Source of the DNA: an uncultured delta proteobacterium
GTDB taxonomy: Bacteria > Desulfobacterota > Binatia > UBA9968
DNA length: 64,000 nt
NCBI GenBank assembly: GCA_963804165.1
Contig: CAWDPO010000041.1
Span: forward strand, 64,001 to 128,000
Direction of reading: 5' to 3'
Shown here: positions 1-64,000 of the stretch, in pieces
Layout of the letters: each line of letters starts with the position of its first letter
Numbering within the stretch: the first letter of the stretch is position 1
Made by a program: the position numbers and the translations under genes
Notes under the pieces: model-generated
Databases searched by the model: none
Seen by the model: only the letters and a program-made list of their open reading frames with translations
Told to the model about the DNA's origin: nothing

Positions 1-1427
1 GCCAGTTGAGTCTGTGGGCGTTGGGAATGAAAACCGGCGCTATGCTCGCCATCGCGGAGCAGATGGATCAGTGCGGTTTTGAGTCCATGGAGTTTTTCGG
101 CTTTGCCGGCTACATCAAGATGGTACACGAGCACAAAGAGAATCCTTGGGACTGGATGGGGCTCGGCGCGAAGAAATTTCGCCGTACGCGCCTGCGCTAT
201 CACGGCGGGTTGGCCACCGGCTTCGAAAAAATACCGCGCTCCGTGCGGCTGCTGATGATCGAGCGGGTGGTGGCACACGGCATCACGCTGACCCGCTCTT
301 CCGATCCGTGGAACGACTACGATGCCGCTGCGGTCGAGATCGACGCGCTAAAAAAGCTCGGCATGGATGTTATCATCAATGTCATTTATTCTGTATCGCC
401 GCGCCATACCGATGAATACTACGCCGAGCGAGCGCGCCAAGCGGCGGGGATCAAGCCCTATCGTATCTGCTTCAAGGACGTCGGCGGTCTACTCACTCCC
501 GACCGGGCGCGCGTATTGATTCCGCTGATTCAAAAAAACATCGGTGATATTCCACTCGAGTTTCACGGCCACTGCAACAATGGCCTGGGTCCGTTCAATT
601 ATCTGGAGGCGATCAAGCTCGGCGTCGACACGTTGCACACGGCGATACCGCCTCTCGCCAACGGATCGGCACAACCGTCGATATTCAATATCGCGTCCAA
701 CGCGCGCGCGCTCGGTTTCAAACCGCTCGTCGATCTCGAAGCGGTCAAACCAGTTGAAAAGCATTTTACGTATATCGCTAAGCACGAAGGGTATCCGATC
801 GGCGCGCAACGCGAATACGATCACGCGCAATATCTGCATCAAGTCCCCGGCGGTATGATCTCCAACTTGCGTCATCAACTGCGAACCATGGGCATGGAAA
901 ATCGTTTGCAGGAAACATTGGAGGAAGTGGGTCGGGTGCGCGCCGAGTTCGGTTACCCGATCATGGTGACGCCGCTGGCGCAGTTCGTCGGCAGCCAGGC
1001 GGCGATCAACATCATTACCGGCGAGCGTTACAAAGAAGTGACCGACCAATCGATTCAGTACGCCCTCGGCCATTGGGGCAAGGAAGCGCCGCTGGTGATG
1101 GATGCGAATGTCAAAGACACGATTCTCAATCGGTCGCGCGCCGACGATTGGCGCAACTGGTCGCCGTCCGATCTCTCGCTTCGCGAAGTGCGGGAAAAAT
1201 TTGGCGGCCCCGGAGTTTCCGACGAAGAATTAATCCTGCGGGTCATCGCCGGTGAGGCCGCGGTCAAAGCTATGCTCGCCGCAGGCGCGCCAAAGGAATA
1301 TGTCGGCACAACGGAGCCGTTGATCAGATTGATCGGCGAACTGGCCAAGCGCAAGGATTGCAATCGAGTTTACGTTCAAAAAGGCGAGTTGGTGCTTCGC
1401 TTGGAGAAAAGGCAACTGCCAGTTTAA
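1..1427 (+). CDS. Pyruvate carboxylase subunit B / oxaloacetate decarboxylase alpha-like carboxyltransferase (5' truncated by window edge; no biotinyl domain)
   Basis: QLSLWA at the start, CFKD lysine motif, HGH metal motif, HQVPGGMISNL and GYPIMVTPLAQFVG motifs of the HMGL-like/PYC_OADA family; frame is open to the window edge. Confidence 0.85.
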   Translation, partial: QLSLWALGMKTGAMLAIAEQMDQCGFESMEFFGFAGYIKMVHEHKENPWDWMGLGAKKFRRTRLRYHGGLATGFEKIPRSVRLLMIERVVAHGITLTRSSDPWNDYDAAAVEIDALKKLGMDVIINVIYSVSPRHTDEYYAERARQAAGIKPYRICFKDVGGLLTPDRARVLIPLIQKNIGDIPLEFHGHCNNGLGPFNYLEAIKLGVDTLHTAIPPLANGSAQPSIFNIASNARALGFKPLVDLEAVKPVEKHFTYIAKHEGYPIGAQREYDHAQYLHQVPGGMISNLRHQLRTMGMENRLQETLEEVGRVRAEFGYPIMVTPLAQFVGSQAAINIITGERYKEVTDQSIQYALGHWGKEAPLVMDANVKDTILNRSRADDWRNWSPSDLSLREVREKFGGPGVSDEELILRVIAGEAAVKAMLAAGAPKEYVGTTEPLIRLIGELAKRKDCNRVYVQKGELVLRLEKRQLPV

Positions 1428-1805
1428 CTGTGGCCAGTCGCAACCAATAAGAGGCCCGACTTGGAAACATCTCGGACCGGTCTCTGCGCATAAAATGAAT
1501 TGTGTGCCGCAGGCAACACGAATCGAGGGCATGTGGGAACGACGGACATCGGTGCAATTGCTTGACGACGCCGGAGTAGGTCACGGGTGAACGCCCGGTT
1601 TTTGAATCGAAGCGCTCGATACGAATCGAGCCACTAGAAGACGATCGTCTCTGGAGTTGATCTTGGCACTGCCGGCGCGGCGCAGTTGGGGTACTGCTGA
1701 CCTTTGCCCTGGCAACTGGGATTGGTGTATATATCCGCTGACTCGACGCGGCGTGATCGATGCGGTGTGTGATGCGCCGGCGATTGTTTGCGAAAGGAGG
1801 CTCAA

Positions 1806-4004
1806 ATGAAAAACACACGAACGTTTTTCATGGTTGCGGTGCTGTTTTCGGCGATCGCGTTTCTGGCCGCCTTACCGGGCCGATTGAGCAGCCAACAGGG
1901 CACACCAGTGCGCGTCGACGCTGACGATGTAGGCGGCATGGTCACCAGCGCAAAAGGTCCGGAGGCGGGTGTCTGGGTAATCGCGGAGACCACCGATCTT
2001 CCCACCAAGCTTGCCAAGATCGTCGTCACCGATGATCAAGGTCGCTATCTGATTCCCGATCTGCCGAAAGCAAACTACAACATCTGGGTTCGTGGCTACG
2101 GACTCGTCGATTCGCCGAAAGTTCGGGCGACGCCCGGTAAGATATTGAACCTAAAAGCAATGGTAGCGCCGGCGCCGGCGGCAGCAGCGGAATACTATCC
2201 CGCCATCTATTGGTACTCTATGCTCAAGATTCCGGACAAAAGCGAGTTTCCTGGCACGGGACCCAAGGGCAACGGCATGCCGGAGAAGCTGAAAAGCCAG
2301 GGGCAGTGGTTAGCCAACGTCAAGACCCACGGCTGCATATCCTGTCATCAACTGGGCAACAAGCCGACGCGTACGATGCACAAGGAGTTTAGCGAGTTCA
2401 AATCTTCACTGGAGGCATGGCAGCGGCGTGTCCTCTCCGGACAAGCGAGCGAAGTCATGATCCGCAACTTGGACGACGTCGACCCAAAGCGAGCCTTGGA
2501 GTTGTTTGCCGATTGGACGGACCGAATCGCTGCCGGAGAATTGCCCAAGTCGAAGCCTTCGCGGCCGCAAGGAATCGAGCGTAATGTCGTCATTACGTTG
2601 TGGGACTGGGCCACACCCAAGGCCTACCTGCATGACGAGATCGCCAGCGACAAGCGCAATCCAACGATCAACGCCAATGGCTTGATCTATGGTTCTCCCG
2701 AAGACAGCACGGATTTCATGCCGATCCTCGATCCGGTGCGCAACAAAACGACGGAAGTCAAAGTGCCGGTGCGCGATCCAAACACCCCTGACACCATGGC
2801 CATCGCTCGCTCGGAGGCGCTGATGCTTGCGCCTTCGCCGGACTGGGGTACAGACCGGATTTGGAAAAGTCAGACCACCAATCATAACCCGATGTTCGAT
2901 GAAAAAGGGCGGGTCTGGCTCACGGTTAGAATTCGTCCTGCGGTCAATCCCACTTTCTGCAGGAAAGGCTCCGACCATCCATCGGCGAAGTTGTTTCCGG
3001 TCGAAAGAGCCGGTCGCCACGTGGGCGTGTTCGATCCGAAAATCCAGAAATTCACGCTCATCGATACCTGCTTTAGCACCCACCACTTGACTTTTGCCGA
3101 GGATACGAACAACACGCTGTGGCTCTCCAGCGGCGGTTCCGCCGGCGGTGTCCTTGGTTGGATCAACACCAAAATATTCGACGCAACCGGCGACGAACAG
3201 AAATCCCAGGGTTGGACTGCATTCATCCTCGACACCAACGGCAATGGCAAGCGCGACGAATACGTCGAGCCCGATCAACCGGTCGATCCGACGAAAGATA
3301 AACGGATCGTGACCGGCTATTACGGCATCGGCTTTAACCCGATGGATGGTTCCATCTGGGGTTCGGTGCTGAACTTTCCCGGAGCGGTTGTGCGCGTGAG
3401 TCCCGGCGACAATCCGCCGGCGACCGCATTAACGGAAATTTTCGAGGTGCCGTGGAATGAGCCCAAGGCGGCGGTGAACGGCTACGGCCCGCGCGGCATG
3501 GACATCGATCGCAACGGCGTCGTTTGGGTGCCGCTGGCGAGCGGGCATCTCGGCAGCTTTGACCGGCGCAAGTGCAAGGGCCCGCTCAACGGACCGAACG
3601 CGACCGGCAAACATTGTCCCGAAGGCTGGACGCTTTACCCATTTCCTGGACCGCAATTTGAAACCGTTAGCGACCCGGGCAGCGCTCAGGCGAGCTACTA
3701 CACCTGGGTCGATCAACACGATACCTTCGGCTTGGGTCGCAATGTGCCGTTTGCCACCGGCAATCTTTCCGATTCGCTGGAGGCCTTTGTCGACGGGAAG
3801 TTCATCACTCTGCGCATCCCGTATCCAATGGGTTTTCACGCCAAGGGCATGGATGGACGCATCGATAACCCAAAAACCGGCTGGAAGGGAAAAGGGGTGT
3901 GGTCCGCCTATGCCGGCAGAGCGACCAACCATATCGAAGGCGGTAAGGGCACGAAGCCCAAGGTAGTGAAGTTCCAGTTGAGACCCGATCCGCTGGCCAA
4001 ATGA
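1806..4004 (+). CDS. Secreted carboxypeptidase-regulatory-like domain + monoheme cytochrome c (CISCH) + putative beta-propeller protein, paralog 1
   Basis: AAGGAGG at 1794-1800 then ATG 1806; signal peptide; GVWVIAET/TDDQGRY/VRGYGL N-domain; CxxCH; DTNGNGKRDE Ca-loop-like motif; C-terminal FQLRPDPLAK. Confidence 0.8.
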   Translation: MKNTRTFFMVAVLFSAIAFLAALPGRLSSQQGTPVRVDADDVGGMVTSAKGPEAGVWVIAETTDLPTKLAKIVVTDDQGRYLIPDLPKANYNIWVRGYGLVDSPKVRATPGKILNLKAMVAPAPAAAAEYYPAIYWYSMLKIPDKSEFPGTGPKGNGMPEKLKSQGQWLANVKTHGCISCHQLGNKPTRTMHKEFSEFKSSLEAWQRRVLSGQASEVMIRNLDDVDPKRALELFADWTDRIAAGELPKSKPSRPQGIERNVVITLWDWATPKAYLHDEIASDKRNPTINANGLIYGSPEDSTDFMPILDPVRNKTTEVKVPVRDPNTPDTMAIARSEALMLAPSPDWGTDRIWKSQTTNHNPMFDEKGRVWLTVRIRPAVNPTFCRKGSDHPSAKLFPVERAGRHVGVFDPKIQKFTLIDTCFSTHHLTFAEDTNNTLWLSSGGSAGGVLGWINTKIFDATGDEQKSQGWTAFILDTNGNGKRDEYVEPDQPVDPTKDKRIVTGYYGIGFNPMDGSIWGSVLNFPGAVVRVSPGDNPPATALTEIFEVPWNEPKAAVNGYGPRGMDIDRNGVVWVPLASGHLGSFDRRKCKGPLNGPNATGKHCPEGWTLYPFPGPQFETVSDPGSAQASYYTWVDQHDTFGLGRNVPFATGNLSDSLEAFVDGKFITLRIPYPMGFHAKGMDGRIDNPKTGWKGKGVWSAYAGRATNHIEGGKGTKPKVVKFQLRPDPLAK

Positions 4005-4094
4005 TGTGAATGAACCTTGCGGCAACGGATTTTATTTTAGATAGTCTGACACAGGCAAAGAAAATTTAGGGATTAAATTAACAGGGAGATCGCC

Positions 4095-6257
4095 ATGAAA
4101 AGCATGAAAATATTGGCATTGATATCGATTTTTTTCGGCATCGCGGCATGGCTAACGGTGTTCCCCGTAGATCTTGCCAGCCAACAAGACGCGGCTGTGC
4201 CCATCGACAGCGACGACATTGCCGGCGTCGTCACCAGTACGAAGGGGGCTGAAGCCGGCGTCTGGGTGATCGCGGAAACCACCGACCTTCCCACCAGGTT
4301 CGCCAGGATGGTGGTCACTGACGATAAGGGGCGCTATGTGCTGCCGGACCTGCCGAAGGCCAATTACAACATTTGGGTTCGGGGTTATGGGCTGGTTGAT
4401 TCGCCGAAAGTCAAGAGCGTTCCCGGCAAGTCGCTTAACCTCAAGGCGGTCGTCGCGCCGAACGACGCGGCCGCGGCGCAATACTACCCAGCGATTTATT
4501 GGTATTCGATGCTGAAGATTCCGGACAAGAGCGAATTCGGCGGCAAGGGAAAAATTCCCGAGAAAATAACGCAGACTGCATGGCTCAACACGATGAAGAA
4601 CAACGGATGCATCGGCTGCCATCAGCTGGGGCAGCTGTCGACGCGCACGTTCCCAAAGAACGTCCCGCATCCGATTAATTCGGCCAACTCGGAAGAGGCG
4701 TGGTTCCGCCGCATTCAGTCAGGTCAATCCGGTGAACAGATGTTCAGCCAGCTGGTCAAAGAACTCGGCGGGGCTCCCATCAAATACTATGCGGACTGGA
4801 CGGACCGCATCGCCAAGGGTGAGCTGCCCCATGAGAAGCCCGCGCGGCCCCAAGGAGCTGAGCGTAACATCGTCGTCACCACCTGGGATTGGCTTGACGA
4901 CAAGAAGTATCTGCACGATCTGATCGCGTCGGATCGGCGCTACCCGACGGTCAATGCCTATGGTCCCCTGTACGGGTCACCGGAGTACAGCACCGACCTC
5001 ATACCGGTTCTCGATCCGAAAAAGCACACCACCTGGAACTTAACTGCGCCAATCCGAGATCCAAACACGCCGGAGGCGCTCGGGCCGGGCCATGCCGCGA
5101 GTGACAAGCTTATGCAACCGTCACCTTACTGGGGCACGGAGAAGATCTGGGATACCAAGGCCAACAACCATAATGCCATGATCGACCGAAAGGGGCGCGT
5201 GTGGTTTGCGGCGAGGTTTCGCGACGCCAATACTCCGGACTTTTGCAAAAAAGGCTCCGCTCATCCGTCGGCTAAGGTGGTCCCGATGGATCGGACCAAC
5301 CGCCAGCTGACGATGCTCGATCCCAAGACCGGGCAGTACACGTACGTCGATACCTGTTTTGGGTCGCATCATCTGCAGTTTGGTCACGACGCGAACGAAA
5401 CGCTCTGGACCAGCGGCGGCGGGCCGGTGGTGGGCTGGGTCAACACCAAGATGCTCGATGAAACCGGCGACATCGCGAAATCCCAGGGATGGACGCCGAT
5501 GATTCTTGACACCAACGGCAACGGCAAGCGCGACGAGTACGTCGAGGCAAACCAGCCGGTCGATCCGAACAAGGACAAGCGTATTATCGCCGGCTTCTAC
5601 GCGGTCATGCCGAGTCCAGTGGATGGTTCGATTTGGGGCTCCTACCGAACGAATCCGGGTGCTGTCGTTCGAGTGGTTCCAGGAGCCAATCCAACCGAGA
5701 CCGCGCTCACCGAGATCTACAATGTGCCAATGCCGGGCTTTGGCATTCGTGGCGCTGACATCGACCGGCAAGGGGTAGTGTGGGTTTCGCTTGCGAGCGG
5801 GCACCTTGGAAGCTTCGATCGGCGCAAGTGCAAAGGACCGCTCAACGGGCCGAAAGCAACCGGCGATCACTGTCCCGAGGGCTGGGCGTTCCACAAATAT
5901 CCGGGTCCAGGGTTCAAGGGCCTCGGAGATAATAGCGCTGAGTCGAGCTACTACACCTGGGTCGATCAACATAACACGTTCGGCCTGGGCGAGGACGTGC
6001 CGATGTCCACCGGCAATTTGAACGACGGACTGATCGCCATGAAAGACGGCAAGATGATCGTTTTGCGCGTGCCTTATCCTATGGGTTTTTACGCCAAAGG
6101 TTTCGACGGGCGTATCGATGATCCGAAGGCGGGCTGGAAGGGTCGTGGACTGTGGACCACGAGCGGCGACCGCGCGCCATGGCTAAAAGAGGGAGGCAAG
6201 GGCGCCAAGCCGATCGCCGTGCAATTCCAGTTGCGACCGGATCCATTGGCGAAGTAA
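4095..6257 (+). CDS. Secreted monoheme (CIGCH) putative beta-propeller protein, paralog 2
   Basis: Colinear with paralog 1 over the full length; GGGAG SD; same motifs. Confidence 0.8.
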   Translation: MKSMKILALISIFFGIAAWLTVFPVDLASQQDAAVPIDSDDIAGVVTSTKGAEAGVWVIAETTDLPTRFARMVVTDDKGRYVLPDLPKANYNIWVRGYGLVDSPKVKSVPGKSLNLKAVVAPNDAAAAQYYPAIYWYSMLKIPDKSEFGGKGKIPEKITQTAWLNTMKNNGCIGCHQLGQLSTRTFPKNVPHPINSANSEEAWFRRIQSGQSGEQMFSQLVKELGGAPIKYYADWTDRIAKGELPHEKPARPQGAERNIVVTTWDWLDDKKYLHDLIASDRRYPTVNAYGPLYGSPEYSTDLIPVLDPKKHTTWNLTAPIRDPNTPEALGPGHAASDKLMQPSPYWGTEKIWDTKANNHNAMIDRKGRVWFAARFRDANTPDFCKKGSAHPSAKVVPMDRTNRQLTMLDPKTGQYTYVDTCFGSHHLQFGHDANETLWTSGGGPVVGWVNTKMLDETGDIAKSQGWTPMILDTNGNGKRDEYVEANQPVDPNKDKRIIAGFYAVMPSPVDGSIWGSYRTNPGAVVRVVPGANPTETALTEIYNVPMPGFGIRGADIDRQGVVWVSLASGHLGSFDRRKCKGPLNGPKATGDHCPEGWAFHKYPGPGFKGLGDNSAESSYYTWVDQHNTFGLGEDVPMSTGNLNDGLIAMKDGKMIVLRVPYPMGFYAKGFDGRIDDPKAGWKGRGLWTTSGDRAPWLKEGGKGAKPIAVQFQLRPDPLAK

Positions 6258-6299
6258 CGATCGTCACAAAACGCAGAAGCTATAGGCAGACACGTAAAG

Positions 6300-6350
6300 A
6301 CAGGTCTTGGTATTACAAATCGTTGTAATCCAAGACCTGTTCCCATTTTT
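6300..6350 (+). terminator. Strong hairpin between paralogs 2 and 3, likely terminator
   Basis: ACAGGTCTTGG-T-ATTACA / TGTAAT-CCAAGACCTGT inverted repeat followed by a pyrimidine/T-rich tract. Confidence 0.6.
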
Positions 6351-6499
6351 ATCCCCATTTTCGCGCTCCGATCGGCGAAGATATATCGCTCAATGACTTA
6401 TTTGATTTGACAGCGATAACTCAGTTGGTCCCATACTGAGCCATTAGTTAAGCTGCGGTGGCTCGCGTTTGAAGCCGGGGCAGTCAAAAGGAGCAAGTC

Positions 6500-8662
6500 A
6501 TGAGAAAAATAATCCCATTGCGCTTGGTTATGGCGGTTATCGCCATTGCTCTGTTGATGGCGATTTCGCTCGTCGAACTGGGCAGCCAGCAGACTACCAC
6601 GCTGCGCGTGGATGGTGATGATATCGGCGGCGTGGTCGCGGGCGCCAACGGACCGGAAGCGGGTGTCTGGGTAATCGCGGAGACCACCGATCTTCCCACC
6701 AAGTTTGCCAAGATCGTAGTCACGGATGATCAAGGTCGCTATCTGGTTCCTGATTTGCCGAAAGCAAACTACAACATCTGGGTGCGCGGCTACGGACTCG
6801 TCGATTCGTCGAAAGTTCGGGCGACGCCCGGGAAAACTCTCAACCTGAAAGCTGCCGTAGCGCCGAACGATGCCGCGGCGGCGGAATACTATCCGGCCAT
6901 CTACTGGTACTCGATGCTCAAGATTCCCGAAAAGAGTCTCTTTCCCGGCACGGGCGAAAAAGGCAACGGTATGCCTGAGACACTTAGGCGTCGGGAGCAG
7001 TGGCTGGATGTCGTCAAAACCAACGGCTGTAATACTTGCCATCAGCTTGGCAACAAGGCGACGCGCACGATTCCAAAAGAACTCGGTGAATTCAAAACTT
7101 CAGCCGACGCGTGGCAACGGCGCATCGTTTCCGGACAAGCGATGACCTCCATGCTCAACGCCATGAACCGAATCGAATCCAAGCGAGCCACTGAGTTGTA
7201 TGGCGATTGGACCGACCGGATCGCCGCCGGCGAGTTGCCCAAGTCAAAACCGTCTCGACCCCAGGGCGTAGAGCGCAACGTAGTGATCACTGTGTGGGAT
7301 TGGAGTAATCCTAAGGCTTATCTCCACGATGAAATCTCCAGTGACAAACGTAATCCGACGGTCAACGCCAACGGTCCGATCTACGGCGCTACTGAGTTAA
7401 GCACTGATTTTGTTCCGGTGCTCGACCCGGTACGCCACAAAGCCTTCGAAATTAAACATCCGGTGCGCGATCCGAACACGCCGTCGGCGAAGACGGACCC
7501 GCTATCGCCGTCTCCTTACTGGGGCGCCGAACCTATATGGGATAGTCAGTCCAACCATCACAACCCGATGTTCGATGAAAAAGCACGGGTTTGGTTTACG
7601 GCAAGAGTCCGTCCGCCGGCCAACCCCGACTTCTGTAAAAAAGGTTCGAGCCATCCATCGGCCAAGGTGTTCCCGCTTCAAAGCGCCACCCGGCAACTTT
7701 CGATGTACGATCCGAAAAGCAAGAAGTTCACGCTGATAAGCACTTGTTTCCCGACGCACCATCTGGTGTTCGCGGAGGATGCCAATAATACTTTGTGGAC
7801 GAGCAGCGGTGGCGCCGCCAGCGGCATCGTCGGCTGGCTCAACAGGAAAATGTTTGAGGAGACCGGGGACGAGGAGAAATCCCAGGGCTGGACGCCTTTC
7901 ATTCTCGATACCAACGGCAACGGCAAGCGCGACGACTACGTGGAGCCCAATCAACCGGTGGATCCGACAAAAGACAAGCGAGTCGTAGCGGGGTTATACG
8001 GTGTCGCCGTAAGCCCCGTAGACCGTTCGATCTGGGGGACATCGTTAGGATTCCCCGGTTACGTCGTGCGGATCAATCCGGGACCGAATCCCGCCGAGAC
8101 CAGTCTCACTGAGATCTACGAAGCGCCATTGGAAGCCAACGGTTACGGCGTGCGCGGTATGGACATCGATCGCAACGGAGTCGTCTGGGTTTCGCTTGCA
8201 AGCGGCCATTTGGGCAGCTTCGACCGGAGCAAATGCAAAATCGTTAATGGCCCGACGGCGACGGGGAAGCACTGCCCCGAAGGTTGGACGCTCTATCCAT
8301 TCCCTGGACCGCAGTTTGAAACTATCGAAGATAGCGGCAGCGCCGAGGCGAGCTATTACACCTGGGTGGATCAGTTCGATACGTTTGGCCTGGGGAAAAA
8401 CATTCCCATCGCCACCGGCAACCTAAACGACGCCCTGTTGGCGTTAGTCGATGGCAAGTACGTCACGCTGCGCGTTCCTTATCCGCTCGGTTTTTACACC
8501 AAGTGGATGGATGGGCGCATTGACAATCCGAAGGCCGGCTGGAAAGGCAAAGGCCTGTGGTCGACCACCGGGACTCGTACGCCATTTCACATGGAAGGCG
8601 GTAAAGGCACAAAGCCAAAAGTCGTGAAGTTCCAGCTGCGCCCTGATCCGTTGGCGAAGTGA
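6500..8662 (+). CDS. Secreted monoheme (CNTCH) putative beta-propeller protein, paralog 3
   Basis: AAGGAG SD; colinear with paralogs 1 and 2; same motifs. Confidence 0.8.
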   Translation: MRKIIPLRLVMAVIAIALLMAISLVELGSQQTTTLRVDGDDIGGVVAGANGPEAGVWVIAETTDLPTKFAKIVVTDDQGRYLVPDLPKANYNIWVRGYGLVDSSKVRATPGKTLNLKAAVAPNDAAAAEYYPAIYWYSMLKIPEKSLFPGTGEKGNGMPETLRRREQWLDVVKTNGCNTCHQLGNKATRTIPKELGEFKTSADAWQRRIVSGQAMTSMLNAMNRIESKRATELYGDWTDRIAAGELPKSKPSRPQGVERNVVITVWDWSNPKAYLHDEISSDKRNPTVNANGPIYGATELSTDFVPVLDPVRHKAFEIKHPVRDPNTPSAKTDPLSPSPYWGAEPIWDSQSNHHNPMFDEKARVWFTARVRPPANPDFCKKGSSHPSAKVFPLQSATRQLSMYDPKSKKFTLISTCFPTHHLVFAEDANNTLWTSSGGAASGIVGWLNRKMFEETGDEEKSQGWTPFILDTNGNGKRDDYVEPNQPVDPTKDKRVVAGLYGVAVSPVDRSIWGTSLGFPGYVVRINPGPNPAETSLTEIYEAPLEANGYGVRGMDIDRNGVVWVSLASGHLGSFDRSKCKIVNGPTATGKHCPEGWTLYPFPGPQFETIEDSGSAEASYYTWVDQFDTFGLGKNIPIATGNLNDALLALVDGKYVTLRVPYPLGFYTKWMDGRIDNPKAGWKGKGLWSTTGTRTPFHMEGGKGTKPKVVKFQLRPDPLAK

Positions 8663-8751
8663 AGCGCACATAGGCAAAAGCGTTCACACGCTCAACCCGA
8701 GTATATCGCCACTGAAAAATGCGCAGTCATATTCGTTGTGCGTCCGTCGCA

Positions 8752-9495
8752 CTACACACGGGATGACAAACGATCCTCCTCCTGAAGCTTTCTCTCGTAG
8801 TAACGCCACACCCAGAGGTCGTTAAACGTCGAACCGAGATCGGGGAGTCTTTCGGTATCTTGCGCAGTGATATTCGGCGCGTGCCTGCCCGTGATTGCCA
8901 CCTGCAAAGTGATTCTGGCCAACGTGTTGAAATTAAGCGCTGAAACGGTCGCCTCTTCGATCGTCTTCCCGGTGACCGTGATGCCATGACCTTTCATCAC
9001 GCAGATGTTTTTTTCACCCATTGCTTCGATTAACGGTGCCGCTAGGTCGGCGCGATTGACCAAGTACGAATGCTCGAAGGTCGGAATGCCGTGGAGGGCC
9101 ATGCGCATGGCTTGAATATTAAAGGCGCCGAAGATGGGGCGAAATTCCAATCCGGTGATACCGCAGATGAGCGCTTCCTTCGGATGCGCGTGGATGACGC
9201 AACCCACCGCCGGGCGTTGCTTATAAATTTCGCCGTGAATGGGCAGCTCGTTGGGCACCTGGTATCGTCCTTCCAGATCCGATCCCTTGCCGCCGAAATC
9301 GACCCGGCGTATGGCATCGACTGTTGTATAACGCACTCCTTGTTCGTCGTCGCTGCGGCAGCGGATCCACATCTCGTCGCCATCGGTGGTGCGCGCGCTG
9401 ACGTGGCCGAGAATATCGTCGACTAGACCTTCCATAGCCAAGATGCGGCAGGAGAGCGTGACTTTTTCCCGGAGATCTTCCGTAGCATCGGACAT
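8752..9495 (-). CDS. Class II aldolase/adducin family protein
   Basis: GHVSAR, ELPIHGEIY, VIHAHP, MKGHG Zn-binding motifs; ATG 9495 with AGAGGT SD. Confidence 0.88.
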   Translation of the reverse strand: MSDATEDLREKVTLSCRILAMEGLVDDILGHVSARTTDGDEMWIRCRSDDEQGVRYTTVDAIRRVDFGGKGSDLEGRYQVPNELPIHGEIYKQRPAVGCVIHAHPKEALICGITGLEFRPIFGAFNIQAMRMALHGIPTFEHSYLVNRADLAAPLIEAMGEKNICVMKGHGITVTGKTIEEATVSALNFNTLARITLQVAITGRHAPNITAQDTERLPDLGSTFNDLWVWRYYERKLQEEDRLSSRV

Positions 9496-9728
9496 GGGCA
9501 ACCTCTTTGTGATCAAGATTAATGGCCGCGATGCTCATCTTAATACGCGCGCATGCCGGAGTCCAAGTTCGAAGACTTCGCTCGCGAGTCAGGCCAATTC
9601 CGCAATTTTCTCTGACAGTCCTTGCTATTGCTATTCGGATTTTGCTAGTGGATCGAGCAGCGTAGAGATCGCACGGGCGCAGCAGTATCGCGCCTTAAAC
9701 AACCCTCACATTTGGAAAGGTGGAAATC

Positions 9729-11444
9729 ATGCCGAAAATCACACTCAACAACGTCACGGTGTCCGACGCCTATATGGCGCTGCTTGCCGATCGTGGTATC
9801 GATTACTGGTTTGCCAACGCGGGGACGGATTTCGCTCCGGTCGTTGAGACTTTGGCCAAGGCGCAAGTGCTGGAGACGAAGGTACCGACGCCGGTCACTT
9901 GCCCGCACGAAAATACCGCGATGCACATGGCGATCGGTTACTTCCTGGTGACCGGACGGCCGCAAGCGGTGATGGTCCACGTAAATGTCGGCACCGCCAA
10001 CGGCATGAACGGGCTGCTCAATGCGGCGCGCGGCCATGTGCCGGTGCTCTTCACCGCCGGAAGAACGCCGACCAACGAGGATGGCTTGGCGGGACATCGC
10101 AGCCTCGATATTCACTGGACGCAAGAAATGTTCGATCAAGCGGGCATGCTGCGCGAGTCGGTCAAATGGGATTACGAGCTGCGCAACGGCCAGCAACTCG
10201 AGACCGTCGTCGACCGGGCGCTCAGCATTGCGAAAAGCGAACCGATGGGCCCGGTCTATCTTTCGCTGCCACGCGAAGTGCTGGCGCAGACGATGAACGA
10301 ATTCACTTATACGACGCCGTCGCGGCAACATCCGTCCGCTCCCGCGTCTCCCAATGGCGATGCTGCTGAAGAGGCGGCGGCGCTGCTCGCCGGCGCGGAG
10401 AATCCGCTGATCATCACCAGTTCCGCCGGGAGAGACCCGAAAGCCTGGACGGCGCTGGGGAAACTCGCAGAGCGCTACGCGATCCCGGTCATACAATACC
10501 GCAACCGGTATATGTCGGTTCCCAGCAATCATCCGATGAACTTGGGCTACGAGTTGAGTCCGCTACTCGACAATGCCGACGTGATTTTTGCGATCGACGT
10601 CCCAGTGCCGTGGTTGCCCGCCTACGACAAGGTGCGCGCCGACGCGAAAGTCATCCACATGGCGCCCGATCCGCTGCATGGTTACGTGCCGGTTCGCGGT
10701 CATCCTTGCGACATCGCGCTCGCCTGCTCGACCGCTGAAGGTTTGCGTGTGCTGAATGAAACCATGTCAGAGCACGAAGCGAGGGCGAAAATCCGCATCG
10801 ACAAACGCCGCGCGCTGCTCGGCGAAAGTTGGCGCACGATGCGCGATGGATGGCGCAAGAAGCTCGAGTCAGTCAAAGGTCAAACGCCGGTTCATCCGGC
10901 TTGGATCTCCAGTTGCATCAACGAGATCAAAGGTGAAGACACTATTGTGATCAAAGAATCACCGCTGGCGCAGGAGCATATCGACTTCACGATGCCCGCC
11001 ACCTTGTTCAACGCGGGCGCCGCGTCGGGTCTGGGTCATGGCCTCGGGTGTGCGCTCGGTGCTAAACTGGCGGCGCGTGATCGGCTGGTCATCGGCACCC
11101 ACGGCGACGGCTCGTACATGTTCGGTAATCCAATCTCGGCGCATTATGTCGGCGCCGAGCAGGAGCTGCCGGTTTTGACGGTGCTATTCAACAATCAACG
11201 CTGGCAGGCGGTGCGCCGGGCGACGGTCGGTCTCAATCGCGAGGGCTATGCGGCCAAGAGCCCGCACCAACCGATTACGTTCCTGGACAGCATTTCAAAT
11301 TACCAAAAGGCCGTGGAAGTCGCCGACGGCTACGGCGAAAAAGTCACCGATCCGAACGAGGTGATGGCCGCGCTCGAGCGCGGTCTCAAGGCGGTGACCG
11401 TGGAGAAACGCCAAGCGGTGATCAATATCATCTGTTCGGCGTAG
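9729..11444 (+). CDS. Thiamine pyrophosphate-dependent enzyme (acetolactate synthase/benzoylformate decarboxylase-like)
   Basis: NAGTDF, CPHE catalytic Glu, HVNVGTAN, GDGS...NN TPP-binding motif. Confidence 0.88.
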   Translation: MPKITLNNVTVSDAYMALLADRGIDYWFANAGTDFAPVVETLAKAQVLETKVPTPVTCPHENTAMHMAIGYFLVTGRPQAVMVHVNVGTANGMNGLLNAARGHVPVLFTAGRTPTNEDGLAGHRSLDIHWTQEMFDQAGMLRESVKWDYELRNGQQLETVVDRALSIAKSEPMGPVYLSLPREVLAQTMNEFTYTTPSRQHPSAPASPNGDAAEEAAALLAGAENPLIITSSAGRDPKAWTALGKLAERYAIPVIQYRNRYMSVPSNHPMNLGYELSPLLDNADVIFAIDVPVPWLPAYDKVRADAKVIHMAPDPLHGYVPVRGHPCDIALACSTAEGLRVLNETMSEHEARAKIRIDKRRALLGESWRTMRDGWRKKLESVKGQTPVHPAWISSCINEIKGEDTIVIKESPLAQEHIDFTMPATLFNAGAASGLGHGLGCALGAKLAARDRLVIGTHGDGSYMFGNPISAHYVGAEQELPVLTVLFNNQRWQAVRRATVGLNREGYAAKSPHQPITFLDSISNYQKAVEVADGYGEKVTDPNEVMAALERGLKAVTVEKRQAVINIICSA

Positions 11445-11544
11445 GCAAAACCTTCCCAAGACGGGGAGGGTCGTATACACTATCCAGGATGGATCGGTTG
11501 TCGAAGTCTTCCCCCGCTTTTTTGTCTGCCAGCGGTTCCGACGT

Positions 11545-11577
11545 GATGCCCGGGCTCTTCCTGGGTCATCCTTTTTG
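11545..11577 (+). terminator. Putative intrinsic terminator between the TPP gene and cysD
   Basis: GATGCCCGGG/CCTGGGTCATC stem followed by CTTTTT. Confidence 0.5.
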
Positions 11578-11659
11578 TCTGACCGCGGGACGCTTTTACC
11601 GCGGTTGGGCTGCGCCGAACTATCACTGCTAGAGAATCCAAGGAGTCGAAATATCTCGT

Positions 11660-12559
11660 ATGGTTGATGCCGTCTTTTCAGAGCTGGAGTCTGAGTCGAT
11701 CGAAATTATCCGGGAAGTGGCGGCAACGGCTGCCAAACCGGTGATGCTGTATTCGATCGGCAAAGACTCCTCGGTGATGTTGCGCCTGGCGCAAAAGGCT
11801 TTTTACCCCGGACCGATTCCGTTTCCGCTGATGCACATCGATACGGGCTGGAAGTTTCGTGAGATGATCGCGTTTCGCGACCGTACTGCCAGGGAAATCG
11901 GCTTTAAGTTGCTCACGTACACCAACCCGCGCGGCGCCGCCGAGGGGATCGGACCGATCAGCCATGGTTCGGCGTACCACACCGACGTCATGAAAACCGA
12001 GGCGCTCAAGCAAGCGCTCGATCTGCACGGCTTTGACGTGGCTTTCGGCGGCGCCAGGCGCGACGAGGAGAAATCACGGGCCAAGGAGCGCGTATTTTCG
12101 TTTCGTGCGCCCGGCCACCGTTGGGAACCGAAAGCGCAGCGTCCCGAACTCTGGAATCTTTACAACACGCGCATTAATCCTGGCGAATCCATACGCGTAT
12201 TTCCGCTTTCCAATTGGACGGAAGCCGACATCTGGGCCTACATCCGCCACGAGAATATTCCGATCGTGCCGCTTTATTTTGCCGCCAAGCGTCGCGTGGT
12301 CAAGCGCTTCGGCCAATGGATCTTGGTCGACGATGACCGGTTGCCACTCGAGCCCGGCGAAACACCGGAGATACGCATGGTGCGCTTTCGCACCCTGGGC
12401 TGCTATCCGCTTACCGCCGGTATTGAAAGCGGCGCAACGACGCTGGATGAAATTGTCGCCGAAACACTTGGCGCGACGACCTCCGAACGACAGGGACGGA
12501 TCATCGATCACGACGGCGCGGGCTCGATGGAGCGCAAGAAGCAGGAAGGGTATTTCTGA
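11660..12559 (+). CDS. cysD: Sulfate adenylyltransferase subunit 2
   Basis: YSIGKDS PP-loop, [40 protein letters not shown]. Confidence 0.96.
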
Positions 12560-14385
12560 TGGATACCCTGCGCTTCATTACCTGCGGCAGCGTCGACGAT
12601 GGTAAATCGACTCTCATCGGCCGACTGCTTTACGAGTCCAAACTAATATTCGAGGATCAGCTCGAAGCGCTCAAGGCGGATTCCAAGAAATTTGGCACTC
12701 AGGGCGAGCGCTTGGACTTTGCCCTGCTGGTGGACGGCCTACAGGCCGAGCGGGAGCAGGGAATCACGATCGATGTTGCGTACCGATTCTTCGCCACGAC
12801 CAAGCGCCGTTTCATCGTCGCTGATACCCCCGGCCATGAACAGTACACCCGCAACATGGCGACCGGAGCGTCGACCGCGCAGGCGGCGGTCTTGCTGATC
12901 GATGCCCGCAAGGGCGTGCTCACCCAAACCAAGCGCCACAGCCGCATCGTCTCGATGCTGGGCATTCGTCACGTAGCTCTCGCGGTCAACAAGATGGATC
13001 TCGTGGCGTGGTCGCAACTGACCTTTGATGAAATCGAGCTCGCCTTTCGTCGCTTTGCCCAGGATCTGGGTTTTGAGACGATCACGGCGATCCCGTTGTC
13101 AGCGCTCGAGGGGCACAATATCGTCGACCCGGGCCACGCTGCGATGCCTTGGTACGAAGGATCGACTCTTTTGGATTGGCTCGAAACCGTTCCGAGCGAG
13201 CAGCACGAGACGATCCGACCCTTCACCATGCCGGTGCAATGGGTTAACCGGCCCAACCTGGACTTCCGCGGGTTCTCCGGACGCATCGCCAGCGGATCCG
13301 TCAAGCCCGGAGATAATGTGCGCATCAGTCCTTCGGGGGTTGCCAGCACCGTGAAGGAAATCGCCGTCTCCGGGGGTCCCCGAGAAACCGCGATCGCTGG
13401 TCAGTCCGTCACCCTGGTCCTTGAAGATGAGGTCGACGCCAGCCGCGGTGACGTCATCGCGACCGCTGCACACCCGATTGAGTGCGCTGACCAGTTTGAA
13501 GCGGATCTCTTGTGGATGACCGAGCATGCCTTGCTGCCCGGGCGTCCCTATGCGGCGCTGCTCCACAGCAAATCTGCGAGCGTGACCATCACGCACATCA
13601 AGCACCGTCTCGACATCAACAGCGGTGTTCACCTCGCCGCCAAGACGTTGGGCTTGAACGAAATCGCAACGGTGAACGTGAGTTTTGATCGGTCGGTGCC
13701 GTTTGCGCCGTTTAGCGAAAACAAACGACTGGGCGCTTTCATTGTCATCGATAAGCTCACCAACGAGACCGTCGGCGCCGGTCTCATCCGGTTTGCGCTG
13801 CGTCGATCGGGGAACGTCCACTGGCAAGCGTTGGAGGTCACCAAGGTCGCCAGGGCCGCGATGAAGCATCAAGAGGCGCGCTGCCTGTGGTTTACCGGGC
13901 TTTCGGGTTCAGGTAAGTCGACGATTGCCAACCTGCTGGAAAAGCGGCTACACGCCGACGGCAGGCATACCTACATTCTCGACGGCGATAACGTTCGTCA
14001 CGGACTTAATCGAGATCTGGGATTCACCGAGGCCGACCGCGTGGAAAATATTCGCCGGGTGGCAGAAGTCGCGAAGCTCCTAGTGGATGCGGGGTTGATC
14101 GTGATCGTCGCTTTTATTTCACCGTTCCGCGCGGAGCGCCAATTGGCCCGCGGCCTGTTCGATGACCGCGAATTTATCGAAGTCTTCGTCGATACACCGT
14201 TGGAAGAGTGCGAACGCCGTGACATCAAGGGTCTCTATGCCAAGGCGCGGCGCGGGGAACTGAAGAACTTCACAGGTATCGATAGCGACTACGAGCCGCC
14301 GGACTCGGCCGAAGTACATCTGCGAACGGTGGGGATGCGGCCCGAATCCTGCGTTGACCAGATCATCCGTTTGTGGCGATCGTAA
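12559..14385 (+). CDS. cysNC: Bifunctional sulfate adenylyltransferase subunit 1 / APS kinase
   Basis: [18 protein letters not shown] GTPase motifs; C-terminal [12 protein letters not shown] and [13 protein letters not shown] kinase; TGATG overlap with cysD. Confidence 0.95.
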
Positions 14386-14588
14386 AATGCTTCGTGCCAG
14401 TCATTGGTATAGTCTGGAGACAAGCGCAAGGTAATCTCAACTGCTCGTTGAATGCGTCACCGAACGCACGCCGCCGTCGATCGAGGATCCCTGTCAAATT
14501 ATGCGATTTCGCCGATCCTGCGCGTTAATCAAAGCCGACAGTCAAACGCGGGAGATTGGCTGCCTGCACAAAGGCTGTCGGTCTCGCT

Positions 14589-15062
14589 ATGTTGATTAAT
14601 CGCCGTACGCTGCGGATTGAATGGGGCCAGTGCGATCCCGCCGGGATCGTATTCTATCCGCAATATCTCATCATCTTCGATACCAGCACGGGCTGGCTAT
14701 TCGAGCGCACCGGCTTAACTCCCTCGGCGATGCGAAAAAAATATCGTATCGTCGGGATGCCTATCGTCGAAGTGGGCGCGCGATTCATTTTGCCTTGCCG
14801 CTTCGACGACGAGATCATCGTCGAAAGCGAGGTCGGCGAGTGGGGGCGCAGCAGCTTCACCGTGCGTCATCGTATCCTCAAAGCAGGCGAGCTCGCGCTC
14901 GATGGTTTTGAGAAACGCGTTTGGGCGGCGCCTCATCCCGACCGACTCGGCGCGATCAAAGCTCAACCCGTTCCGGCTGAAATCATCGCAAGCCTATCCG
15001 ATCCGACTGGTTCTACGACTATAAAATTCCAAGACACCGGCGACCGTCAAAGCGAAACCTGA
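14589..15062 (+). CDS. Acyl-CoA thioesterase (4-hydroxybenzoyl-CoA thioesterase, hotdog fold)
   Basis: WGQCDPAGIVFYPQY motif. Confidence 0.88.
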   Translation: MLINRRTLRIEWGQCDPAGIVFYPQYLIIFDTSTGWLFERTGLTPSAMRKKYRIVGMPIVEVGARFILPCRFDDEIIVESEVGEWGRSSFTVRHRILKAGELALDGFEKRVWAAPHPDRLGAIKAQPVPAEIIASLSDPTGSTTIKFQDTGDRQSET

Positions 15063-15173
15063 AACCATAGCGATAGGGGGCTAGGGTTGGCGCGGCAATT
15101 CCCCCTTGTTGCCTGGCGCGAATTGAGTATGATGACGTCGCGATCCGCACTCACCTGTAGTGGAGGGGCGACG

Positions 15174-16229
15174 ATGAAGTGGAAAAACTTAACGCGTTGT
15201 CTGGCACCGGCATCATTCCTTGTTATAGTTTTAACTGTTCCTCTCCACGCTCAGGCGCCTTTTTATCAGGGCAAAACGTTAACGATCATTGTCAGCAGTG
15301 ACGCGGGAGGCACCAGCGATCTGCGGGTCAAGTCGCTCGTGCCGTACCTGCAAAAATACATTCCGGGAAATCCCACTGTCGTGCTCGAGTACATGCCCGG
15401 GGGTGGCGGGCGAAAAGCCGCCAATCACGTTTACCGGACAGCGCGACCCGATGGCATGGTGATCGGCAGCATGGGGACGACTCTTTTAGCGGCTGCGATC
15501 CAATCCGAGTCGGGAGTTCTGTACGATTTGAACAAATTTATTTATCTGGGCTCATCCGACGCCACCACCCAGCATATCTTTTCTACCCGAAAAGAAATCG
15601 GGCTGACGAATCTCGAAAAACTCCGCGGCGCGCCCGGGATAAGAATAGGCGCTCAATCCATAGGTCACAATATCTACATCACCGGCAGGCTCTTCGCGTT
15701 TTTCCTCGGTCTGAAAGATCCCAAGTTCGTTGTCGGATATTCCGGACCGGAGGTCGATCTAGCTCTGCTGCGCGGCGAGGTCGATGCCCGATCGAGCTTG
15801 ATCGCTTCCGTCGTGCAACGAACACCGGAATGGATCGACAAAGGTCTCGTCGATTTTCATGCTGTTCTCGAAACGCCCAAGGGTAACCGGCATCACCGCT
15901 TTGCTCACTTGCCAGAACTCGAGACATTCGCCAAATCGGATATAGAGCGGAAAGTGTTGGCGCTGCAGCGCGCCATCCGTCTGGGCGGATCAGCCATCGT
16001 GCTCCCGCCAAACACGCCGCGCGATCGGATGGAAATTTTGCAAGCGGCCATGCGCAAGGCGCTTAACGATCCTGGGTTCTTAGCGTCGTTCCGCAAGCTT
16101 GTCGGCGAAGATCCGGCGCCGCTCCAACCCGAGGAGCTACAAAAAGTTATCCAGGAAGTTCCGCGCGATCCCGAGGTGATCGGACTTTTCAATAAGATCG
16201 CCGGCGCCGAAAGGCTGCCGGACCGATAA
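15174..16229 (+). CDS. Tripartite tricarboxylate transporter-type substrate-binding protein (TctC/Bug-like)
   Basis: Signal peptide; FYQGKT..IV...GG..D, IPGNP..V...MPGGGG, PDG motifs. Confidence 0.85.
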   Translation: MKWKNLTRCLAPASFLVIVLTVPLHAQAPFYQGKTLTIIVSSDAGGTSDLRVKSLVPYLQKYIPGNPTVVLEYMPGGGGRKAANHVYRTARPDGMVIGSMGTTLLAAAIQSESGVLYDLNKFIYLGSSDATTQHIFSTRKEIGLTNLEKLRGAPGIRIGAQSIGHNIYITGRLFAFFLGLKDPKFVVGYSGPEVDLALLRGEVDARSSLIASVVQRTPEWIDKGLVDFHAVLETPKGNRHHRFAHLPELETFAKSDIERKVLALQRAIRLGGSAIVLPPNTPRDRMEILQAAMRKALNDPGFLASFRKLVGEDPAPLQPEELQKVIQEVPRDPEVIGLFNKIAGAERLPDR

Positions 16230-16381
16230 GAAAGCTGATTTTGAAACTTGATTTCCGACGCTGTCAGCATGAGTCGAAGTGGATACTAAAAGCTCTAATT
16301 CGTATCTGGCTCAACTCGATCGGTGCGACTCGGTAAGGTTTATTGACGACCGGACGGAGAAAAACAATAGGAAGGACGAAA

Positions 16382-17362
16382 ATGGCAATGACCGCGAATT
16401 CTGCGAGCGCAACTGAAATTCCTGCCGCCAAACAGCCGCGCTTTTCCGGCATGAGCCACGTAAGCCTGGCGTGCCGCGATCTTGAAGAATCGAAGATTTT
16501 TTATTCCCAAGTTATGAGCGGAGAGCTGGTTCATGAGATCGCCGGCTTCGTCGAATACCGTATCGCCGACATCATCTTCGGGCTTTCCAAACAGAGCGGC
16601 GGCTGGACCGGCGCCGCCGACGAATATCCCCATTACGCGTTTTATCTCGACGGCGCAAATTTCGAACTCATGAAACATTGGCTCGATCACCACGGTGTCC
16701 CCAACTATCCCTATCGGCGCGGCGAGACGGCGCTTATTTACTTCCGCGACCCTTCGGGTAATCTCTTCGAGCTTTATTGCGAGCGCGGCTATGACGGGAT
16801 TGCATCTTTGCCATCAGCGCCCCGAAGAGGAGGGCCAGCGATCGACTTTCGCAGTCTCAACTACCAATGGAACGCCAATAGCGTGAGGCCGAGTGTCGTG
16901 GAAACTGAGCGGCCGCGCCTCACATCGTTCGCTCACGCGAGCATTTTCTGCACCGATCTTGAACAGGCGAAACGTTTTTTTACCCAAGTCATTGGCGGCG
17001 AGCTCATCCATGACGTCGACGGATTCGCGGAAGTGCGCGTCGCCGGGGTCATCATCGGCCTTACGGTTCGCCCTGGAACGACCACCGGGCGCGACGCCGA
17101 ATATCCTCATTACGCTTTTTTCATTGAAGGAGAAGATTTTCTGCCCATGGTCGCGTGGCTGCGGCAAAGCGGCGTCGTCACGACCGAGCCGTGGACGCGC
17201 GACGGCGTCAAAGGTTTGCTCTACTTTCGCGATCCGGCGGGAAATCTCTTCGAGATGTACTGCCGCCACCTCAAAGAGGCGGCTTCATTTGTGCGCGGCA
17301 AAAAGCAAGGCGGCGGCTACGAGATCGATTTCGCGGCTCTGAATTACGACTGGAACGGATAG
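16382..17362 (+). CDS. Tandem two-domain VOC/glyoxalase family protein
   Basis: Two repeats of H-x-S...DLE..K.F, EYPHYAF, YFRDPxGNLFE. Confidence 0.85.
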   Translation: MAMTANSASATEIPAAKQPRFSGMSHVSLACRDLEESKIFYSQVMSGELVHEIAGFVEYRIADIIFGLSKQSGGWTGAADEYPHYAFYLDGANFELMKHWLDHHGVPNYPYRRGETALIYFRDPSGNLFELYCERGYDGIASLPSAPRRGGPAIDFRSLNYQWNANSVRPSVVETERPRLTSFAHASIFCTDLEQAKRFFTQVIGGELIHDVDGFAEVRVAGVIIGLTVRPGTTTGRDAEYPHYAFFIEGEDFLPMVAWLRQSGVVTTEPWTRDGVKGLLYFRDPAGNLFEMYCRHLKEAASFVRGKKQGGGYEIDFAALNYDWNG

Positions 17363-17671
17363 AGAATGCCAAACACCTTGCGCCGAGGGCGTAACATCTT
17401 CAACCTGTAACGACGACGGAACGACATTAGTTGACGCCGGCACTTGGGCCGCATAAGGTCAGCTGTGTCGGAACCCGAGAGTCAATTACCGCTTCCCTGT
17501 TGTCCCGAGCTGTTAGCCTGGTACTTATTCAAAGCAAGCAACAATCCGTATTGACGTCGAAAAAGTGTCAGGTTGTGGTCTCGCGGGCAGAGCAAGCTTT
17601 TCAATAAAGGGCCTTCCCTCAGGGGGCATTGTTCTATATATCTAGACGCCGGTTCGGGGAGATAATCATCG

Positions 17672-20414
17672 ATGAAAAAAGGCTCGCTCATACTTCTGGC
17701 GGCAATCGTTGCTGTCGTGGTGGCGTTCTTCGTTTTCAGCCGCTACTTCGTCGACCTATTATGGTTTAGCTCGCTGGGATTTCGCGAGGTGTTTACGACC
17801 ACCTGGCTCACCGCGCTCGGTGTATTCGTCGCTGCGGCCGGACTCTCGGCCGCGATCTTGCTGCTCAATGGCTTCATCGCCGCGCGGGCGACATCTGGAA
17901 GAACGCATCGACCGCAGAGCTTCAGGATTATCGGTCGTGGCGCCCAAGGGAATCCTGAGGTCATCGAGCTTTCCTTCGACAAGCTGCCATGGCGACTGAT
18001 CGTTGCCGGGGTGGCCCTAATCGTCGGCTTGTTCATCGGCATCGCCCAAATGGACAACTGGGACACTCTACTCAAGTGGTTCTATGCGGTCCCCTTCGGA
18101 AGGCCTGATCCGTTATTCGAAAAGGACCTCGGGTTTTACGTGTTTTCACTTCCCCTCTATGAACTGTTCAGAGATTGGGCGCTGCTGATAGTTTTTCTAA
18201 GCGCCGCGAGCGCCGCCGCCATCTATCTGCTGCGCGGCGACATCATTTATCAGCAAGCGGGACCGCCTACGCTCAGCGCCGCGGCAATCCGTCACCTATC
18301 CGCACTGTTGGCGATATTTTTTCTCGTCAAAGCCGGCGGCTATATTCTGCAGCGTTACGATCTGCTGACCAGCAATAACGGGATCGTCTTCGGGGCCGCC
18401 TATACCGACGTCAATCTGCGCTTGCCGTTGTTAATCGGTCTAGCCGGCGCGGCAATCATCGCGGCGGCCCTATGCGTTTACAATATTTGGCTTGGCGGTC
18501 TTCGCCTGCCCATCGTGGCGGTCATCTTGGTCGTCGCCGTGTCGATTGTGCAAACGATCGTGCCCGGGGCTTTTCAAAGCTATTGGGTGAAGCCGGACGA
18601 GCTCAAGCTGGAATCGCGCTACATCGCCAAAAACATCGAGCTCACCCGCTACGGTTTCGGTCTGGATAGCATCACCAGCGCGCCGTTCCCCGCGAAAGGG
18701 AAGCTCACGCCCGAGGTGATCGCGGCAAACCAGGCGACGATCCAGAATATCCGGTGGTGGGATCCGCGCCCGCTACGGATACGTACCGTCAACTCCAGGA
18801 AATCCGCCTTTACTACGACTTCCACGACATCGACGTCGACCGTTACATGATCGATGGCAGCTACCGGCAAGTCTTGCTCTCGGCGCGCGAGTTGAATCAG
18901 TCGAAACTGCCGGCCGACGCGCAAACCTGGATCAATCAGCGCTTCAAGTTTACCCATGGCAACGGCATCGCCATGAACCCGGTCAATCGCTTCGACGAGG
19001 AAGGGCTGCCGATTTTTTACGTCAAGGATATTCCTCCCGTGGGTCCGCCGGAGCTGAAGATCGACCGCCCGCAGATCTATTTCGGGGAGGAGACCAGAAA
19101 TTATGTCATCGTCGGCGGCGGCACCACAGAATTCGACTACGCCAAGGGCCAGGAGAATGTCTACAACGTCTATGAAGGCCGCGACGGCGTGTCCTTGGGC
19201 AGTCTGTGGCGGCGCGCATTATTTGCCTGGGCTTTCGGCGATTTCAATCTGTTCATCAGCGAGAACGTAACCGCGACGAGCAAGGTTCTTTTTCGGCGCC
19301 TGATTCAGGACCGCATTCGCCGCATCGCGCCTTTTCTCCGTCTCGATCGCGATCCTTATCTGGTCGTCAGCGACGGGCGCTTGATCTGGCTGCAGGATGC
19401 TTACACCATCAGCGACTCGCTGCCGTACTCCCAGCGCACCCAGCCCGGCAGCATCAACTATATCGCAACTCGGTGAAGATCGCGGTCGACGCCTATGACG
19501 GCAATCCGATTTTTTACATCGCCGATCCGAAAGATCCCATCGTGCTCACGTATCAACGCATCTTCCCGACGTTATTTCAGCCGATGGATTCGATGCCGGC
19601 GTCGTTACGCGCTCATATCCGATACCCGGAAGATCTTTTTATCATTCAAGCGAGAGTGTACGGCACCTATCACATGAAGGATCCCGAGGTATTCTACAAC
19701 AAGGAAGACTTGTGGAATTTCCCGAGAGAAGCCCACAAAGGACAAGCCGGCACGATGCAGCCCTATTACACGATCATGCGTTTGCCAGGGGAGCCGCGCG
19801 AGGAATTTATTCTCATGATACCCATGGTGCCCAACAATCGCGACAACATGATCGCCTGGCTGGCCGCGCGCTGCGACGGACCGAACTACGGCAAGGTGAT
19901 CGAGTTTACGTTTTCCAAAGAGAAACTCATCTACGGCCCGGCGCAGATCGAGGCGCGCATCGATCAGGACACCACGATCTCCCAGCAGCTTTCGCTGTGG
20001 AACCAGGCTGGCTCCCGCGTCATTCGCGGCAATCTTCTGGTGATTCCGATCGACGACACCTTGTTGTACGTCGAGCCGATGTATCTCAGCGCCGAAAGCC
20101 GCCAGTTACCGGAGCTCAAGCGCCTGATCGCTTCCACCGGCGATCGCGTCGTCATGGCGCAGACGTCGAAGTTTGCTCGCCGCGCTCGTCGCGCCGGACA
20201 CGCGCAGGCCGCCAACCGTGGTCACGTCAACAGCCCCGACCACGCCCGGGTCCGCGCAAGCGGACCGCCTCCCTCAGGAGCCAATGCCGAAGCTCTTAAC
20301 CACTACCGGCGCGCGTTCGACGCGCTAAGCAAAGGCGACTGGCGTACTTTTGGTACGGAAATGGATGCGATGCAAAAAGCCTTGCAAGGCGCGCCGGCGA
20401 AGCCGCCTTCCTAG
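17672..20414 (+). CDS. UPF0182 family membrane protein (frameshifted near 18780, 19465 and probably ~20170)
   Basis: DPLFEKDLGFYVFSLP, GAAYTDV, NIRWWD, DIDVDRY, THG, RNSVK, YPEDLF, IRGNLLVIPI, YVEP motifs spread over three frames. Confidence 0.85.
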
Positions 20415-20605
20415 CGAAGAGATCGGAGAATTTGGTTGAGCGGAATTGGTCCGTACTGAATGGATGAATAAGAGCGAGAAACCGGCCTCCGACTTGCGAA
20501 ACTTACTCGAAACTCATTTGTTCTCCAGATGGAGTTAGCCTAGTCAGGCACGAGTGGCGGCGCGCGGTCAAACGCTAAAATAGTTTGCCGGCTCTGCAAT
20601 CCAAC

Positions 20606-21661
20606 CTAACGCACCGGCAACGGTTTGTTGCCGTTGATCCATTTGAAGAGTTCAATCGTTTCCGCGTCGCGCGGCACCGACCTGATGATTTCTTCCTGAG
20701 CTTCCGGCATCAACGCGCTCGGGCTGTCTCCGGTCAATTTCTTGAACTCTTTGTGGAACTCAGGGTCTTGAAAGGTTTTCTTCATCGCCTCGCGCAAAAT
20801 TTGCACTTGCTCTTTGGGCGTGCCGGGAGAAAGGAGATAGGGCGTCCCGACGAGTCTGGTAGCGCGCGTCAAGCCCAGGAACCGCCGCTCTCTCTCGGTT
20901 TTCACAAAGCCGTCGATTTCCGGAAGATGATCGAAATCCGGCTCCTTGTCTTCCCTGGGTATCTTCAAGATGGCAATAAAATCGAACAGTCCTTTTTTCA
21001 CCGCCTCGGGGTTTCGCCGGATCACCTCGGCGGTATTGTTGCTGCGCGCATCCAGTTCTCCCCGCCCCATGGCCACATCGACTTCTATGGATGAGTAGCC
21101 CAAGACGAATCTGGGGTCCTTGAGACCGAGAAGCCAAGCAAAAGTGCGTCCGTAAGTGTACGTGGTATGGCCGACGGAGGTGGCGCCGATTCGCAGTCCT
21201 GGGTGAGCTTGCAGCTTTTCCATAGTATTCAGCCCCAGCTCTTTCCGAGTAAAGAAAGCATAGTGAAACGCGCTGTCAGTGGAGCCGAGCCATTGGAATT
21301 TATCGATGTCATATTGCACACCGGTCTCACCCAGGACGGCGCTGGTCACAATACCGCTGCTGATATGTCCGATGGTAAGACCGTCCGGGCGCGCCGTGCT
21401 AAAAATGTAATTGGCCGCCTTGCGGCCTCCGCCGCCCGGCATGAACTCGTTGATGATGGTGGGATTTCCCGGAATGTATTTTCTTAAGAACGGTATGACC
21501 GCTTTCGACCGGATATCGCCCGAACCGCCGGCCTCGCGGCCCTGGATGAGTTTGATAGTCTTGCCTTGATAATACGGCGACTGCGCGTAGACATGCCCGC
21601 CAAATCCGAGGAAGGCAACGGCGCCGATAAGCCAAATTTTTACGAATGCTCCAATTTGCAT
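20606..21661 (-). CDS. TctC/Bug-like substrate-binding protein (paralog of 15174-16229)
   Basis: YYQGKTI, IPGNP, MPGGGGRKAAN, PDGLTIG; signal peptide. Confidence 0.85.
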   Translation of the reverse strand: MQIGAFVKIWLIGAVAFLGFGGHVYAQSPYYQGKTIKLIQGREAGGSGDIRSKAVIPFLRKYIPGNPTIINEFMPGGGGRKAANYIFSTARPDGLTIGHISSGIVTSAVLGETGVQYDIDKFQWLGSTDSAFHYAFFTRKELGLNTMEKLQAHPGLRIGATSVGHTTYTYGRTFAWLLGLKDPRFVLGYSSIEVDVAMGRGELDARSNNTAEVIRRNPEAVKKGLFDFIAILKIPREDKEPDFDHLPEIDGFVKTERERRFLGLTRATRLVGTPYLLSPGTPKEQVQILREAMKKTFQDPEFHKEFKKLTGDSPSALMPEAQEEIIRSVPRDAETIELFKWINGNKPLPVR

Positions 21662-22266
21662 TTCAGCCTCCCGTCAAGACCGGTTTAAACGATAAATCCA
21701 TCGTGTAAAAAAGCAGCGAGATGCCGGCACTGGAGAAATCTTCCCAAAAGATGGCGGACCCTACCCGATTTCCACACTTATAGTCAACGGCAGATGGTTT
21801 TTTTGTCTCCTGGATCATTTCGCCGTGTTTGCTGCTCGAAACAATTGGAGGATGTAGATCTTCTGATGTTTACCGTGGAATGGTATGCACTGCAAAGGCA
21901 CAGTGCTGCAAAGCCACAACCAAAGCTGAGAAAGACATTTCACCACAGAGATCCCCAGAGTTCGCAGAGATCTTATGCTGGGCGCTAGATCTTGTCTGCA
22001 CGAAGCCGTTGCGGTTCGGCATCTGCATTTTAGGCAAAGTCTGGGCGTTCATCGTGTCGTTCGCCCCGATGAGCTCATTGAGCGAAAGGATGTACGATGA
22101 GTTTTCACTGAGAGTATGCGATAACGGCTTGATCCGTCAATTCCAACGCTGGCATATAGAGCGGCGGGCAGGCGGTCGATTTTCATTCGCCTATGCAATG
22201 AGAAATTAATAATATGTCCGCGAAATCCACCCGGTTGTAGCAGTCGCCTTGGTAGGGAGAGACCTT

Positions 22267-23613
22267 ATGGCTTTAAACAATAAACTCCACCAGAAAATTT
22301 CTCCGTCCGTGCAATTTCTCAAGGACGATATTTGGCGTCTGCGCGCCGACAAGCTAGAACGGAAGAAGTGTTTTTGGATCACTCACCTGAGAGTATTTCT
22401 GTTGGCAATCCGTAGATTTTATGAGGACAAGTGCGAGTTACGCGCATCGGCATTAACATTCTATTCTTTGCTTTCGATCGTGCCCGTGGTTGCGATGGCA
22501 TTCGGCGTCGCGAAAGGATTTGGCTTTGAAAAAGTGCTAGAGGCGCAGCTCCTCGCCAAACTGGAAGGCCAGCCTGAAGTGGCCGACCGGATTGTCGGTT
22601 TTGCGCGCGCTCTCCTGGAGAACACCAAAGGTGGCGCTATCGCCGGAGTGGGTGTTGTGGTTTTGTTTTGGACTGTGGTGAAAGTCTTGGGAAATATTGA
22701 AAATGCATTCAATGATATTTGGGGCGTCAAGAAAGCCAGACATCTGGGCCGTAAGGTCGCCGACTATCTATCGGTGATGGTGATCTGTCCCGTCCTTTTG
22801 ATCACCGCAAGCAGCGTGACGGTGCTCCTGACGACCCAGATTACGTCGATGATAGAGAGACTCTCTTTTCTGGGTTATGCCGCAGGCATCATCATTTTCC
22901 TTTTACGCCTTTCCCCATACGCCGTGATCTGGGTTTTGTTCACGATCATGTATGTGTTCATGCCCAACACCAAGGTTCAGATAAAATCCGGACTATGGGG
23001 CGGCATCGTGGCCGGGACCATCTATCAGGTCGCCCAGTTGGCGTATATCAAGTTCCAAATAGGGGTTTCCAGTTATGGAGCGATTTACGGTAGCTTCGCC
23101 GCGCTGCCGCTTTTCTTGGCATGGCTGCAACTCAGTTGGCTGATCGTGCTTTTCGGCGCAGAAATTTCTTTTGCTCGTCAAAATGTCGCGGCATTTGAAT
23201 TCGAAGCCGATTGTTCGAGATTGAGTCATTCCTTTAAGAGAATCGTCGCGCTTGTGACTACGCACCATTGTGTCAGAGAATTTATTCAGGAAAAAAAGCC
23301 TCCGACCGCAGAGGAAATTGCCCTGTCGCTGGAAATTCCCATCCGCTTGGTTCGATCCACTCTTTTTGAGTTGACCGAAGCTAAAGTCCTTTCGGAAGTT
23401 GGTACAAACGAACGTGTAGACGTGGCTTATCAGCCGGGGTGCCGCACCGACGACCTGACGGTGACAAAAGTAATGAGTCGCTTGGACCGGCAGGGAACGG
23501 ACGTTTTATCGATTGCAGAATCAGACAAGCTCGAACGGCTCCGGAAAGTTCTCACGGATTTCGATGAAATGAATGAGAAGTCGCCGGCAAATCTAAGGCT
23601 TCAAGAGCTTTGA
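22267..23613 (+). CDS. YihY/BrkB family membrane protein with C-terminal winged-helix domain
   Basis: ASALTFYSLLSIVP, IENAFNDIW, YGAIYGSFAALP motifs; C-terminal AEEIA...IRLVRSTL HTH. Confidence 0.88.
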   Translation: MALNNKLHQKISPSVQFLKDDIWRLRADKLERKKCFWITHLRVFLLAIRRFYEDKCELRASALTFYSLLSIVPVVAMAFGVAKGFGFEKVLEAQLLAKLEGQPEVADRIVGFARALLENTKGGAIAGVGVVVLFWTVVKVLGNIENAFNDIWGVKKARHLGRKVADYLSVMVICPVLLITASSVTVLLTTQITSMIERLSFLGYAAGIIIFLLRLSPYAVIWVLFTIMYVFMPNTKVQIKSGLWGGIVAGTIYQVAQLAYIKFQIGVSSYGAIYGSFAALPLFLAWLQLSWLIVLFGAEISFARQNVAAFEFEADCSRLSHSFKRIVALVTTHHCVREFIQEKKPPTAEEIALSLEIPIRLVRSTLFELTEAKVLSEVGTNERVDVAYQPGCRTDDLTVTKVMSRLDRQGTDVLSIAESDKLERLRKVLTDFDEMNEKSPANLRLQEL

Positions 23614-23790
23614 TGGTTGAACGTCTCATTGGATGCAAAGGTGCGAATGGAGAGTTTGCTTTCGCATCTAGAAGGCGAGCGATTGTTCTGGTAAATTCGT
23701 TTCCGGTTGTTGTTGATTTTGTGACCGTCGCGTATCTCAGCCGCTGCCATATGGCAAAATAATTCCGCTGCATCGACGAACATTCTGCCC

Positions 23791-26172
23791 ATGACGACCG
23801 CCGTCTCGGACGCTGCACAAATCAAGATTGTTCAAACCATCGCCAAGGAACTCGGCGCAGGGGCGCAACAAGTCACCGCCGCAATTGCGCTGCTTGATGA
23901 AGGTTCGACCGTCCCATTCATTGCGCGCTATCGCAAGGAAGTCACCGGTAACTTGGACGACACCCAGCTGCGCAACCTGGAAGAGAGGCTGCTCTATCTG
24001 CGTGAACTCGAAGAGCGGCGCGCGGTGATCCTGGCGTCGATCGAAGCACAGGGAAAACTCACCGACGAGCTGCGCGGCGCCGTCGAGGCGGCAGCGACCA
24101 AGCAGGTGCTGGAAGATATTTATTTGCCCTATAAGCCTAAGCGGCGCACACGCGCACAGATCGCGCGCGAGGCCGGGCTGGAACCTCTGGCTGATGCGCT
24201 ATTCGGCGATCCTCGGCTCGATCCGGAGCAGGAAGCGGCGAAGTACATCAATGACAAACCTGCGGCTGAGAACGGCGTGCCCGACGTGAAGACCGCGCTC
24301 GACGGGGCACGCGATATTCTGGTCGAGCGATTTGCCGAGACAGCGGAGCTTCTGGCCAAACTACGGGAGAGTATGTGGGCGGAGGGCGTCGTTACAGCCA
24401 AGGTGGCAAAGGGGAAAGAGACCGCTGAGGCGGAGAAGTTTCGCGACTATTACGATTACGCGGAAACGATACGGACGATTCCGTCGCACCGCGCCCTCGC
24501 GCTATTCCGCGGTCAAACTCTGGAGGTGCTGACGATTAGCTTGGGTCTAGGCGACGAACTCGAAGCCGCCCTGCCGCATCCTTGCGTTGCGATGATCGTG
24601 GCGCATTTCGGCATCGAAGAGCGCGGGCGCCCGGCCGACAAGTGGCTGGCCGACGTTTGCCAGTGGACCTGGCGCGTCCGGGCGCACTTGCACATCAGCA
24701 CCGAGCTCTTGATGCAGTTGCGCGAGGCGGCGGAAGCCGAGGCGATCAAAATCTTCGGCCGCAACCTGCATGAGCTGCTGCTGGCCGCGCCGGCAGGTCC
24801 AAAGGCTGTGCTCGGCCTCGACCCCGGCATTCGCACCGGTTGCAAAGTCGCGGTCGTCGATGCCACCGGCAAGCTGCTCGAGACGACTACGATTTATCCG
24901 CACCAACCGCGCAACGACTGGCAGGGCTCGCTGGCGACGCTGGCGCGCATGATCGTGCAGCACAATGTTGAATTGATCTCCATCGGCAACGGCACCGCCA
25001 GCCGCGAGACCGACAAGCTTGCCATCGAAGTGATCAAGTTGATTGCGTCTAAGATGCCGGAACGAAAAGTAAGTAAGATCGTCGTCAGCGAAGCGGGCGC
25101 CTCGGTCTACTCGGCGTCGGCTTTCGCCGCCGCCGAATTTCCCGAGCTCGACGTGAGTTTGCGCGGTGCGGTGTCGATTGCGCGGCGCTTGCAGGATCCG
25201 CTAGCCGAGCTGGTGAAGATCGATCCCAAGTCCATCGGCGTCGGCCAATATCAGCACGACGTCAACCAGCGCGCGTTGGCGCGCTCTCTCGACGCCACCG
25301 TCGAAGATTGCGTCAACGCGGTCGGCGTGGACGTGAACACCGCGTCGACGCCGCTGCTCGCGCGCGTGTCGGGACTGAACAGCGCGCTGGCGAAAAACAT
25401 CGTCGAATTTAGAAATACCAACGGCCCGTTCACCAATCGCAAAACGATCCGCAAAGTGCCCCGCCTGGGCGACAAAACTTTCGAGCAGGCGGCGGGGTTC
25501 CTGCGCATCAACGATGGAGATAATCCACTGGACCGGTCCGCGGTTCACCCGGAAGCTTATCCGGTGGTCGAGCGTATTCTCGCGCGCGTTGGCAAAGGTA
25601 TCAGCCAAGTCATGGGCCAACCAGCCGTGCTGAAGGGACTTTCGCCCGAAGCATTCACGGATGAAAAATTCGGTGTACCGACGATACGTGACATCCTTGC
25701 CGAGTTGGAGAAACCTGGTCGCGATCCGCGCCCCGAATTCAAAACCGCGACATTTCAAGAAGGCGTCGAGTCGCTCGCCGATTTGCAGGCCGGCATGATT
25801 CTCGAAGGTGTGGTGACCAACGTCGCCGCATTCGGGGCCTTCGTCGATATCGGCGTGCACCAGGACGGCCTCGTGCACGTTTCCGCTTTGGCGAATAGGT
25901 TCGTGAAAGATCCGCACGAAATCGTCAAACCCGGCCAAATCGTCAAAGTGAAAGTGCTGGACGTCGACGAGAAGCGCCAGCGCATCTCGCTCACCATGCG
26001 CCTCGACGAAGCTCCCGGCGCCGGAAACCAATCCAGCGCCGCGCGCACGGAGGCTAACATCGGTGCAGCACCCGTATCGAGCGACCGGCGCCCGCGCGCC
26101 GCTACACGAGCCGAGCCAAAACCGGAGGGCGTATTTGCGTTAGCGCTAGAACGCGCCAAGCAAAAAAAGTAA
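23791..26172 (+). CDS. tex: Tex family RNA-binding transcriptional accessory protein
   Basis: [43 protein letters not shown], HhH and S1 ([13 protein letters not shown]) domains. Confidence 0.95.
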
Positions 26173-26214
26173 CGATCGACGTTTCAGGCGAAGACAGTGC
26201 TATCGCCGCACGAG

Positions 26215-26631
26215 CTAATCGTCGGTGCTGCACTCTTTCATATCCGTCTTGAGCCGATCGAAGGTTGCCGCTAATCTTTCGATCGTGCTGGCTTTATTGT
26301 AGGGCTTGAGGATGTAGTCATAGACGCCCATTTTAAGGACTGACTTAATCGATTGCGGATCGCTATTGGCTGAGATGATCACGACCGGGACATCCGCAGT
26401 TTCCTTGCGGGCGCGAATCTTCGCGAGCACGGCATCGCCGTTCATCTTCGGCAAAAGCATGTCCAGGAAAACGACCGAATAACGCTGATCCGAAAGCTTT
26501 TTCAAACCTTCCGAGCCGTCGGGCGCCGTGTCCACCTCGCAGTTGAGCCGTTTCGTCAGCAAATAGGATAACGCTTGCTGGTCGGTCGGGCTATCCTCGA
26601 TGATCAGCACGCGAAATTTTTGCTCAGACAT
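26215..26631 (-). CDS. Single-domain response regulator (CheY-like receiver)
   Basis: IIEDS, FLDMLLPKMNG phosphoacceptor, ISA, YILKP. Confidence 0.9.
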   Translation of the reverse strand: MSEQKFRVLIIEDSPTDQQALSYLLTKRLNCEVDTAPDGSEGLKKLSDQRYSVVFLDMLLPKMNGDAVLAKIRARKETADVPVVIISANSDPQSIKSVLKMGVYDYILKPYNKASTIERLAATFDRLKTDMKECSTDD

Positions 26632-26950
26632 AAGACACCTATGAGCGCGACGCAGTTGCAGCGAGGGTTAACTTTTTCAATTCTTTGTAAACTCAAGCCC
26701 GCGTGGATTGTCCAAAGCCTTCCATCTTTATATCGGCACGAAATGGCGAAACTTTTCTGGTTTTAGCAAGAAAAACGATCGCGTTTTTTGCCGTTTCGAA
26801 CCGCGGTCGAAGCAAGATTCGTGAGATCGATTCCGATAGAAGAGGCAGGATTGAATGGAGCGGCCGTGCGCGGCCGATCTAAGAAACGAGCAAAGGCCCG
26901 ACCCGTGGAGGTCGAGCCCATGCTCGATTAAATAATAGAGATCAGTGCGG

Positions 26951-27214
26951 TTAGAAAATCGCGCGAACGAGGCCGCCGACGGCGCGGAAAGGCAACGAAA
27001 TGACTTCGCCAATGACATTCACGGTTCCGCTGAGCACGCCGGTGTCTTCCGTTGTGCTGTCGGTTGTCGTGGTCGTACGCTTTTCCACGGTGACCGGCTC
27101 GCCAGTGCGTTGATCATAGGTGACCTCTTGCGTGTCCGTGCGTTGCGTGGAGCAGGCTGCCCCCAGGATCACGACCAAGAACAAGCTCAAAAAGAAATTG
27201 CATGATTTACGCAT
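26951..27214 (-). CDS. Small lipoprotein of unknown function
   Basis: GGAGAA SD; MRKS + hydrophobic stretch + LGAAC lipobox; Thr-rich linker; amphipathic C-terminus. Confidence 0.7.
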   Translation of the reverse strand: MRKSCNFFLSLFLVVILGAACSTQRTDTQEVTYDQRTGEPVTVEKRTTTTTDSTTEDTGVLSGTVNVIGEVISLPFRAVGGLVRAIF

Positions 27215-27266
27215 AACTTTCTCCTTTTCGTGGGAAAATGTTCTCGACCCACATGCCTGCAAGGCA

Positions 27267-27281
27267 GCCAAACTCGTGCCA
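27267..27281 (-). promoter_or_regulatory. Candidate sigma-54 (-24/-12) promoter for the lipoprotein gene
   Basis: TGGCACG-AGTT-TGGC on the minus strand, one mismatch to TGGCACG-N4-TTGC, ~50 nt upstream of the ATG. Confidence 0.5.
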
Positions 27282-27555
27282 ACGGATTTAAGTCCGATAC
27301 AGTCCGAGAAGCGAGACACGCCGCCGGCTTAATCCAGCAGAACATCAAACATTAATCGTCGGCGGGGTGATACTGCTGAATTGGTCCTGGGAATGGCGTC
27401 GGATTTATAACGTAAATTTCTGTCGCGTCTGAAGGTTTTTTCCTGACATCCGAAGTGTATCTACTACTCGCATTTAATAAATTGCTAGCCGAAGGATTAG
27501 GATCATGACTGTGATTGCGCTCAATCGCCTTCGCACGAAACACAGACTACGCAGG

Positions 27556-27693
27556 TCATATAATCCTCATATCCCAGCCGAGCACCTTTTCGTCGGGTCT
27601 CATCTTCCAGGACAGATTCTTCGCGGCGCCGTAGATGGACGCGAGATTGTAGAGAGGCACGAAAGGGATGTTTTCCATGAGAATATTGCCGGC
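27556..27693 (-). pseudogene. 3' fragment of a paralog of the peptide-ABC substrate-binding gene at 29756-31294
   Basis: Encodes AGNILMENIPFVPLYNLASIYGAAKNLSWKMRPDEKVLGWDMRII*; gapless alignment to 29756-29893 at an offset of exactly 2200 nt. Confidence 0.85.
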
Positions 27694-27835
27694 AGCGCGG
27701 GCGGTTTCCTTGTGTCCTAATAACTCCGTGTAGTAGTGAAGCTCCTTTGGTTGTTTTTGGCGCGGCTCGAAGCTTACAATTTTGACTCGATCTGATATTT
27801 CTCTGGATATCCAATCCGGTTAGTAAGGAGCAGAC

Positions 27836-28258
27836 ATGGCGAATCCAAAACAAATCGTGCAGCCTTCAGACTTACCCGTTCGCAAATCTCATTCGCAGGT
27901 CGTCGCCGTTACCGGCGGGACGCTGGTGTTCATAGCCGGCATGACATCGCGGAGCGAGAAAGATGCTACGCCGGTTCATCCCGGCGACATGCGAGCGCAG
28001 CTGCGCCAGGTGTGCGAAAACATCGGCCGCGCTTTGCGTTCCGTGGGCGGCGATTATTCAGATGTAGTCAAGACGACGACTTTTACCATTGACGTCGACG
28101 AATACCATCGCGTGAGAGACGAACGTTACAAGTATTTTACCAGCGACTTTCCTACCAGCGCATTGATCGGAGTAAAGCGGCTTGCCGACCCGGCCCTGAT
28201 GGTAGAGATCGAGTGCGTGGCGGTGATACCGACGGAACGCTTCAAACCAGCCAGCTAA
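27836..28258 (+). CDS. RidA/YjgF family protein
   Basis: LVFIAG, DVVKTT, PTSALIGV..LA....VEIE; AAGGAG SD. Confidence 0.88.
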   Translation: MANPKQIVQPSDLPVRKSHSQVVAVTGGTLVFIAGMTSRSEKDATPVHPGDMRAQLRQVCENIGRALRSVGGDYSDVVKTTTFTIDVDEYHRVRDERYKYFTSDFPTSALIGVKRLADPALMVEIECVAVIPTERFKPAS

Positions 28259-28317
28259 CATCGAGAGATCGAGTAGTCAGTCATTTTGGTGGACTCGATG
28301 CAGTAAATTCGTGGCAA

Positions 28318-28524
28318 GAAGATTTCTTCCTTGCGCTAGACGGCGTGAAAACTCTCTCGGAGCCCTTCGACCGCGCTCAGGGCGAACGGATAAGTACTCA
28401 ATTTCTACTGAGACCACTCCTTTCGTAGTGAGCTTAGTCAAACTATCAACGCGGTTTTCACACAGTCCGGTACTCAGAATGACACTTGCTTGGAACTGTC
28501 ATCCTGAACGAAGTGAAGGATCTG
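28318..28524. repeat. Cluster of REP-like palindromic elements
   Basis: CCCTTCGACCGCGCTCAGGGCGAACGG plus degenerate partner, bounded by GTGAAAAC/GTTTTCAC; CTCAGAATGACA; TGTCATCCTGAACGAAGTGAAGGATCTG (28497-28524). Confidence 0.75.
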
Positions 28525-28604
28525 TTGTCCAATTGCGTCACGATAGGATCGGGAGCACGGCGAATCAAACGCGATACTGCTGCGAGGAAAAAAACAAACT
28601 CGAT

Positions 28605-29579
28605 CTAAGGAGCTTTGCCAATTCCCAAGTCGCGTTGGGCTTCCTTTAGAATCGAAAGGTCGATCACCGTTTCCGGCATGATGTCGGCCGAAAGTTTGAG
28701 CTCTTCCCTGGTGGCCGCGAGGAGGTTCTTTAAGCCGTTGTCCGTGGGTATGCCGTTGCGGCCGAAGATCTTCACTCCCAGGTCATAGGCCTCAGTGGCG
28801 CTGGCAGCGGGCATTTTGAACGATTGGGTCAATAGCGCTTTGGCTCCCTCGCGATCGTCATTGACGAAGCGCAGCGCGTGGAGTAGGGCGCGCAAGACGC
28901 GTCGCGCTTCATCGCGCTTATCCTTGATCCTTTTTTCCGTCGTACCCAATCCTCCCATAGGCATGTCTACGATATCTCCGGCGTAGACCAATACGTTGAG
29001 TCCCTGCTCTTTAGATCGCACGGCAAAATCAGGAGGCAGGAGCGTTGCATGGATGGCCCGGCCGACCAATGCGGAAAAACGTATGGAGTCCGGTCCAAGC
29101 GCGCGGATAGCGACATCCTTTGGAACGCTCAGGCCGTAGAATTCCAGCACCTGTCTGGTGATGTAATGGGCAGCTCCGCCAAAAGATGAAACGGCAACCG
29201 TGCGCCCATGAAGCTCTTTGGCTTGCTTGATCTCCGGCAAAGTCACGAGATAATAGATCGGCTTGGCCACGTAATTGAAAAGGCTCTTGACGCCGCCGCC
29301 CCGTACGGCGGTGGCGATGATCCGCGAATTATGCGTGATGTAATCTACGTCGCCGGAAAGCAGCGCTGCGACGGCAGGCGACCCGGCGATCTGAACGAGC
29401 TCCACGTTAAGTCCTTCGGCGCGAAAGAAGCCCCGTTTGCTAGCTGCGAACAATGGCAGTTCTTGAAAAGCGACGGATGGAAAGCCAATCCGAATGGCCC
29501 GCTCTTGGGCCGCGCCGTTGCCTGCAAGCAAAATGACGACGAGCAGAAACAGAGGGAATGTAATTGTTGCAGCTTTCAT
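28605..29579 (-). CDS. ABC transporter substrate-binding protein (NitT/TauT/SsuA-like)
   Basis: Signal peptide; A..RGFFRAEGLNVEL, ALLSGDVD, LHGRTVAVSSFG. Confidence 0.85.
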   Translation of the reverse strand: MKAATITFPLFLLVVILLAGNGAAQERAIRIGFPSVAFQELPLFAASKRGFFRAEGLNVELVQIAGSPAVAALLSGDVDYITHNSRIIATAVRGGGVKSLFNYVAKPIYYLVTLPEIKQAKELHGRTVAVSSFGGAAHYITRQVLEFYGLSVPKDVAIRALGPDSIRFSALVGRAIHATLLPPDFAVRSKEQGLNVLVYAGDIVDMPMGGLGTTEKRIKDKRDEARRVLRALLHALRFVNDDREGAKALLTQSFKMPAASATEAYDLGVKIFGRNGIPTDNGLKNLLAATREELKLSADIMPETVIDLSILKEAQRDLGIGKAP

Positions 29580-29755
29580 GAAAAGTTGTTCAACCTCTGC
29601 GCGCCGAGCGATTGCTGCGAGGCCTAATCCAGAAATATGGAGCGTCAAGAGAAGACCTAGTCTGCTCTCGTTTGTATCCAAGATCTCAATCGATCGCTGA
29701 GAAGAAGCGAACTTCACAATCGCTATTTCCCGCAATAGACAACCCGCTTCCCGGA

Positions 29756-31294
29756 TCACGCGATTTTCATATCCCAACCGAGCACTTTTTCGTCGGGTCT
29801 CATTTTCCAGGAGAGGTTTTTCGCCGCGCCGTAGATGGACGCGAGATTGTAGAGCGGCACGAACGGGATGTCGTCCATAAGTATTTTTCCCGCCTGCTGC
29901 AACAGGGCGACGCGTTTCTTGGGGTCGGCGATCATTTGCTCTTCATCGATGAGTTTGTCGAACGCGGGATTGCTGTAATTGCAGCGTTTGGTGGTGCCGG
30001 TGCGAAAATACTGATCGTAGAACGTATCCGCGTCGGTCAATGAGCCGCGATTGTTGTAATAGAAGGGCAGCTTACCGCCGTTGACGCCTTCCGGTCCCCA
30101 GAACAGCGCCCATTCCTGCGAGATGAGTTCCACTCGAAAGCCGCCCTTGACCATCTGGGCCGCGACCGCCTGGCAGACTTCGCGGTCTTTAGGATAGCGG
30201 CCAGCGGAATAGTAGAGCGGCACATCGCAGCCGTTGGGATAGCCGGCCTGCGCCAAAAGTTGTTTCGCTTTCTGCGGATCGTACGGATAGCGTTTCAGTT
30301 TGGGATCTGCGCCGATGACACGCGGTCCGACCGGACCATCGACCGTGTAGCCAATGCCATCGAAAATATTTTTGACGATGGCCGGCGCGTCGACGCAGTA
30401 GTTGATCGCCTGACGCACGAGCTTGTTGTCGAAAGGCTTGTAGGCGACGTTCATCATCAGAAAATACATCTCCAAGCCTTCGATCTGGTCGACGCGGATG
30501 CGCGGATGACGCTGCAAGCGCGCCACTTCATGGACAGGAACGGCGTTGATGAAGTCTGCCTGGCCCGACTCCAACGCCGCCAGGCGCGCCGCATCCTCAG
30601 TGACTTTGCGAAAGACTACTTCTTTGATCGCTGCCTTGCCGCCCCAGTAGTCGTCGTTGCGGGTGAACACTATATTGCCGCCGCGCTGGAAACTGACGAA
30701 TTTATAGGGACCGGTGCCGACGAGATTCTGATACAACTGATCGCCGTACTTATCGCCGGCGACTTTGCTGACGAGGTAACGGTTGCGCAATCGATCGAGG
30801 AAAATCGCGAGAGGCTGCTTGGTGACGAAGATTACCGTGTGATCGTCCGGCGTTTGGATTTCAGTCACGTCGTTGAAATTCGACGCTTGCAAGCTGCCGC
30901 CTTTTTCGTCGCGCATCTTCTCCACCGAGAACACGACATCTTTCGAAGTCAGCGGCGCGCCGTTGTGAAATTTGACGCCCTTTCGCAGTTTGAACACCCA
31001 GCGTTTCCCTTGAAACTCCCACGACTCGGCGAGGACGCCGACCCAAGTTTTTTTGGTATAGTCCAATTCCACCAGCGGCTCGATGACATGCTGCCAGTTG
31101 CCATAGATCGAGCCGGAACTTTGTTGATAGGGATTGATCGAGTCGGCGACGGTATTTTGATAGATCGTGACGCGGTCTCTGGATGCCGCATGCGCGTTGC
31201 GGAAAGGATAAGGCGCTGCCAATACCCCGACGCCGAGCGCGGCGCTCGTCTTGAAAAAATCTCTGCGGCTAATCTCCCTGGTTTCGTTAGCCAT
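29756..31294 (-). CDS. Peptide/nickel ABC substrate-binding protein (family 5), Tat-exported
   Basis: SRRDFFK twin-arginine motif; LAESWE, FKLRKGVKFHNG, GTGPYK, VRQAINY; AAGGAG SD. Confidence 0.9.
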   Translation of the reverse strand: MANETREISRRDFFKTSAALGVGVLAAPYPFRNAHAASRDRVTIYQNTVADSINPYQQSSGSIYGNWQHVIEPLVELDYTKKTWVGVLAESWEFQGKRWVFKLRKGVKFHNGAPLTSKDVVFSVEKMRDEKGGSLQASNFNDVTEIQTPDDHTVIFVTKQPLAIFLDRLRNRYLVSKVAGDKYGDQLYQNLVGTGPYKFVSFQRGGNIVFTRNDDYWGGKAAIKEVVFRKVTEDAARLAALESGQADFINAVPVHEVARLQRHPRIRVDQIEGLEMYFLMMNVAYKPFDNKLVRQAINYCVDAPAIVKNIFDGIGYTVDGPVGPRVIGADPKLKRYPYDPQKAKQLLAQAGYPNGCDVPLYYSAGRYPKDREVCQAVAAQMVKGGFRVELISQEWALFWGPEGVNGGKLPFYYNNRGSLTDADTFYDQYFRTGTTKRCNYSNPAFDKLIDEEQMIADPKKRVALLQQAGKILMDDIPFVPLYNLASIYGAAKNLSWKMRPDEKVLGWDMKIA

Positions 31295-31344
31295 GGGATT
31301 CTCCTTCAAGCTTCATTCGTACCTTCATGCTACCAACTAGCTTT

Positions 31345-31441
31345 TGTCATTCTGAGGAGTATAGCGACGAAGAATCTGCTTTGGGTCTTCATGGTTTGAT
31401 CAGATTCTATAATTTCCAAACCAGATGCTTCACTTCGTTCA
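31345..31441. repeat. REP-like dyad whose right arm is interrupted by the IS (continues at 32758-32766)
   Basis: Left arm TGTCATTCTGAG...AAGAATCTG; right arm CAGATGCTTCACTTCGTTCA|GCATGACA once the IS is removed. Confidence 0.8.
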
Positions 31442-31459
31442 TCTATGAAAGCTTTGTCA

Positions 31460-31646
31460 AGGTGGCTGATATTCACATATCGATATTCCGTCAAAGGTTT
31501 TGAACAAACTTACTCATATCGTCCGTAGTCCTGCGCACCCGATGTTATCGGACTCATCTATTCGCCGTCTTAAGCGGCAGAGGAAAATGCCACAGGGCTG
31601 TCGCAATCAGCATTCGAGCCTTGTTTGGCTCATGAGCGAAACGCGC
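31460..31646 (-). ncRNA. Putative bridge/seek RNA in the IS right non-coding end (boundaries approximate)
   Basis: Two parallel hairpin+GA+guide modules with segments identical to the target (ATGCTGA) and donor-junction (ATAGATGA) sequences. Confidence 0.65.
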
Positions 31647-32687
31647 TTAGCCCCGCGTGGACGACATCGGTTCCCGATAGGACTCTCCCTTCTTAAGCAT
31701 CCAGAAAGCCGCCTCGGCCAAGTGTCGGGCGACCGCCACAATCGCTTTGCCATGACCGCGCCTGGCTTTGACGTTTTCATACAGCCGGCTGATATGTCGG
31801 TACTGGCAGCGCTCGCGGTTGAGCACCGCGCTGTTGGCCGCCTCGACGAAGGCCCACTTGAGATACAGGTTCACATCTTTGCGCACCCGCCCGTAGCGGA
31901 TCTTGCCGCCACTGGAGTTCTCTCGCGGTACCAGTCCCGCATAGCTCGCCAACTGTTCGGCTCGGCCAAAGCGTTCGATGGTGCCGATCTCAGTCCAAAT
32001 CACCACCGCCAGCATTTCACCGACCCCCGGCTCACTCTTCAAGTAGGTCGTCTGGGGGCAGGGAGCAAACGCTGCTTGCATCTTTGCTTCGATGACCTTG
32101 AGATTGGCTTGTACATGATCGAGTTCGTCAAGCATCAACTTCAGCGCTTCGCCGGTATGAGGGGGCAGTTTAGCCAGCAGTCCTTCGAGGATCTGTCGTC
32201 CCTGCTTGCCAAAGGCGTCGCTGATTCCGTCCACCTTAAAGCCGTACTTACTTATAGTGGCGTGAATCCGATTCTTGAGTTGGGTGCGTTGATTGCTCAA
32301 CACCATGCGGGTGCGCGGCAACTCCCGAGCGTCGCGCACCGCGGACGGGGGAATCCAGACCGTCGGCAGGGTTCCTGCCCTCTGCAAACGGTTCATTCCT
32401 TTGGCATCCAACTTATCGCTCTTGTTGACGCTGCCGATCATCAGCTTGGCCAAGCGTGCATTGACCAGTTGCGGACTCCCTTTTCCAGCTTCGATCTCAT
32501 CGACTACCCAGTACCAGTTCCCAACCGTCTCCACCGCCACGGGAGTTCCGGGATTCCACTTCTTGGTAAAGTTCTCGATGGTTCCACCAACGTGCGCGAG
32601 TTTGCACTCATAGAGCTTATCGCCCTTGTCGTTTTCCACTCGCGCCCAGCTGTAGTGCTTGTGAACATCCAATGCAATGTATTCCAT
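31647..32687 (-). CDS. IS110 family transposase (DEDD RuvC-like recombinase)
   Basis: IALDVHK, VAVE, KSDKLDA, PGVG, SYAGLVP..NSSGGK, A.VAVARHL; AAGGAGG SD. Confidence 0.95.
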   Translation of the reverse strand: MEYIALDVHKHYSWARVENDKGDKLYECKLAHVGGTIENFTKKWNPGTPVAVETVGNWYWVVDEIEAGKGSPQLVNARLAKLMIGSVNKSDKLDAKGMNRLQRAGTLPTVWIPPSAVRDARELPRTRMVLSNQRTQLKNRIHATISKYGFKVDGISDAFGKQGRQILEGLLAKLPPHTGEALKLMLDELDHVQANLKVIEAKMQAAFAPCPQTTYLKSEPGVGEMLAVVIWTEIGTIERFGRAEQLASYAGLVPRENSSGGKIRYGRVRKDVNLYLKWAFVEAANSAVLNRERCQYRHISRLYENVKARRGHGKAIVAVARHLAEAAFWMLKKGESYREPMSSTRG

Positions 32688-32836
32688 TTGCGATTTCCTC
32701 CTTCACCCGCCAGTCTAGTCACTGACGCTGTGGATTCCATCGCTTTCATATTAATCAGCATGACAACCCGCGAACAGCCAACTCCGCCAGAAGAACCATT
32801 CCGACTTCTCTCGCTTCGTGTCCTTAGTGCATTCTT

Positions 32837-34256
32837 CTAGGGTTTAACGAGTGCGGGCCGTCGCGTGTGCCAATCTGTTGCGCTTTGATAGGCTGCCGCC
32901 ATATTTAAAACGGTTTGGTCGCCGAACCAGGCGCCGATCAACTGCATACCGATCGGCATGTTTTCCGGACTGATACCGCAGGGAAGCGAGCAGCCGGGCA
33001 AACCGAGCATGCTCGGAAAGCGCAACAGATTGGAATGATTGTAACTCGCGTGGCGTGTATCGTCGCCATTGCCTTTTACGCCGTCGACGAGGAGCGGCGC
33101 GACTCTGCCGGTGGTCGGCGAGGCGATGATGTCGACTTTCTCATACGCTGCGCGCACGCGCCTCACGAATCTTGTGGCGCGCGCGCTGGGCGGTTAAATA
33201 TTCGGACGCGGTGATCGTCATGCCCACGGCAATGCCTCGGGCGACGTGGGGCACATAATCTTGATGGCGCTCGCGAAACCAACGGCGGTTGATGCCGGCG
33301 CTCTCGGCGGAGCTGGTCAACATGGAAGTCATCGCGGCGTACTTTAGCTCGGGAACGTCGACATCGACGATTTCGCAACCTGCGTCACCGAAAATTTGGA
33401 GCGCTGCCTCGAAAGCTTGCTTCACGGCAGGGTTCACGCCTTCCAAAAATGGCCGAAGAACACCGACTTTCAAGCCTGTGATATTAGCGTCAAGCCGAGC
33501 TGAGTAAGCCGGTTTTTCTTGATGTACACTCGCCGGATCGCGCGGGTCGTGGCCGGCGATGGGGTCCAAACCCAATGTGATGTCTTGCACCGACCGCGCA
33601 AACAGCCCCACATGATCTTGACTCCAGGCACCGCGGAACGAGCCGTGACGGCTGATGATGCCGAACGTGGGTTTAAAACCGACGATGCCGCAATAGGACG
33701 CCGGCCTGCGCACCGACGATCCGGTCTCGGTGCCATAGGAGAGCGGACCGATGCCGGCGGCAACGGCGGCCGCGGAGCCACCGCTCGACCCGCCGGCGAT
33801 GCGATCCACATTCCACGGATTGTGGACCGGGCCGAAGTGAGAAAGCGTCGACGTGCCGCCGTGGCCGAACTCGTCGAGATTCGTTTTGCCGATGATGATT
33901 GCACCGGCTGCGTGCAAGCGTTCAACTAAATGTGAATCTGTCGTAGACACCCAGTCCGCCAGAATCTTCGATCCGCCTGTGGTCAGCACGCCGGCGGTCT
34001 CAAACATATCTTTGATCGTCACGGGCACGCCGTGCAGCGGGCCGCGATAGTTTCCGCGGGCGATTTCCTGATCTGCTTTGCTTGCTTCGGCGGGCGCTTG
34101 TTCGCGTAGAACCGTGATGAAAGCGTTGAGCTTGCCTTCAAGCTGATTCAGATGCATCAGTGCCGTTTTCACGGCCTCGGCAGACGACAGCTCGCGCGCC
34201 GCGATGAGTTGTGAAAGTTCGGTCAAATTCAATTCAAGAATATTACCGGGAGTCAT
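32837..34256 (-). CDS. Amidase signature family enzyme (GatA/AtzE-like), frameshift near 33160
   Basis: GPLHGVPVTIKD, GKTNLDEF, GGSSGGS, GTETGSSVRRP; C-terminal PIGMQLIG in a second frame. Confidence 0.87.
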
Positions 34257-34258
34257 AG

Positions 34259-34447
34259 TCAAACCTTTTTGCTTGCGGGTTGCGCTTGCTGCGAAATCCA
34301 CGGCGTGCCTTGAGCGAACTCTTCCAGCTCGGCTACGACTCTTTCAAGATCGGCAATTTCGGCGGTGATGAATTCGAGATCGGTAGCCGAAAACTCAACT
34401 TCCTCGAGCAGCGCCAGTCTGTGCGCAATCTTGTCCTTGTCTGTCAT
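34259..34447 (-). CDS. Small acidic protein, possibly a GatC/AtzG-like amidase partner
   Basis: GAGGAG SD; 62 aa; helical acidic pattern; ends 2 nt before the amidase ATG. Confidence 0.6.
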   Translation of the reverse strand: MTDKDKIAHRLALLEEVEFSATDLEFITAEIADLERVVAELEEFAQGTPWISQQAQPASKKV

Positions 34448-34643
34448 ACCATTCTCCTCTTGTGGCGCGGTCATAGAACGGGTGAATCTAAGTTGCGGCC
34501 CTATCTCTGTAGGGATTTATAACTGAATGGTGTTTGATACAAGAAGCGCAAAGTTCATCAGCGTTGGTCGAATGAAAAAGCACTATGGGAATTTGTGGAC
34601 TAATGAAGGCGCTTGTGTTTTATTAATTTAAACGAGGTCATCA

Positions 34644-35372
34644 ATGAAAATACGGGCGTTGGGATTTTGTCGCGCTGGCCGAGCCAAGCCATTCTTCGTC
34701 AGCGTTTTTGTCGCCGCATGGTGCTTCATCTCGGGCAGCCTTTCATGGGCAGAGACCATTAAAGGCAGTATCCGGTACGTGGGCGCGCCGATTGATAAAA
34801 AGAAAACTTCCGTGACGATCGATCAATACGTTTGCGGCAAGGAAAAAGATCCGGAAGACTTGCTGCTCTCCTCGAACAACGGTATCCGCAACGCCGTGGT
34901 GTCGCTGCAGAATGTCCCGCCAGGGGCGAAGAGAGACTGGAATTTTCCGGCCGCGAAGATGGATCAGAAGCAATGCTCGTTCATTCCGCGCGTGGTCATC
35001 GTGCCGGCGGGCGGAACGGTAGAGTTTCTCAATAGCGACCGGCTGTTGCATAACGTCAGAAGTGCCGGCAAGGAGAATCCGCCGTTCAACCGAGCGCAAC
35101 CGCATGCGCGGAGCATTTCCTTCACGTTCAAACAGCCCGAGCTGCTTCGGGTCGATTGCGATCTCCATTCCTGGATGCGCGGTTGGGTCGTGGTTGCCGA
35201 GCATCCGTTCTACGCCGTAACCAACGAACAGGGCGAGTTTACCTTGGAAAATGTGCCGCGAGGCAAGTACACGCTGCAGGTGTGGCAGGAAAATTTGGGA
35301 AATGTGACGCAGGAAGTAGTGGTGGCAGACAAAGGACCCACGACGGTCTCGGTGGCGATGGGCAAAAAATAA
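34644..35372 (+). CDS. Secreted cupredoxin-like / carboxypeptidase-regulatory-like domain protein
   Basis: Signal peptide; DQKQCSFIP, FLNSD.LLHNV, CDLHSWM (candidate type-1 Cu ligands), AVTNEQGEF. Confidence 0.78.
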   Translation: MKIRALGFCRAGRAKPFFVSVFVAAWCFISGSLSWAETIKGSIRYVGAPIDKKKTSVTIDQYVCGKEKDPEDLLLSSNNGIRNAVVSLQNVPPGAKRDWNFPAAKMDQKQCSFIPRVVIVPAGGTVEFLNSDRLLHNVRSAGKENPPFNRAQPHARSISFTFKQPELLRVDCDLHSWMRGWVVVAEHPFYAVTNEQGEFTLENVPRGKYTLQVWQENLGNVTQEVVVADKGPTTVSVAMGKK

Positions 35373-35394
35373 AAACCGCCCGTTCCTTGACTCG

Positions 35395-35847
35395 CTAAGG
35401 AGCCACGGCGATTTTTTTGGCCGCTTCCCATCCGGCCGAATGGTTCGGTTCCGCGATTGCCCGAAGCGAGCCTCCCTCATCGAGCGCGATGGTAAATGTA
35501 ACCTTGGGAAAGGAATAGACCGGGTGGAGATAGACACGTGCGATCTCCGCGGTGTTGATGTATAGCGCGATGTAACGGATCGCGTGCTCGCTCAGGGAAG
35601 GATGTTCGCCGCCCGCCCCGATGTTGACGGTGACGTCAAACCATTGTCCGCGCTTGACGGAGTCCGGCGCGGTGATTTTCGGCGTATGTTTGGCATCAAA
35701 GGAGGTGCGTAATTCCTTGAACTCGGGAGTGAATTGCTCTTCCTGCGCAGCCCACACCGGTTGCGCTCTCCCACCGGCGACAAACGCGCCAAAAACAAGT
35801 CCGACCGCAGCGGCAGCCCAGATACGCGACCGTGGATGAACAATCAT
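35395..35847 (-). CDS. Secreted superoxide reductase-like (neelaredoxin/SORL class II) domain protein
   Basis: KHTPKITAPDSVK, HP....H.IRYI, PKVTF, C-terminal H...WE; N-terminal signal peptide; GGGAGG SD. Confidence 0.7.
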   Translation of the reverse strand: MIVHPRSRIWAAAAVGLVFGAFVAGGRAQPVWAAQEEQFTPEFKELRTSFDAKHTPKITAPDSVKRGQWFDVTVNIGAGGEHPSLSEHAIRYIALYINTAEIARVYLHPVYSFPKVTFTIALDEGGSLRAIAEPNHSAGWEAAKKIAVAP

Positions 35848-35891
35848 TTTTTAAATCCTCCCGTGTTTGACTAGCAAGTTCACCAATTCCA

Positions 35892-36944
35892 CTATGCCCC
35901 GCTAAGTACGTCGTAGGCCAGAACGCTTTCCTGCTTCCCGGCCACTCGCAAGAGCCCAAGATCGCGAACCCGCACGGCGTCCTTCACCCGGTCGTAGGTG
36001 TTCCCTGTGATCAGGATTTGTCCTGGTCCGGCATTCGCTTCGAATCGCTGGGCGATGTTGACCTCGTTGCCAATCACCGTGTAATCGGTTCTTCGCTCGG
36101 AGCCAATGTTCCCGGCAATGACAATGCCCGTGTTGATGCCAACACCCATGTGTAGACGAACCTCAGGAAACTTTGTGAAAGTGACTCGCATCAATTTTTC
36201 CTGAATGGCGAGGGCACAGCGGACCGCGCTTAAGGGATCATCTTCGCGAGCGATGGGCGCCCCAAAGAAGGCCATGAATCCATCGCCGCGAAATTTGTCG
36301 AGCGTCCCTCTGAATTCAAAGACGGTGTCGATGACGAGCTTCAAATAGCAATTGAGGATATCGACCACGTCCTGCGGATCGAGTTGTTCGGCGAGGGGTG
36401 TAAATCCCCGAAGGTCGCCGAACAGAATCGTGACCTCGCGCTTGTCGCCGCCCAACTTCAGATGACGCCCCGGATCGGCGACGATCTCGGCAGCCACGTC
36501 CGCAGAAACGTACCGGCCAAAGAGGTTACGGAGCAGATGGTTCTTTGTCTCGACGTCATCGTGGAGCGTCTTGATCCTGAGGAGCGACTTGACTCGCGTC
36601 AGGAGCTCTTCCCGGTTTACGGGTTTGCTCAGAAAATCGTCGGCCCCTGCTTCGATGCCGCGTATGCGGTCAGCCACGTCGGTGAGCGCGGTCAACATCA
36701 CGACGGGAAGGAGACAGGTGGCTTCATTGGCGCGGATACGCTGGCAAACTTCGTAACCGGACATACCCGGCATCATCACATCGAGCAGGACAAGATCCGG
36801 TGCTGCGCTGCCGATGAGCTCGAGAGCCGTAGGGCCGTCCTCTGCGGTAACTACTTCGTAGTGCGCCGATGTCAGCGCCCTCTCAAGTAGAGTCAGATTC
36901 TGCTTGTTGTCGTCAACTGCCAGAATGCGGGGAAGTCCACTCAC
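35892..36944 (-). CDS. Receiver domain-class III adenylate cyclase fusion
   Basis: REC (VDD, LDVMMP, FLSKP) plus cyclase FGDLRGF, DKFRGDG, DYTVIGNEVNIAQR. Confidence 0.92.
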   Translation of the reverse strand: MSGLPRILAVDDNKQNLTLLERALTSAHYEVVTAEDGPTALELIGSAAPDLVLLDVMMPGMSGYEVCQRIRANEATCLLPVVMLTALTDVADRIRGIEAGADDFLSKPVNREELLTRVKSLLRIKTLHDDVETKNHLLRNLFGRYVSADVAAEIVADPGRHLKLGGDKREVTILFGDLRGFTPLAEQLDPQDVVDILNCYLKLVIDTVFEFRGTLDKFRGDGFMAFFGAPIAREDDPLSAVRCALAIQEKLMRVTFTKFPEVRLHMGVGINTGIVIAGNIGSERRTDYTVIGNEVNIAQRFEANAGPGQILITGNTYDRVKDAVRVRDLGLLRVAGKQESVLAYDVLSGA

Positions 36945-36965
36945 GATGAATCAACTCTCAAAAAT

Positions 36966-37340
36966 TTATTGCTCAGGCAGCAAGTTCCGGATCAACTGCA
37001 ACAGCTCGCGCGGACTGTATGGCTTTGCCATATACGCCGTCGCCCCCGCATCCTTGGCTTTCTGGTCGTCGCCGCTGAGGGCAAACGAGGTAATTACGAC
37101 GATCGGGATAGCAGCGGTCTTAGGGTCGGCGCGAAGCCGGCGCGTCGCGTCCAGTCCGGACATCTTGGGAAGTTGGATGTCCATCAGGATCAGGTCGGGA
37201 ACCTCCTTGAGCGCGGTTGCCACGCCCAGCTCGCCGTCCGTCGCCTCGATCAGCCGGTAAGTGGTCCGCGCCAATAACTGGCGCACCATCTTCAGGTTAA
37301 ACTCGTTGTCTTCTACGTAAAGAATCGTCTTGCCGCTCAT
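36966..37340 (-). CDS. Single-domain response regulator (DivK-like)
   Basis: VEDNEFN, MDIQLP, TSFAL, YMAKP; overlaps the kinase stop (ATGA). Confidence 0.9.
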   Translation of the reverse strand: MSGKTILYVEDNEFNLKMVRQLLARTTYRLIEATDGELGVATALKEVPDLILMDIQLPKMSGLDATRRLRADPKTAAIPIVVITSFALSGDDQKAKDAGATAYMAKPYSPRELLQLIRNLLPEQ

Positions 37341-39040
37341 GTGACCTCACCGTGATTCATGCGCAGAGGGATGGTAAAGAAAAAAGTCGATCCCTTGCCC
37401 AATTCGCTATCCACCCAGATCCGGCCGCCATGCATTTCCACGAATTTCTTTGTGATGTTCAGTCCGAGTCCGGTCCCACTGAACTCACGCGTGATTGCCG
37501 TGTCTACTTGTTGGAATTCACCGAAGATATTTTCGAGTTCGTTCGTAGGTATGCCGATTCCGGTATCCGATACGCGATAGAGCAAGTTTTCCCCTTGCTG
37601 CTCCACCCAGAGCGACACGCGTCCGTGCTTGCTGAATTTCAGCGCGTTTCCCACCAGGTTCATCAGACATTGGGTGATCCGCTTGCCGTCGCCCAGCGCG
37701 AGGGGAATATCATCCTCGGCCGCGGCGACGAAGTCCAAACCTTTTTCCAAAGCGAGCGATTGGAGCGAAGAACGGACGATCTCCACGACATCCTGGACCG
37801 AATACTCCGCCAAAACAAGCTCCATGCGGCCGGCTTCGATCTTGGAGAGATCCAGCACGTCGTTGATCAGGCGCAGCAGATGCTTGCCGTTGGTTTGGAC
37901 ATCCGTCAAAGGCTCCCGCAGGTGGGCCGGAACCTCGCCGTAGATCTCGTCGAGCATCATCTCGACAAAGCCGAGGATCGCATTCATCGGCGTGCGCAGC
38001 TCGTGTGACATGTTGGCGAGGAAATTCGATTTTGCTTTGCTGGCTTGCTGGAGCTGCTCGTTCAACCGCTGCAGTTCCTGAGACGCCTGATTCTGACTCT
38101 CGTAGAGACGGTGCAGTTCCTGGCTCATGTGGTTCATATGCGCCGCCAACGCGCCGAACTCGTCGCGATTTGGCACGTTGATCGTCGCCGCAAAGTTTCC
38201 TTTCGCCACCTCGCTCAGGAAGCCATGAGCCTTCTGCACGGGTAGGATAAAGGACCATGAGATGATGAAACCTAACAACAACGCCACCAGCATCAATGTC
38301 GCGGCGCTGACCGCCATGAGGATCAGCGTATTCCGGTTGGCCGCGGCGACGTTGGCCCGGAGTTGGTCCATCTTGTTGCGCTCGCGCTCGACCAACTGCG
38401 TGACGAATTCTTCGATGCGCCGATAGAGAGGATACTGCTTGTTCTGCTGCAGCCGCATCGCAGCTTCGACTTTACCGTCCCGAATCAGGTTTGCAATATC
38501 GGCCACGGTGGTCAGCGCCTCTCCCTGGGCGGTGCGGATCCGTTGGATCAGCTCTACCTCTTCCGGTTGAGCGGCCTTCTCAAGACGAGCCAGTGTATTG
38601 TTGAATCGGTTGTTCTCACGAAGAATGCTTTCGACCGTGGCCTCGCTTCGCAAGAGCAAAGCCATGGCTGTGAAGTTCATCTGCATGGCCAGGGCGTGCT
38701 GGATATCCTGCGACCAGTGCACCCGTTCGTGAGCCTCATCCAGGAGTTGGGCCTGACTGGACATTTTGGCGATGATCTGAAGGCTCATGGCGCCAATGCC
38801 GATCACCAGCAAAGTGACGAGGAGATAACCGGCGAGCAGTTTTGCATGAACCGAGGCCTTGATGGCCGCAACCCAATGCACCAACCTTCCCAACGGTGAT
38901 CGGGTCAGGAGAAACTGCACAATCCGTTCTTCCAAGCCGGCTGGCGCCGGAGCGGAGATCACGTCGCCGTCAGGAAGAGTGACTTCTGGTTTTGACACGT
39001 ACCTACTCTGCGGATCTAGCGCGAAGCTAGCAAAGGCCAA
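37337..39040 (-). CDS. Membrane sensor histidine kinase (2 TM, four-helix sensor, HAMP); start uncertain
   Basis: NRDEFG HAMP, FLANMSHELRTPM H-box, NLVGNALKF, DTGIGI, GTGLGL. Confidence 0.92.
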   Translation of the reverse strand: MAFASFALDPQSRYVSKPEVTLPDGDVISAPAPAGLEERIVQFLLTRSPLGRLVHWVAAIKASVHAKLLAGYLLVTLLVIGIGAMSLQIIAKMSSQAQLLDEAHERVHWSQDIQHALAMQMNFTAMALLLRSEATVESILRENNRFNNTLARLEKAAQPEEVELIQRIRTAQGEALTTVADIANLIRDGKVEAAMRLQQNKQYPLYRRIEEFVTQLVERERNKMDQLRANVAAANRNTLILMAVSAATLMLVALLLGFIISWSFILPVQKAHGFLSEVAKGNFAATINVPNRDEFGALAAHMNHMSQELHRLYESQNQASQELQRLNEQLQQASKAKSNFLANMSHELRTPMNAILGFVEMMLDEIYGEVPAHLREPLTDVQTNGKHLLRLINDVLDLSKIEAGRMELVLAEYSVQDVVEIVRSSLQSLALEKGLDFVAAAEDDIPLALGDGKRITQCLMNLVGNALKFSKHGRVSLWVEQQGENLLYRVSDTGIGIPTNELENIFGEFQQVDTAITREFSGTGLGLNITKKFVEMHGGRIWVDSELGKGSTFFFTIPLRMNHGEVT

Positions 39041-39214
39041 TCTGCTTCGTCAAGGTAACTGTCCGCGCGCTCGTTTGACAGGACGCCAACCTGTCGAATA
39101 TTTTAACTTGCAGAACGTTAAGCGCGCCACCGCGCTCGTAAGTTTTACAGAGATCGCCGACTTTTGCAGTACCTCGGGCATCTCGCTCGTCGAGAGGGAG
39201 GTTGCAAAGCAACG

Positions 39215-39559
39215 ATGCCGGTTTTCGAGTTTAGATGCAAAGAGTGCGAAGCAGTGACGGAAGTTCTCTGCTGGGGCGCCGGGTTCGCGAAGCATCGGGT
39301 GACTTGCGGTCAGTGCGGCAGCAAGGCCACCGCGAAGGTGATTTCCCGGGTAAGCTTCAAGGTCGCGAAGCCGGCCAAGTACAGTGAAGAGTTCTTGCAC
39401 AAAGCCCGGCCGTTTTTACGCAGGCAGAAAGAAACGGCGGAATATTTCGCCGAGGGAAAGGGCTCGGAAGATTCCAGAACCTTTGATCTCGCGGAGCGGA
39501 TCGGCGAGCGCATCGATCGAACCCTCACGACTCGGGTGCCGTCGCGCAAAATGAAGTAA
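39215..39559 (+). CDS. FmdB family zinc-ribbon protein
   Basis: MPVFEFRCKEC...CGQCGS...KVIS; GGAGG upstream. Confidence 0.82.
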   Translation: MPVFEFRCKECEAVTEVLCWGAGFAKHRVTCGQCGSKATAKVISRVSFKVAKPAKYSEEFLHKARPFLRRQKETAEYFAEGKGSEDSRTFDLAERIGERIDRTLTTRVPSRKMK

Positions 39560-39585
39560 CTCGACATTCCAAGGAAGGCGGAACG

Positions 39586-40725
39586 ATGTGGAACGGATTT
39601 AAAGTCATCGATTCGGACGCGCACCACCATGAACCGATAGACATGTGGGAGCGCTATCTGGAGCCGCAGTACCGAGACCGGGTCCCCAAGGTCATCGGCA
39701 TGCAGCGCAATTTCTACGTCTATGCTCAGGATAACCAGTTGTCCCCCGTGTTAGAAGCGGGCTCGCCGATACCTGCCCATCACGATAAATGGATGGCGGA
39801 CAAGTACGGCGAAGCGTACGACCGATGGTGGTCGCCTGACATTCGCCTCAAAGACATGGATCGCTACGGGTGGGACATTCAAGTCATACTCTCGACCAAT
39901 GGCAATCGCATCATGGAGAGCGCGATACAAAACCCTCAAGTTGGCGGCGCCATGGCGCGGGCCTATCACAACTGGTGTCATGATTATGCCAGCGCCGACC
40001 GCGCGCGCCTGAAGTTCACCGCTACTTTGCCTGCCGGCGATAGCGTAGCCATGGTTGCAGAAGCTCGGCGCGCGGTAGAAAAGCTCGGCGCCGTCTCGGT
40101 GCGCAACCCCTTGCTGCCGCCCGGCAAATGGTTGCACGAACCCGAATACGATGCGCTGTGGCAGCTCGCCAGCGATCTTGATTTCCCCATCTCCGTTCAC
40201 GGCGAATCGCGCCATGTTCGGGCCGCGCCGTTTCGTGCGCTGCGAGCAGATGAGGGGCCTTTCAGCGCGCTCGATCACGTGATCGGCTTTCCGATGGACA
40301 ATATGGTGACCCTGGCGCACTTCATTTTCACCGGTATCTTGGATCGCTTTCCCAAGCTGCGGCTTGGCATTTTGGAGTCTAACGCCGGCTGGGCCAATTT
40401 TTGGCTGCCGCGCATGGACGATCACTCCCATGGGCGCCGGCTCATCCTCGGCGCCGGCTTGCCTCTGAAACCGAGCGAATACGTCAACCGGCAGTGCGTG
40501 ATCTCCGCCGACCCCGACGAGCCTGGCCTCGACGGGGTAATCGACTTCATGGGCGACGACAATCTCGTCTGGAACACCGATTATCCTCATCCGGATGCGC
40601 CGGACCCGGATAAAGTTTTGCCCTGGTTCTCGGCTCAACCCATTTCGGACGACAGCAAGCGAAAAATATTATGGGACAACGCGATCAGACTCTACGGGCC
40701 GCGGCTGTTGAAAAGCAGCCCATAG
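39586..40725 (+). CDS. Amidohydrolase family protein (Amidohydro_2)
   Basis: IDSDAH, SVH, LES, TDYPHPD, KILWDNA. Confidence 0.88.
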   Translation: MWNGFKVIDSDAHHHEPIDMWERYLEPQYRDRVPKVIGMQRNFYVYAQDNQLSPVLEAGSPIPAHHDKWMADKYGEAYDRWWSPDIRLKDMDRYGWDIQVILSTNGNRIMESAIQNPQVGGAMARAYHNWCHDYASADRARLKFTATLPAGDSVAMVAEARRAVEKLGAVSVRNPLLPPGKWLHEPEYDALWQLASDLDFPISVHGESRHVRAAPFRALRADEGPFSALDHVIGFPMDNMVTLAHFIFTGILDRFPKLRLGILESNAGWANFWLPRMDDHSHGRRLILGAGLPLKPSEYVNRQCVISADPDEPGLDGVIDFMGDDNLVWNTDYPHPDAPDPDKVLPWFSAQPISDDSKRKILWDNAIRLYGPRLLKSSP

Positions 40726-40823
40726 GGTTCACGAACGCGACGTCGTTTCAATTCTTGAAATTCGCTGGCGGTGGAATTTTTGCAGATCACTAGCGATCAA
40801 CCGCCAGTCGACTGTCTGGGCAG

Positions 40824-41951
40824 TTACTTTCTTTGCTCCAACGCTTGCTTGATGAGGTCGTCTACCGGCTTCATTTCCATCCAGCCTGGATTCCACATGA
40901 CAATGTAGTTCGCGCCGTCACGGCGCCGCATCATCGGCTGCACGTCGGTCTTGGGGATGTCGATTCTGAGCGAATCGTTTCTGCCGGCGCTTTCGGGGTC
41001 TCTTTGTACGGCGATCTGGCCTTCGCGGGAAAGCAGCCAGTTGAGCAAAACTTTGGCGGCGCTAGGATGTGCCGGTTTATCCATCAGGGCATAGGCTCCG
41101 GAAATCGGATCGAGTCCGACGCCTTCCTTCCAGCTCGTTGTGTCGAGGACTTGCACAGACAACCCTTGTTGTTTCGCATTCAGCGTGTCGTCGGTCTGGC
41201 TGAAAAGAAAAATCGTGTAGCGCTTTTGCGCCAGCCAGTCGGTCGCCTGGCGGTAGTCGCGCGAAAACACCAAGTCCATCTCGCCGAGAAGACGCCGCAG
41301 ATACAGTGGCCCGAGGTCCGGATTGTAATAGAGAAAGCGCGAGCCATTGCGTCCCTCGCCCGTTCTGGGATCGGTGGCGACGATTTTGCCCTTCCATTTT
41401 GGCTGGAGCAGATCCCAGTAGGATTTGAATTCCGCAGGATTGACGAGGTCGGTGTTGTAGCTGGCGAAGCGCAAGTAAACGCTGGCGCCGGAAACGAAAA
41501 GATGTTTGCCTTCGACATCCCCGTAATGGTGTTTGCCCTGCCACCATTTTGACGGATCGCGCACTTCGGGAAGAATGAGCGCCGAATCGATCGGCTGCAA
41601 CGTTTTTCCTCGGTACAGCGAATGGGCTGAAGTCAAGCCGCAGCGCACGACGTCGGCGAGGTGCTTTCCGGCGCGTCTTTCCGTCATGATGCGCGCAACG
41701 ATTTGGCTGCAAGATGCCGAGACGCTCGTCGTCTTTATTTTGGGAAACGTCCTATGAAACTCTTCGAGCAAACGATGGCTGCCGCTAGCTGAGTAAACGA
41801 CTTCTCCCTCTAGCTCCGCCGCTTTGACGACTTTTTCCCATTCGCTTTGCGAGACCGATTCGCCGGCGAGAGCGCTGCGAGCATGAAACGTCAGACTCAC
41901 GAAAAGGGCAAACCCTAAAACCCGGCAAACCGGCCAGCTTGCCCTGGTCAT
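40824..41951 (-). CDS. ABC extracellular solute-binding protein (Fe3+/thiamine-type)
   Basis: Signal peptide; AAELEGEV, YNTDLV, SYWDLLQPKWKGKI, AHPSAAKVLLNWLLSREGQ. Confidence 0.85.
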   Translation of the reverse strand: MTRASWPVCRVLGFALFVSLTFHARSALAGESVSQSEWEKVVKAAELEGEVVYSASGSHRLLEEFHRTFPKIKTTSVSASCSQIVARIMTERRAGKHLADVVRCGLTSAHSLYRGKTLQPIDSALILPEVRDPSKWWQGKHHYGDVEGKHLFVSGASVYLRFASYNTDLVNPAEFKSYWDLLQPKWKGKIVATDPRTGEGRNGSRFLYYNPDLGPLYLRRLLGEMDLVFSRDYRQATDWLAQKRYTIFLFSQTDDTLNAKQQGLSVQVLDTTSWKEGVGLDPISGAYALMDKPAHPSAAKVLLNWLLSREGQIAVQRDPESAGRNDSLRIDIPKTDVQPMMRRRDGANYIVMWNPGWMEMKPVDDLIKQALEQRK

Positions 41952-42232
41952 GACAAAAACCTTGCCGCTTTCTGATCGGAACATTGTCGGTGCTCTCAGT
42001 TTGATCGATCGAGCCGATGCCTCGAATCTACTTTCAGAACTCGGATGGCAAATGAGCGAGCTCGAATTTCTCGCCTTGCGAGGACATCTATATCATTCGG
42101 TCGGCAAACCGTGTCAAGAAATTCTGAAGCTCGGACAAAGTGATGCGCCGCAGACTTTCTCAGACGAGGAGATAAGGGATATGGGGAATGAGGGTGCGCT
42201 TTCTACTCTTTGTTTCTTTCGTCCGTGGTGGC

Positions 42233-43339
42233 TTAATCCAACAAGTCTTTCTCTTTGAGTTTTCTCGGCAAGTACGTCTTGGTCAGGTATTGAAAATCTT
42301 TGTTGGCGAGCGCGTCGAGCTCGAACTTGAGGCCGCTGGTGAGCATGCCTTTGATTTCATTCTGCCATTCTTTTTTCTGAAACCATTTGTACTTCATCAG
42401 TTCTTTGGCGCGGTTAACGTCTTTGTCGTTGAATTTGATGCCGACGTTGCGTGGCAGGCCGTAGCGCTCGGGGTCGGCGCTGGAGAAGCCGATGAACTTC
42501 GCCTTGGGGATAGCCATGCGCTGGCTTTCGAAGGCGAGGTTGATCGAGCCCTGTTTGACGACGGAGTAGATGTAGTAGCCCCAGGGATCGTTGTCGACGA
42601 GGACGTAAACTGGAAGCTTGTATTCTTCGTGCAGCCGCCGCGCCAGGCGGCGCACGCCGCGCGGCGGTTGGCCGTTGCCGGTGAGAAGAATGCAGTTGTA
42701 GCGTCGCCAAAATTTATCTTCCGACAGACGGTTCCACTGGGTGCCTTTTTCGACCAGCAGGACGAAGTCCGCGGTGCACTTGCTGATCTGAATATATTCC
42801 GGCTCGACGATGGACGGCACCGAGTAGCCGCCTTTGCCGAGCCGCGTGCAGTCCACTCGGTCGCCGTCGTCGACGATCACTAGCGGCCCGACGACCGTGC
42901 CGGAGTTTTCCGCGCGCACGTGCAGCTCTTCGCGCAGCGCTTCGAGAGTGACTTCGAGATCTTCGATCAGCGGGTCCGATTCGTTCTGGCCGTCGAAAGT
43001 GTTTTCGTGCGAGTTCTTGATCGTGTGCTTGGTGCGGTAGTAAATTTCCCGCAGCGACGTCGTCAGGTTGGCGCGCTGAAGCTCGGCGAGGGCATCGGCC
43101 ACGAGCACCGTCTGCATGAACTTTTTCGCCATGCCGACATTGAAAAACGTGCGCGCCTGCTTCCGCCGCCCCATCTCGATGATGCCGCGTTTCGCGTTGA
43201 AGTTGACGTTGGCCAGGCTGCGCACGGGAATCGCCAGCGCCGGATCCTGGCTGCGCTGCGCCGCGCTAATCACGACGTCGGCGACGCCGATGAGTTTCTT
43301 CTCGACCGCTCCGTTATTTTTTGGCTTTTTTTGCGCCAT
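42233..43339 (-). CDS. top6A: DNA topoisomerase VI subunit A (Spo11 homolog)
   Basis: LREIYY catalytic Tyr, LVEK and DNDPWG TOPRIM motifs, TGNGQP, ELDAL, YLPRK. Confidence 0.92.
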   Translation of the reverse strand: MAQKKPKNNGAVEKKLIGVADVVISAAQRSQDPALAIPVRSLANVNFNAKRGIIEMGRRKQARTFFNVGMAKKFMQTVLVADALAELQRANLTTSLREIYYRTKHTIKNSHENTFDGQNESDPLIEDLEVTLEALREELHVRAENSGTVVGPLVIVDDGDRVDCTRLGKGGYSVPSIVEPEYIQISKCTADFVLLVEKGTQWNRLSEDKFWRRYNCILLTGNGQPPRGVRRLARRLHEEYKLPVYVLVDNDPWGYYIYSVVKQGSINLAFESQRMAIPKAKFIGFSSADPERYGLPRNVGIKFNDKDVNRAKELMKYKWFQKKEWQNEIKGMLTSGLKFELDALANKDFQYLTKTYLPRKLKEKDLLD

Positions 43340-45396
43340 GTTTCTTTCCTATCTTTTGGCTGCGTTTTGCGCCGGTTCCTGCCTTTTCAAAACCCAAAGT
43401 CATTTGCTTCGCGCCGCGCTGCGTTCGACTTTCGCCTGATTCTTGCGGCGCGTCATTTTGGACTTGGCAGTATTCGGAAGTCTTGGCAGACTTCGCCTTC
43501 CCCTTCAGCCGGCCGGCGCCGCCGATTCGTCCATTCGAGCGGAGTTCTTCCGACCCTGCGTCATCGTTGCGGTCGTCGCCGGGCAAAACCGGCGCTTCGC
43601 CTTCGGTGCCTTCGGCGGTGACGATGATCGAGTGCGGCAGACCTTCGGGTCCGCCGCCGTCATGCCCGAGAATCTCATCGGTTTTCTCGCCGCCAGTCCG
43701 TCTCGATGGCGATCTTTTGCAGCTGGTTCTTTGAGCTTTTCTTTGGCGAGCTTACCGCCTTTCAGGCGGTTGCACGCTTCGACGACTTCTTCGATATAGA
43801 GCTCGAAGATATTGCGCCGGCGAAACTCGCCCTTGGCGCGCTCCCGCCGCCGCAGAAAAACGCCGAGCCGCCGGCCGCATTCTTGCAGAGCGAGTTTGAT
43901 TTCTTTTCTGATCTCGTCGTAGTCGGCGATCGCTTCTTTCGACTCGCTCGTGAACGGCACCCAGACCGACGCCATATGGACGAAGATCACCATCGGCCCG
44001 GCGGGCAGGGCGCCCCTGGATTGCGCCACGCCGTAGTTGCGCCAAGTGGTGTCGAGCACCGCTTTGAAGGTCGCGCAGGCGGACTGCTGGTAGAGCAGCG
44101 GCACGCGGTTGGCGTAACGAATGACACGCGCCAGCTCATCGTCGTCGTCGTGACTCTCTCCTTCAGCGAGCGGCTCCTTCGGCTGTTCGGGTTTGCCCGC
44201 CGCTTGTTCCGGTGCTTTGCCGAAAGCCAGGCCCGCTTCGATGACAAACGGATTGCCGCGGTAGACTGCCGGCGGCCGCGTCACGGCGGTGTAGAAATCG
44301 CCTTTGATCTGTTTATACAGGCCGTGCAGGATCGCTTTCTCGCCTATGGGCGAGATGCAGTTGCTCGGCGGCGCCATGATCTTGGTGGATTGAATTGCCT
44401 TATAAAATGTCTCGGCGGCGGCGCCGTGAAGATTTCTTGGCCGGGAATCGGGCGATAGCTTGGCTGTCTTGCAAATTTCCTGGCGCGAGATTGGATGAAA
44501 CTCGGCTAAACTCGCTCGACAGAAATCCCGAGAGCGAGTGGCTCTTGGTATCGTGGAGCATTTTCAGCATCATGCCGAATTCGATGCCATAAGGATGCGG
44601 TTTGATCTCACGCGGCTGTGGCGGCAACTCTTGAATGGTCCGGGGATATTCTTTGGTCTCTCCCTCCGGCGTGTGGTAGACGACCTTGACGTGCGGATTG
44701 GCAATCGCGACCTGCTCGAGATATTCGTCTACGGAGGCGCGACCCTTTTGGTAGCGTCCCTCGATTTCGAAGCTCACCTGGGTTCCCCGATGATTTTCCC
44801 ATTCAATCTGCTTTTGTTCGAAGATCCGCGGCTCGTTTTTTTTGGTATCGATCTGCACTTCGAAGTAGTGCGCCGGCGCGCGCGCGCCGGTGCGCGAGAT
44901 GATCTGCACCGGCTTGCCGGTGGTCAGTTGTGCGTACATGCCGGCGGCGGATATGCCGATGCCCTGCTGACCGCGGCTCATGCGCAAGCGATGGAATTTG
45001 GAGCCGTAAAGCAGCTTGGCAAAGATCCGCGGGATCTGCTGGCGGACGATGCCCGGGCCGTAGTCGATGACGGTCACACGGAAGCGGGTTCGCCTGACTC
45101 GGCGCCGGCGCGGCGCCGCCGTTCGACGCGACCTCGAGGTTGACCACGACTTCAGGTAATATTCCCGCTTCTTCGCACGCATCGAGCGCGTTATCGACGG
45201 CTTCCTTGACGCAAGTGAGTAGAGCTTTGCGTGGATTGTCGAAGCCGAGCAAGTGGCGGTTCTTGGTGAAAAATTCCGAAACCGAGATCTCGCGTTGGCG
45301 AGCGCCCATCTCGGCAGCGGACAGAATGGTCTTCGATTTTGGCTCGGCAGGTTGATCGCTTGCTGAGTCGTTGGTTTTCAACATCGGTTTCGACAT
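43314..45396 (-). CDS. top6B: DNA topoisomerase VI subunit B (GHKL ATPase), several frameshifts
   Basis: [66 protein letters not shown] across four frames. Confidence 0.9.
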
Positions 45397-45749
45397 TAGA
45401 GGATCTCCATAGCATCAGGTTTCGTTCAGCCGTCAGGAACCGGGAGAGCCGGGTGGAATAGCACGCACACGAGGGCCCTTCGCTCTTCCAAGCCTCCCAT
45501 ACCCCAACCCTCGATCACGGCGAACAGTTAGATCTCCAGTTGCAAGAGAGCACCGGTCATGACGGCTTTGTATCCGCGGACAGACTTTTCATGAATGAAT
45601 GAATGATAGTGGTGTAAAACCAATGTTATTATAGCAGAGACGACGAGCTTTTGCAGCGCTGAGCGGAAAATTGTCGCGCCCATGGTGTTTGCACCCCATC
45701 TCGATATCCGTTAATTTTAGCTTTTGGCATCTCAGATTCGGATACGTTC

Positions 45750-47025
45750 TTGGCTTTATCCAGCAATAAGCAACAAGCGCCCTCCGCATCCGGTTCGGAA
45801 AAGAAAATTGCTTTTGCGGCCCTGCAGCATCGCGATTTTCGCGGCTTTTTCTTCACCACGATGCTCGCCATGATGGCGGACAACATCGAGCATGTAATCA
45901 GTTATTGGGTGCTGTTCCAAAAATTTCAGTCTCCTGTTCTCGCCGGCTTCGCCGTAATCAGCCACTGGACGCCGTTTTTGTTTTTGTCTGTCTATTTCGG
46001 CGGCTTGGCCGATCGCCATGATTGCCGCAGACTGATTCAAATTGCGCAGATCATGTATATGTTCGTGTCGGCAGCCTGGGCGTATTTCTTTTTTACCGGC
46101 ACGATAGAGATTTGGCATGCGTGCGTCTTGCTCGTCATTCACGGCATCGCCGGTGTATTCTGGACGCCCGCTGAGCAGTTGATCATTCACGACATCGTCG
46201 GCGCGGACGATCTGCCGAGCGCGGTGCGTTTAAATGCCACGAGCCGGCAATTCGGCATTCTTTTTGGGCCGGCAGTCGGCGGCGGATTGATGCTGTGGCT
46301 TGGCGCACCTGCTGGCCTGGTGGTGAATGCGTTAATCTATGTGCCATTAACGATCTGGCTGGTGGTTGTCCCTTACACTGGTCATACGCGGGAGGGCATG
46401 TCGCGTGCGGCGCATTGCGTTGGCGTGATGCCTTCGAGGTCATTCGCGAATATTGCGAGAACCGTCCGATCGTGACCATGATCGTACTCGGCGGCGCGGC
46501 GTCGCTATTCGTCGGCAACGCGTTTCAAGCAAACATGCCGGAGTTCGCACATGACCTCGGCACAGAAAAAGCGGATTTCGCGTACAGCGCATTGTTCGCG
46601 GCCAACGCCGCTGGCTCGGTGTTCGGAGGTTTTGTACTCGATGCCAAGGCGTGGCTGCCACCGACGGTGAAATCGGCGATCTCTTGCGCGATTCTCTGGT
46701 GTTTGACGATGACCGCTTTTGCTTTTTCACCAGTTATCCCTTGTCACTGGTTCTGCTTTTTCTCGCAGGCGCGTTAAACCTCGCATTCTATTCGATTGCG
46801 CAAACGATCGTGCAATTAGAAGCGCCCGTGGCATTGCGCGGCCGGCTGATCGGGCTCTTTTCCATGTCAGCGTATGGTCTACGTGCTTTTAGCGGCCTGA
46901 CGGTCGGCGTAATCGGCGGTTTCATCGGCATTCACTGGTCGCTGGCTTTAAGCTCAATGACTCTTCTCGCCGTCACTGTGGCACTCCTCACTTTCGCCTC
47001 GCAGGGACAAAGCAGCAAAGGCTAG
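45750..47025 (+). CDS. MFS transporter (MFS_3/EntS-like), paralog 1, frameshifted
   Basis: AFAAL..RDFR, DNIEHVISYW, GGLADR, SAVRLN, GPAVGG, LRGRLIG. Confidence 0.8.
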
Positions 47026-47089
47026 GTGAAAGTGGCGCCACTATTCCGGCGAAAATCGGTAATTCGCGCCATAAAGTCCAAGGAAAAGG

Positions 47090-47144
47090 CCCTTCGCTTA
47101 CGCTCAGGGTGACTCACTCCCAGTTTTAAACTGGGAGTGAGTCA
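47090..47144. repeat. REP-like unit fused to a perfect 17-bp inverted repeat
   Basis: CCCTTCGCTTACGCTCAGGGTGAC overlapping TGACTCACTCCCAGTTT-T-AAACTGGGAGTGAGTCA (47110-47144). Confidence 0.75.
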
Positions 47145-47208
47145 GTTTGCACGGCTCTCCAAGATCCGTTACTGTCAGCGATTAACCCCAGCGATTTCGG
47201 AGACAACA

Positions 47209-48509
47209 GTGGCACCCACGAATCAATAGAGGCACAGCAACTCCGACTGGTTCGCACAAGAAAATCGCCTTCGCCGCGCTCCATAATAAAGATTTTCGCG
47301 ATTACTTCATTGGCACGATGCTGGCGATGATGGCCGACAATATCGAGCATGTGATCAGCTATTGGTTGCTCTACAGAAATTTCAATCGCCAACGCTCGCC
47401 GGGTTCGCCGTGCTGGGCCACTGGACGCCGTTTTTGCTTTTCGCCGTCTACTTCGGCGCGCTCGCGGATCGCTTCGACTGCCGGAAAGTCATCCAGGTCG
47501 CGCAAATCATGTACATGGGAGTTTCGGCGACGTGGGCGTTTTTGTTTTTTACCGATACGATTCAAGTCTGGCATGCTTGCGTTCTGCTGGTGATTCACGG
47601 CATGGCGGGAGTGCTCTGGGGGCCGGGGAGCCAACTATTGATTCACGACATCGTCGGCCCCGAACATCTGCAAAGCGCCGTCCGGCTAAACTCTACGAGT
47701 CGGCAACTGGGCGTTCTTTTCGGTCCTGCGGTGGGCGGCGGGCTGATGCTGTTGTTGAGTCCGGCGATGGGTTTGGTGGTGAATACTCTGATCTATTTGC
47801 CATTGACGATCTGGTTGTGGACCGTGCCTTATACCGGCCATAGCCGCGAAGGGGTTGTGCCGGCGCGGCGCGCCCTCAGCTGGCGCGACGCCTTCGAGAT
47901 CGTCCGCGAGGTATCTGGTAACCGGCCGATTATCACGATGATCGTACTGGCGGGCTGCGTGTCATTCTTTGTCGGCACCGCGTTCCAGGCGACCATGCCG
48001 GAGTTCGCCCATGACCTCGGGGCTGAGAAAGCCGACTTCGCTTACAGCGCGCTGCTTGCCGCCAATGCTGCCGGCGCGGTGATCGGTGGTTTCTTGCTCG
48101 AGGGCCGCGGCTGGCTTCCGCCGCGCGTCCAAACCGCGATGATCAGCGCGATCCTTTGGTGCGTCGCCATCGCCAGATTCGCGCTCTCGTCCAATTATTT
48201 ATCCTCGTTGACTACTGTTCCTGGCCGGAGTGTTGAATCTGACCTTTTCTTCAATGGGGCAGACGATCGTACAACTGCTGTCCCCGCCGCGGCTGCGCGG
48301 CCGCTTGATCGGGCTTGTTCGCTATGGCGAGCATGGGCCTCAAAGCTTTTAGCGGTTTGACCGTCGGGGTCTTGGGCGGTTTGATCGGCGTGCACTGGTC
48401 GCTGGCAGCGAGCGCGATGGCGTTGTTGACCGTAACCGTCGCACTGTTTGCTTTTGCTCTCCCTGGCAGCGCCACGAAGAGCTCAACTAAAGCCGAACCA
48501 TACGTGTGA
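47209..48509 (+). CDS. MFS transporter, paralog 2, frameshifted; start approximate
   Basis: Same motifs as paralogs 1 and 3 across several frames; stop overlaps the paralog 3 start (GTGA). Confidence 0.78.
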
Positions 48510-49789
48510 ATCCAACTTCTGCGAGCAACGTTTCGTCAGCGATCCCAGAGCGCAAAGTAGCATTTGCGGCACTGCATCATCGAGACTATCGAAGATATTT
48601 CTTCGTGATCATGATGTCGCAGATGGGCGACAATATCGAGCACGTGATCAGTTACTGGCTGCTCTACCAGAAATTTCACTCGCCGGTACTCGCCGGTTTT
48701 GCGGTCATCAGTCACTGGACGCCGTTTTTGTTTTTCGCGGTTTATTTCGGCGCCCTCGCCGACCGGCACGATTGCCGCCGCGTGATCCAAACCGCACAGG
48801 TGATATATGCCAGCGTGTCGCTCATTTGGGGCATTTTGTTTCTCACCGACACGATTCAGGTATGGCATGCGTGCGTTCTCCTGGTGATGCATGGCATGGC
48901 CGGTGTGTTGGGCAGCCCCGGCAGCCAGCTGATCATCCATGACATTGTCGGGCGCGAGTACTTGCAGAGCGCGGTCAGGCTCAATTCTACGGGACGAAAT
49001 ATCGCCGTGCTCTTCGGACCAGCGGTGGGCGGCGCGACGATGTTGATTTTCGGAGCGCCGGCGGGACTGTTTATCAACGTGTTCATGTACCTGCCGATGA
49101 TCGTCTTCATGTTCATCCTGCCCTATACCGGTCACGGTCGCGACGACGCGGGCAGCGGCCGGGCGCCGCGCTTTAGCCTGAGCGGCGCGTTGCAATTGAT
49201 GCGCGAGACGGCGGCGAATCCAACGATACTTTCTATGATCCTTCTCGGCGGCGCGACTTCGTTGCTCGTCGGCAACGCGTTTCAAGCGCAAATGCCGGGA
49301 TTTGCCCATGACTTCGGGCATGAGAGACAGGATTGGGCTTATAGTATTTTACTTGGCGCCAACGCCGGCGGCGCCGCGATCGGTGGCCTGTTATTGGAAG
49401 GCACCGGCATGCTGCGGCCGAACGCGCGCAACGCGGCGATTTGCTCGATCCTTTGGTGTCTAGCGATCGTCGGTTTCGCAGCGTCGACGAATTACCTCTT
49501 GGCCATCGCGCTGCTATTCTGTGCGGGATTCCTCAATTTGACTTTTCTCTCGATGGCACAAACGTTGGTGCAACTGCAGGCGCCGACCCAACTGCGCGGG
49601 CGCTTGATCGGTTTGTTCAACATGTCCAACAACGGCTTGCGCGCGTTCAGCGGCGTGACCGTCGGCGTCATCGGCGGCTTGATCGGTATCCACTGGTCGC
49701 TGGCGCTCAGCGCGATGATCCTTCTCGCGGTGACGATCGCGTTGTTTGCGTTCGTGATTCCCGGGCGGAGTGGCAGTGAGTTGACCTGA
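48506..49789 (+). CDS. MFS transporter, paralog 3 (intact)
   Basis: 427 aa, ~12 hydrophobic segments, GALADR, LRGRLIG. Confidence 0.88.
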   Translation: MNPTSASNVSSAIPERKVAFAALHHRDYRRYFFVIMMSQMGDNIEHVISYWLLYQKFHSPVLAGFAVISHWTPFLFFAVYFGALADRHDCRRVIQTAQVIYASVSLIWGILFLTDTIQVWHACVLLVMHGMAGVLGSPGSQLIIHDIVGREYLQSAVRLNSTGRNIAVLFGPAVGGATMLIFGAPAGLFINVFMYLPMIVFMFILPYTGHGRDDAGSGRAPRFSLSGALQLMRETAANPTILSMILLGGATSLLVGNAFQAQMPGFAHDFGHERQDWAYSILLGANAGGAAIGGLLLEGTGMLRPNARNAAICSILWCLAIVGFAASTNYLLAIALLFCAGFLNLTFLSMAQTLVQLQAPTQLRGRLIGLFNMSNNGLRAFSGVTVGVIGGLIGIHWSLALSAMILLAVTIALFAFVIPGRSGSELT

Positions 49790-49804
49790 ACGGAAAGACT
49801 TCCT

Positions 49805-50005
49805 ACCACGAAGGACACAAAAATCGGAGGTATTTCGTCCTTCGTGAGCTTCGTATTACTATGGTTGAAATTTTGCGCGGCTTGCGCAAAGCGGTGAATT
49901 CGAATCCGAGGGCGACCGCCGGTCGCCCCTACGTATGCGCTTTTTGCGACTAAATCCTTCTTTTCCTTGTTTGCGGCGTAGCCGCGCTAGGTCCTTCGTA
50001 GTGTT
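49805..50005. repeat. Composite intergenic repeat including a GTAG-type REP
   Basis: ACCACGAAGGAC/GTCCTTCGTG arms; GAGGGCGACCGCCGGTCGCCCCTAC (49908-49932); related arms at 53378-53441. Confidence 0.65.
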
Positions 50006-50011
50006 TACCGA

Positions 50012-50992
50012 TTAACCCACCGCTTGGCGGCGCTTGTCCTGCGGCGCCATCGTGCCGCTGCGAAATTCATTGCGCTTCAGAACAGCATAGCTGTCGAGCA
50101 GCTGTTTTTGTTCCGCCTCGGAAATACCCAGTTGTGGGCGGCGTACTTTGGCGGTCTTGATCAGTCCTTCGTGCTGCAGGACGACCTTGATGCGGGCGAC
50201 CGCTTCGACGATCGGTTCGCTGAAAACGAGTTCCTTTACCGATTCGAGCTCTTTCTGGATCGCCGCGGCTTCCTCGGATTTTCCGGCGCGTCCGGCGATG
50301 TCCATGGCGCCCCATTTTTCCGTTGCAACGTTGGCGACGCCGATGAGCGCGCCGTTGGCGCCGAGGTGATAACTCTCGGCGACAAAGCGATCGTTGCCGG
50401 TGAGCACGCGCATCGCGGCTTTGTCGCGCTTGAGTGTCTGAACCGTTTCGGTGAACAGATTAATGTCGAACGAAGCTTCTTTGAACGCTACGACGTTTTC
50501 AAGACGCGCGATGCGGCAAACGGTGTCCGGATCGTAGTAGTAGCTTTTGACCGGCACCTGGAAAAGCACGATGGGCACCTTCGTTTCGCGCGCGAGATCC
50601 TCGAAGAAACGGACTTTCAGATTGGGATCCACCTTGCCCCAGGCGAAAAGCAGCGGCGGGAAAATCATAACGCCGTCGACGGGCAGGTTTTCCAGATCGC
50701 GTATCAGGCTGACCGCTTCGTCGGTCGATTGCGGCGAGATGGTGGCGATATGCATTTTGCCGGCGCCGTGCATAACTTTTCCGGAGACTTCGTAGACTCG
50801 GCTTTTCTCTTCGATGCTCAAGACGGGGCTTTCACCGATGCGGGCGCAGGAAACCAGGCCGGCGACGCTGCCGATTCCGGAGAAATGTTGTGTCAGGCGT
50901 GTTAGACTTTCCGTGTCGAGCGCGCCATCCTGATTAAATGGCGTTACATGAGGAATGAAAAGGCCGCTAAAACGTTCATGGATGGCTGACAT
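50012..50992 (-). CDS. Dihydrodipicolinate synthase/N-acetylneuraminate lyase family aldolase
   Basis: VTPF..DG.LD, GE...LS.EE, Schiff-base FKEAS, LTGND. Confidence 0.85.
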   Translation of the reverse strand: MSAIHERFSGLFIPHVTPFNQDGALDTESLTRLTQHFSGIGSVAGLVSCARIGESPVLSIEEKSRVYEVSGKVMHGAGKMHIATISPQSTDEAVSLIRDLENLPVDGVMIFPPLLFAWGKVDPNLKVRFFEDLARETKVPIVLFQVPVKSYYYDPDTVCRIARLENVVAFKEASFDINLFTETVQTLKRDKAAMRVLTGNDRFVAESYHLGANGALIGVANVATEKWGAMDIAGRAGKSEEAAAIQKELESVKELVFSEPIVEAVARIKVVLQHEGLIKTAKVRRPQLGISEAEQKQLLDSYAVLKRNEFRSGTMAPQDKRRQAVG

Positions 50993-51111
50993 TATTTCCT
51001 CCAGATTTCGGCGTTCAGTCCGGGTTTGAATGTATTGCTGGCATTAGTAGAACAGATTGCGGTATTAGTTCAAGCCGGCTAGCAGCACCGTTGTTTATTT
51101 GGCATGGCATT

Positions 51112-52677
51112 ATGAGTTCATTGGTTTCCTGCCAGGGCGTCGCCGATTTGATGGCGACCGATCGGTTATTCGTCGTGTTCGACGTGCGCGAGCGCGGCGA
51201 ATACAACGAGTGTCAAATTCCCGGCGCAACGTCGCTGCCGCGTAGCCAGATCGAATTTCGGCTTAATCAACTAGTGCCAAACGCCGCAGTGCCGCTTGTT
51301 CTCTACGATAACGACGACGGTAGAGCACCGCTCGCTGCCAAGACTCTAAATCAATTTGGCTATTCGGGGGTTTCAATTCTCGACGGCGGGCTGACAGCGT
51401 GGCGCGATGAGGGTCGGCCAACGGTCAGCGGTGTGAATGTTCCGAGCAAGGCCTTTGGCGAAAAAATTCATCACGAACAAAACATTCCGGATATTTCAGC
51501 TGAAGAGTTGCGTCAGTTGCTGGAAGAACGACAAGACGTACGCATTCTCGACGTGCGCACGCCAGAGGAATATGGTCGATTCTGCATTCCCGGCGGCATA
51601 AACGTTCCAGGCGGGGATCTCGTTCTATGGGCGGAGGAATTGAAGCAAACGAAATCCCCGGTAGTCGTAAATTGTGCGGGACGAACGCGCAGCATCATCG
51701 GCACCGCCGCGCTACGCCGTCTGGGTTTGACCAATGTCCGTGCACTTCGAAACGGCACAATGGGGTGGGTACTTGCCGGCTTCGAGCTCGAAAAGAATCC
51801 AGGGCGAATCACTCCGCCCGCGCCGCGGGGAAGCAGCGGACCAGTTCTTTCACTGGCCTTACGACTCGCAAGCGATGAGCACATTCCGTGGATTTCTCCG
51901 CAGGGGTTGGCGGAAGCATTGACAACAAATTACCGCGGCGTCACGTACTTCATCGACGTGCGCTCGGAGCCCGAGTATGAGGCCGGTCATGTTGCCGGAT
52001 CGGTCAACGTGCCCGGCGGGCAAGCGGTACAGCGCGCCGACGATTTCGTCGCTGTGCGAAACGCGCAGATTGTGTTTATCAGCAACGAATCAGCGCGGGC
52101 TGTGATGGCAGCTTATTGGTATCGGCAAATGGGGTTCCGGAACGTTTCTGTGCTGAAGGGCGGACTGCGCGCGTGGTCAGACGGCGGTGAAATGCTCGTT
52201 AGCGGCCCTCGGCAAAATGAGCCGTTGGGTTTCGAAGCCGCAAAACGGGTGGCTCGTTTGGTCGATGCGCGGTCGCTCGATCGCATCCTGCGCGATTCAT
52301 CGACATGGGTTCTCGATGTCGGCACGAGTCTAGAATTCGAATCGGCACATCTGCCGGGCGCTAAATGGATCTCCCGCGGCTGGATCGAGCTTAAACTTCC
52401 TGACAAGTATCCTGATCGGGCTCAGCCGATCGTCGTCACGTGTCCCGATGGACGGCAATCGGTTTTCGCGGCGCACGCGTTAGCCGAGATCGGTTATTTG
52501 AACGTATCGGTGCTAGACGGTGGACTGCGCGTGTGGTCGGCTGCGGGGTTCCCAACGGAACACGGATTGGGAACATCCTTGGCGCCAACCAACGACGTCG
52601 TCCTGTCGCCGTCAATCCGCGGCACCAAGGAAGACATGCAACGCTATTTGGATTGGGAGCTTGCGTTGCCGCGGTAA
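51112..52677 (+). CDS. Four-domain rhodanese-like sulfurtransferase
   Basis: Four DVR/DVG..E...IPG/HLPG repeats with LDGG..AW; active loops CAGRTRS and CPDGRQS; MQRYLDWE end. Confidence 0.88.
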   Translation: MSSLVSCQGVADLMATDRLFVVFDVRERGEYNECQIPGATSLPRSQIEFRLNQLVPNAAVPLVLYDNDDGRAPLAAKTLNQFGYSGVSILDGGLTAWRDEGRPTVSGVNVPSKAFGEKIHHEQNIPDISAEELRQLLEERQDVRILDVRTPEEYGRFCIPGGINVPGGDLVLWAEELKQTKSPVVVNCAGRTRSIIGTAALRRLGLTNVRALRNGTMGWVLAGFELEKNPGRITPPAPRGSSGPVLSLALRLASDEHIPWISPQGLAEALTTNYRGVTYFIDVRSEPEYEAGHVAGSVNVPGGQAVQRADDFVAVRNAQIVFISNESARAVMAAYWYRQMGFRNVSVLKGGLRAWSDGGEMLVSGPRQNEPLGFEAAKRVARLVDARSLDRILRDSSTWVLDVGTSLEFESAHLPGAKWISRGWIELKLPDKYPDRAQPIVVTCPDGRQSVFAAHALAEIGYLNVSVLDGGLRVWSAAGFPTEHGLGTSLAPTNDVVLSPSIRGTKEDMQRYLDWELALPR

Positions 52678-52682
52678 TCCGG

Positions 52683-52774
52683 GTTCAAAGTTCAAGGTTC
52701 CATGTTCAAGGTTGGCCCGAACGAAGTTCAATTCATCCGATTCCGACTTGAACTTTGAACGTTGAATCTTGAAC
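52683..52774. repeat. Inverted arrays of heptamer repeats between convergent genes
   Basis: (GTTCAAR)-like x4 at 52683-52710 and (YTTGAAC)-like x4 at 52747-52774. Confidence 0.8.
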
Positions 52775-52826
52775 TCTATTCAGGGGCACGCTCAGCAGTT
52801 GTCGTACTTCGGACTGGCAAAGGTCT

Positions 52827-53357
52827 TCACCTTTTTGTCGCCACGTCGAAACGCAGCCGGGGCATTTCGGTGAGGTCTTTGCCGTAGACGTGAATTTCAA
52901 CCGTGTCGCGATCGGTGACGTTGTTCATTTCGTGAATGTCGTCGTCGGGGGCGATTAGGCAAGATACCGTTCCTGCGTGGTTCTTCAGCACGGCGCTGAC
53001 TTCGAGGTCGGCAAATTCGGAATTGGATCCTTTGTCTTTTCTGCGAAAGCGCGTCTCCTGAATCTCGTTTTCAACCACACCGACCATGCCCCAGGTGTCA
53101 TGATTGTGCGCCTTGGCATTATCTCCCGGCCCCCAAACCACCGACGAGATGTTAAAGAGCGAAGCGCGATGGAGCATGTAACGGCCGTAAGCCGTCGCGC
53201 CGCGCTTTCGATATTTTCCTTCGATGCAGTTCGGTTGTTGCACGAGCTTGGCGAGGAGCGGCTTGGCCGAGTTGACAATCTTTTCCTGAGAGCTTTCCGT
53301 TCTCGTAATGCGATCCAAGTCGTCGATGAAATCTTTCAGCAAATAGGTCGTTGTCAT
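52827..53357 (-). CDS. Cysteine/thiol dioxygenase family cupin (true stop may be 52792 if there is a 1-nt error in the A-run)
   Basis: WGPG...AHNHDTWG, DIH, IHVYG. Confidence 0.85.
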   Translation of the reverse strand: MTTTYLLKDFIDDLDRITRTESSQEKIVNSAKPLLAKLVQQPNCIEGKYRKRGATAYGRYMLHRASLFNISSVVWGPGDNAKAHNHDTWGMVGVVENEIQETRFRRKDKGSNSEFADLEVSAVLKNHAGTVSCLIAPDDDIHEMNNVTDRDTVEIHVYGKDLTEMPRLRFDVATKR

Positions 53358-53460
53358 TTAAGATTTCACCATCAATAACACGAAGGGCACGAAGCGCGGA
53401 AGGATTTCTCACCTTCGGAATCTTCATGCCCTTCGCGGCTTAAAAGTCTGTTTGGTGTAT

Positions 53461-54513
53461 TTATGCCGCTTGCTTTTGGACCCGCGGTAACTTCGACGCG
53501 TCGATATTGTAGAGCCGTGAAACGTTGTCACAAACCACTTTACGCTGGGTTTCCGGCGACAGATGGCCGAGATCGCGTTCGATGATTTTTCGCGAGTGCG
53601 GCCAGGTCGAATTCGGATGCGGAAAATCATTCGACCACATGATGTTGTCTTCGCCCCAATATTTTAGATTTTCGCCGCAGACGTGATCGTTGAAGAAACA
53701 GGCATAAATCTGCTCTTTGACGAAGCTGCTTGGATTGCGCGTGAACGGCGGCGGGTTTTGTTTCTTGAAACGATTGTAATAATAGTCCCACTGCTGAAAC
53801 ATCCACGGCATCCAGCCGCTCTCGTTTTCCACCGAGACGATCTTGAGCTTGGGATTTCTTTCGAGGACGCCGTAAAAAACGAACTCGAAGAGTGCGTTGG
53901 CGATATCCATCAGCTTCAAGTTGACGCTGCCGCGGTAACGCTCGACGCCTTTTCTGGTTTTATCTTTGTTGTAGCTGTGCCCGGTCAAAATATGCAGGCT
54001 GACCGGAGTATCGAGATCCTGGCATGCTGCCCAGAATTTATCGTAATGGCTGGAATGAAAGGGCAGATCCGGATGGGGCGCTTGCCAAATGATCGCGCCT
54101 TTCAATCCGGCCTTGTGGCAGCGCTCGAGCTCTTTGATGCCGTTGTCGATATTGTAGACGGGAATCGCTGGAATGCCGATCAAACGATGGGTATCGGCAC
54201 TGCAATAGTCGATCAGCCAGTCGTTGTAAACCCGAAAGCACGCTTCCTGCAAGCCGGGATCGTCGAGAGCGAAAAGGTCGAGCATCAAGGTTGGATAGAG
54301 GACTTCGGCGCTGAGTCCGTCGGCTTCCATTTCTTTCATCCTGGCGTTCGGATCCCAACCGCCGGCGTGCTGCTGGAAGCCTTCGCCGACCTGGTGTGGT
54401 GGAAAGAGCGGTGCCGCTTCGCGGTATTTCTCCGGGACGCCTTTTTTCCAAAGATCCACAGGCTCCATGACGTGGGAATCTGACGAAATGATAAGGTCAC
54501 TCGCTATCGCCAT
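53461..54513 (-). CDS. Amidohydrolase family protein
   Basis: ISSDSH, SLH, VENE.GW, WSNDFPHPNSTWP. Confidence 0.88.
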   Translation of the reverse strand: MAIASDLIISSDSHVMEPVDLWKKGVPEKYREAAPLFPPHQVGEGFQQHAGGWDPNARMKEMEADGLSAEVLYPTLMLDLFALDDPGLQEACFRVYNDWLIDYCSADTHRLIGIPAIPVYNIDNGIKELERCHKAGLKGAIIWQAPHPDLPFHSSHYDKFWAACQDLDTPVSLHILTGHSYNKDKTRKGVERYRGSVNLKLMDIANALFEFVFYGVLERNPKLKIVSVENESGWMPWMFQQWDYYYNRFKKQNPPPFTRNPSSFVKEQIYACFFNDHVCGENLKYWGEDNIMWSNDFPHPNSTWPHSRKIIERDLGHLSPETQRKVVCDNVSRLYNIDASKLPRVQKQAA

Positions 54514-54624
54514 CTGTCTATCCTCCTTACAGGGCTGGACATTGAGTTATTCTTAATCTTAACCGCACCTTAATAGATCGGTGGCGCGCCTGTCAATTGG
54601 CGGAAAGGCGGAAGCCCAGAGGCA

Positions 54625-55332
54625 TCAGGTCAGAAATACAAGATCGCTCGACGTTGCTCGAAGAAACAAACCCTGACTGTCAGGCTTTCTCCATACCGAT
54701 GCCAGCCACGGTTGCTGCTCGCGCGGCAGGCCGGGCGGGCGATAGTAATGTGTTATTTCAGTGAAGCCCGCCGCGGTGACGAGCTGACACCAGGAGTCCC
54801 AATTATGATAGCAGCCGTATCGCTCGCCGCTCCAACCTTCTTCGTTTTCACCGCGCGGATTGGAGCTGAAGAGCACGCCGTCCGGCTTCAATGTTGCCCA
54901 AAGCTCCCTTAGAACTCGCGGCAGTTCCTGCCTTGGAACGTGAAAAAGCGATGCGTTGGCAAAAATTCCGTCAAAATATTCCGCCGGCAAATCCAGCTTG
55001 AGAAAATCTTGGCACCACATTTTACAGCCGCTGTAGCTGCTCCCCAACTCAACGAAGCGCTCTGCGCCATCAAGACCGATCGCTTCGTGACCGAGATCAC
55101 AAAAAACTTTCAAATCTCGCCCGGGACCGCAGCCGAAATCGAGTATGCGAAACGGTCCGGCGCCGTGAAGGGCTTGCAGGAACGCATCGCGATTCTGACT
55201 GACGTCGTGATCACGCGTGCCTTCCCAGAAACTCTCGGCATGCTGATTATAATGTGAAAGGGTGGTTGTCGATGTTTGTGCGAGTTCTTGTTTGCTCAGT
55301 TTCTGCAGTCGATCGTTCACTTTTGCTTGCAA
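54625..55332 (-). CDS. Class I SAM-dependent methyltransferase
   Basis: ILDFGCGPGRD motif I, FDGIFANASLFH. Confidence 0.88.
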   Translation of the reverse strand: MQAKVNDRLQKLSKQELAQTSTTTLSHYNQHAESFWEGTRDHDVSQNRDAFLQALHGAGPFRILDFGCGPGRDLKVFCDLGHEAIGLDGAERFVELGSSYSGCKMWCQDFLKLDLPAEYFDGIFANASLFHVPRQELPRVLRELWATLKPDGVLFSSNPRGENEEGWSGERYGCYHNWDSWCQLVTAAGFTEITHYYRPPGLPREQQPWLASVWRKPDSQGLFLRATSSDLVFLT

Positions 55333-55343
55333 GGAAATTCGCG

Positions 55344-56339
55344 TTAAGTGGCGCGGCGAACTTGAACATCAGGGTTGATCAGGTTAAGCGGCCTGCCGTC
55401 GAGAAAGTCGAGGATGTTGTTCATCGCCTGCTCGTAGCGCTCGCTCATGACTTCCACCGTGGCGTAACCGCGGTGCGACATGAGGATCGCATTGTCGAAG
55501 CGGCGCAGCGGATGATCCATCGGCAGCGGCTCGACGTCGTAAACGTCGAGACCGACGCCGCCCAATTGTCCGCTCTCGAGCGCTTTGATCATCGCCGATT
55601 CACAGACGATCGGACCGCGCGCGGTGTTCACTAGAAGCACGCCGCGCTTCATCATGGCAAATTCTTTCTCGCCAATGCTATCGCGGGTTTCGGCGTTGGA
55701 GTTGATGTGCACGGTGAGAATGTCCGATTCGCGCCATAGGGTTTCCAAGGGCACGCATTCCGCGCCGACTTCTCCCGCTCGCTCTGCCGTGAGGGTGCGC
55801 GAATAGGCGAGCACGCGAGTATTCGGGAACGCCTTCATAATGCGGGCTACCTCACTGCCGATGCGGCCGAAGCCGAAGACGCCGATGGTTTTGTCTTCGA
55901 GTGTGTTGCCCGGGATAGCGGGCCAAGCTTCTTCGCGCATACGCAAATTCACTTGCGGAATCTTACGCAAAAGCGCGAGAATCAGCGCGACGGTCAACTC
56001 AGTCGTCGACACACCGTTGTCGGCTGCCGTGGCGGTGACGGCAATGGCGCGCCGGGTGGCGTTGGGTAGGTCCAGGTGCTTACTGGTTCGGCCGGTTTGC
56101 GAGATAAGTTTTAGGTTCGGCAACTGAGAATATTCTTTGTCACTGAAAAAAGTTCGCTCGCGCATCAAAAGGATCGAGTCGAAGTCGCGCAGCGCGGCAA
56201 CGATATTCTCCGAGCTGTCCAGCCGTCTTCTCAAGATGGTTACATCGGCGCGGGCCTTGAGCTTCTCGTAAGCCGGCACGCTGTCGGCGAGCTTTTCGAA
56301 ATCGTCCAATATCGCGACTTTGATTTTGTTGTTTGCCAT
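55344..56339 (-). CDS. D-2-hydroxyacid dehydrogenase family protein
   Basis: MRERT, GFGRIG, NTARGPIV, DVYDVEP, H.GY. Confidence 0.9.
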   Translation of the reverse strand: MANNKIKVAILDDFEKLADSVPAYEKLKARADVTILRRRLDSSENIVAALRDFDSILLMRERTFFSDKEYSQLPNLKLISQTGRTSKHLDLPNATRRAIAVTATAADNGVSTTELTVALILALLRKIPQVNLRMREEAWPAIPGNTLEDKTIGVFGFGRIGSEVARIMKAFPNTRVLAYSRTLTAERAGEVGAECVPLETLWRESDILTVHINSNAETRDSIGEKEFAMMKRGVLLVNTARGPIVCESAMIKALESGQLGGVGLDVYDVEPLPMDHPLRRFDNAILMSHRGYATVEVMSERYEQAMNNILDFLDGRPLNLINPDVQVRRAT

Positions 56340-56344
56340 AATTG

Positions 56345-57025
56345 TTATGTCGTGGCCGTGACTTCGACTTCGCAGAATTTACCTTCTGAAGAATAGCCGT
56401 CGACGGAACAGTACTCCAGCTGCGGAATCCTCGCCGTCACGTGCCGGCCGAAAAGCGCTTTTAGATTTTCCAAGCTCTGACTGCGATGGAGGTAAAACGA
56501 GACACGAGCGACTTTATCCCACGCGCTTCCCGCGTCTGCAAGGGAGCCGGCAATACGAGGGAAGATGTTGTCGAATTGTTCTGCGAGTGTTGGCAAGACC
56601 GTGGTCACGCCCGAAAGAACGACCACGGAGTCGTAAACCAGAAAACGGATGGGCGCGATTGCCGGCTCGTATTCCACGACGCGCTTTTCGGCACTGGGAA
56701 CGGACGGACGCATGGCGAGCAGATCGAGTGCGACCTTGGCGGGCGAATCGAAATGCCCCGGCGCAATATAACTGGAGCTTGCCGAGCGCGCTTTGCCGGA
56801 TAATATTTTGACGCGCTCCGTGCTGCCGAGATCGCGGCTTTGGCGATCGCATCCCCAGAGCCGGCTTCGTACCGTGTTGTCGAGGGACAAGCCGTGCGCC
56901 TTGAGCTCCTGATCGAATCGCTGGAACAATTCCTGTGCTTCGATGGTCGCATTCGCCTCGGCTTTAGCTTCGCCGGACAATTCGACAAACTCTTTTCCAA
57001 GCCACGTGAAAATTCTTTTGTGCAT
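56345..57025 (-). CDS. RidA-like tandem-domain protein
   Basis: Two LSG...L...G.S...V repeats, terminal EVEVTA. Confidence 0.65.
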   Translation of the reverse strand: MHKRIFTWLGKEFVELSGEAKAEANATIEAQELFQRFDQELKAHGLSLDNTVRSRLWGCDRQSRDLGSTERVKILSGKARSASSSYIAPGHFDSPAKVALDLLAMRPSVPSAEKRVVEYEPAIAPIRFLVYDSVVVLSGVTTVLPTLAEQFDNIFPRIAGSLADAGSAWDKVARVSFYLHRSQSLENLKALFGRHVTARIPQLEYCSVDGYSSEGKFCEVEVTATT

Positions 57026-57192
57026 AACGATGACTCCGAGATAACGGCGGCGATCCTATATCAGTGCAGTGTCTCGATCAATGGCGGTGAGGCGAAACGC
57101 GAGTATTTGCAACGGTTATCGGATGAATCCATGAAGTGCGCTGCCCGCTTAGATACAAAACCCGTGGTTAGGGAACATGGCGCCGTCAGTCG

Positions 57193-57342
57193 TCATGGCT
57201 TCCGGTAAAGCATGAACAGAACATCTTGAACTACCTTGATTAATGGTTTTCCCAGAAAGAACTCGGTGGAGAAGCTGATAAGACCGAAAGCGACGACGAG
57301 CAGGAGGAGAAAGAAAATAATCGCGCCGATTTTAGACTTCAC
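57193..57342 (-). CDS. Small membrane protein (49 aa), below the ORF-track cutoff
   Basis: AAGGGGG SD, GTG start; MKSKIGAIIFFLLLLVVAFGLISFSTEFFLGKPLIKVVQDVLFMLYRKP. Confidence 0.55.
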   Translation of the reverse strand: MKSKIGAIIFFLLLLVVAFGLISFSTEFFLGKPLIKVVQDVLFMLYRKP

Positions 57343-57661
57343 TGGAAAACCCCCTTGGAAACGAATTTGATTCTAGCAGCGAAGACGGGGCGAGCGCTAG
57401 AGTCGCGAGCCGAGAGGGAACTGCAATGCACGCTACGACGTGACGCTTAGGCGATGATACGATCGTCGTCGGGCGGGCCGGGGTGCCGCGACCGCCGCGG
57501 TTGCTCAGGCGGCCGAACTGGCGGGAAAAGTGCCGCTCGAAGCTCTCCACCTTCCTCGGATCGTTGGGGTCGAAACGAGCCGATACAGAGTTTGGCCGCA
57601 CACGCCGATAAATGGCAGCGAACCCCAAAACGGCGGCGCCGCCTGAGGAGTGAGCGGCGGG

Positions 57662-59218
57662 CTAATTGGCTGCGGGGGGCACGGCGCAGCAAGTCATCTG
57701 CGCGGATTTTGGCGCTGTCGGATCGGCGGTTTCCCAAACGGCGCGCAAATCGGGCGAGTACGGGTAGCGAATGCCATTTTCTTCGAGAATCTTTGCAGTG
57801 GTTTCCATCAAATCTCCTCGATTGAATACCATCGTCTCGTGCGTCAGCACGCCTGAGCTAGCAAATTTGAAACTGATCTGTTCGTCTCGGCTGTCGCGCA
57901 GGATTTCCACGAGATGGCGCAAGTTCTTGACCGGAACTCCGTTGATTTCACTCAACACGGAACGGTTGGGATCGTCGTATCCCCGGGTGATCCGACTGGG
58001 AAAGAGCGGCGACGATACGACGACCAGTTCCTCGTTCTCGAAGGCGGGTTTGTCGTAGCGCCGCGTTACCAGCGGGCTGGGCCTGCGTCCCAGCGTCGGT
58101 GGCGGCTGATTACCCAATCGATCCAAATAGTCTTGCGTCGTTTGTGAGAAGACAAAGGGGCCGAAAATAAAAAAACGCGGGCTCCTATCCATCAGATAGG
58201 GGATTACGAGTTCGCGTTGGGAGCGCACCGGCAAGTTGATTTGCGTTAGGCGTCCGTCGCGATAAATCGTCAGCGGTAGAAGACCGTTCTTCGCATACTT
58301 CTGCACGAGATAAGACGCCGACAAGCGAAGATCGTAACGGATCGCGACTTTGCCATCGCTGTCGATCGGCATGTCACTGATCTTGGTTATGACATCCCAC
58401 TCTTGCAAAGGATACCCGGGTTGATCGCGATAAGGTTGCGCCACCATGACTCCATTGATGCCCTTGGGCAATCCGAGCCGCTGTCGTAGGGCGTCGTTTT
58501 CAACGGTCTGAACCAGATCATAAAATTGCGGTTTGCCGTCGTAGACTCCATCCGCCATGTCGTTCAGAAAAAGCTGAATTTCTTCTACCGGAATCAAATA
58601 ACCGATGTTTTGCGCGTTCTGAATCAAGCTGAATACGAGACCGACCAACTTGCCGTCGGACACCGCCGGTCCGCCGCTGTTACCGAAGTTGAGCGCCGCA
58701 TCGACCTGGATGCGCAGGCCGTTCGCTTGGTAGTAGTAATCGGTGTACTCAATACGGGAAACGATCCCTTGGGTAACCGAAAGCTCGGCGCCGCCGGTGG
58801 GATAACCGTAAACATTTATCGAATCTTTGACGCGCGGAAGTTCCTGGGCGAAGGGCAAAGAGCCGCGTTGGTCAAAAAACGATTCGTCGTCGAGCTTTAG
58901 GAGGGCAAGGTCCATACCCGGTGTGATCGCCATTACGCGAGCTGGAATACGGCTAGCCGATTGGTTGGGCTGGACATAGATCTGGCTGGCATACTTAACG
59001 ACGTGCGCGTTGGTGAGAATGCGCTTGCCCTCGATGACAACGCCTGAGCCGCTGATTTGACGCGGGCTACCTTTAGTCCATGGGCGGAGCAGGTCCGGAC
59101 TGTGGTGAGTCGCGTGAATCTTTACAACCAAATCGCGGATCGCGTCCTGGGCATAAAGCCATGAAGGTGTGAGCATGCAAAGGCAATACAGGGATAGACG
59201 GATGATCATTCGATACAT
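57662..59218 (-). CDS. Secreted HtrA/Deg-type trypsin-like serine protease with PDZ-like domains
   Basis: Signal peptide; GSG, LTNAHVV, DLALL, DAALNFGNSGGP. Confidence 0.9.
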   Translation of the reverse strand: MYRMIIRLSLYCLCMLTPSWLYAQDAIRDLVVKIHATHHSPDLLRPWTKGSPRQISGSGVVIEGKRILTNAHVVKYASQIYVQPNQSASRIPARVMAITPGMDLALLKLDDESFFDQRGSLPFAQELPRVKDSINVYGYPTGGAELSVTQGIVSRIEYTDYYYQANGLRIQVDAALNFGNSGGPAVSDGKLVGLVFSLIQNAQNIGYLIPVEEIQLFLNDMADGVYDGKPQFYDLVQTVENDALRQRLGLPKGINGVMVAQPYRDQPGYPLQEWDVITKISDMPIDSDGKVAIRYDLRLSASYLVQKYAKNGLLPLTIYRDGRLTQINLPVRSQRELVIPYLMDRSPRFFIFGPFVFSQTTQDYLDRLGNQPPPTLGRRPSPLVTRRYDKPAFENEELVVVSSPLFPSRITRGYDDPNRSVLSEINGVPVKNLRHLVEILRDSRDEQISFKFASSGVLTHETMVFNRGDLMETTAKILEENGIRYPYSPDLRAVWETADPTAPKSAQMTCCAVPPAAN

Positions 59219-59353
59219 GGCATCTCCTTGCGTCAAAATCGACGCGCAAAACAGAGCGCATTATATACTAAAAGGGTCTTAAGTGAAGCCGCCTAAAAAA
59301 CACGCTTTGACTTGGCGCCGTTTGTCCAGTACATGGGCTCGATCGAAGGAATT

Positions 59354-60223
59354 ATGGCTCCTGAGGCGATTGCGCTTTTAGCTTCGATTTCGTTTGCCTT
59401 GTTTGCCGTGTTCGGCTGGCTCGGCTTGAGCCATTCGACACCGCTGACGGGCGCGATCGTTTCGCTTGCCGCGCGAACCGTGACGCTTGGGGTGGCGGTG
59501 GTTTTAAGTGGCGGTGTTCCCGGCTACCAGTAAGGCTCAACGGCATTTGCTGTTTTCGTATTTCTCGGCGTCTTGCAGAGCGCCATCAGTTTGCTGACTT
59601 TCATCGGCTTGCAACGAATCGGCACCTCGCGCAGCCAGCCGCTGCGTAACAGTTATCCGCTTTGGAGCACCGTGATTGCCATCGTCGTGATGCATGAGCA
59701 GGCGAGCGCGGCGGTATTGGCCGGAACCGTGTTGGTCGTTGCGGGGATTGTGCTGATCTCTTGGAAACCGGACACCGCGGCGCTGACTTATCGCTGGTGG
59801 CATGTGCTTTACTCTCTGGGCGCGGGTTTCCTCGCCGGCCTTGCGTTTCCGCTACGGCGCTACGGGCTGACGATCACCAACGAGCCGGTCTTTTTCAGCT
59901 TTGTCGTGGCGGTAGTTTCGCTACTGGGTTCGATTCCTTATGTGCTGTGGCATCGCTCTGAGCAAGGGCTGGTTTGGAATCGGCGCGGCGTCATGCATTT
60001 TTTTGCGTCGGGTTTTTGCGAAGCCATGGGGGCATTGCTCACTCTTGTCGCCCTCGCAAGCGCGCGCGTCGTGATCGTGTCTCCGATCGTAGCGACAACA
60101 CCGTTGTTCAGCTTGGCGATCTCACTGATTTTCCTGCGCGGCAAAGAACACGTCACCGGCCAAACCATCATCGGTACGGTGGCTGTGGTGCTCGGAACGA
60201 TCGCCATTGCGCTGGGAAAGTAG
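59354..60223 (+). CDS. DMT/EamA family transporter, frameshift near 59530
   Basis: AAGGA SD; two EamA repeats ending in ..HE and ...KE. Confidence 0.8.
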
Positions 60224-60320
60224 GAGCGAAAATTGCCTTTGACAGCGTAAAGCTCCCAAGCGTATTTATGATTTAACAGTCTAATTCCTTAGTGTCGAAA
60301 AGTTAAGCGAGGAGGAAATC

Positions 60321-60630
60321 ATGTGGTATCTAGTTTTGCGCCGCCCTGTAAAGCCGCGCGAAGAATGGACGGTGACTCTCGATCAACATCTGGTCTGGAT
60401 GAAGCAGCAACATGAAGCCGGGAAAATTTTATTTTCCGGTCCGACGACAGATCGAAAATATGGCGTGTACGTGATTCGCACCGCGCTCCAAGGAAGAGGC
60501 TGAGAAGATCGCGGCGAGTGATCCCTACACGGTCGCCGGCTTCACCGCCTTCGAGCTGCTCGAGTGGGAAGTGCATCAAATCATGGGCGTCGGGCCGTTT
60601 ACGGCTGCGGAAATGCGCGCGCACCGGTAA
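60321..60630 (+). CDS. YciI family protein, frameshift near 60485
   Basis: GAGGAGG SD; QHLVW, GKILFSGP, then EEAEKIAASDPY in the next frame. Confidence 0.78.
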
Positions 60631-60633
60631 GAC

Positions 60634-60673
60634 GATTGGGGAAATGGAGTGATGGAGTAACGGAGTAATGGGG
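60634..60673 (+). repeat. Degenerate octamer tandem repeat
   Basis: GATTGGGG AAATGGAG TGATGGAG TAACGGAG TAATGGGG. Confidence 0.65.
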
Positions 60674-60683
60674 GGATCCCAAT

Positions 60684-61803
60684 ATGGTTAAGGTGTGCTG
60701 GTCCATCGTTGTTCTCGGGTTTCTTTTTCATCTCGCTCCGGTTTCCGCCGATGCTCAATCCGACTGGAAGCGGCAATGGGAAGGAACCGATTGAAGCGGC
60801 GAAGAAAGAGGGCGAGGTGACGATCTACGGACCGCACAACCCTGCTTATCAGCAGGTCTGGTCGATCTTTCAAAAATCCTACCCTGAGATAAGGTTCAGC
60901 TTCGTTCCCGGTAAAGGCTCGGATCACGCGCAGCGCATCGTCGCCGAGCGCCGTGCGGGAAAATATCTTGCCGATTTGCTGATGGGCGGCTCGTCGAGCT
61001 TCGCGGCGTTCCCGCCGGGCACGTTGGAGCCATTGGAGCCACAGCTCATTTTGCCCGAGGTAACGGATTCGTCCGCGTGGTTTGACGGGAAGTTTTATTT
61101 CTCCGACCCACAGAACAATGCGGCGCTGATCATTTCGGGCGAGATCGGCACGCGTCGCGGCTCGTACAACACCAAGCTCGTCGATCCGAAGGAGATCCAG
61201 TCGTGGTGGGATTTGCTCCAATCGAAATGGAAAGGCAAGCTCGGCAGCTTCGATCCGCGAGTCGCGGGCGGCGGCGGAGAAACCTTCATGTTCTTTTACT
61301 ATACGCCGGCGTTAGGGCCGAAATTCATCACGCGATTTCTCACCGAAACCGATCTTTTGCTGACCCGCGATTTGCAGCAGGGAACGGATTGGCTGGCGCA
61401 AGGAAAAATTCTTTTCTACATCGGCAGCGGCCAGCCGGTGATGAAAGCCAAGAAGCAGGGTTTGCCGGTCGATCTGATGCCGCATGCGTTGAAAGAGGGC
61501 GACATCATGGGCGGCGGCTCTTGCTGCTTGGCGGTGATCAACAAAATGCCGCATCCGAGCGCAACCAAGCTGTTCGTCAACTGGGTTTTGTCACGAGAAG
61601 GGCAGAGCGCTTGGCAAAAGTATACCGAAGTAAACTCGCTGCGCGCCGACATTTCGAAGAGCGATTTACCTCCCGACGATGTGCCACAGAAGGGCGTGCG
61701 CTACTTCATGCTCAATTCTTCGAAGTACAACGATCAGGCCGGGCGAAAAGCGTTGCATCGGATCGTCGAGGACGCGCTGAGTAAAGCAGGAAAGGGAAGG
61801 TGA
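60684..61803 (+). CDS. ABC extracellular solute-binding protein (paralog of 40824-41951), frameshift near 60780
   Basis: Signal peptide MVKVCWSIVVLGFLF...ADA in another frame; AAKKEGEV, SWWDLL..KWKGK, PHPSA.KLFVNW.LSREGQ. Confidence 0.82.
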
Positions 61804-61843
61804 TCCGGTCGTTGAGCGGGCAATGGCGGCAAAAGGAGGAGCA

Positions 61844-62797
61844 ATGCAGTCAGTCGGCTTAATCGGTCTCGGCAACGCGGGCCGCCCGATGGCGGAGCGA
61901 ATTCTCTCAAAGGGATATGCGCTCACTGTCTTCGATATCGACAAGGCGAAAGTCCAAGCTATCGCGCAGCGAGGGGCGCTTGCGGCAAATTCCGCGGAGT
62001 CAGCCGCGCGCGAAACGACGATCACACTCTTGCCATCTTCTGTCGAAGTGCGTCAGGCGGTTTTCGGCGAAGGCGGGGCGCTTGGCAATCTCCAGCCCGG
62101 TACGACGCTCGTCGATCTCAGCGGCACGGACCCCGACTGTGCGCGTGAACTGCAGGATCGGCTGGGTGAACGACAAATTGCTTTCATCGGCGGCACGATT
62201 CACGCCAGCGGTGCGCCGGCCGTTGTGATTCCGCAAGGACGTTTCTCGATCGTCGTCGGCGCCGAAAGAGCGAAACTTGCTTCGACCGTCGGTCTCTTGA
62301 ATGATGTGGCGGACACGGTTGTCTGTTTGCCCGAACCGTGGATGCCCAAGGCATTCAAAATCGCGATTATTTTATACGCCACCACTAACAACATCATCAC
62401 CGCGGAAATCTGCTCGTGGCTGACTGCGCAAGGCGCCGACCCGAAACTGTTCTTGCAGCTTCTTCGCACAACGGGTTCGGAAGCTTCTTCTGCTCGCCTC
62501 GAAGAATTCATGAAGCGCAACAACAACAATGGCGGCGCGCTGAGCAACAGCTACAAGGATTTTCGCCAGGCATTGAGCATCGCGGCGAAGCTTGAAATCC
62601 CAATGCCGCTAGCATCGATGGCCAATCAGATTCAAGAAATGGCGCGCGCCGCTGGTCTGAAGAGACTCAATAGCCCGGCCGCGATGGCGGAATTGTACCA
62701 GATCATTACAGGAACTGACTTGAGCCATGCGACCGTCAACACCGAGGGGCGCATTCCGGCCAGCCGCGAGCCGAGAGTCGTGTATCTCGGCGACTAG
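61844..62797 (+). CDS. NAD(P)-dependent oxidoreductase, beta-hydroxyacid (3-hydroxyisobutyrate) dehydrogenase family
   Basis: GLIGLGNAG.PMA, LLP, VDLS, K...N, YKD; AAGGAGG SD. Confidence 0.85.
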   Translation: MQSVGLIGLGNAGRPMAERILSKGYALTVFDIDKAKVQAIAQRGALAANSAESAARETTITLLPSSVEVRQAVFGEGGALGNLQPGTTLVDLSGTDPDCARELQDRLGERQIAFIGGTIHASGAPAVVIPQGRFSIVVGAERAKLASTVGLLNDVADTVVCLPEPWMPKAFKIAIILYATTNNIITAEICSWLTAQGADPKLFLQLLRTTGSEASSARLEEFMKRNNNNGGALSNSYKDFRQALSIAAKLEIPMPLASMANQIQEMARAAGLKRLNSPAAMAELYQIITGTDLSHATVNTEGRIPASREPRVVYLGD

Positions 62798-62869
62798 CTC
62801 ATCCAATCGATAATTGAACGAGCGGACTCATTTAAAGAAATCGATGACGGGAAAAATTTAGGCCGAGAA

Positions 62870-62937
62870 AAAATATTTTTCAGAAGAAAAAAATAGTCTT
62901 GACATGGCAACTGTGCGGCGTTAGGAGTTATATTAGC
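62870..62937 (+). promoter_or_regulatory. Putative sigma-70 promoter with A-rich upstream element
   Basis: Perfect TTGACA at 62899-62904 preceded by A-tracts; -10 is ambiguous (TAGGAG at 17 nt, TATATT further on). Confidence 0.5.
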
Positions 62938-62939
62938 CT

Positions 62940-63345
62940 CGGATAGTACGGGGTCGAAAGAGCCGGTGCAGCGCGCGCCTGTCGCCAACTCTTTCAGAAT
63001 TAAAGTCGGAGGGTGTTAATGCAGGGAGAAGATAGTCCACCGGGCCAATCATGCCCGCAGTCGGCGGGCGCCAGCAGTTCGAGCAAGCTACCTGTCAGGC
63101 ATCGAGCTGTGTGAATCAAGCCCTCAAATTCTACGCCAAATGGCGTGAACCCGAAACGGGGTAAATCAGAAGGTTGGGCTTCCTCAGAGCAGACTCGTTA
63201 CCAAACTGACGGCAAGTGGAATCGAACGGAGCGCTGAGCGAGTCGTCGGTGTGCGGGCCGTAAGCCGCAAAATTAAATAAAGAATAATGACGCGATGGCG
63301 TCAATAAAACGGGCAGTCGTCCTAGGCGTGCTGCCCGTTTTGTTT
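62940..63345 (+). ncRNA. Putative large structured non-coding RNA, class unassigned
   Basis: No ORF of 60 aa or more on the + strand; at least 8 nested or local helices with G-U pairs valid only in + sense; flanked by promoter and terminator. Confidence 0.5.
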
Positions 63346-63349
63346 TATT
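63303..63349. terminator. Bidirectional intrinsic terminator
   Basis: AATAAAACGGGCAG...CTGCCCGTTTTGTT with T-tracts on both strands. Confidence 0.8.
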
Positions 63350-63446
63350 AACGGTTTACTTCCGCCGGAGCGGCTGGAACTTGCTCGGTTGCAAGGCGTG
63401 AGCGGACAGCGCCTTATTGACGCGCGTTATGGCAGAACGCCTGGAT

Positions 63447-64000
63447 TCAGCCGCGCAGCAATTTACCGTAGCCCTCGATCGGAGCTTTTGTGCCGAGGGC
63501 ATGCATCGCCCACCACAGAGACGCGGCGGTGCTTGATACCACGGGTTTTTGCGTGTCGTCTTCGAGCTCCTGCACGTAAGCGACCGAGCGCCAGCGACCC
63601 TGAATTAAAATACTCTCAACGTCAGGATGCCGGCGAAATAGCTCGCGCGCGACCTTATAAGACGCATAATCCGGCAGCTTAACCTGATCCACGGGTTTAG
63701 AAACTTCCAAGCCTTTGATCGCCAAAACTCTTACGCCGCCGTCCTCGTAGTATTTTTTTACCGCCTGGTTGATGGTTTCCTTATACGCAGTCGCGATGAC
63801 CGTGCTGCGGACGCGTAAATGCTTCAGCGCTTCGACTGTGGCACTCATCGCGGTACTGACCGGTAGCCCGACTTGCCGCGATAGCTTGGCTACAACCTCC
63901 TGCTCAGCGGCGTAACCGCGCTGGGTGCCCAACGTAATCCCGCCCATGAGAATCGCGTCGCACTCTTCGGCGGCGAAGATACCCAAGCCGGCTCCCAAAG
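63447..64000 (-). CDS. Maleate isomerase / arylmalonate decarboxylase (Asp/Glu racemase superfamily)-like protein, 5' part outside window
   Basis: LPVST...A.VEAL, ATAY...N, LE....KPVVSS..A.LW, I.GYG.LL. Confidence 0.8.
   Translation of the reverse strand, partial: LGAGLGIFAAEECDAILMGGITLGTQRGYAAEQEVVAKLSRQVGLPVSTAMSATVEALKHLRVRSTVIATAYKETINQAVKKYYEDGGVRVLAIKGLEVSKPVDQVKLPDYASYKVARELFRRHPDVESILIQGRWRSVAYVQELEDDTQKPVVSSTAASLWWAMHALGTKAPIEGYGKLLRG

Follow-up and report, generated by a model that had tools for sequence, protein, structure and literature searches.

A REP-inserted IS1111-type element with a predicted bridge RNA and a predicted circle-junction promoter in an uncultured delta proteobacterium

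In the stretch of DNA analysed here (the window, 64,000 nucleotides from an uncultured delta proteobacterium), a REP pair separates the gene of an SBP_bac_5 solute-binding protein from an amidase gene, and one of its units is split by 1.3 kb of additional DNA. What this DNA is, how it came to lie within a REP unit and whether it still holds the means to move are the questions raised by the locus, the parts of which are arranged as follows.

29756-31309, minus strand: SBP_bac_5 solute-binding protein gene, neighbour of the element.
31345..31378, plus strand: intact REP unit of the ATTC subtype, partner of the interrupted unit (sequence; genome census).
31423..31441, minus strand: tail of the ATGC-subtype REP unit that is interrupted (sequence).
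31440..31441, no strand: RE junction with the probable core dinucleotide, which reads CA here and TG on the strand of the transposase gene; second copy at 32756-32757.
31442..32757, minus strand: whole insertion sequence, with LE the high-coordinate end and RE the low-coordinate end (search of its own genome, ends and flanks compared).
31444..31452, no strand: subterminal inverted repeat of the RE side, 9 bp (window sequence; found in relatives).
31647..32687, minus strand: transposase / bridge recombinase gene, 346 aa, intact (ORF list, Pfam, NCBIfam, PDB).
32742..32750, no strand: subterminal inverted repeat of the LE side, 9 bp (window sequence; found in relatives).
32758..32765, minus strand: head part of the interrupted REP unit (sequence; flank comparison).
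32837-34301, minus strand: amidase gene, split into two ORFs, neighbour of the element.

The additional DNA corresponds to a 1316-bp IS110-family element (31442-32757, one copy of the core counted), which encodes its transposase on the minus strand and is co-oriented with both neighbouring genes. Its two boundaries carry TCA (31439-31441 and 32755-32757), as had been pointed out in an earlier interpretation made without database searches (hereafter the sequence-only reading), and the 9-bp subterminal inverted repeats listed there are likewise present at 31444-31452 and 32742-32750. The shared core, however, could be refined. In two relatives, L013 and L019, the LE junction reads TGA and the RE junction TGG, with a guide that ends in CCA and follows TGG, so the exchanged core is probably the dinucleotide CA/TG rather than TCA. 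Flank and end have only this 2-3-nt core in common and there is no target duplication; removal of the element restores the REP unit, a site-specific insertion of the kind that characterizes the IS110 family. Relatives have the subterminal repeats too, altered at the two ends by a compensatory C/T-G/A exchange, and in distant relatives they extend to 11-16 bp; repeats of 7-17 bp form part of the definition of the IS1111 group as given in PMC11208160, a range that includes the 9 bp of the window element. Also typical of this group is the distribution of non-coding DNA, with a long region downstream of the transposase gene (205 nt, 31442-31646) and a short one upstream (70 nt, 32688-32757). Some 77 nt of the downstream region (31461-31537), preceding the -35 hexamer described below, are poorly conserved.

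The transposase gene is headed by a Shine-Dalgarno sequence, AAGGAGG, at 32697-32703, and its product combines the two domains of the IS110 family: a DEDD RuvC-like N-terminus (DEDD_Tnp_IS110, PF01548, E 2.1e-10) and a C-terminal Transposase_20 domain (PF02371, E 3.4e-21) with the G(L)-P----S/T-G motif. It scores 232.5 bits against NCBIfam NF033542, 'IS110 family RNA-guided transposase' (cut-off 140), and the closest solved structure is the IS621 transposase (PDB 8wt6, E 2e-11), matched over the C-terminal domain. These three kinds of match uphold the name of bridge recombinase proposed in the sequence-only reading, and its description of the element as intact agrees with a complete 346-aa ORF in the window copy and an identical protein in the C36 copy. 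Residues E53, D91, D94, G251 and G260 are invariant across about 25-26 aligned relatives and D7 is present; the two glycines lie within the stretch GLVPRENSSG. In the alignment to the IS621 structure, KSDKLDA is placed over NKTDTVDA and PRENSSG over PRRYESG, stretches which in IS621 we take to contain the serine and the pair of acidic residues used in catalysis.

The best matches among annotated plasmids are unnamed 'IS110 family transposase' genes with 32-33% identity, and the IS5075 and IS4321 proteins align to residues 1-337. According to PMC11187229, IS1111 transposases are 330-350 aa long, a range that holds the 346-aa protein of the window, and IS1111 anatomy comprises subterminal inverted repeats, a long non-coding region downstream of tnp and a seekRNA. 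Assignment to the IS1111 type is supported by anatomy as seen in the sequence; membership of the IS1111 clade is putative, the full-length protein likeness to IS5075/IS4321 being only ~22%. The same assignment in the earlier interpretation is matched feature by feature: inverted repeats, downstream non-coding region, protein length and, as described below, a guide match to the top strand located 5' of the match to the bottom strand.

The target is a REP in the usual sense of the term, i.e. a short, many-copy, imperfectly palindromic intergenic sequence that occurs in inverted pairs. Excision of 31442-32757 joins 31423-31441 to 32758-32765 into a 27-28-nt unit, inverted relative to that at 31345-31378, which places the insertion at the CA/TG core within one unit of a REP pair. 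The claim that removal restores the partner arm of a dyad holds insofar as an inverted REP unit reappears; the two arms differ in length (34 vs 27 nt) and in subtype (ATTC vs ATGC) and therefore form a REP pair, not an exact dyad. The restored unit, 25 nt of REP, is found uninterrupted in two other genomes, G025 and G094. A census of the genome gave 137-139 complete units, comprising 59-60 of the ATTC subtype, 59-60 of ATCC and 17 of ATGC, and 0 matches to a reversed-pattern control. The base that defines the subtype is complementary to a tail base in 135/137 units and hence belongs to the short stem, and 74/137 units have an inverted partner within 130 nt. The fold of a single unit as DNA is weak (-2.2 kcal/mol). 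The genome has 18 matches to Y1_Tnp (RAYT), and among the 15 examined none has this REP within 1.5 kb; the literature on the sequence words of this REP yielded only chance matches, in primers and unrelated genomes. REPs as targets of insertion sequences are described in Tobes and Pareja (2006).

A search of the assembly (7.5 Mb, 46 contigs, 81% complete) revealed two lineages of the element. Lineage A consists of four copies with 99-100% identity to the window element. Its sibling, lineage B, is represented by six full-length matches with 80-82% DNA identity over positions 1-1316 (one at a contig end, one decayed), in addition to a fragment on C22. The A and B proteins differ at 40-41 of 346 residues, and the first and last 21-22 nt, with the promoter hexamers and inverted repeats, are common to both. 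The ends are identical at every copy in the genome, whereas the surrounding DNA is different each time, which indicates that each copy was inserted separately and did not arise by duplication. The protein of the window copy recurs unchanged in C36:38405, a single base of a non-coding hairpin loop being the difference between the two copies. Two further copies carry damage: a frameshift in C20:85271 and, in C17:395920, one additional nucleotide within the donor guide together with the substitutions A67V and W111R, the latter at a residue that does not vary among the relatives. Intact copies number four in lineage B; C30:69031 has decayed.

The flanks of these copies separate the lineages by REP subtype. 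At the LE, all four lineage-A copies are flanked by GCATGAC and all six full-length lineage-B matches by GAATGAC (ATTC subtype); on the RE side, the lineage-A flank ends in GCTCA in three copies and in GTTCA in the window copy. Lineage A is thus confined to ATGC-subtype units and lineage B to ATTC-subtype units, and none of the ~60 ATCC units of the genome is occupied. A comparison of ends and flanks at other copies, which the sequence-only reading had suggested as a check, agreed with precise insertion into a REP: all four lineage-A copies lie in REP units, and the remaining copies have identical ends and the same type of flank. The pattern exceeds chance because ends and flank type recur at every copy in the genome and in relatives from other genomes.

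These relatives came from a scan of 185,579 species genomes, which returned 116 loci, of which 80 were kept. Nine close elements, with both ends inside the locus and 64-82% identity, have the same ends as the window element and were aligned to it; the MAGs that hold close elements are labelled Nitrospirota/Nitrospirales, Candidatus Binatia, Chloroflexota and 'delta proteobacterium'. For 13 more-distant elements the ends could be defined by pattern. Comparison within this set points to a structured RNA encoded downstream of the transposase gene, with the following predicted parts.

31538..31657, minus strand: predicted bridge/seek RNA, ~120 nt (RNAalifold on 11 elements; pair counts on 28).
31633..31641, minus strand: predicted 5' (right-target) guide TTTCGCTCA, of the same sense as the target bottom strand right of the core.
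31606..31614, minus strand: predicted 3' (left-target) guide AATGCTGAT, matching 4 nt left of the core and the core itself.
31580..31589, minus strand: candidate second donor guide, LE side, corresponding by position to CCATCAT / ATTCAT of distant relatives.
31553..31562, minus strand: predicted donor guide AATAGATGAG, matching the RE terminus and the core, with an 8-nt match to the abutted ends.

The predicted RNA starts with a basal stem that takes in the stop codon of tnp (31647-31649), followed by a target-binding internal loop and then by a donor-binding region with two hairpins. In the RNAalifold structure of the 11 sequences, a 9-bp basal stem leads through an invariant 4-bp stem into the internal loop, which consists of two variable 9-nt strands and is closed by an apical hairpin; two further hairpins complete the structure. 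Pair counts were made in 28 elements on our own version of this structure. Pairing is found in 95.6% of cells, compared to 79.1% after shuffling and 34-46% with one side slid. Compensatory changes affect 13 of the 24 pairs and all nine pairs of the basal stem covary, counts that overstate independence since the relatives used are related to each other. A scan of 31200-33000 with Rfam 15 gave no match at E up to 1. Overall, comparative sequence evidence supports the view that the 205-nt downstream region encodes a predicted bridge/seek RNA, in agreement with the bridge RNA of IS1111 elements being located in the RE (PMC11208160).

Near the core, the two strands of the internal loop match the target on both of its strands, which is the arrangement expected of a seekRNA. 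First in order is the strand complementary to the target's top strand, as reported for IS1111 seekRNAs in PMC11187229. The lineage-A guide TTTCGCTCA corresponds to CGCGGCTCA in lineage B, located just after the stop codon, and AATGCTGAT corresponds to AATTCTGAT with a single G/T difference. This difference (ATGC in A, ATTC in B) is the same as that between the REP subtypes. The 5-bp stem between the target guides has two compensatory changes between A and B. A third variant of the left guide, ATCC, would serve the third REP subtype in a Nitrospirota genome.

Guides and flanks were compared across 25 elements with 22 distinct guide pairs, using 20000 permutations. The left guide matches its own flank at 4.23 of 5 positions on average, compared to 1.5 of 5 for the flanks of other elements, with at least three positions matched in 25/25 elements and at least four in 24/25; the right guide matches at 5.09 of 7 positions, compared to 2.69 of 7. 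For neither guide did any of the 20000 permutations reach the observed value. The right flank of the window copy agrees with its guide at five of seven non-core positions, with a mismatch adjoining the core. The longest matches are found at unique non-REP targets, reaching 9 nt in L013 and L075 and 7/7 in L025, L026 and L033.

The donor-binding part follows a similar logic at the RE. Its predicted guide varies with the RE terminus among distant relatives, as AGAGATGA, AGATATG and ATACATG. Across the intervening hairpin, the CCATCAT / ATTCAT segments of distant relatives match the LE start well. The candidate LE-side guide of the window subfamily gives a weak match, with ~7/10 positions agreeing by eye and two central mismatches.

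The ends of the element carry two promoter hexamers that are brought into register only once they are joined.

31455..31460, minus strand: -35 hexamer TTGACA, next to the RE repeat and pointing outward (window sequence; relatives).
32748..32753, minus strand: -10 hexamer TAATAT in the LE; its spacing from the -35 is 17 nt only after the ends have been abutted.

The arrangement TTGACA-17-TAATAT on joining the minus-strand ends, as described in the sequence-only reading, was recovered with the hexamers at 31460-31455 and 32753-32748, and a predicted junction promoter of this kind is conserved in relatives. In 26 elements, the ends were abutted by script and scored against a sigma-70-like consensus, with the RE half shuffled as control. 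The window junction scores 10/12. Of the 26 junctions, 17 have a spanning sigma-70-like site of at least 10/12 and 25 one of at least 9/12, compared to 0.8% of controls reaching 10 and 10% reaching 9; integrated left junctions score 7.2 on average. TTGACA stands at the equivalent place in 13/13 close elements, and most distant ones have a TTGACA-like hexamer. In the close group each hexamer is contained entirely in one end, the -35 in the RE and the -10 in the LE, while among the distant elements the joint falls inside the -10. A consensus scan of both strands of the integrated copy (31300-32900) detected no sigma-70-like promoter and no terminator-like site. Active junction promoters are described for the IS1111 member ISEc11 in PMC11187229; in PMC12288879, ISPpu10 circles are described as forming a strong hybrid promoter and ISPpu9 circles as forming no stronger one.

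Of 24 public sequencing runs, none is on record as RNA, and the best DNA run contains 0.37 of the sampled words. Four runs of low depth were aligned (three Logan contig sets and one small raw-read run, represented by two raw reads). They yielded pieces of the insertion sequence and of REP units; no abutted ends and no skip of 31442-32757 were seen in these four, which are too shallow to tell. Two odd joints, 31270 to 32856 (X2) and 31461 to 31537 (X4), have sides of 21-23 nt and low likeness. By analogy with ISEc11, ISPa11 and IS621, we infer that circles form, that the junction promoter is active, that the RNA is produced and that the element still moves today.

We consider it highly probable that 31442-32757 is an intact insertion sequence of the IS110 family and the IS1111 type, mobilized through site-specific recombination under the guidance of an RNA. 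We propose that the 346-aa DEDD/serine recombinase would be made along with a ~120-nt bridge (seek) RNA, encoded directly after the recombinase stop codon and overlapping it. One internal loop of this RNA would pair with both target strands, covering 4 nt on the left of the TG core and as many as 7-9 nt on its right, and a second region would pair with the abutted ends of the element. The element would be excised as a circle, in which the TTGACA of the RE and the TAATAT of the LE would form a promoter driving the recombinase gene and the RNA. The circle would then insert at the TG core, at the upper end of a REP unit's short stem, without duplication and always in one orientation.

A less dynamic history would make this an element of the same kind that is no longer mobile, a relic spread in the past or through duplication of host DNA. 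The damaged copies C20:85271, C17:395920 and C30:69031 fit such a history, as does the lack of a circle or an empty site in the four low-depth runs; however, two lineage-A copies are identical in protein and one non-coding base apart, four lineage-B copies are intact, and the different flanks at all copies speak of separate insertions rather than duplication. We therefore judge a relic very unlikely. Doubt may also attach to the junction promoter, as the hexamers might not work as one and transcription could instead start at an internal promoter that escaped recognition or come by read-through from the amidase gene upstream. The co-orientation of the element with both neighbouring genes, the -10 hexamer that has only 4/6 consensus positions and the behaviour of ISPpu9, whose circles create no stronger promoter in the account of PMC12288879, are all compatible with read-through. 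Yet none of the 13 close elements departs from TTGACA beside the RE repeat, 25/26 elements have a promoter-like site of at least 9/12 across the junction against 10% of controls, and no sigma-70-like site exists within 31300-32900 of the integrated copy, which makes read-through unlikely.

A different question is whether the RNA selects the target at all. A protein that reads the REP hairpin could set the target, with the RNA matches secondary, or, in a milder form, the hairpin could be a required second layer of recognition. Insertion at the top of the REP stem, the covariation of the subtype base with its partner in 135/137 units and the added specificity that a target stem-loop confers on ISPpu10, as described in 10.64898/2026.03.19.712850, favour a role of this kind. 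Against it, relatives that target sites other than REPs (L013, L019, L075 and many distant ones) carry guide matches of 7-9 nt. Because the guides of these relatives match their non-REP sites, the strong form, in which the protein reads the hairpin, is ruled out; with its milder form included, we regard hairpin reading as somewhat unlikely. RNA-guided insertion of an intact element remains our preferred reading.

How the element and its repeat relate to their hosts was considered at several scales. The two neighbouring genes are adjacent in four same-genus genomes (77-89% identity), with spacers of 69-500 nt and unrelated sequence, so these four genomes provide no orthologous empty site; the spacer at L103 has an unoccupied REP pair of another subtype in the equivalent place. 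Longest stop-to-stop frames across the insertion points span 54-312 codons and are indecisive in G+C-rich DNA. The 'safe harbour' that the multi-copy repeat was said to offer is a reasonable description, with the intergenic position checked at the window copy only. Counted by a strict pattern, the REP occurs in 9/12 genomes of the same genus (8/11 without G005) and in 1/8 genomes from other families of the order. Among 200 further genomes drawn evenly from the phylum, 32 have at least one unit and 14 have ten or more. All five genomes holding L014, L015, L016, L080 and L017 have it, with 8-78 units each, a count biased by their having been chosen for carrying the insertion sequence.

The element family and the REP superfamily recur jointly in unrelated phyla, which suggests that the insertion sequence may follow the spreading repeat and diversify on it. 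Tentatively, and with slightly more doubt than trust, we propose that the two sibling lineages share out one REP family through a single-base switch in the left guide, a case of natural guide reprogramming and niche partitioning on a repeat that spreads horizontally. For annotation, the finding accounts for the 1.3 kb of DNA that interrupt an intergenic REP pair and allows the landing sites of further copies to be predicted. It alters no principle and concerns a well-understood type of mobile element, of modest interest, to which it adds a well-resolved case, from an uncultured soil bacterium, of an IS1111-type element with a predicted bridge/seek RNA. Natural variants, in the form of 22 distinct guide pairs and the targets that go with them, are material for the less-studied IS1111 RNA scaffold, notably its donor-binding part, and the variants may also be useful in choosing compact recombinases for engineering.

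REP targeting, IS1111 anatomy with its seekRNA, bridge RNAs in the RE and junction promoters are all published already. In the account of PMC11187229, ISPa11 of Pseudomonas aeruginosa, a member of the IS1111 family, targets a REP and its downstream non-coding region gives rise to a seekRNA. The window element shares the REP target, the downstream region for a seekRNA and the top-strand match placed 5' of the bottom-strand match. They differ in host phylum, REP and guides, as compared by description, and both RNA and transposition have been demonstrated for ISPa11 whereas those of the window element are predicted. ISEc11, an IS1111-family element of E. coli/Shigella, forms a circle whose junction promoter is active; its downstream non-coding region is essential and its seekRNA is programmable (described in PMC11187229 and Prosseda 2006). 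Its target is short and linear and not a REP; compared to ISEc11, the window element has its -10 wholly in the LE and its -35 wholly in the RE.

Similarity to IS621, an IS110-group element of E. coli, extends from the recombinase family (PDB 8wt6, E 2e-11) to a bridge RNA, predicted for the window element, whose loops would bind target and donor, and further to a core of two nucleotides and to REPs as the target, as these are described in PMC11208160 and Choi 2003. In IS621, however, the RNA is encoded in the left end upstream of the gene, the subterminal repeats are very short and the guide order is opposite. ISPpu9 and ISPpu10 of Pseudomonas putida are IS110-family elements that reside in a REP or a conserved intergenic stem-loop (described in PMC12288879 and 10.64898/2026.03.19.712850), and the circles of ISPpu10 resemble the predicted junction in forming a strong hybrid promoter (PMC12288879). 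Both are gammaproteobacterial and have other targets, and the circles of ISPpu9 are reported there as lacking a stronger promoter. IS5075 and IS4321, IS1111-family elements of enterobacterial plasmids that are annotated as 'IS110-like element', align to residues 1-337 at ~22% identity; their targets, as described by Partridge and Hall (2003), are the inverted repeats that belong to Tn21-type transposons. Set beside these systems, the feature specific to the present family is a natural series of retargeted guides, which includes two lineages of the same genome that split one REP family by a single base.

Besides the IS1111-type element of the window and its near-identical copies (lineage A, residing in ATGC-subtype REP units), the genome harbors a sibling lineage, termed lineage B, which shares 80-82% DNA identity with the window element and differs from it at 40-41 of 346 residues. 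The termini of the two lineages are identical and the guide is different; the copies of lineage B in this genome are found only in the ATTC subtype of REP.

Copies of lineage B in the genome (C, contig)
C17:220416-221732, copy
C3:314201-315517, copy
C14:142425-143741, copy
C3:197066-198382, copy
C20:89974-91289, copy
C30:69031-70344, copy
C22:28901-29690, truncated fragment

Within lineage A, the copy at C17:395920-397236 carries the substitution W111R in its transposase, at a position where tryptophan is invariant across 26 relatives, and its donor guide is interrupted by a 1-nt insertion; this copy is probably disabled. One segment of the element is poorly conserved, both in lineage A versus lineage B and among relatives, and the gene that adjoins the element is split into two overlapping open reading frames.

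Features in and beside the window element
31461-31537, minus strand, stretch of ~77 nt from the last conserved RNA hairpin to the -35 hexamer
32837-34301, minus strand, amidase gene adjoining the element (open reading frames 33141-34301 and 32837-33166)

The two amidase frames cover positions 1-361 and 360-445 of the Pfam Amidase model, respectively, and the split looks like a frameshift near 33141-33166, which could be genuine or could stem from an error in assembly. At the corresponding locus of a same-genus genome (L103, G012:C121), the spacer between the orthologues of the amidase and SBP_bac_5 genes contains an unoccupied REP pair, which belongs to another subtype with an ATGTTGA head. 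In the public read run X2, one contig joins window position 31270 to 32856, skipping 1585 bases; the shorter side of this joint is just 21 nt, with 10 differences close by, and the contig probably represents a version of the gene pair from another organism.

The REP family, defined by a head GTCAT-N-CTGA and a tail GAAG-N'-ATC in which N is complementary to N', is patchily distributed across the whole genomes compared (G000-G225): most of the genus carries it in large numbers, and the sister families of the order are almost devoid of it. A sample of 200 genomes from the phylum included 14 with at least 10 units. Nitrospirota MAGs carrying a related element also possess the family, the range of which spans several phyla.

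Matches to Y1_Tnp (IS200/RAYT-like) occur at 18 places in the genome (for example, C15:112517-112879 and C1:180575-180904), most of them in open frames of ~320 residues; none of the 15 checked has the REP family within 1.5 kb. The genome also contains at least two further IS110-family lineages, more distant from the window element.

Examples of the further IS110-family lineages
C34:140631-141638
C6:244528-245535
C12:27142-28290
C26:32216-33364

Their open frames of 416-439 residues match the NCBIfam model of the IS110 family RNA-guided transposase (NF033542) at 176-203 bits.

Follow-up and report, generated by a model that had tools for sequence, protein, structure and literature searches.

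Behind the stop codon of a transposase gene, on the minus strand of the 64,000-nucleotide stretch of an uncultured delta proteobacterial genome analysed here (the window), lies a region that very probably encodes the bridge RNA, or seekRNA, of an IS1111-group insertion sequence of the IS110 family. Judged from its sequence, the element has every feature by which the IS1111 group is recognized, and the RNA has the structure and covariation expected of a bridge RNA/seekRNA, the right-donor guide excepted. The original prediction had described a reprogrammable recombinase with a 3-nt shared core. A guide system of an IS110-family recombinase stands, with guides that covary with their targets, and "reprogrammable" holds in the limited sense of natural variation of guides with targets; the core comes down to TG only.

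The insertion sequence and its palindromic target

The transposase gene (31647..32687, minus strand; stop codon TAA at 31647-31649) encodes a recombinase of 346 aa that was assigned to the IS110 family (DEDD RuvC-like and Tnp domains) with Pfam, NCBIfam and an alignment to IS621. The protein matches PF01548 (E 2.1e-10) and PF02371 (E 3.4e-21), and scores 232.5 bits with the NCBIfam model NF033542, "IS110 family RNA-guided transposase", for which the cut-off is 140. Similarity to the IS621 protein is detectable in the Tnp domain only, where the IS621 structure 8wt6 aligns with the C-terminal Tnp domain (E 2e-11) and S259-G260 falls on the catalytic Ser-Gly. These residues belong to a serine motif, G251-L252-x-P254-xxxx-S259-G260, of the IS1111 form GL-P----S(t)G. 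NKSD91KLD94 aligns on NKTDTVD of IS621, in a weak stretch (i-E 120), and D7 and E53 of the DEDD set were assigned by inspection only. A scan guided by the protein, with each species represented by one genome, recovered 80 related loci with 39-85% amino-acid identity, all in metagenome-assembled genomes and spread over several phyla. Among the scanned genomes, the clade of the window element came from uncultured soil and sediment sources only.

The limits of the insertion sequence were set by the identity among its 10 copies in the same genome (7.5 Mb in 46 contigs, 81% complete), which starts after TG with ATTAATATGAAAGC and stops with GCTTTCATAGATG. In the window the whole element, including both TG cores, occupies 31440..32757 of the minus strand, with the left core at 32756-32757 and the right core at 31440-31441; this ~1.3-kb element measures 1316 bp if counted from the start of the left end up to and including the right core. 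Its left flank, GTTGTCATGCTG, passes into ATTAATATG, and its right end, CTTTCATAGATG, passes into AACGAAGTG. Sub-terminal inverted repeats of 9 bp, within the range of 7-17 bp given for the IS1111 group, lie at 32742..32750 on the left (TATGAAAGC) and at 31444..31452 on the right (GCTTTCATA), both minus strand. The non-coding DNA is 207 nt long downstream of the transposase gene versus 68 nt upstream. Sub-terminal inverted repeats and a longer downstream non-coding region are the features described as setting the IS1111 group apart from IS110 proper (PMC11187229; PMC11208160). An automatic longest-inverted-repeat search for terminal repeats was dropped because neighbouring REP palindromes confound it, and the replacement boundaries were anchored on motifs and on guides, some of them being set by hand from the printed sequence. 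Directly upstream of the element, an amidase-like gene (32837-34301, minus strand) is read in two overlapping frames, 33141-34301 and 32837-33166, an arrangement that points to a frameshift, or else a misassembly, near 33150.

The ten copies fall into two families. Family A (n=4) comprises the window copy, L001, and the near-identical L002, L003 and L004 (98.7-99.6% identity to the window copy); family B (n=6) comprises L005-L010, which are 80-82% identical to family A. Since the near-identical copies lie at different sites, recent activity is suggested. The window copy looks intact, and three others look impaired from their sequences: L003 carries an insertion in a guide, L004 has indels close to the gene end, and L010 has several hairpin changes. 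A rearranged B-type fragment on contig C22 (~28900-29750; L011-L013) is made up of a 707-nt 5' part, 92 nt of internal sequence and a 31-nt piece, opposite strand.

The element sits in a REP-like repeat, because uninterrupted REP sites carry a single TG(A); nothing is duplicated beyond the shared core. All copies (10/10) are inserted at one REP position, after GTCATKC-TG, and their flanks are the halves of a palindromic repeat, GTCATNCTGAGC...GCGAAGNATCT. In the window the left half, GTCATGC, is found at 32758-32764 and the right half, AACGAAGTGAAGCATCTG, at 31422..31439 (minus strand; flanks and, for the right half, a REP census). That census, of GTCATNCTGA on both strands of the genome, returned 251 occurrences, where our arithmetic gives an expectation of ~14 per 10-mer. 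The REP family consists of three variants with compensating arms, N being C in 101 occurrences, T in 92 and G in 49, with A in the remaining 9; a matching right arm lies at most 30 nt away in 61/101, 63/92, 17/49 and 0/9 of these, respectively. The insertion point falls within a putative tandem G-A mismatch of the REP stem. The repeats frequently stand in convergent pairs of differing variants.

Occupancy differs among the variants. The C variant, GTCATCCTGA, described as equally abundant with its 101 copies, is unoccupied in this genome, and no third sister family for it was found there; the guides of relatives (L017 and one metatranscriptome relative) match it. T-variant repeats that continue with GG are occupied in 0/35 cases in the same genome, as expected if AGC is needed by the right guide. 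On contig C17 (~163792-163832; L014), a REP of the window-target subtype without an insertion reads GTCATGCTGA-TGA-ACGAAGTGAAGCATCTG, and so carries an additional TGA relative to the related repeats GTCATTCTGAACGAAGTGAAG (three copies). This extra TGA resembles either a 3-nt footprint left by imprecise excision or the product of a small duplication.

Guide segments and the sites they match

The segments and hairpins quoted in the original prediction, namely TTCGCTCA, GAGCC(aaacaa)GGCTC, ATGCTGA, GCCG(cttaaga)CGGC and ATAGATGA, were all found on the minus strand where it had placed them. Flank covariation identifies TTCGCTCA (RNA UUCGCUCA; 31633..31640, minus strand) as the right target guide (RTG), complementary to the top strand over the core and the right target, and AUGC plus core UG plus A (31607..31613, minus strand) as the left target guide (LTG), equal to the top strand of the left target and core. 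Of the two, the top-strand complement is the 5' guide and the bottom-strand complement the 3' guide. Reading of the flanks upheld the identity of ATGCTGA with the left target and junction, and TTCGCTCA, when reverse-complemented to TGAGCGAA, agrees with the right target TGAACGAA in 7/8 positions, the single mismatch having been anticipated. REP variants that would match this guide perfectly had also been proposed, and here the genome disagrees: in its 81%-complete assembly no REP site reads TGAGCGAA after GTCATGC, the nearest being TGAGCGAC.

Comparison of the two families shows how the guides follow their sites within one genome. The LTG is ATGCTGA in 4/4 copies of family A, all with the left flank GTCATGCTGA, and ATTCTGA in 6/6 copies of family B, all with the left flank GTCATTCTGA. 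The right flanks of family A read TGAACGAA, TGAGCAAT, TGAGCAAA and TGAGCAAT, so that the RTG mismatches its own site at one position in the window copy and at two to three distal positions in the other three copies. In family B the RTG is GCGGCTCA, with the reverse complement TGAGCCGC; the right flanks are TGAGCCGC twice, TGAGCCGA, TGAGCCCA and TGAGCGTT, matching it at 8, 8, 7, 6 and 5 of 8 positions (the flank of L009 is lost at a contig end). The guides of the two families differ by one base in the LTG and three in the RTG, and the hairpin P2 between them by two compensatory pairs (GAGCC/GGCTC in family A, GGGTC/GACCC in family B). The donor module and the element ends are identical between the families.

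For the test across relatives, the sub-terminal repeat motif, and not the guides, defined the element boundaries. The five variable bases of the LTG agree with the left flank at a mean of 4.31/5 (26 unique guide/flank pairs from 41 loci), compared with 1.39 for non-cognate pairs (n=648). The contiguous run of RTG complementarity from the core averages 5.8 (37 unique pairs from 40 loci), and a narrower scoring gives 5.5 for cognate versus 2.4 for non-cognate pairs. Covariation of guides with targets across homologs, which the original prediction had named as a check, is therefore present for the LTG and the RTG, the observed value being reached in 0/20000 permutations for each, with the relatedness of loci uncorrected. 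The few low cognate RTG scores arise because the match begins just past the core (L080, L046) or is interrupted (L027, L032). Shared ancestry alone is unlikely to be the cause of the target-guide match, since the distinct guides are many (25 and 30). The matches of the window copy are short by themselves; that target matches exceed chance is settled by the covariation within and across genomes. Nineteen Acidobacteriota loci (L048-L054, L056, L057, L059, L060, L064, L067-L070, L072, L074 and L078) have common guides (LTG ..CGGGGTGA; RTG complement ..ACGTGTC) and common flanks (GGGGTG on the left, ACGTGTC on the right), which points to one conserved target across species.

The proposed 3-nt shared core was not borne out. 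Of 37 unique insertion sites, 20 have A directly behind the terminal dinucleotide on the right flank, 10 have G, five T and two C (a count from which L029 was left out, its right flank duplicating that of L024). At the left end, TG is invariably followed by A, and every LTG finishes with (T/C)GA. Because A follows the right-flank TG in only 20/37 sites and the left end always has A, the core shared by guides and sites reads as the dinucleotide TG, with CG in L029 and L042. The right guide complement of L015, L016 and L024 reads TG+GATGCCG or G+GACCGAGT. The third identical base in the window is coincidental, the REP target having by chance the same A with which the left end begins. In L042 the left flank ends in ...GCCGTG and the right end in ...TAGACG, and the guides carry CG; this insertion, with TG at its left junction and CG at its right, could serve as a marker of which strand's core base is inherited.

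The left donor guide (LDG), ATAGATGA, consists of AUAGA, core UG and A (31554..31561, minus strand). Its predicted identity with the insertion sequence end plus core and junction was confirmed on the window copy. Across relatives, the LDG agrees with the seven terminal bases of the right end (counting the core) at 7/7 positions in 45 of 51 unique cases, at 6/7 in four and at 3/7 in two, the last being L023, with a degenerate end, and L003, with a 1-nt insertion in the guide. It follows the right-end variants TAGA, GATA, GAGA, TACA, TATA and GAGG, as well as the change of core from TG to CG in L029.

These donor data bear on a reading in which the RNA is a target seeker only, the protein reads the donor ends through the sub-terminal inverted repeats, and ATAGATGA belongs to a conserved scaffold or repeats the end internally, with no guiding role. 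In its favour, the donor ends show little variation, which leaves few independent changes of the LDG (12 unique combinations, with non-cognate pairs already agreeing at 5.2/7); the right donor guide is degenerate in the window element; and the emphasis in Siddiquee et al. is on target matching by a short seekRNA, 82-96 nt long (PMC11187229). We nevertheless consider this reading improbable, as the LDG tracks every right-end variant seen and IS1111 elements have both loops according to Durrant et al. (PMC11208160). An RNA that guides both target and donor recognition is preferred.

The original prediction had found no contiguous right-donor guide and suspected an atypical donor loop, and our analysis agrees. 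By position, a weak candidate is CAUUUUCCUCU / CATTTTCCTCT (31579..31589, minus strand), for which a hand alignment of CATTTTCCTCT with TGATTAATATG gives 7/11 possible pairs and a scan in 10-nt windows 7/10. The latter value is at chance level, being reached by 280/300 shuffled regions, and no right donor guide above chance was found in the window. Two further placements with 7/10 pairs each, 31463-31472 and 31510-31519, were rejected, as they differ between families A and B despite identical donor ends. In 53/74 covariance-model matches the four bases before hairpin P3 read UCA-U, the complement of TG+A, and in the window clade they read CUC-U (8/74 matches, plus the copies in the same genome). 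At UCA-type loci whose left end is known (31 unique cases among 40 loci), complementarity to the left end over the five positions that follow averages 2.26/5, versus 1.48 when permuted, and 0/20000 permutations reach the observed value. Clade structure contributes to this signal, since off-diagonal column-by-position signals are equally strong. The right-donor guide thus appears degenerate in the window clade and at best weak.

The base that follows each core also varies in a regular way. The base after the core in the LDG (LDG+1) equals the first right-target base in 35 of 51 cases, which 0/20000 permutations reach. In 16 cases LDG+1 is a base other than A; 12 of these agree with the right-target base and 0 with the donor's own next base, and the loci at which LDG+1 equals a target G or T are L024, L028, L030, L033, L041, L043, L046, L055, L062, L070, L085 and L088. 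The corresponding LTG+1 is always A, as is the base that opens the left end. The +1 bases of both guides fit the integrated junctions rather than the core, and they may act as junction readers, the integrated junctions being the excision substrates in the sense of PMC13626964. We put forward, as a tentative and rather doubtful proposal, that in the window clade three guides pair fully, the RDG has no core complement and the right donor half is held mainly by the protein through the sub-terminal repeat, with LTG+1 and LDG+1 reading the junctions. If true, LTG+1 and LDG+1 would be the bottom-strand counterpart of the IS621 handshake guides, possibly tuning the balance of excision and insertion.

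Fold of the RNA and its conservation

The bridge RNA/seekRNA was delimited with the covariance model R1 at 31536..31665 on the minus strand (C41:95536-95665 in contig coordinates; 120.1 bits, E 6.9e-27); the window copy belonged to the seed of R1, and these limits are those set by the model. The RNAalifold consensus of 37 downstream regions (alignment A1) has 20 pairs, 15 of them with double changes. Standard pairs fill 94.1% of cells versus 73.4% in shuffles, double-change cells number 148 versus 40.6, and in a control in which partners were slid by 1-3 columns, pairing falls to 28-44%. The 5' strand of stem P1, CGCGGGGCU (31649..31657, minus strand), overlaps the last transposase codons and the stop, and its 3' strand, AGCCCUGUG (31591..31599, minus strand), makes two G-U pairs in the window copy; all 8 pairs of P1, identified by RNAalifold and pair counts, show double changes. 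An invariant CGCG (31642..31645, minus strand) pairs with UGCG (31602-31605) as C-G, G-C, C-G and G-U, closing the target loop, and all four pairs, the G-U included, are kept in 37/37 sequences.

Three hairpins complete the fold. P2, GAGCC(aaacaa)GGCUC (31616..31631, minus strand), lies between the target guides and is identified by its compensatory changes and covariation, and P3, GCCG(cuuaaga)CGGC (31564..31578, minus strand), belongs to the donor loop and emerges from RNAalifold and pair counts. P4, CCGAU(aac)AUCGG (31539..31551, minus strand), was read from the sequence 3' of the donor guide; it is conserved as CCGxx..xxCGG in alignment A1 and absent from the RNAalifold consensus. The hairpin-guide layout that had been described for both modules is conserved in relatives. 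In the Acidobacteriota the scaffold reads TGAATGCG, replacing TGATTGCG.

With R1, the RNA was found directly behind the gene in 73/80 loci (74 matches, two of them in L065), 35 of which were in the seed of the model and 38 outside it. Five of the seven unmatched loci are cut by a contig end or have a partial gene (L021, L061, L073, L079 and L090); L031 and L076 have downstream sequence present and no R1 match. A search of the element's own genome matched exactly the ten insertion sequence copies, and thus no orphan RNA copies were found there. Rfam, searched at E up to 10, returned three unrelated sub-threshold matches, none of them within 31440-31665.

Conservation of the fold also bears on two further explanations. 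The guide matches could have arisen by chance in a 3' untranslated region of mixed AT/GC content, or could be left over from earlier insertions, each match being only 7-8 nt long and the single-sequence fold of the non-coding region being unremarkable (z 0.30 versus shuffles). We regard this as the least credible of the explanations, in view of position-specific covariation over 26-51 unique loci, which was not equalled in any permutation, and of a conserved structure with compensatory changes. The guide segments could also act as single-stranded DNA, as in the target choice of IS200/IS605, given that the matches are equally present in the DNA and that the RNA itself is deduced here from sequence. 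This is very unlikely: the protein belongs to the DEDD/Ser recombinases of the IS110 family and not to the Y1 HUH enzymes, relatives have been shown to use RNA (PMC11187229; PMC11208160), and P1 contains several G-U pairs. The G-U pair that is invariant in 37/37 sequences likewise favours RNA over DNA.

In the fold established by comparison, stem P1, overlapping the gene end, and then the invariant 4-bp helix enclose an internal target loop, in which the two target guides flank hairpin P2, and a second module consists of hairpin P3 and the left donor guide. As proposed from the literature on IS621 and IS1111, the DEDD/Ser recombinase, bound to both loops, would exchange strands at TG, and this exchange would place the element in GTCATGC-TG-AGC.. 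REP palindromes.

Expression and relation to known systems

A scan for sigma-70-like promoters and intrinsic terminators found neither on either strand of the linear element, and a promoter of its own for the RNA is accordingly unsupported. TTGACA (31455..31460) and TAATAT in the left end (32748..32753), both read from the minus-strand sequence, are the -35 and -10 halves of a putative junction promoter: with the ends joined through one core, they form TTGACA-17 nt-TAATAT, as worked out by hand. Because the linear copy is without a promoter and the joined ends give this arrangement, the excised circle is probably the main source of the transposase and the RNA. TTGACA-17-TAATAT agrees with the hybrid junction promoters known in IS621, ISEc11 and ISPpu10 (PMC12288879). 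Contigs from three metatranscriptome runs in two studies cover the RNA region of relatives that are 85-95% similar (31439-31865, 31537-31715 and 31523-31681 in window coordinates); DNA carry-over is possible, and these contigs are uninformative on transcription and on the ends, strand and level of the RNA. One of these relatives has the left guide ATCCTGA, which equals the third repeat variant. None of the public sequencing runs holds at least half of the element's words, and no circle junction or empty site joint was seen in sequencing runs.

The RNA class to which this region is assigned was already published for IS1111 elements in 2024, and the known mechanism is unchanged by our results. 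Bridge RNAs have been predicted in 93% of catalogued IS1111 elements (PMC11208160). Like the seekRNAs of ISEc11, ISPa11, ISKpn4 and ISPst6 (Siddiquee et al. 2024, PMC11187229), the window RNA lies in a long downstream non-coding region. As described there, IS1111 elements also share with the window element the sub-terminal inverted repeats, a transposase of 330-350 aa with the GL-P----SG motif, and an RNA with two segments that address both target strands, overlap at the crossover and have the top-strand complement 5'. The differences are that the window transposase is ~33% identical to the best plasmid-borne IS110 transposases, and that the window RNA is known from sequence alone. Similar folds, or relatives of the window clade, may already be contained in the supplementary figures and tables of PMC11187229 and PMC11208160.

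The IS621 bridge RNA, as described in PMC11208160, PMC11208158 and PMC13626964, has the same two-loop logic (LTG/RTG and LDG/RDG), with a dinucleotide core in each pairing. Its discontiguous right-donor pairing, reported by Durrant et al. (PMC11208160), may be comparable to the weak candidate pairing in the window, and the promoter across the circle junction, predicted in our case, and the same catalytic residues are further points of similarity. In contrast to IS621, where the RNA lies upstream of the gene, the window RNA lies downstream, and the order of the guides within the loops is reversed. The core is TG rather than CT, the window element has a 9-bp sub-terminal repeat, and the RNA core is ~130 nt long, compared with 177 nt in IS621.

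Insertion into REP sequences is known for several IS110-family members (PMC12288879), and the site-specific REP insertion seen here resembles that of ISPa11 and of ISPpu9 and ISPpu10 of Pseudomonas putida (Pares-Guillen et al. 2025, PMC12288879). The crossover at a shared dinucleotide (AG in ISPpu9) and the hybrid junction promoter of ISPpu10 are further likenesses described in that study. Free copies of ssr9 are reported for P. putida, whereas no orphan RNA modules occur here. The window genome differs, too, in harbouring two sister families tuned to two variants of one repeat.

Two sister elements in a single genome, directed to two variants of one palindromic repeat, provide a natural example of retargeting. 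The recombinase is compact (346 aa), its RNA core is ~130 nt, and its clade is far from the enzymes studied so far. With a sharply conserved scaffold and well-defined guide positions, this clade is useful for comparative work on bridge recombinases.
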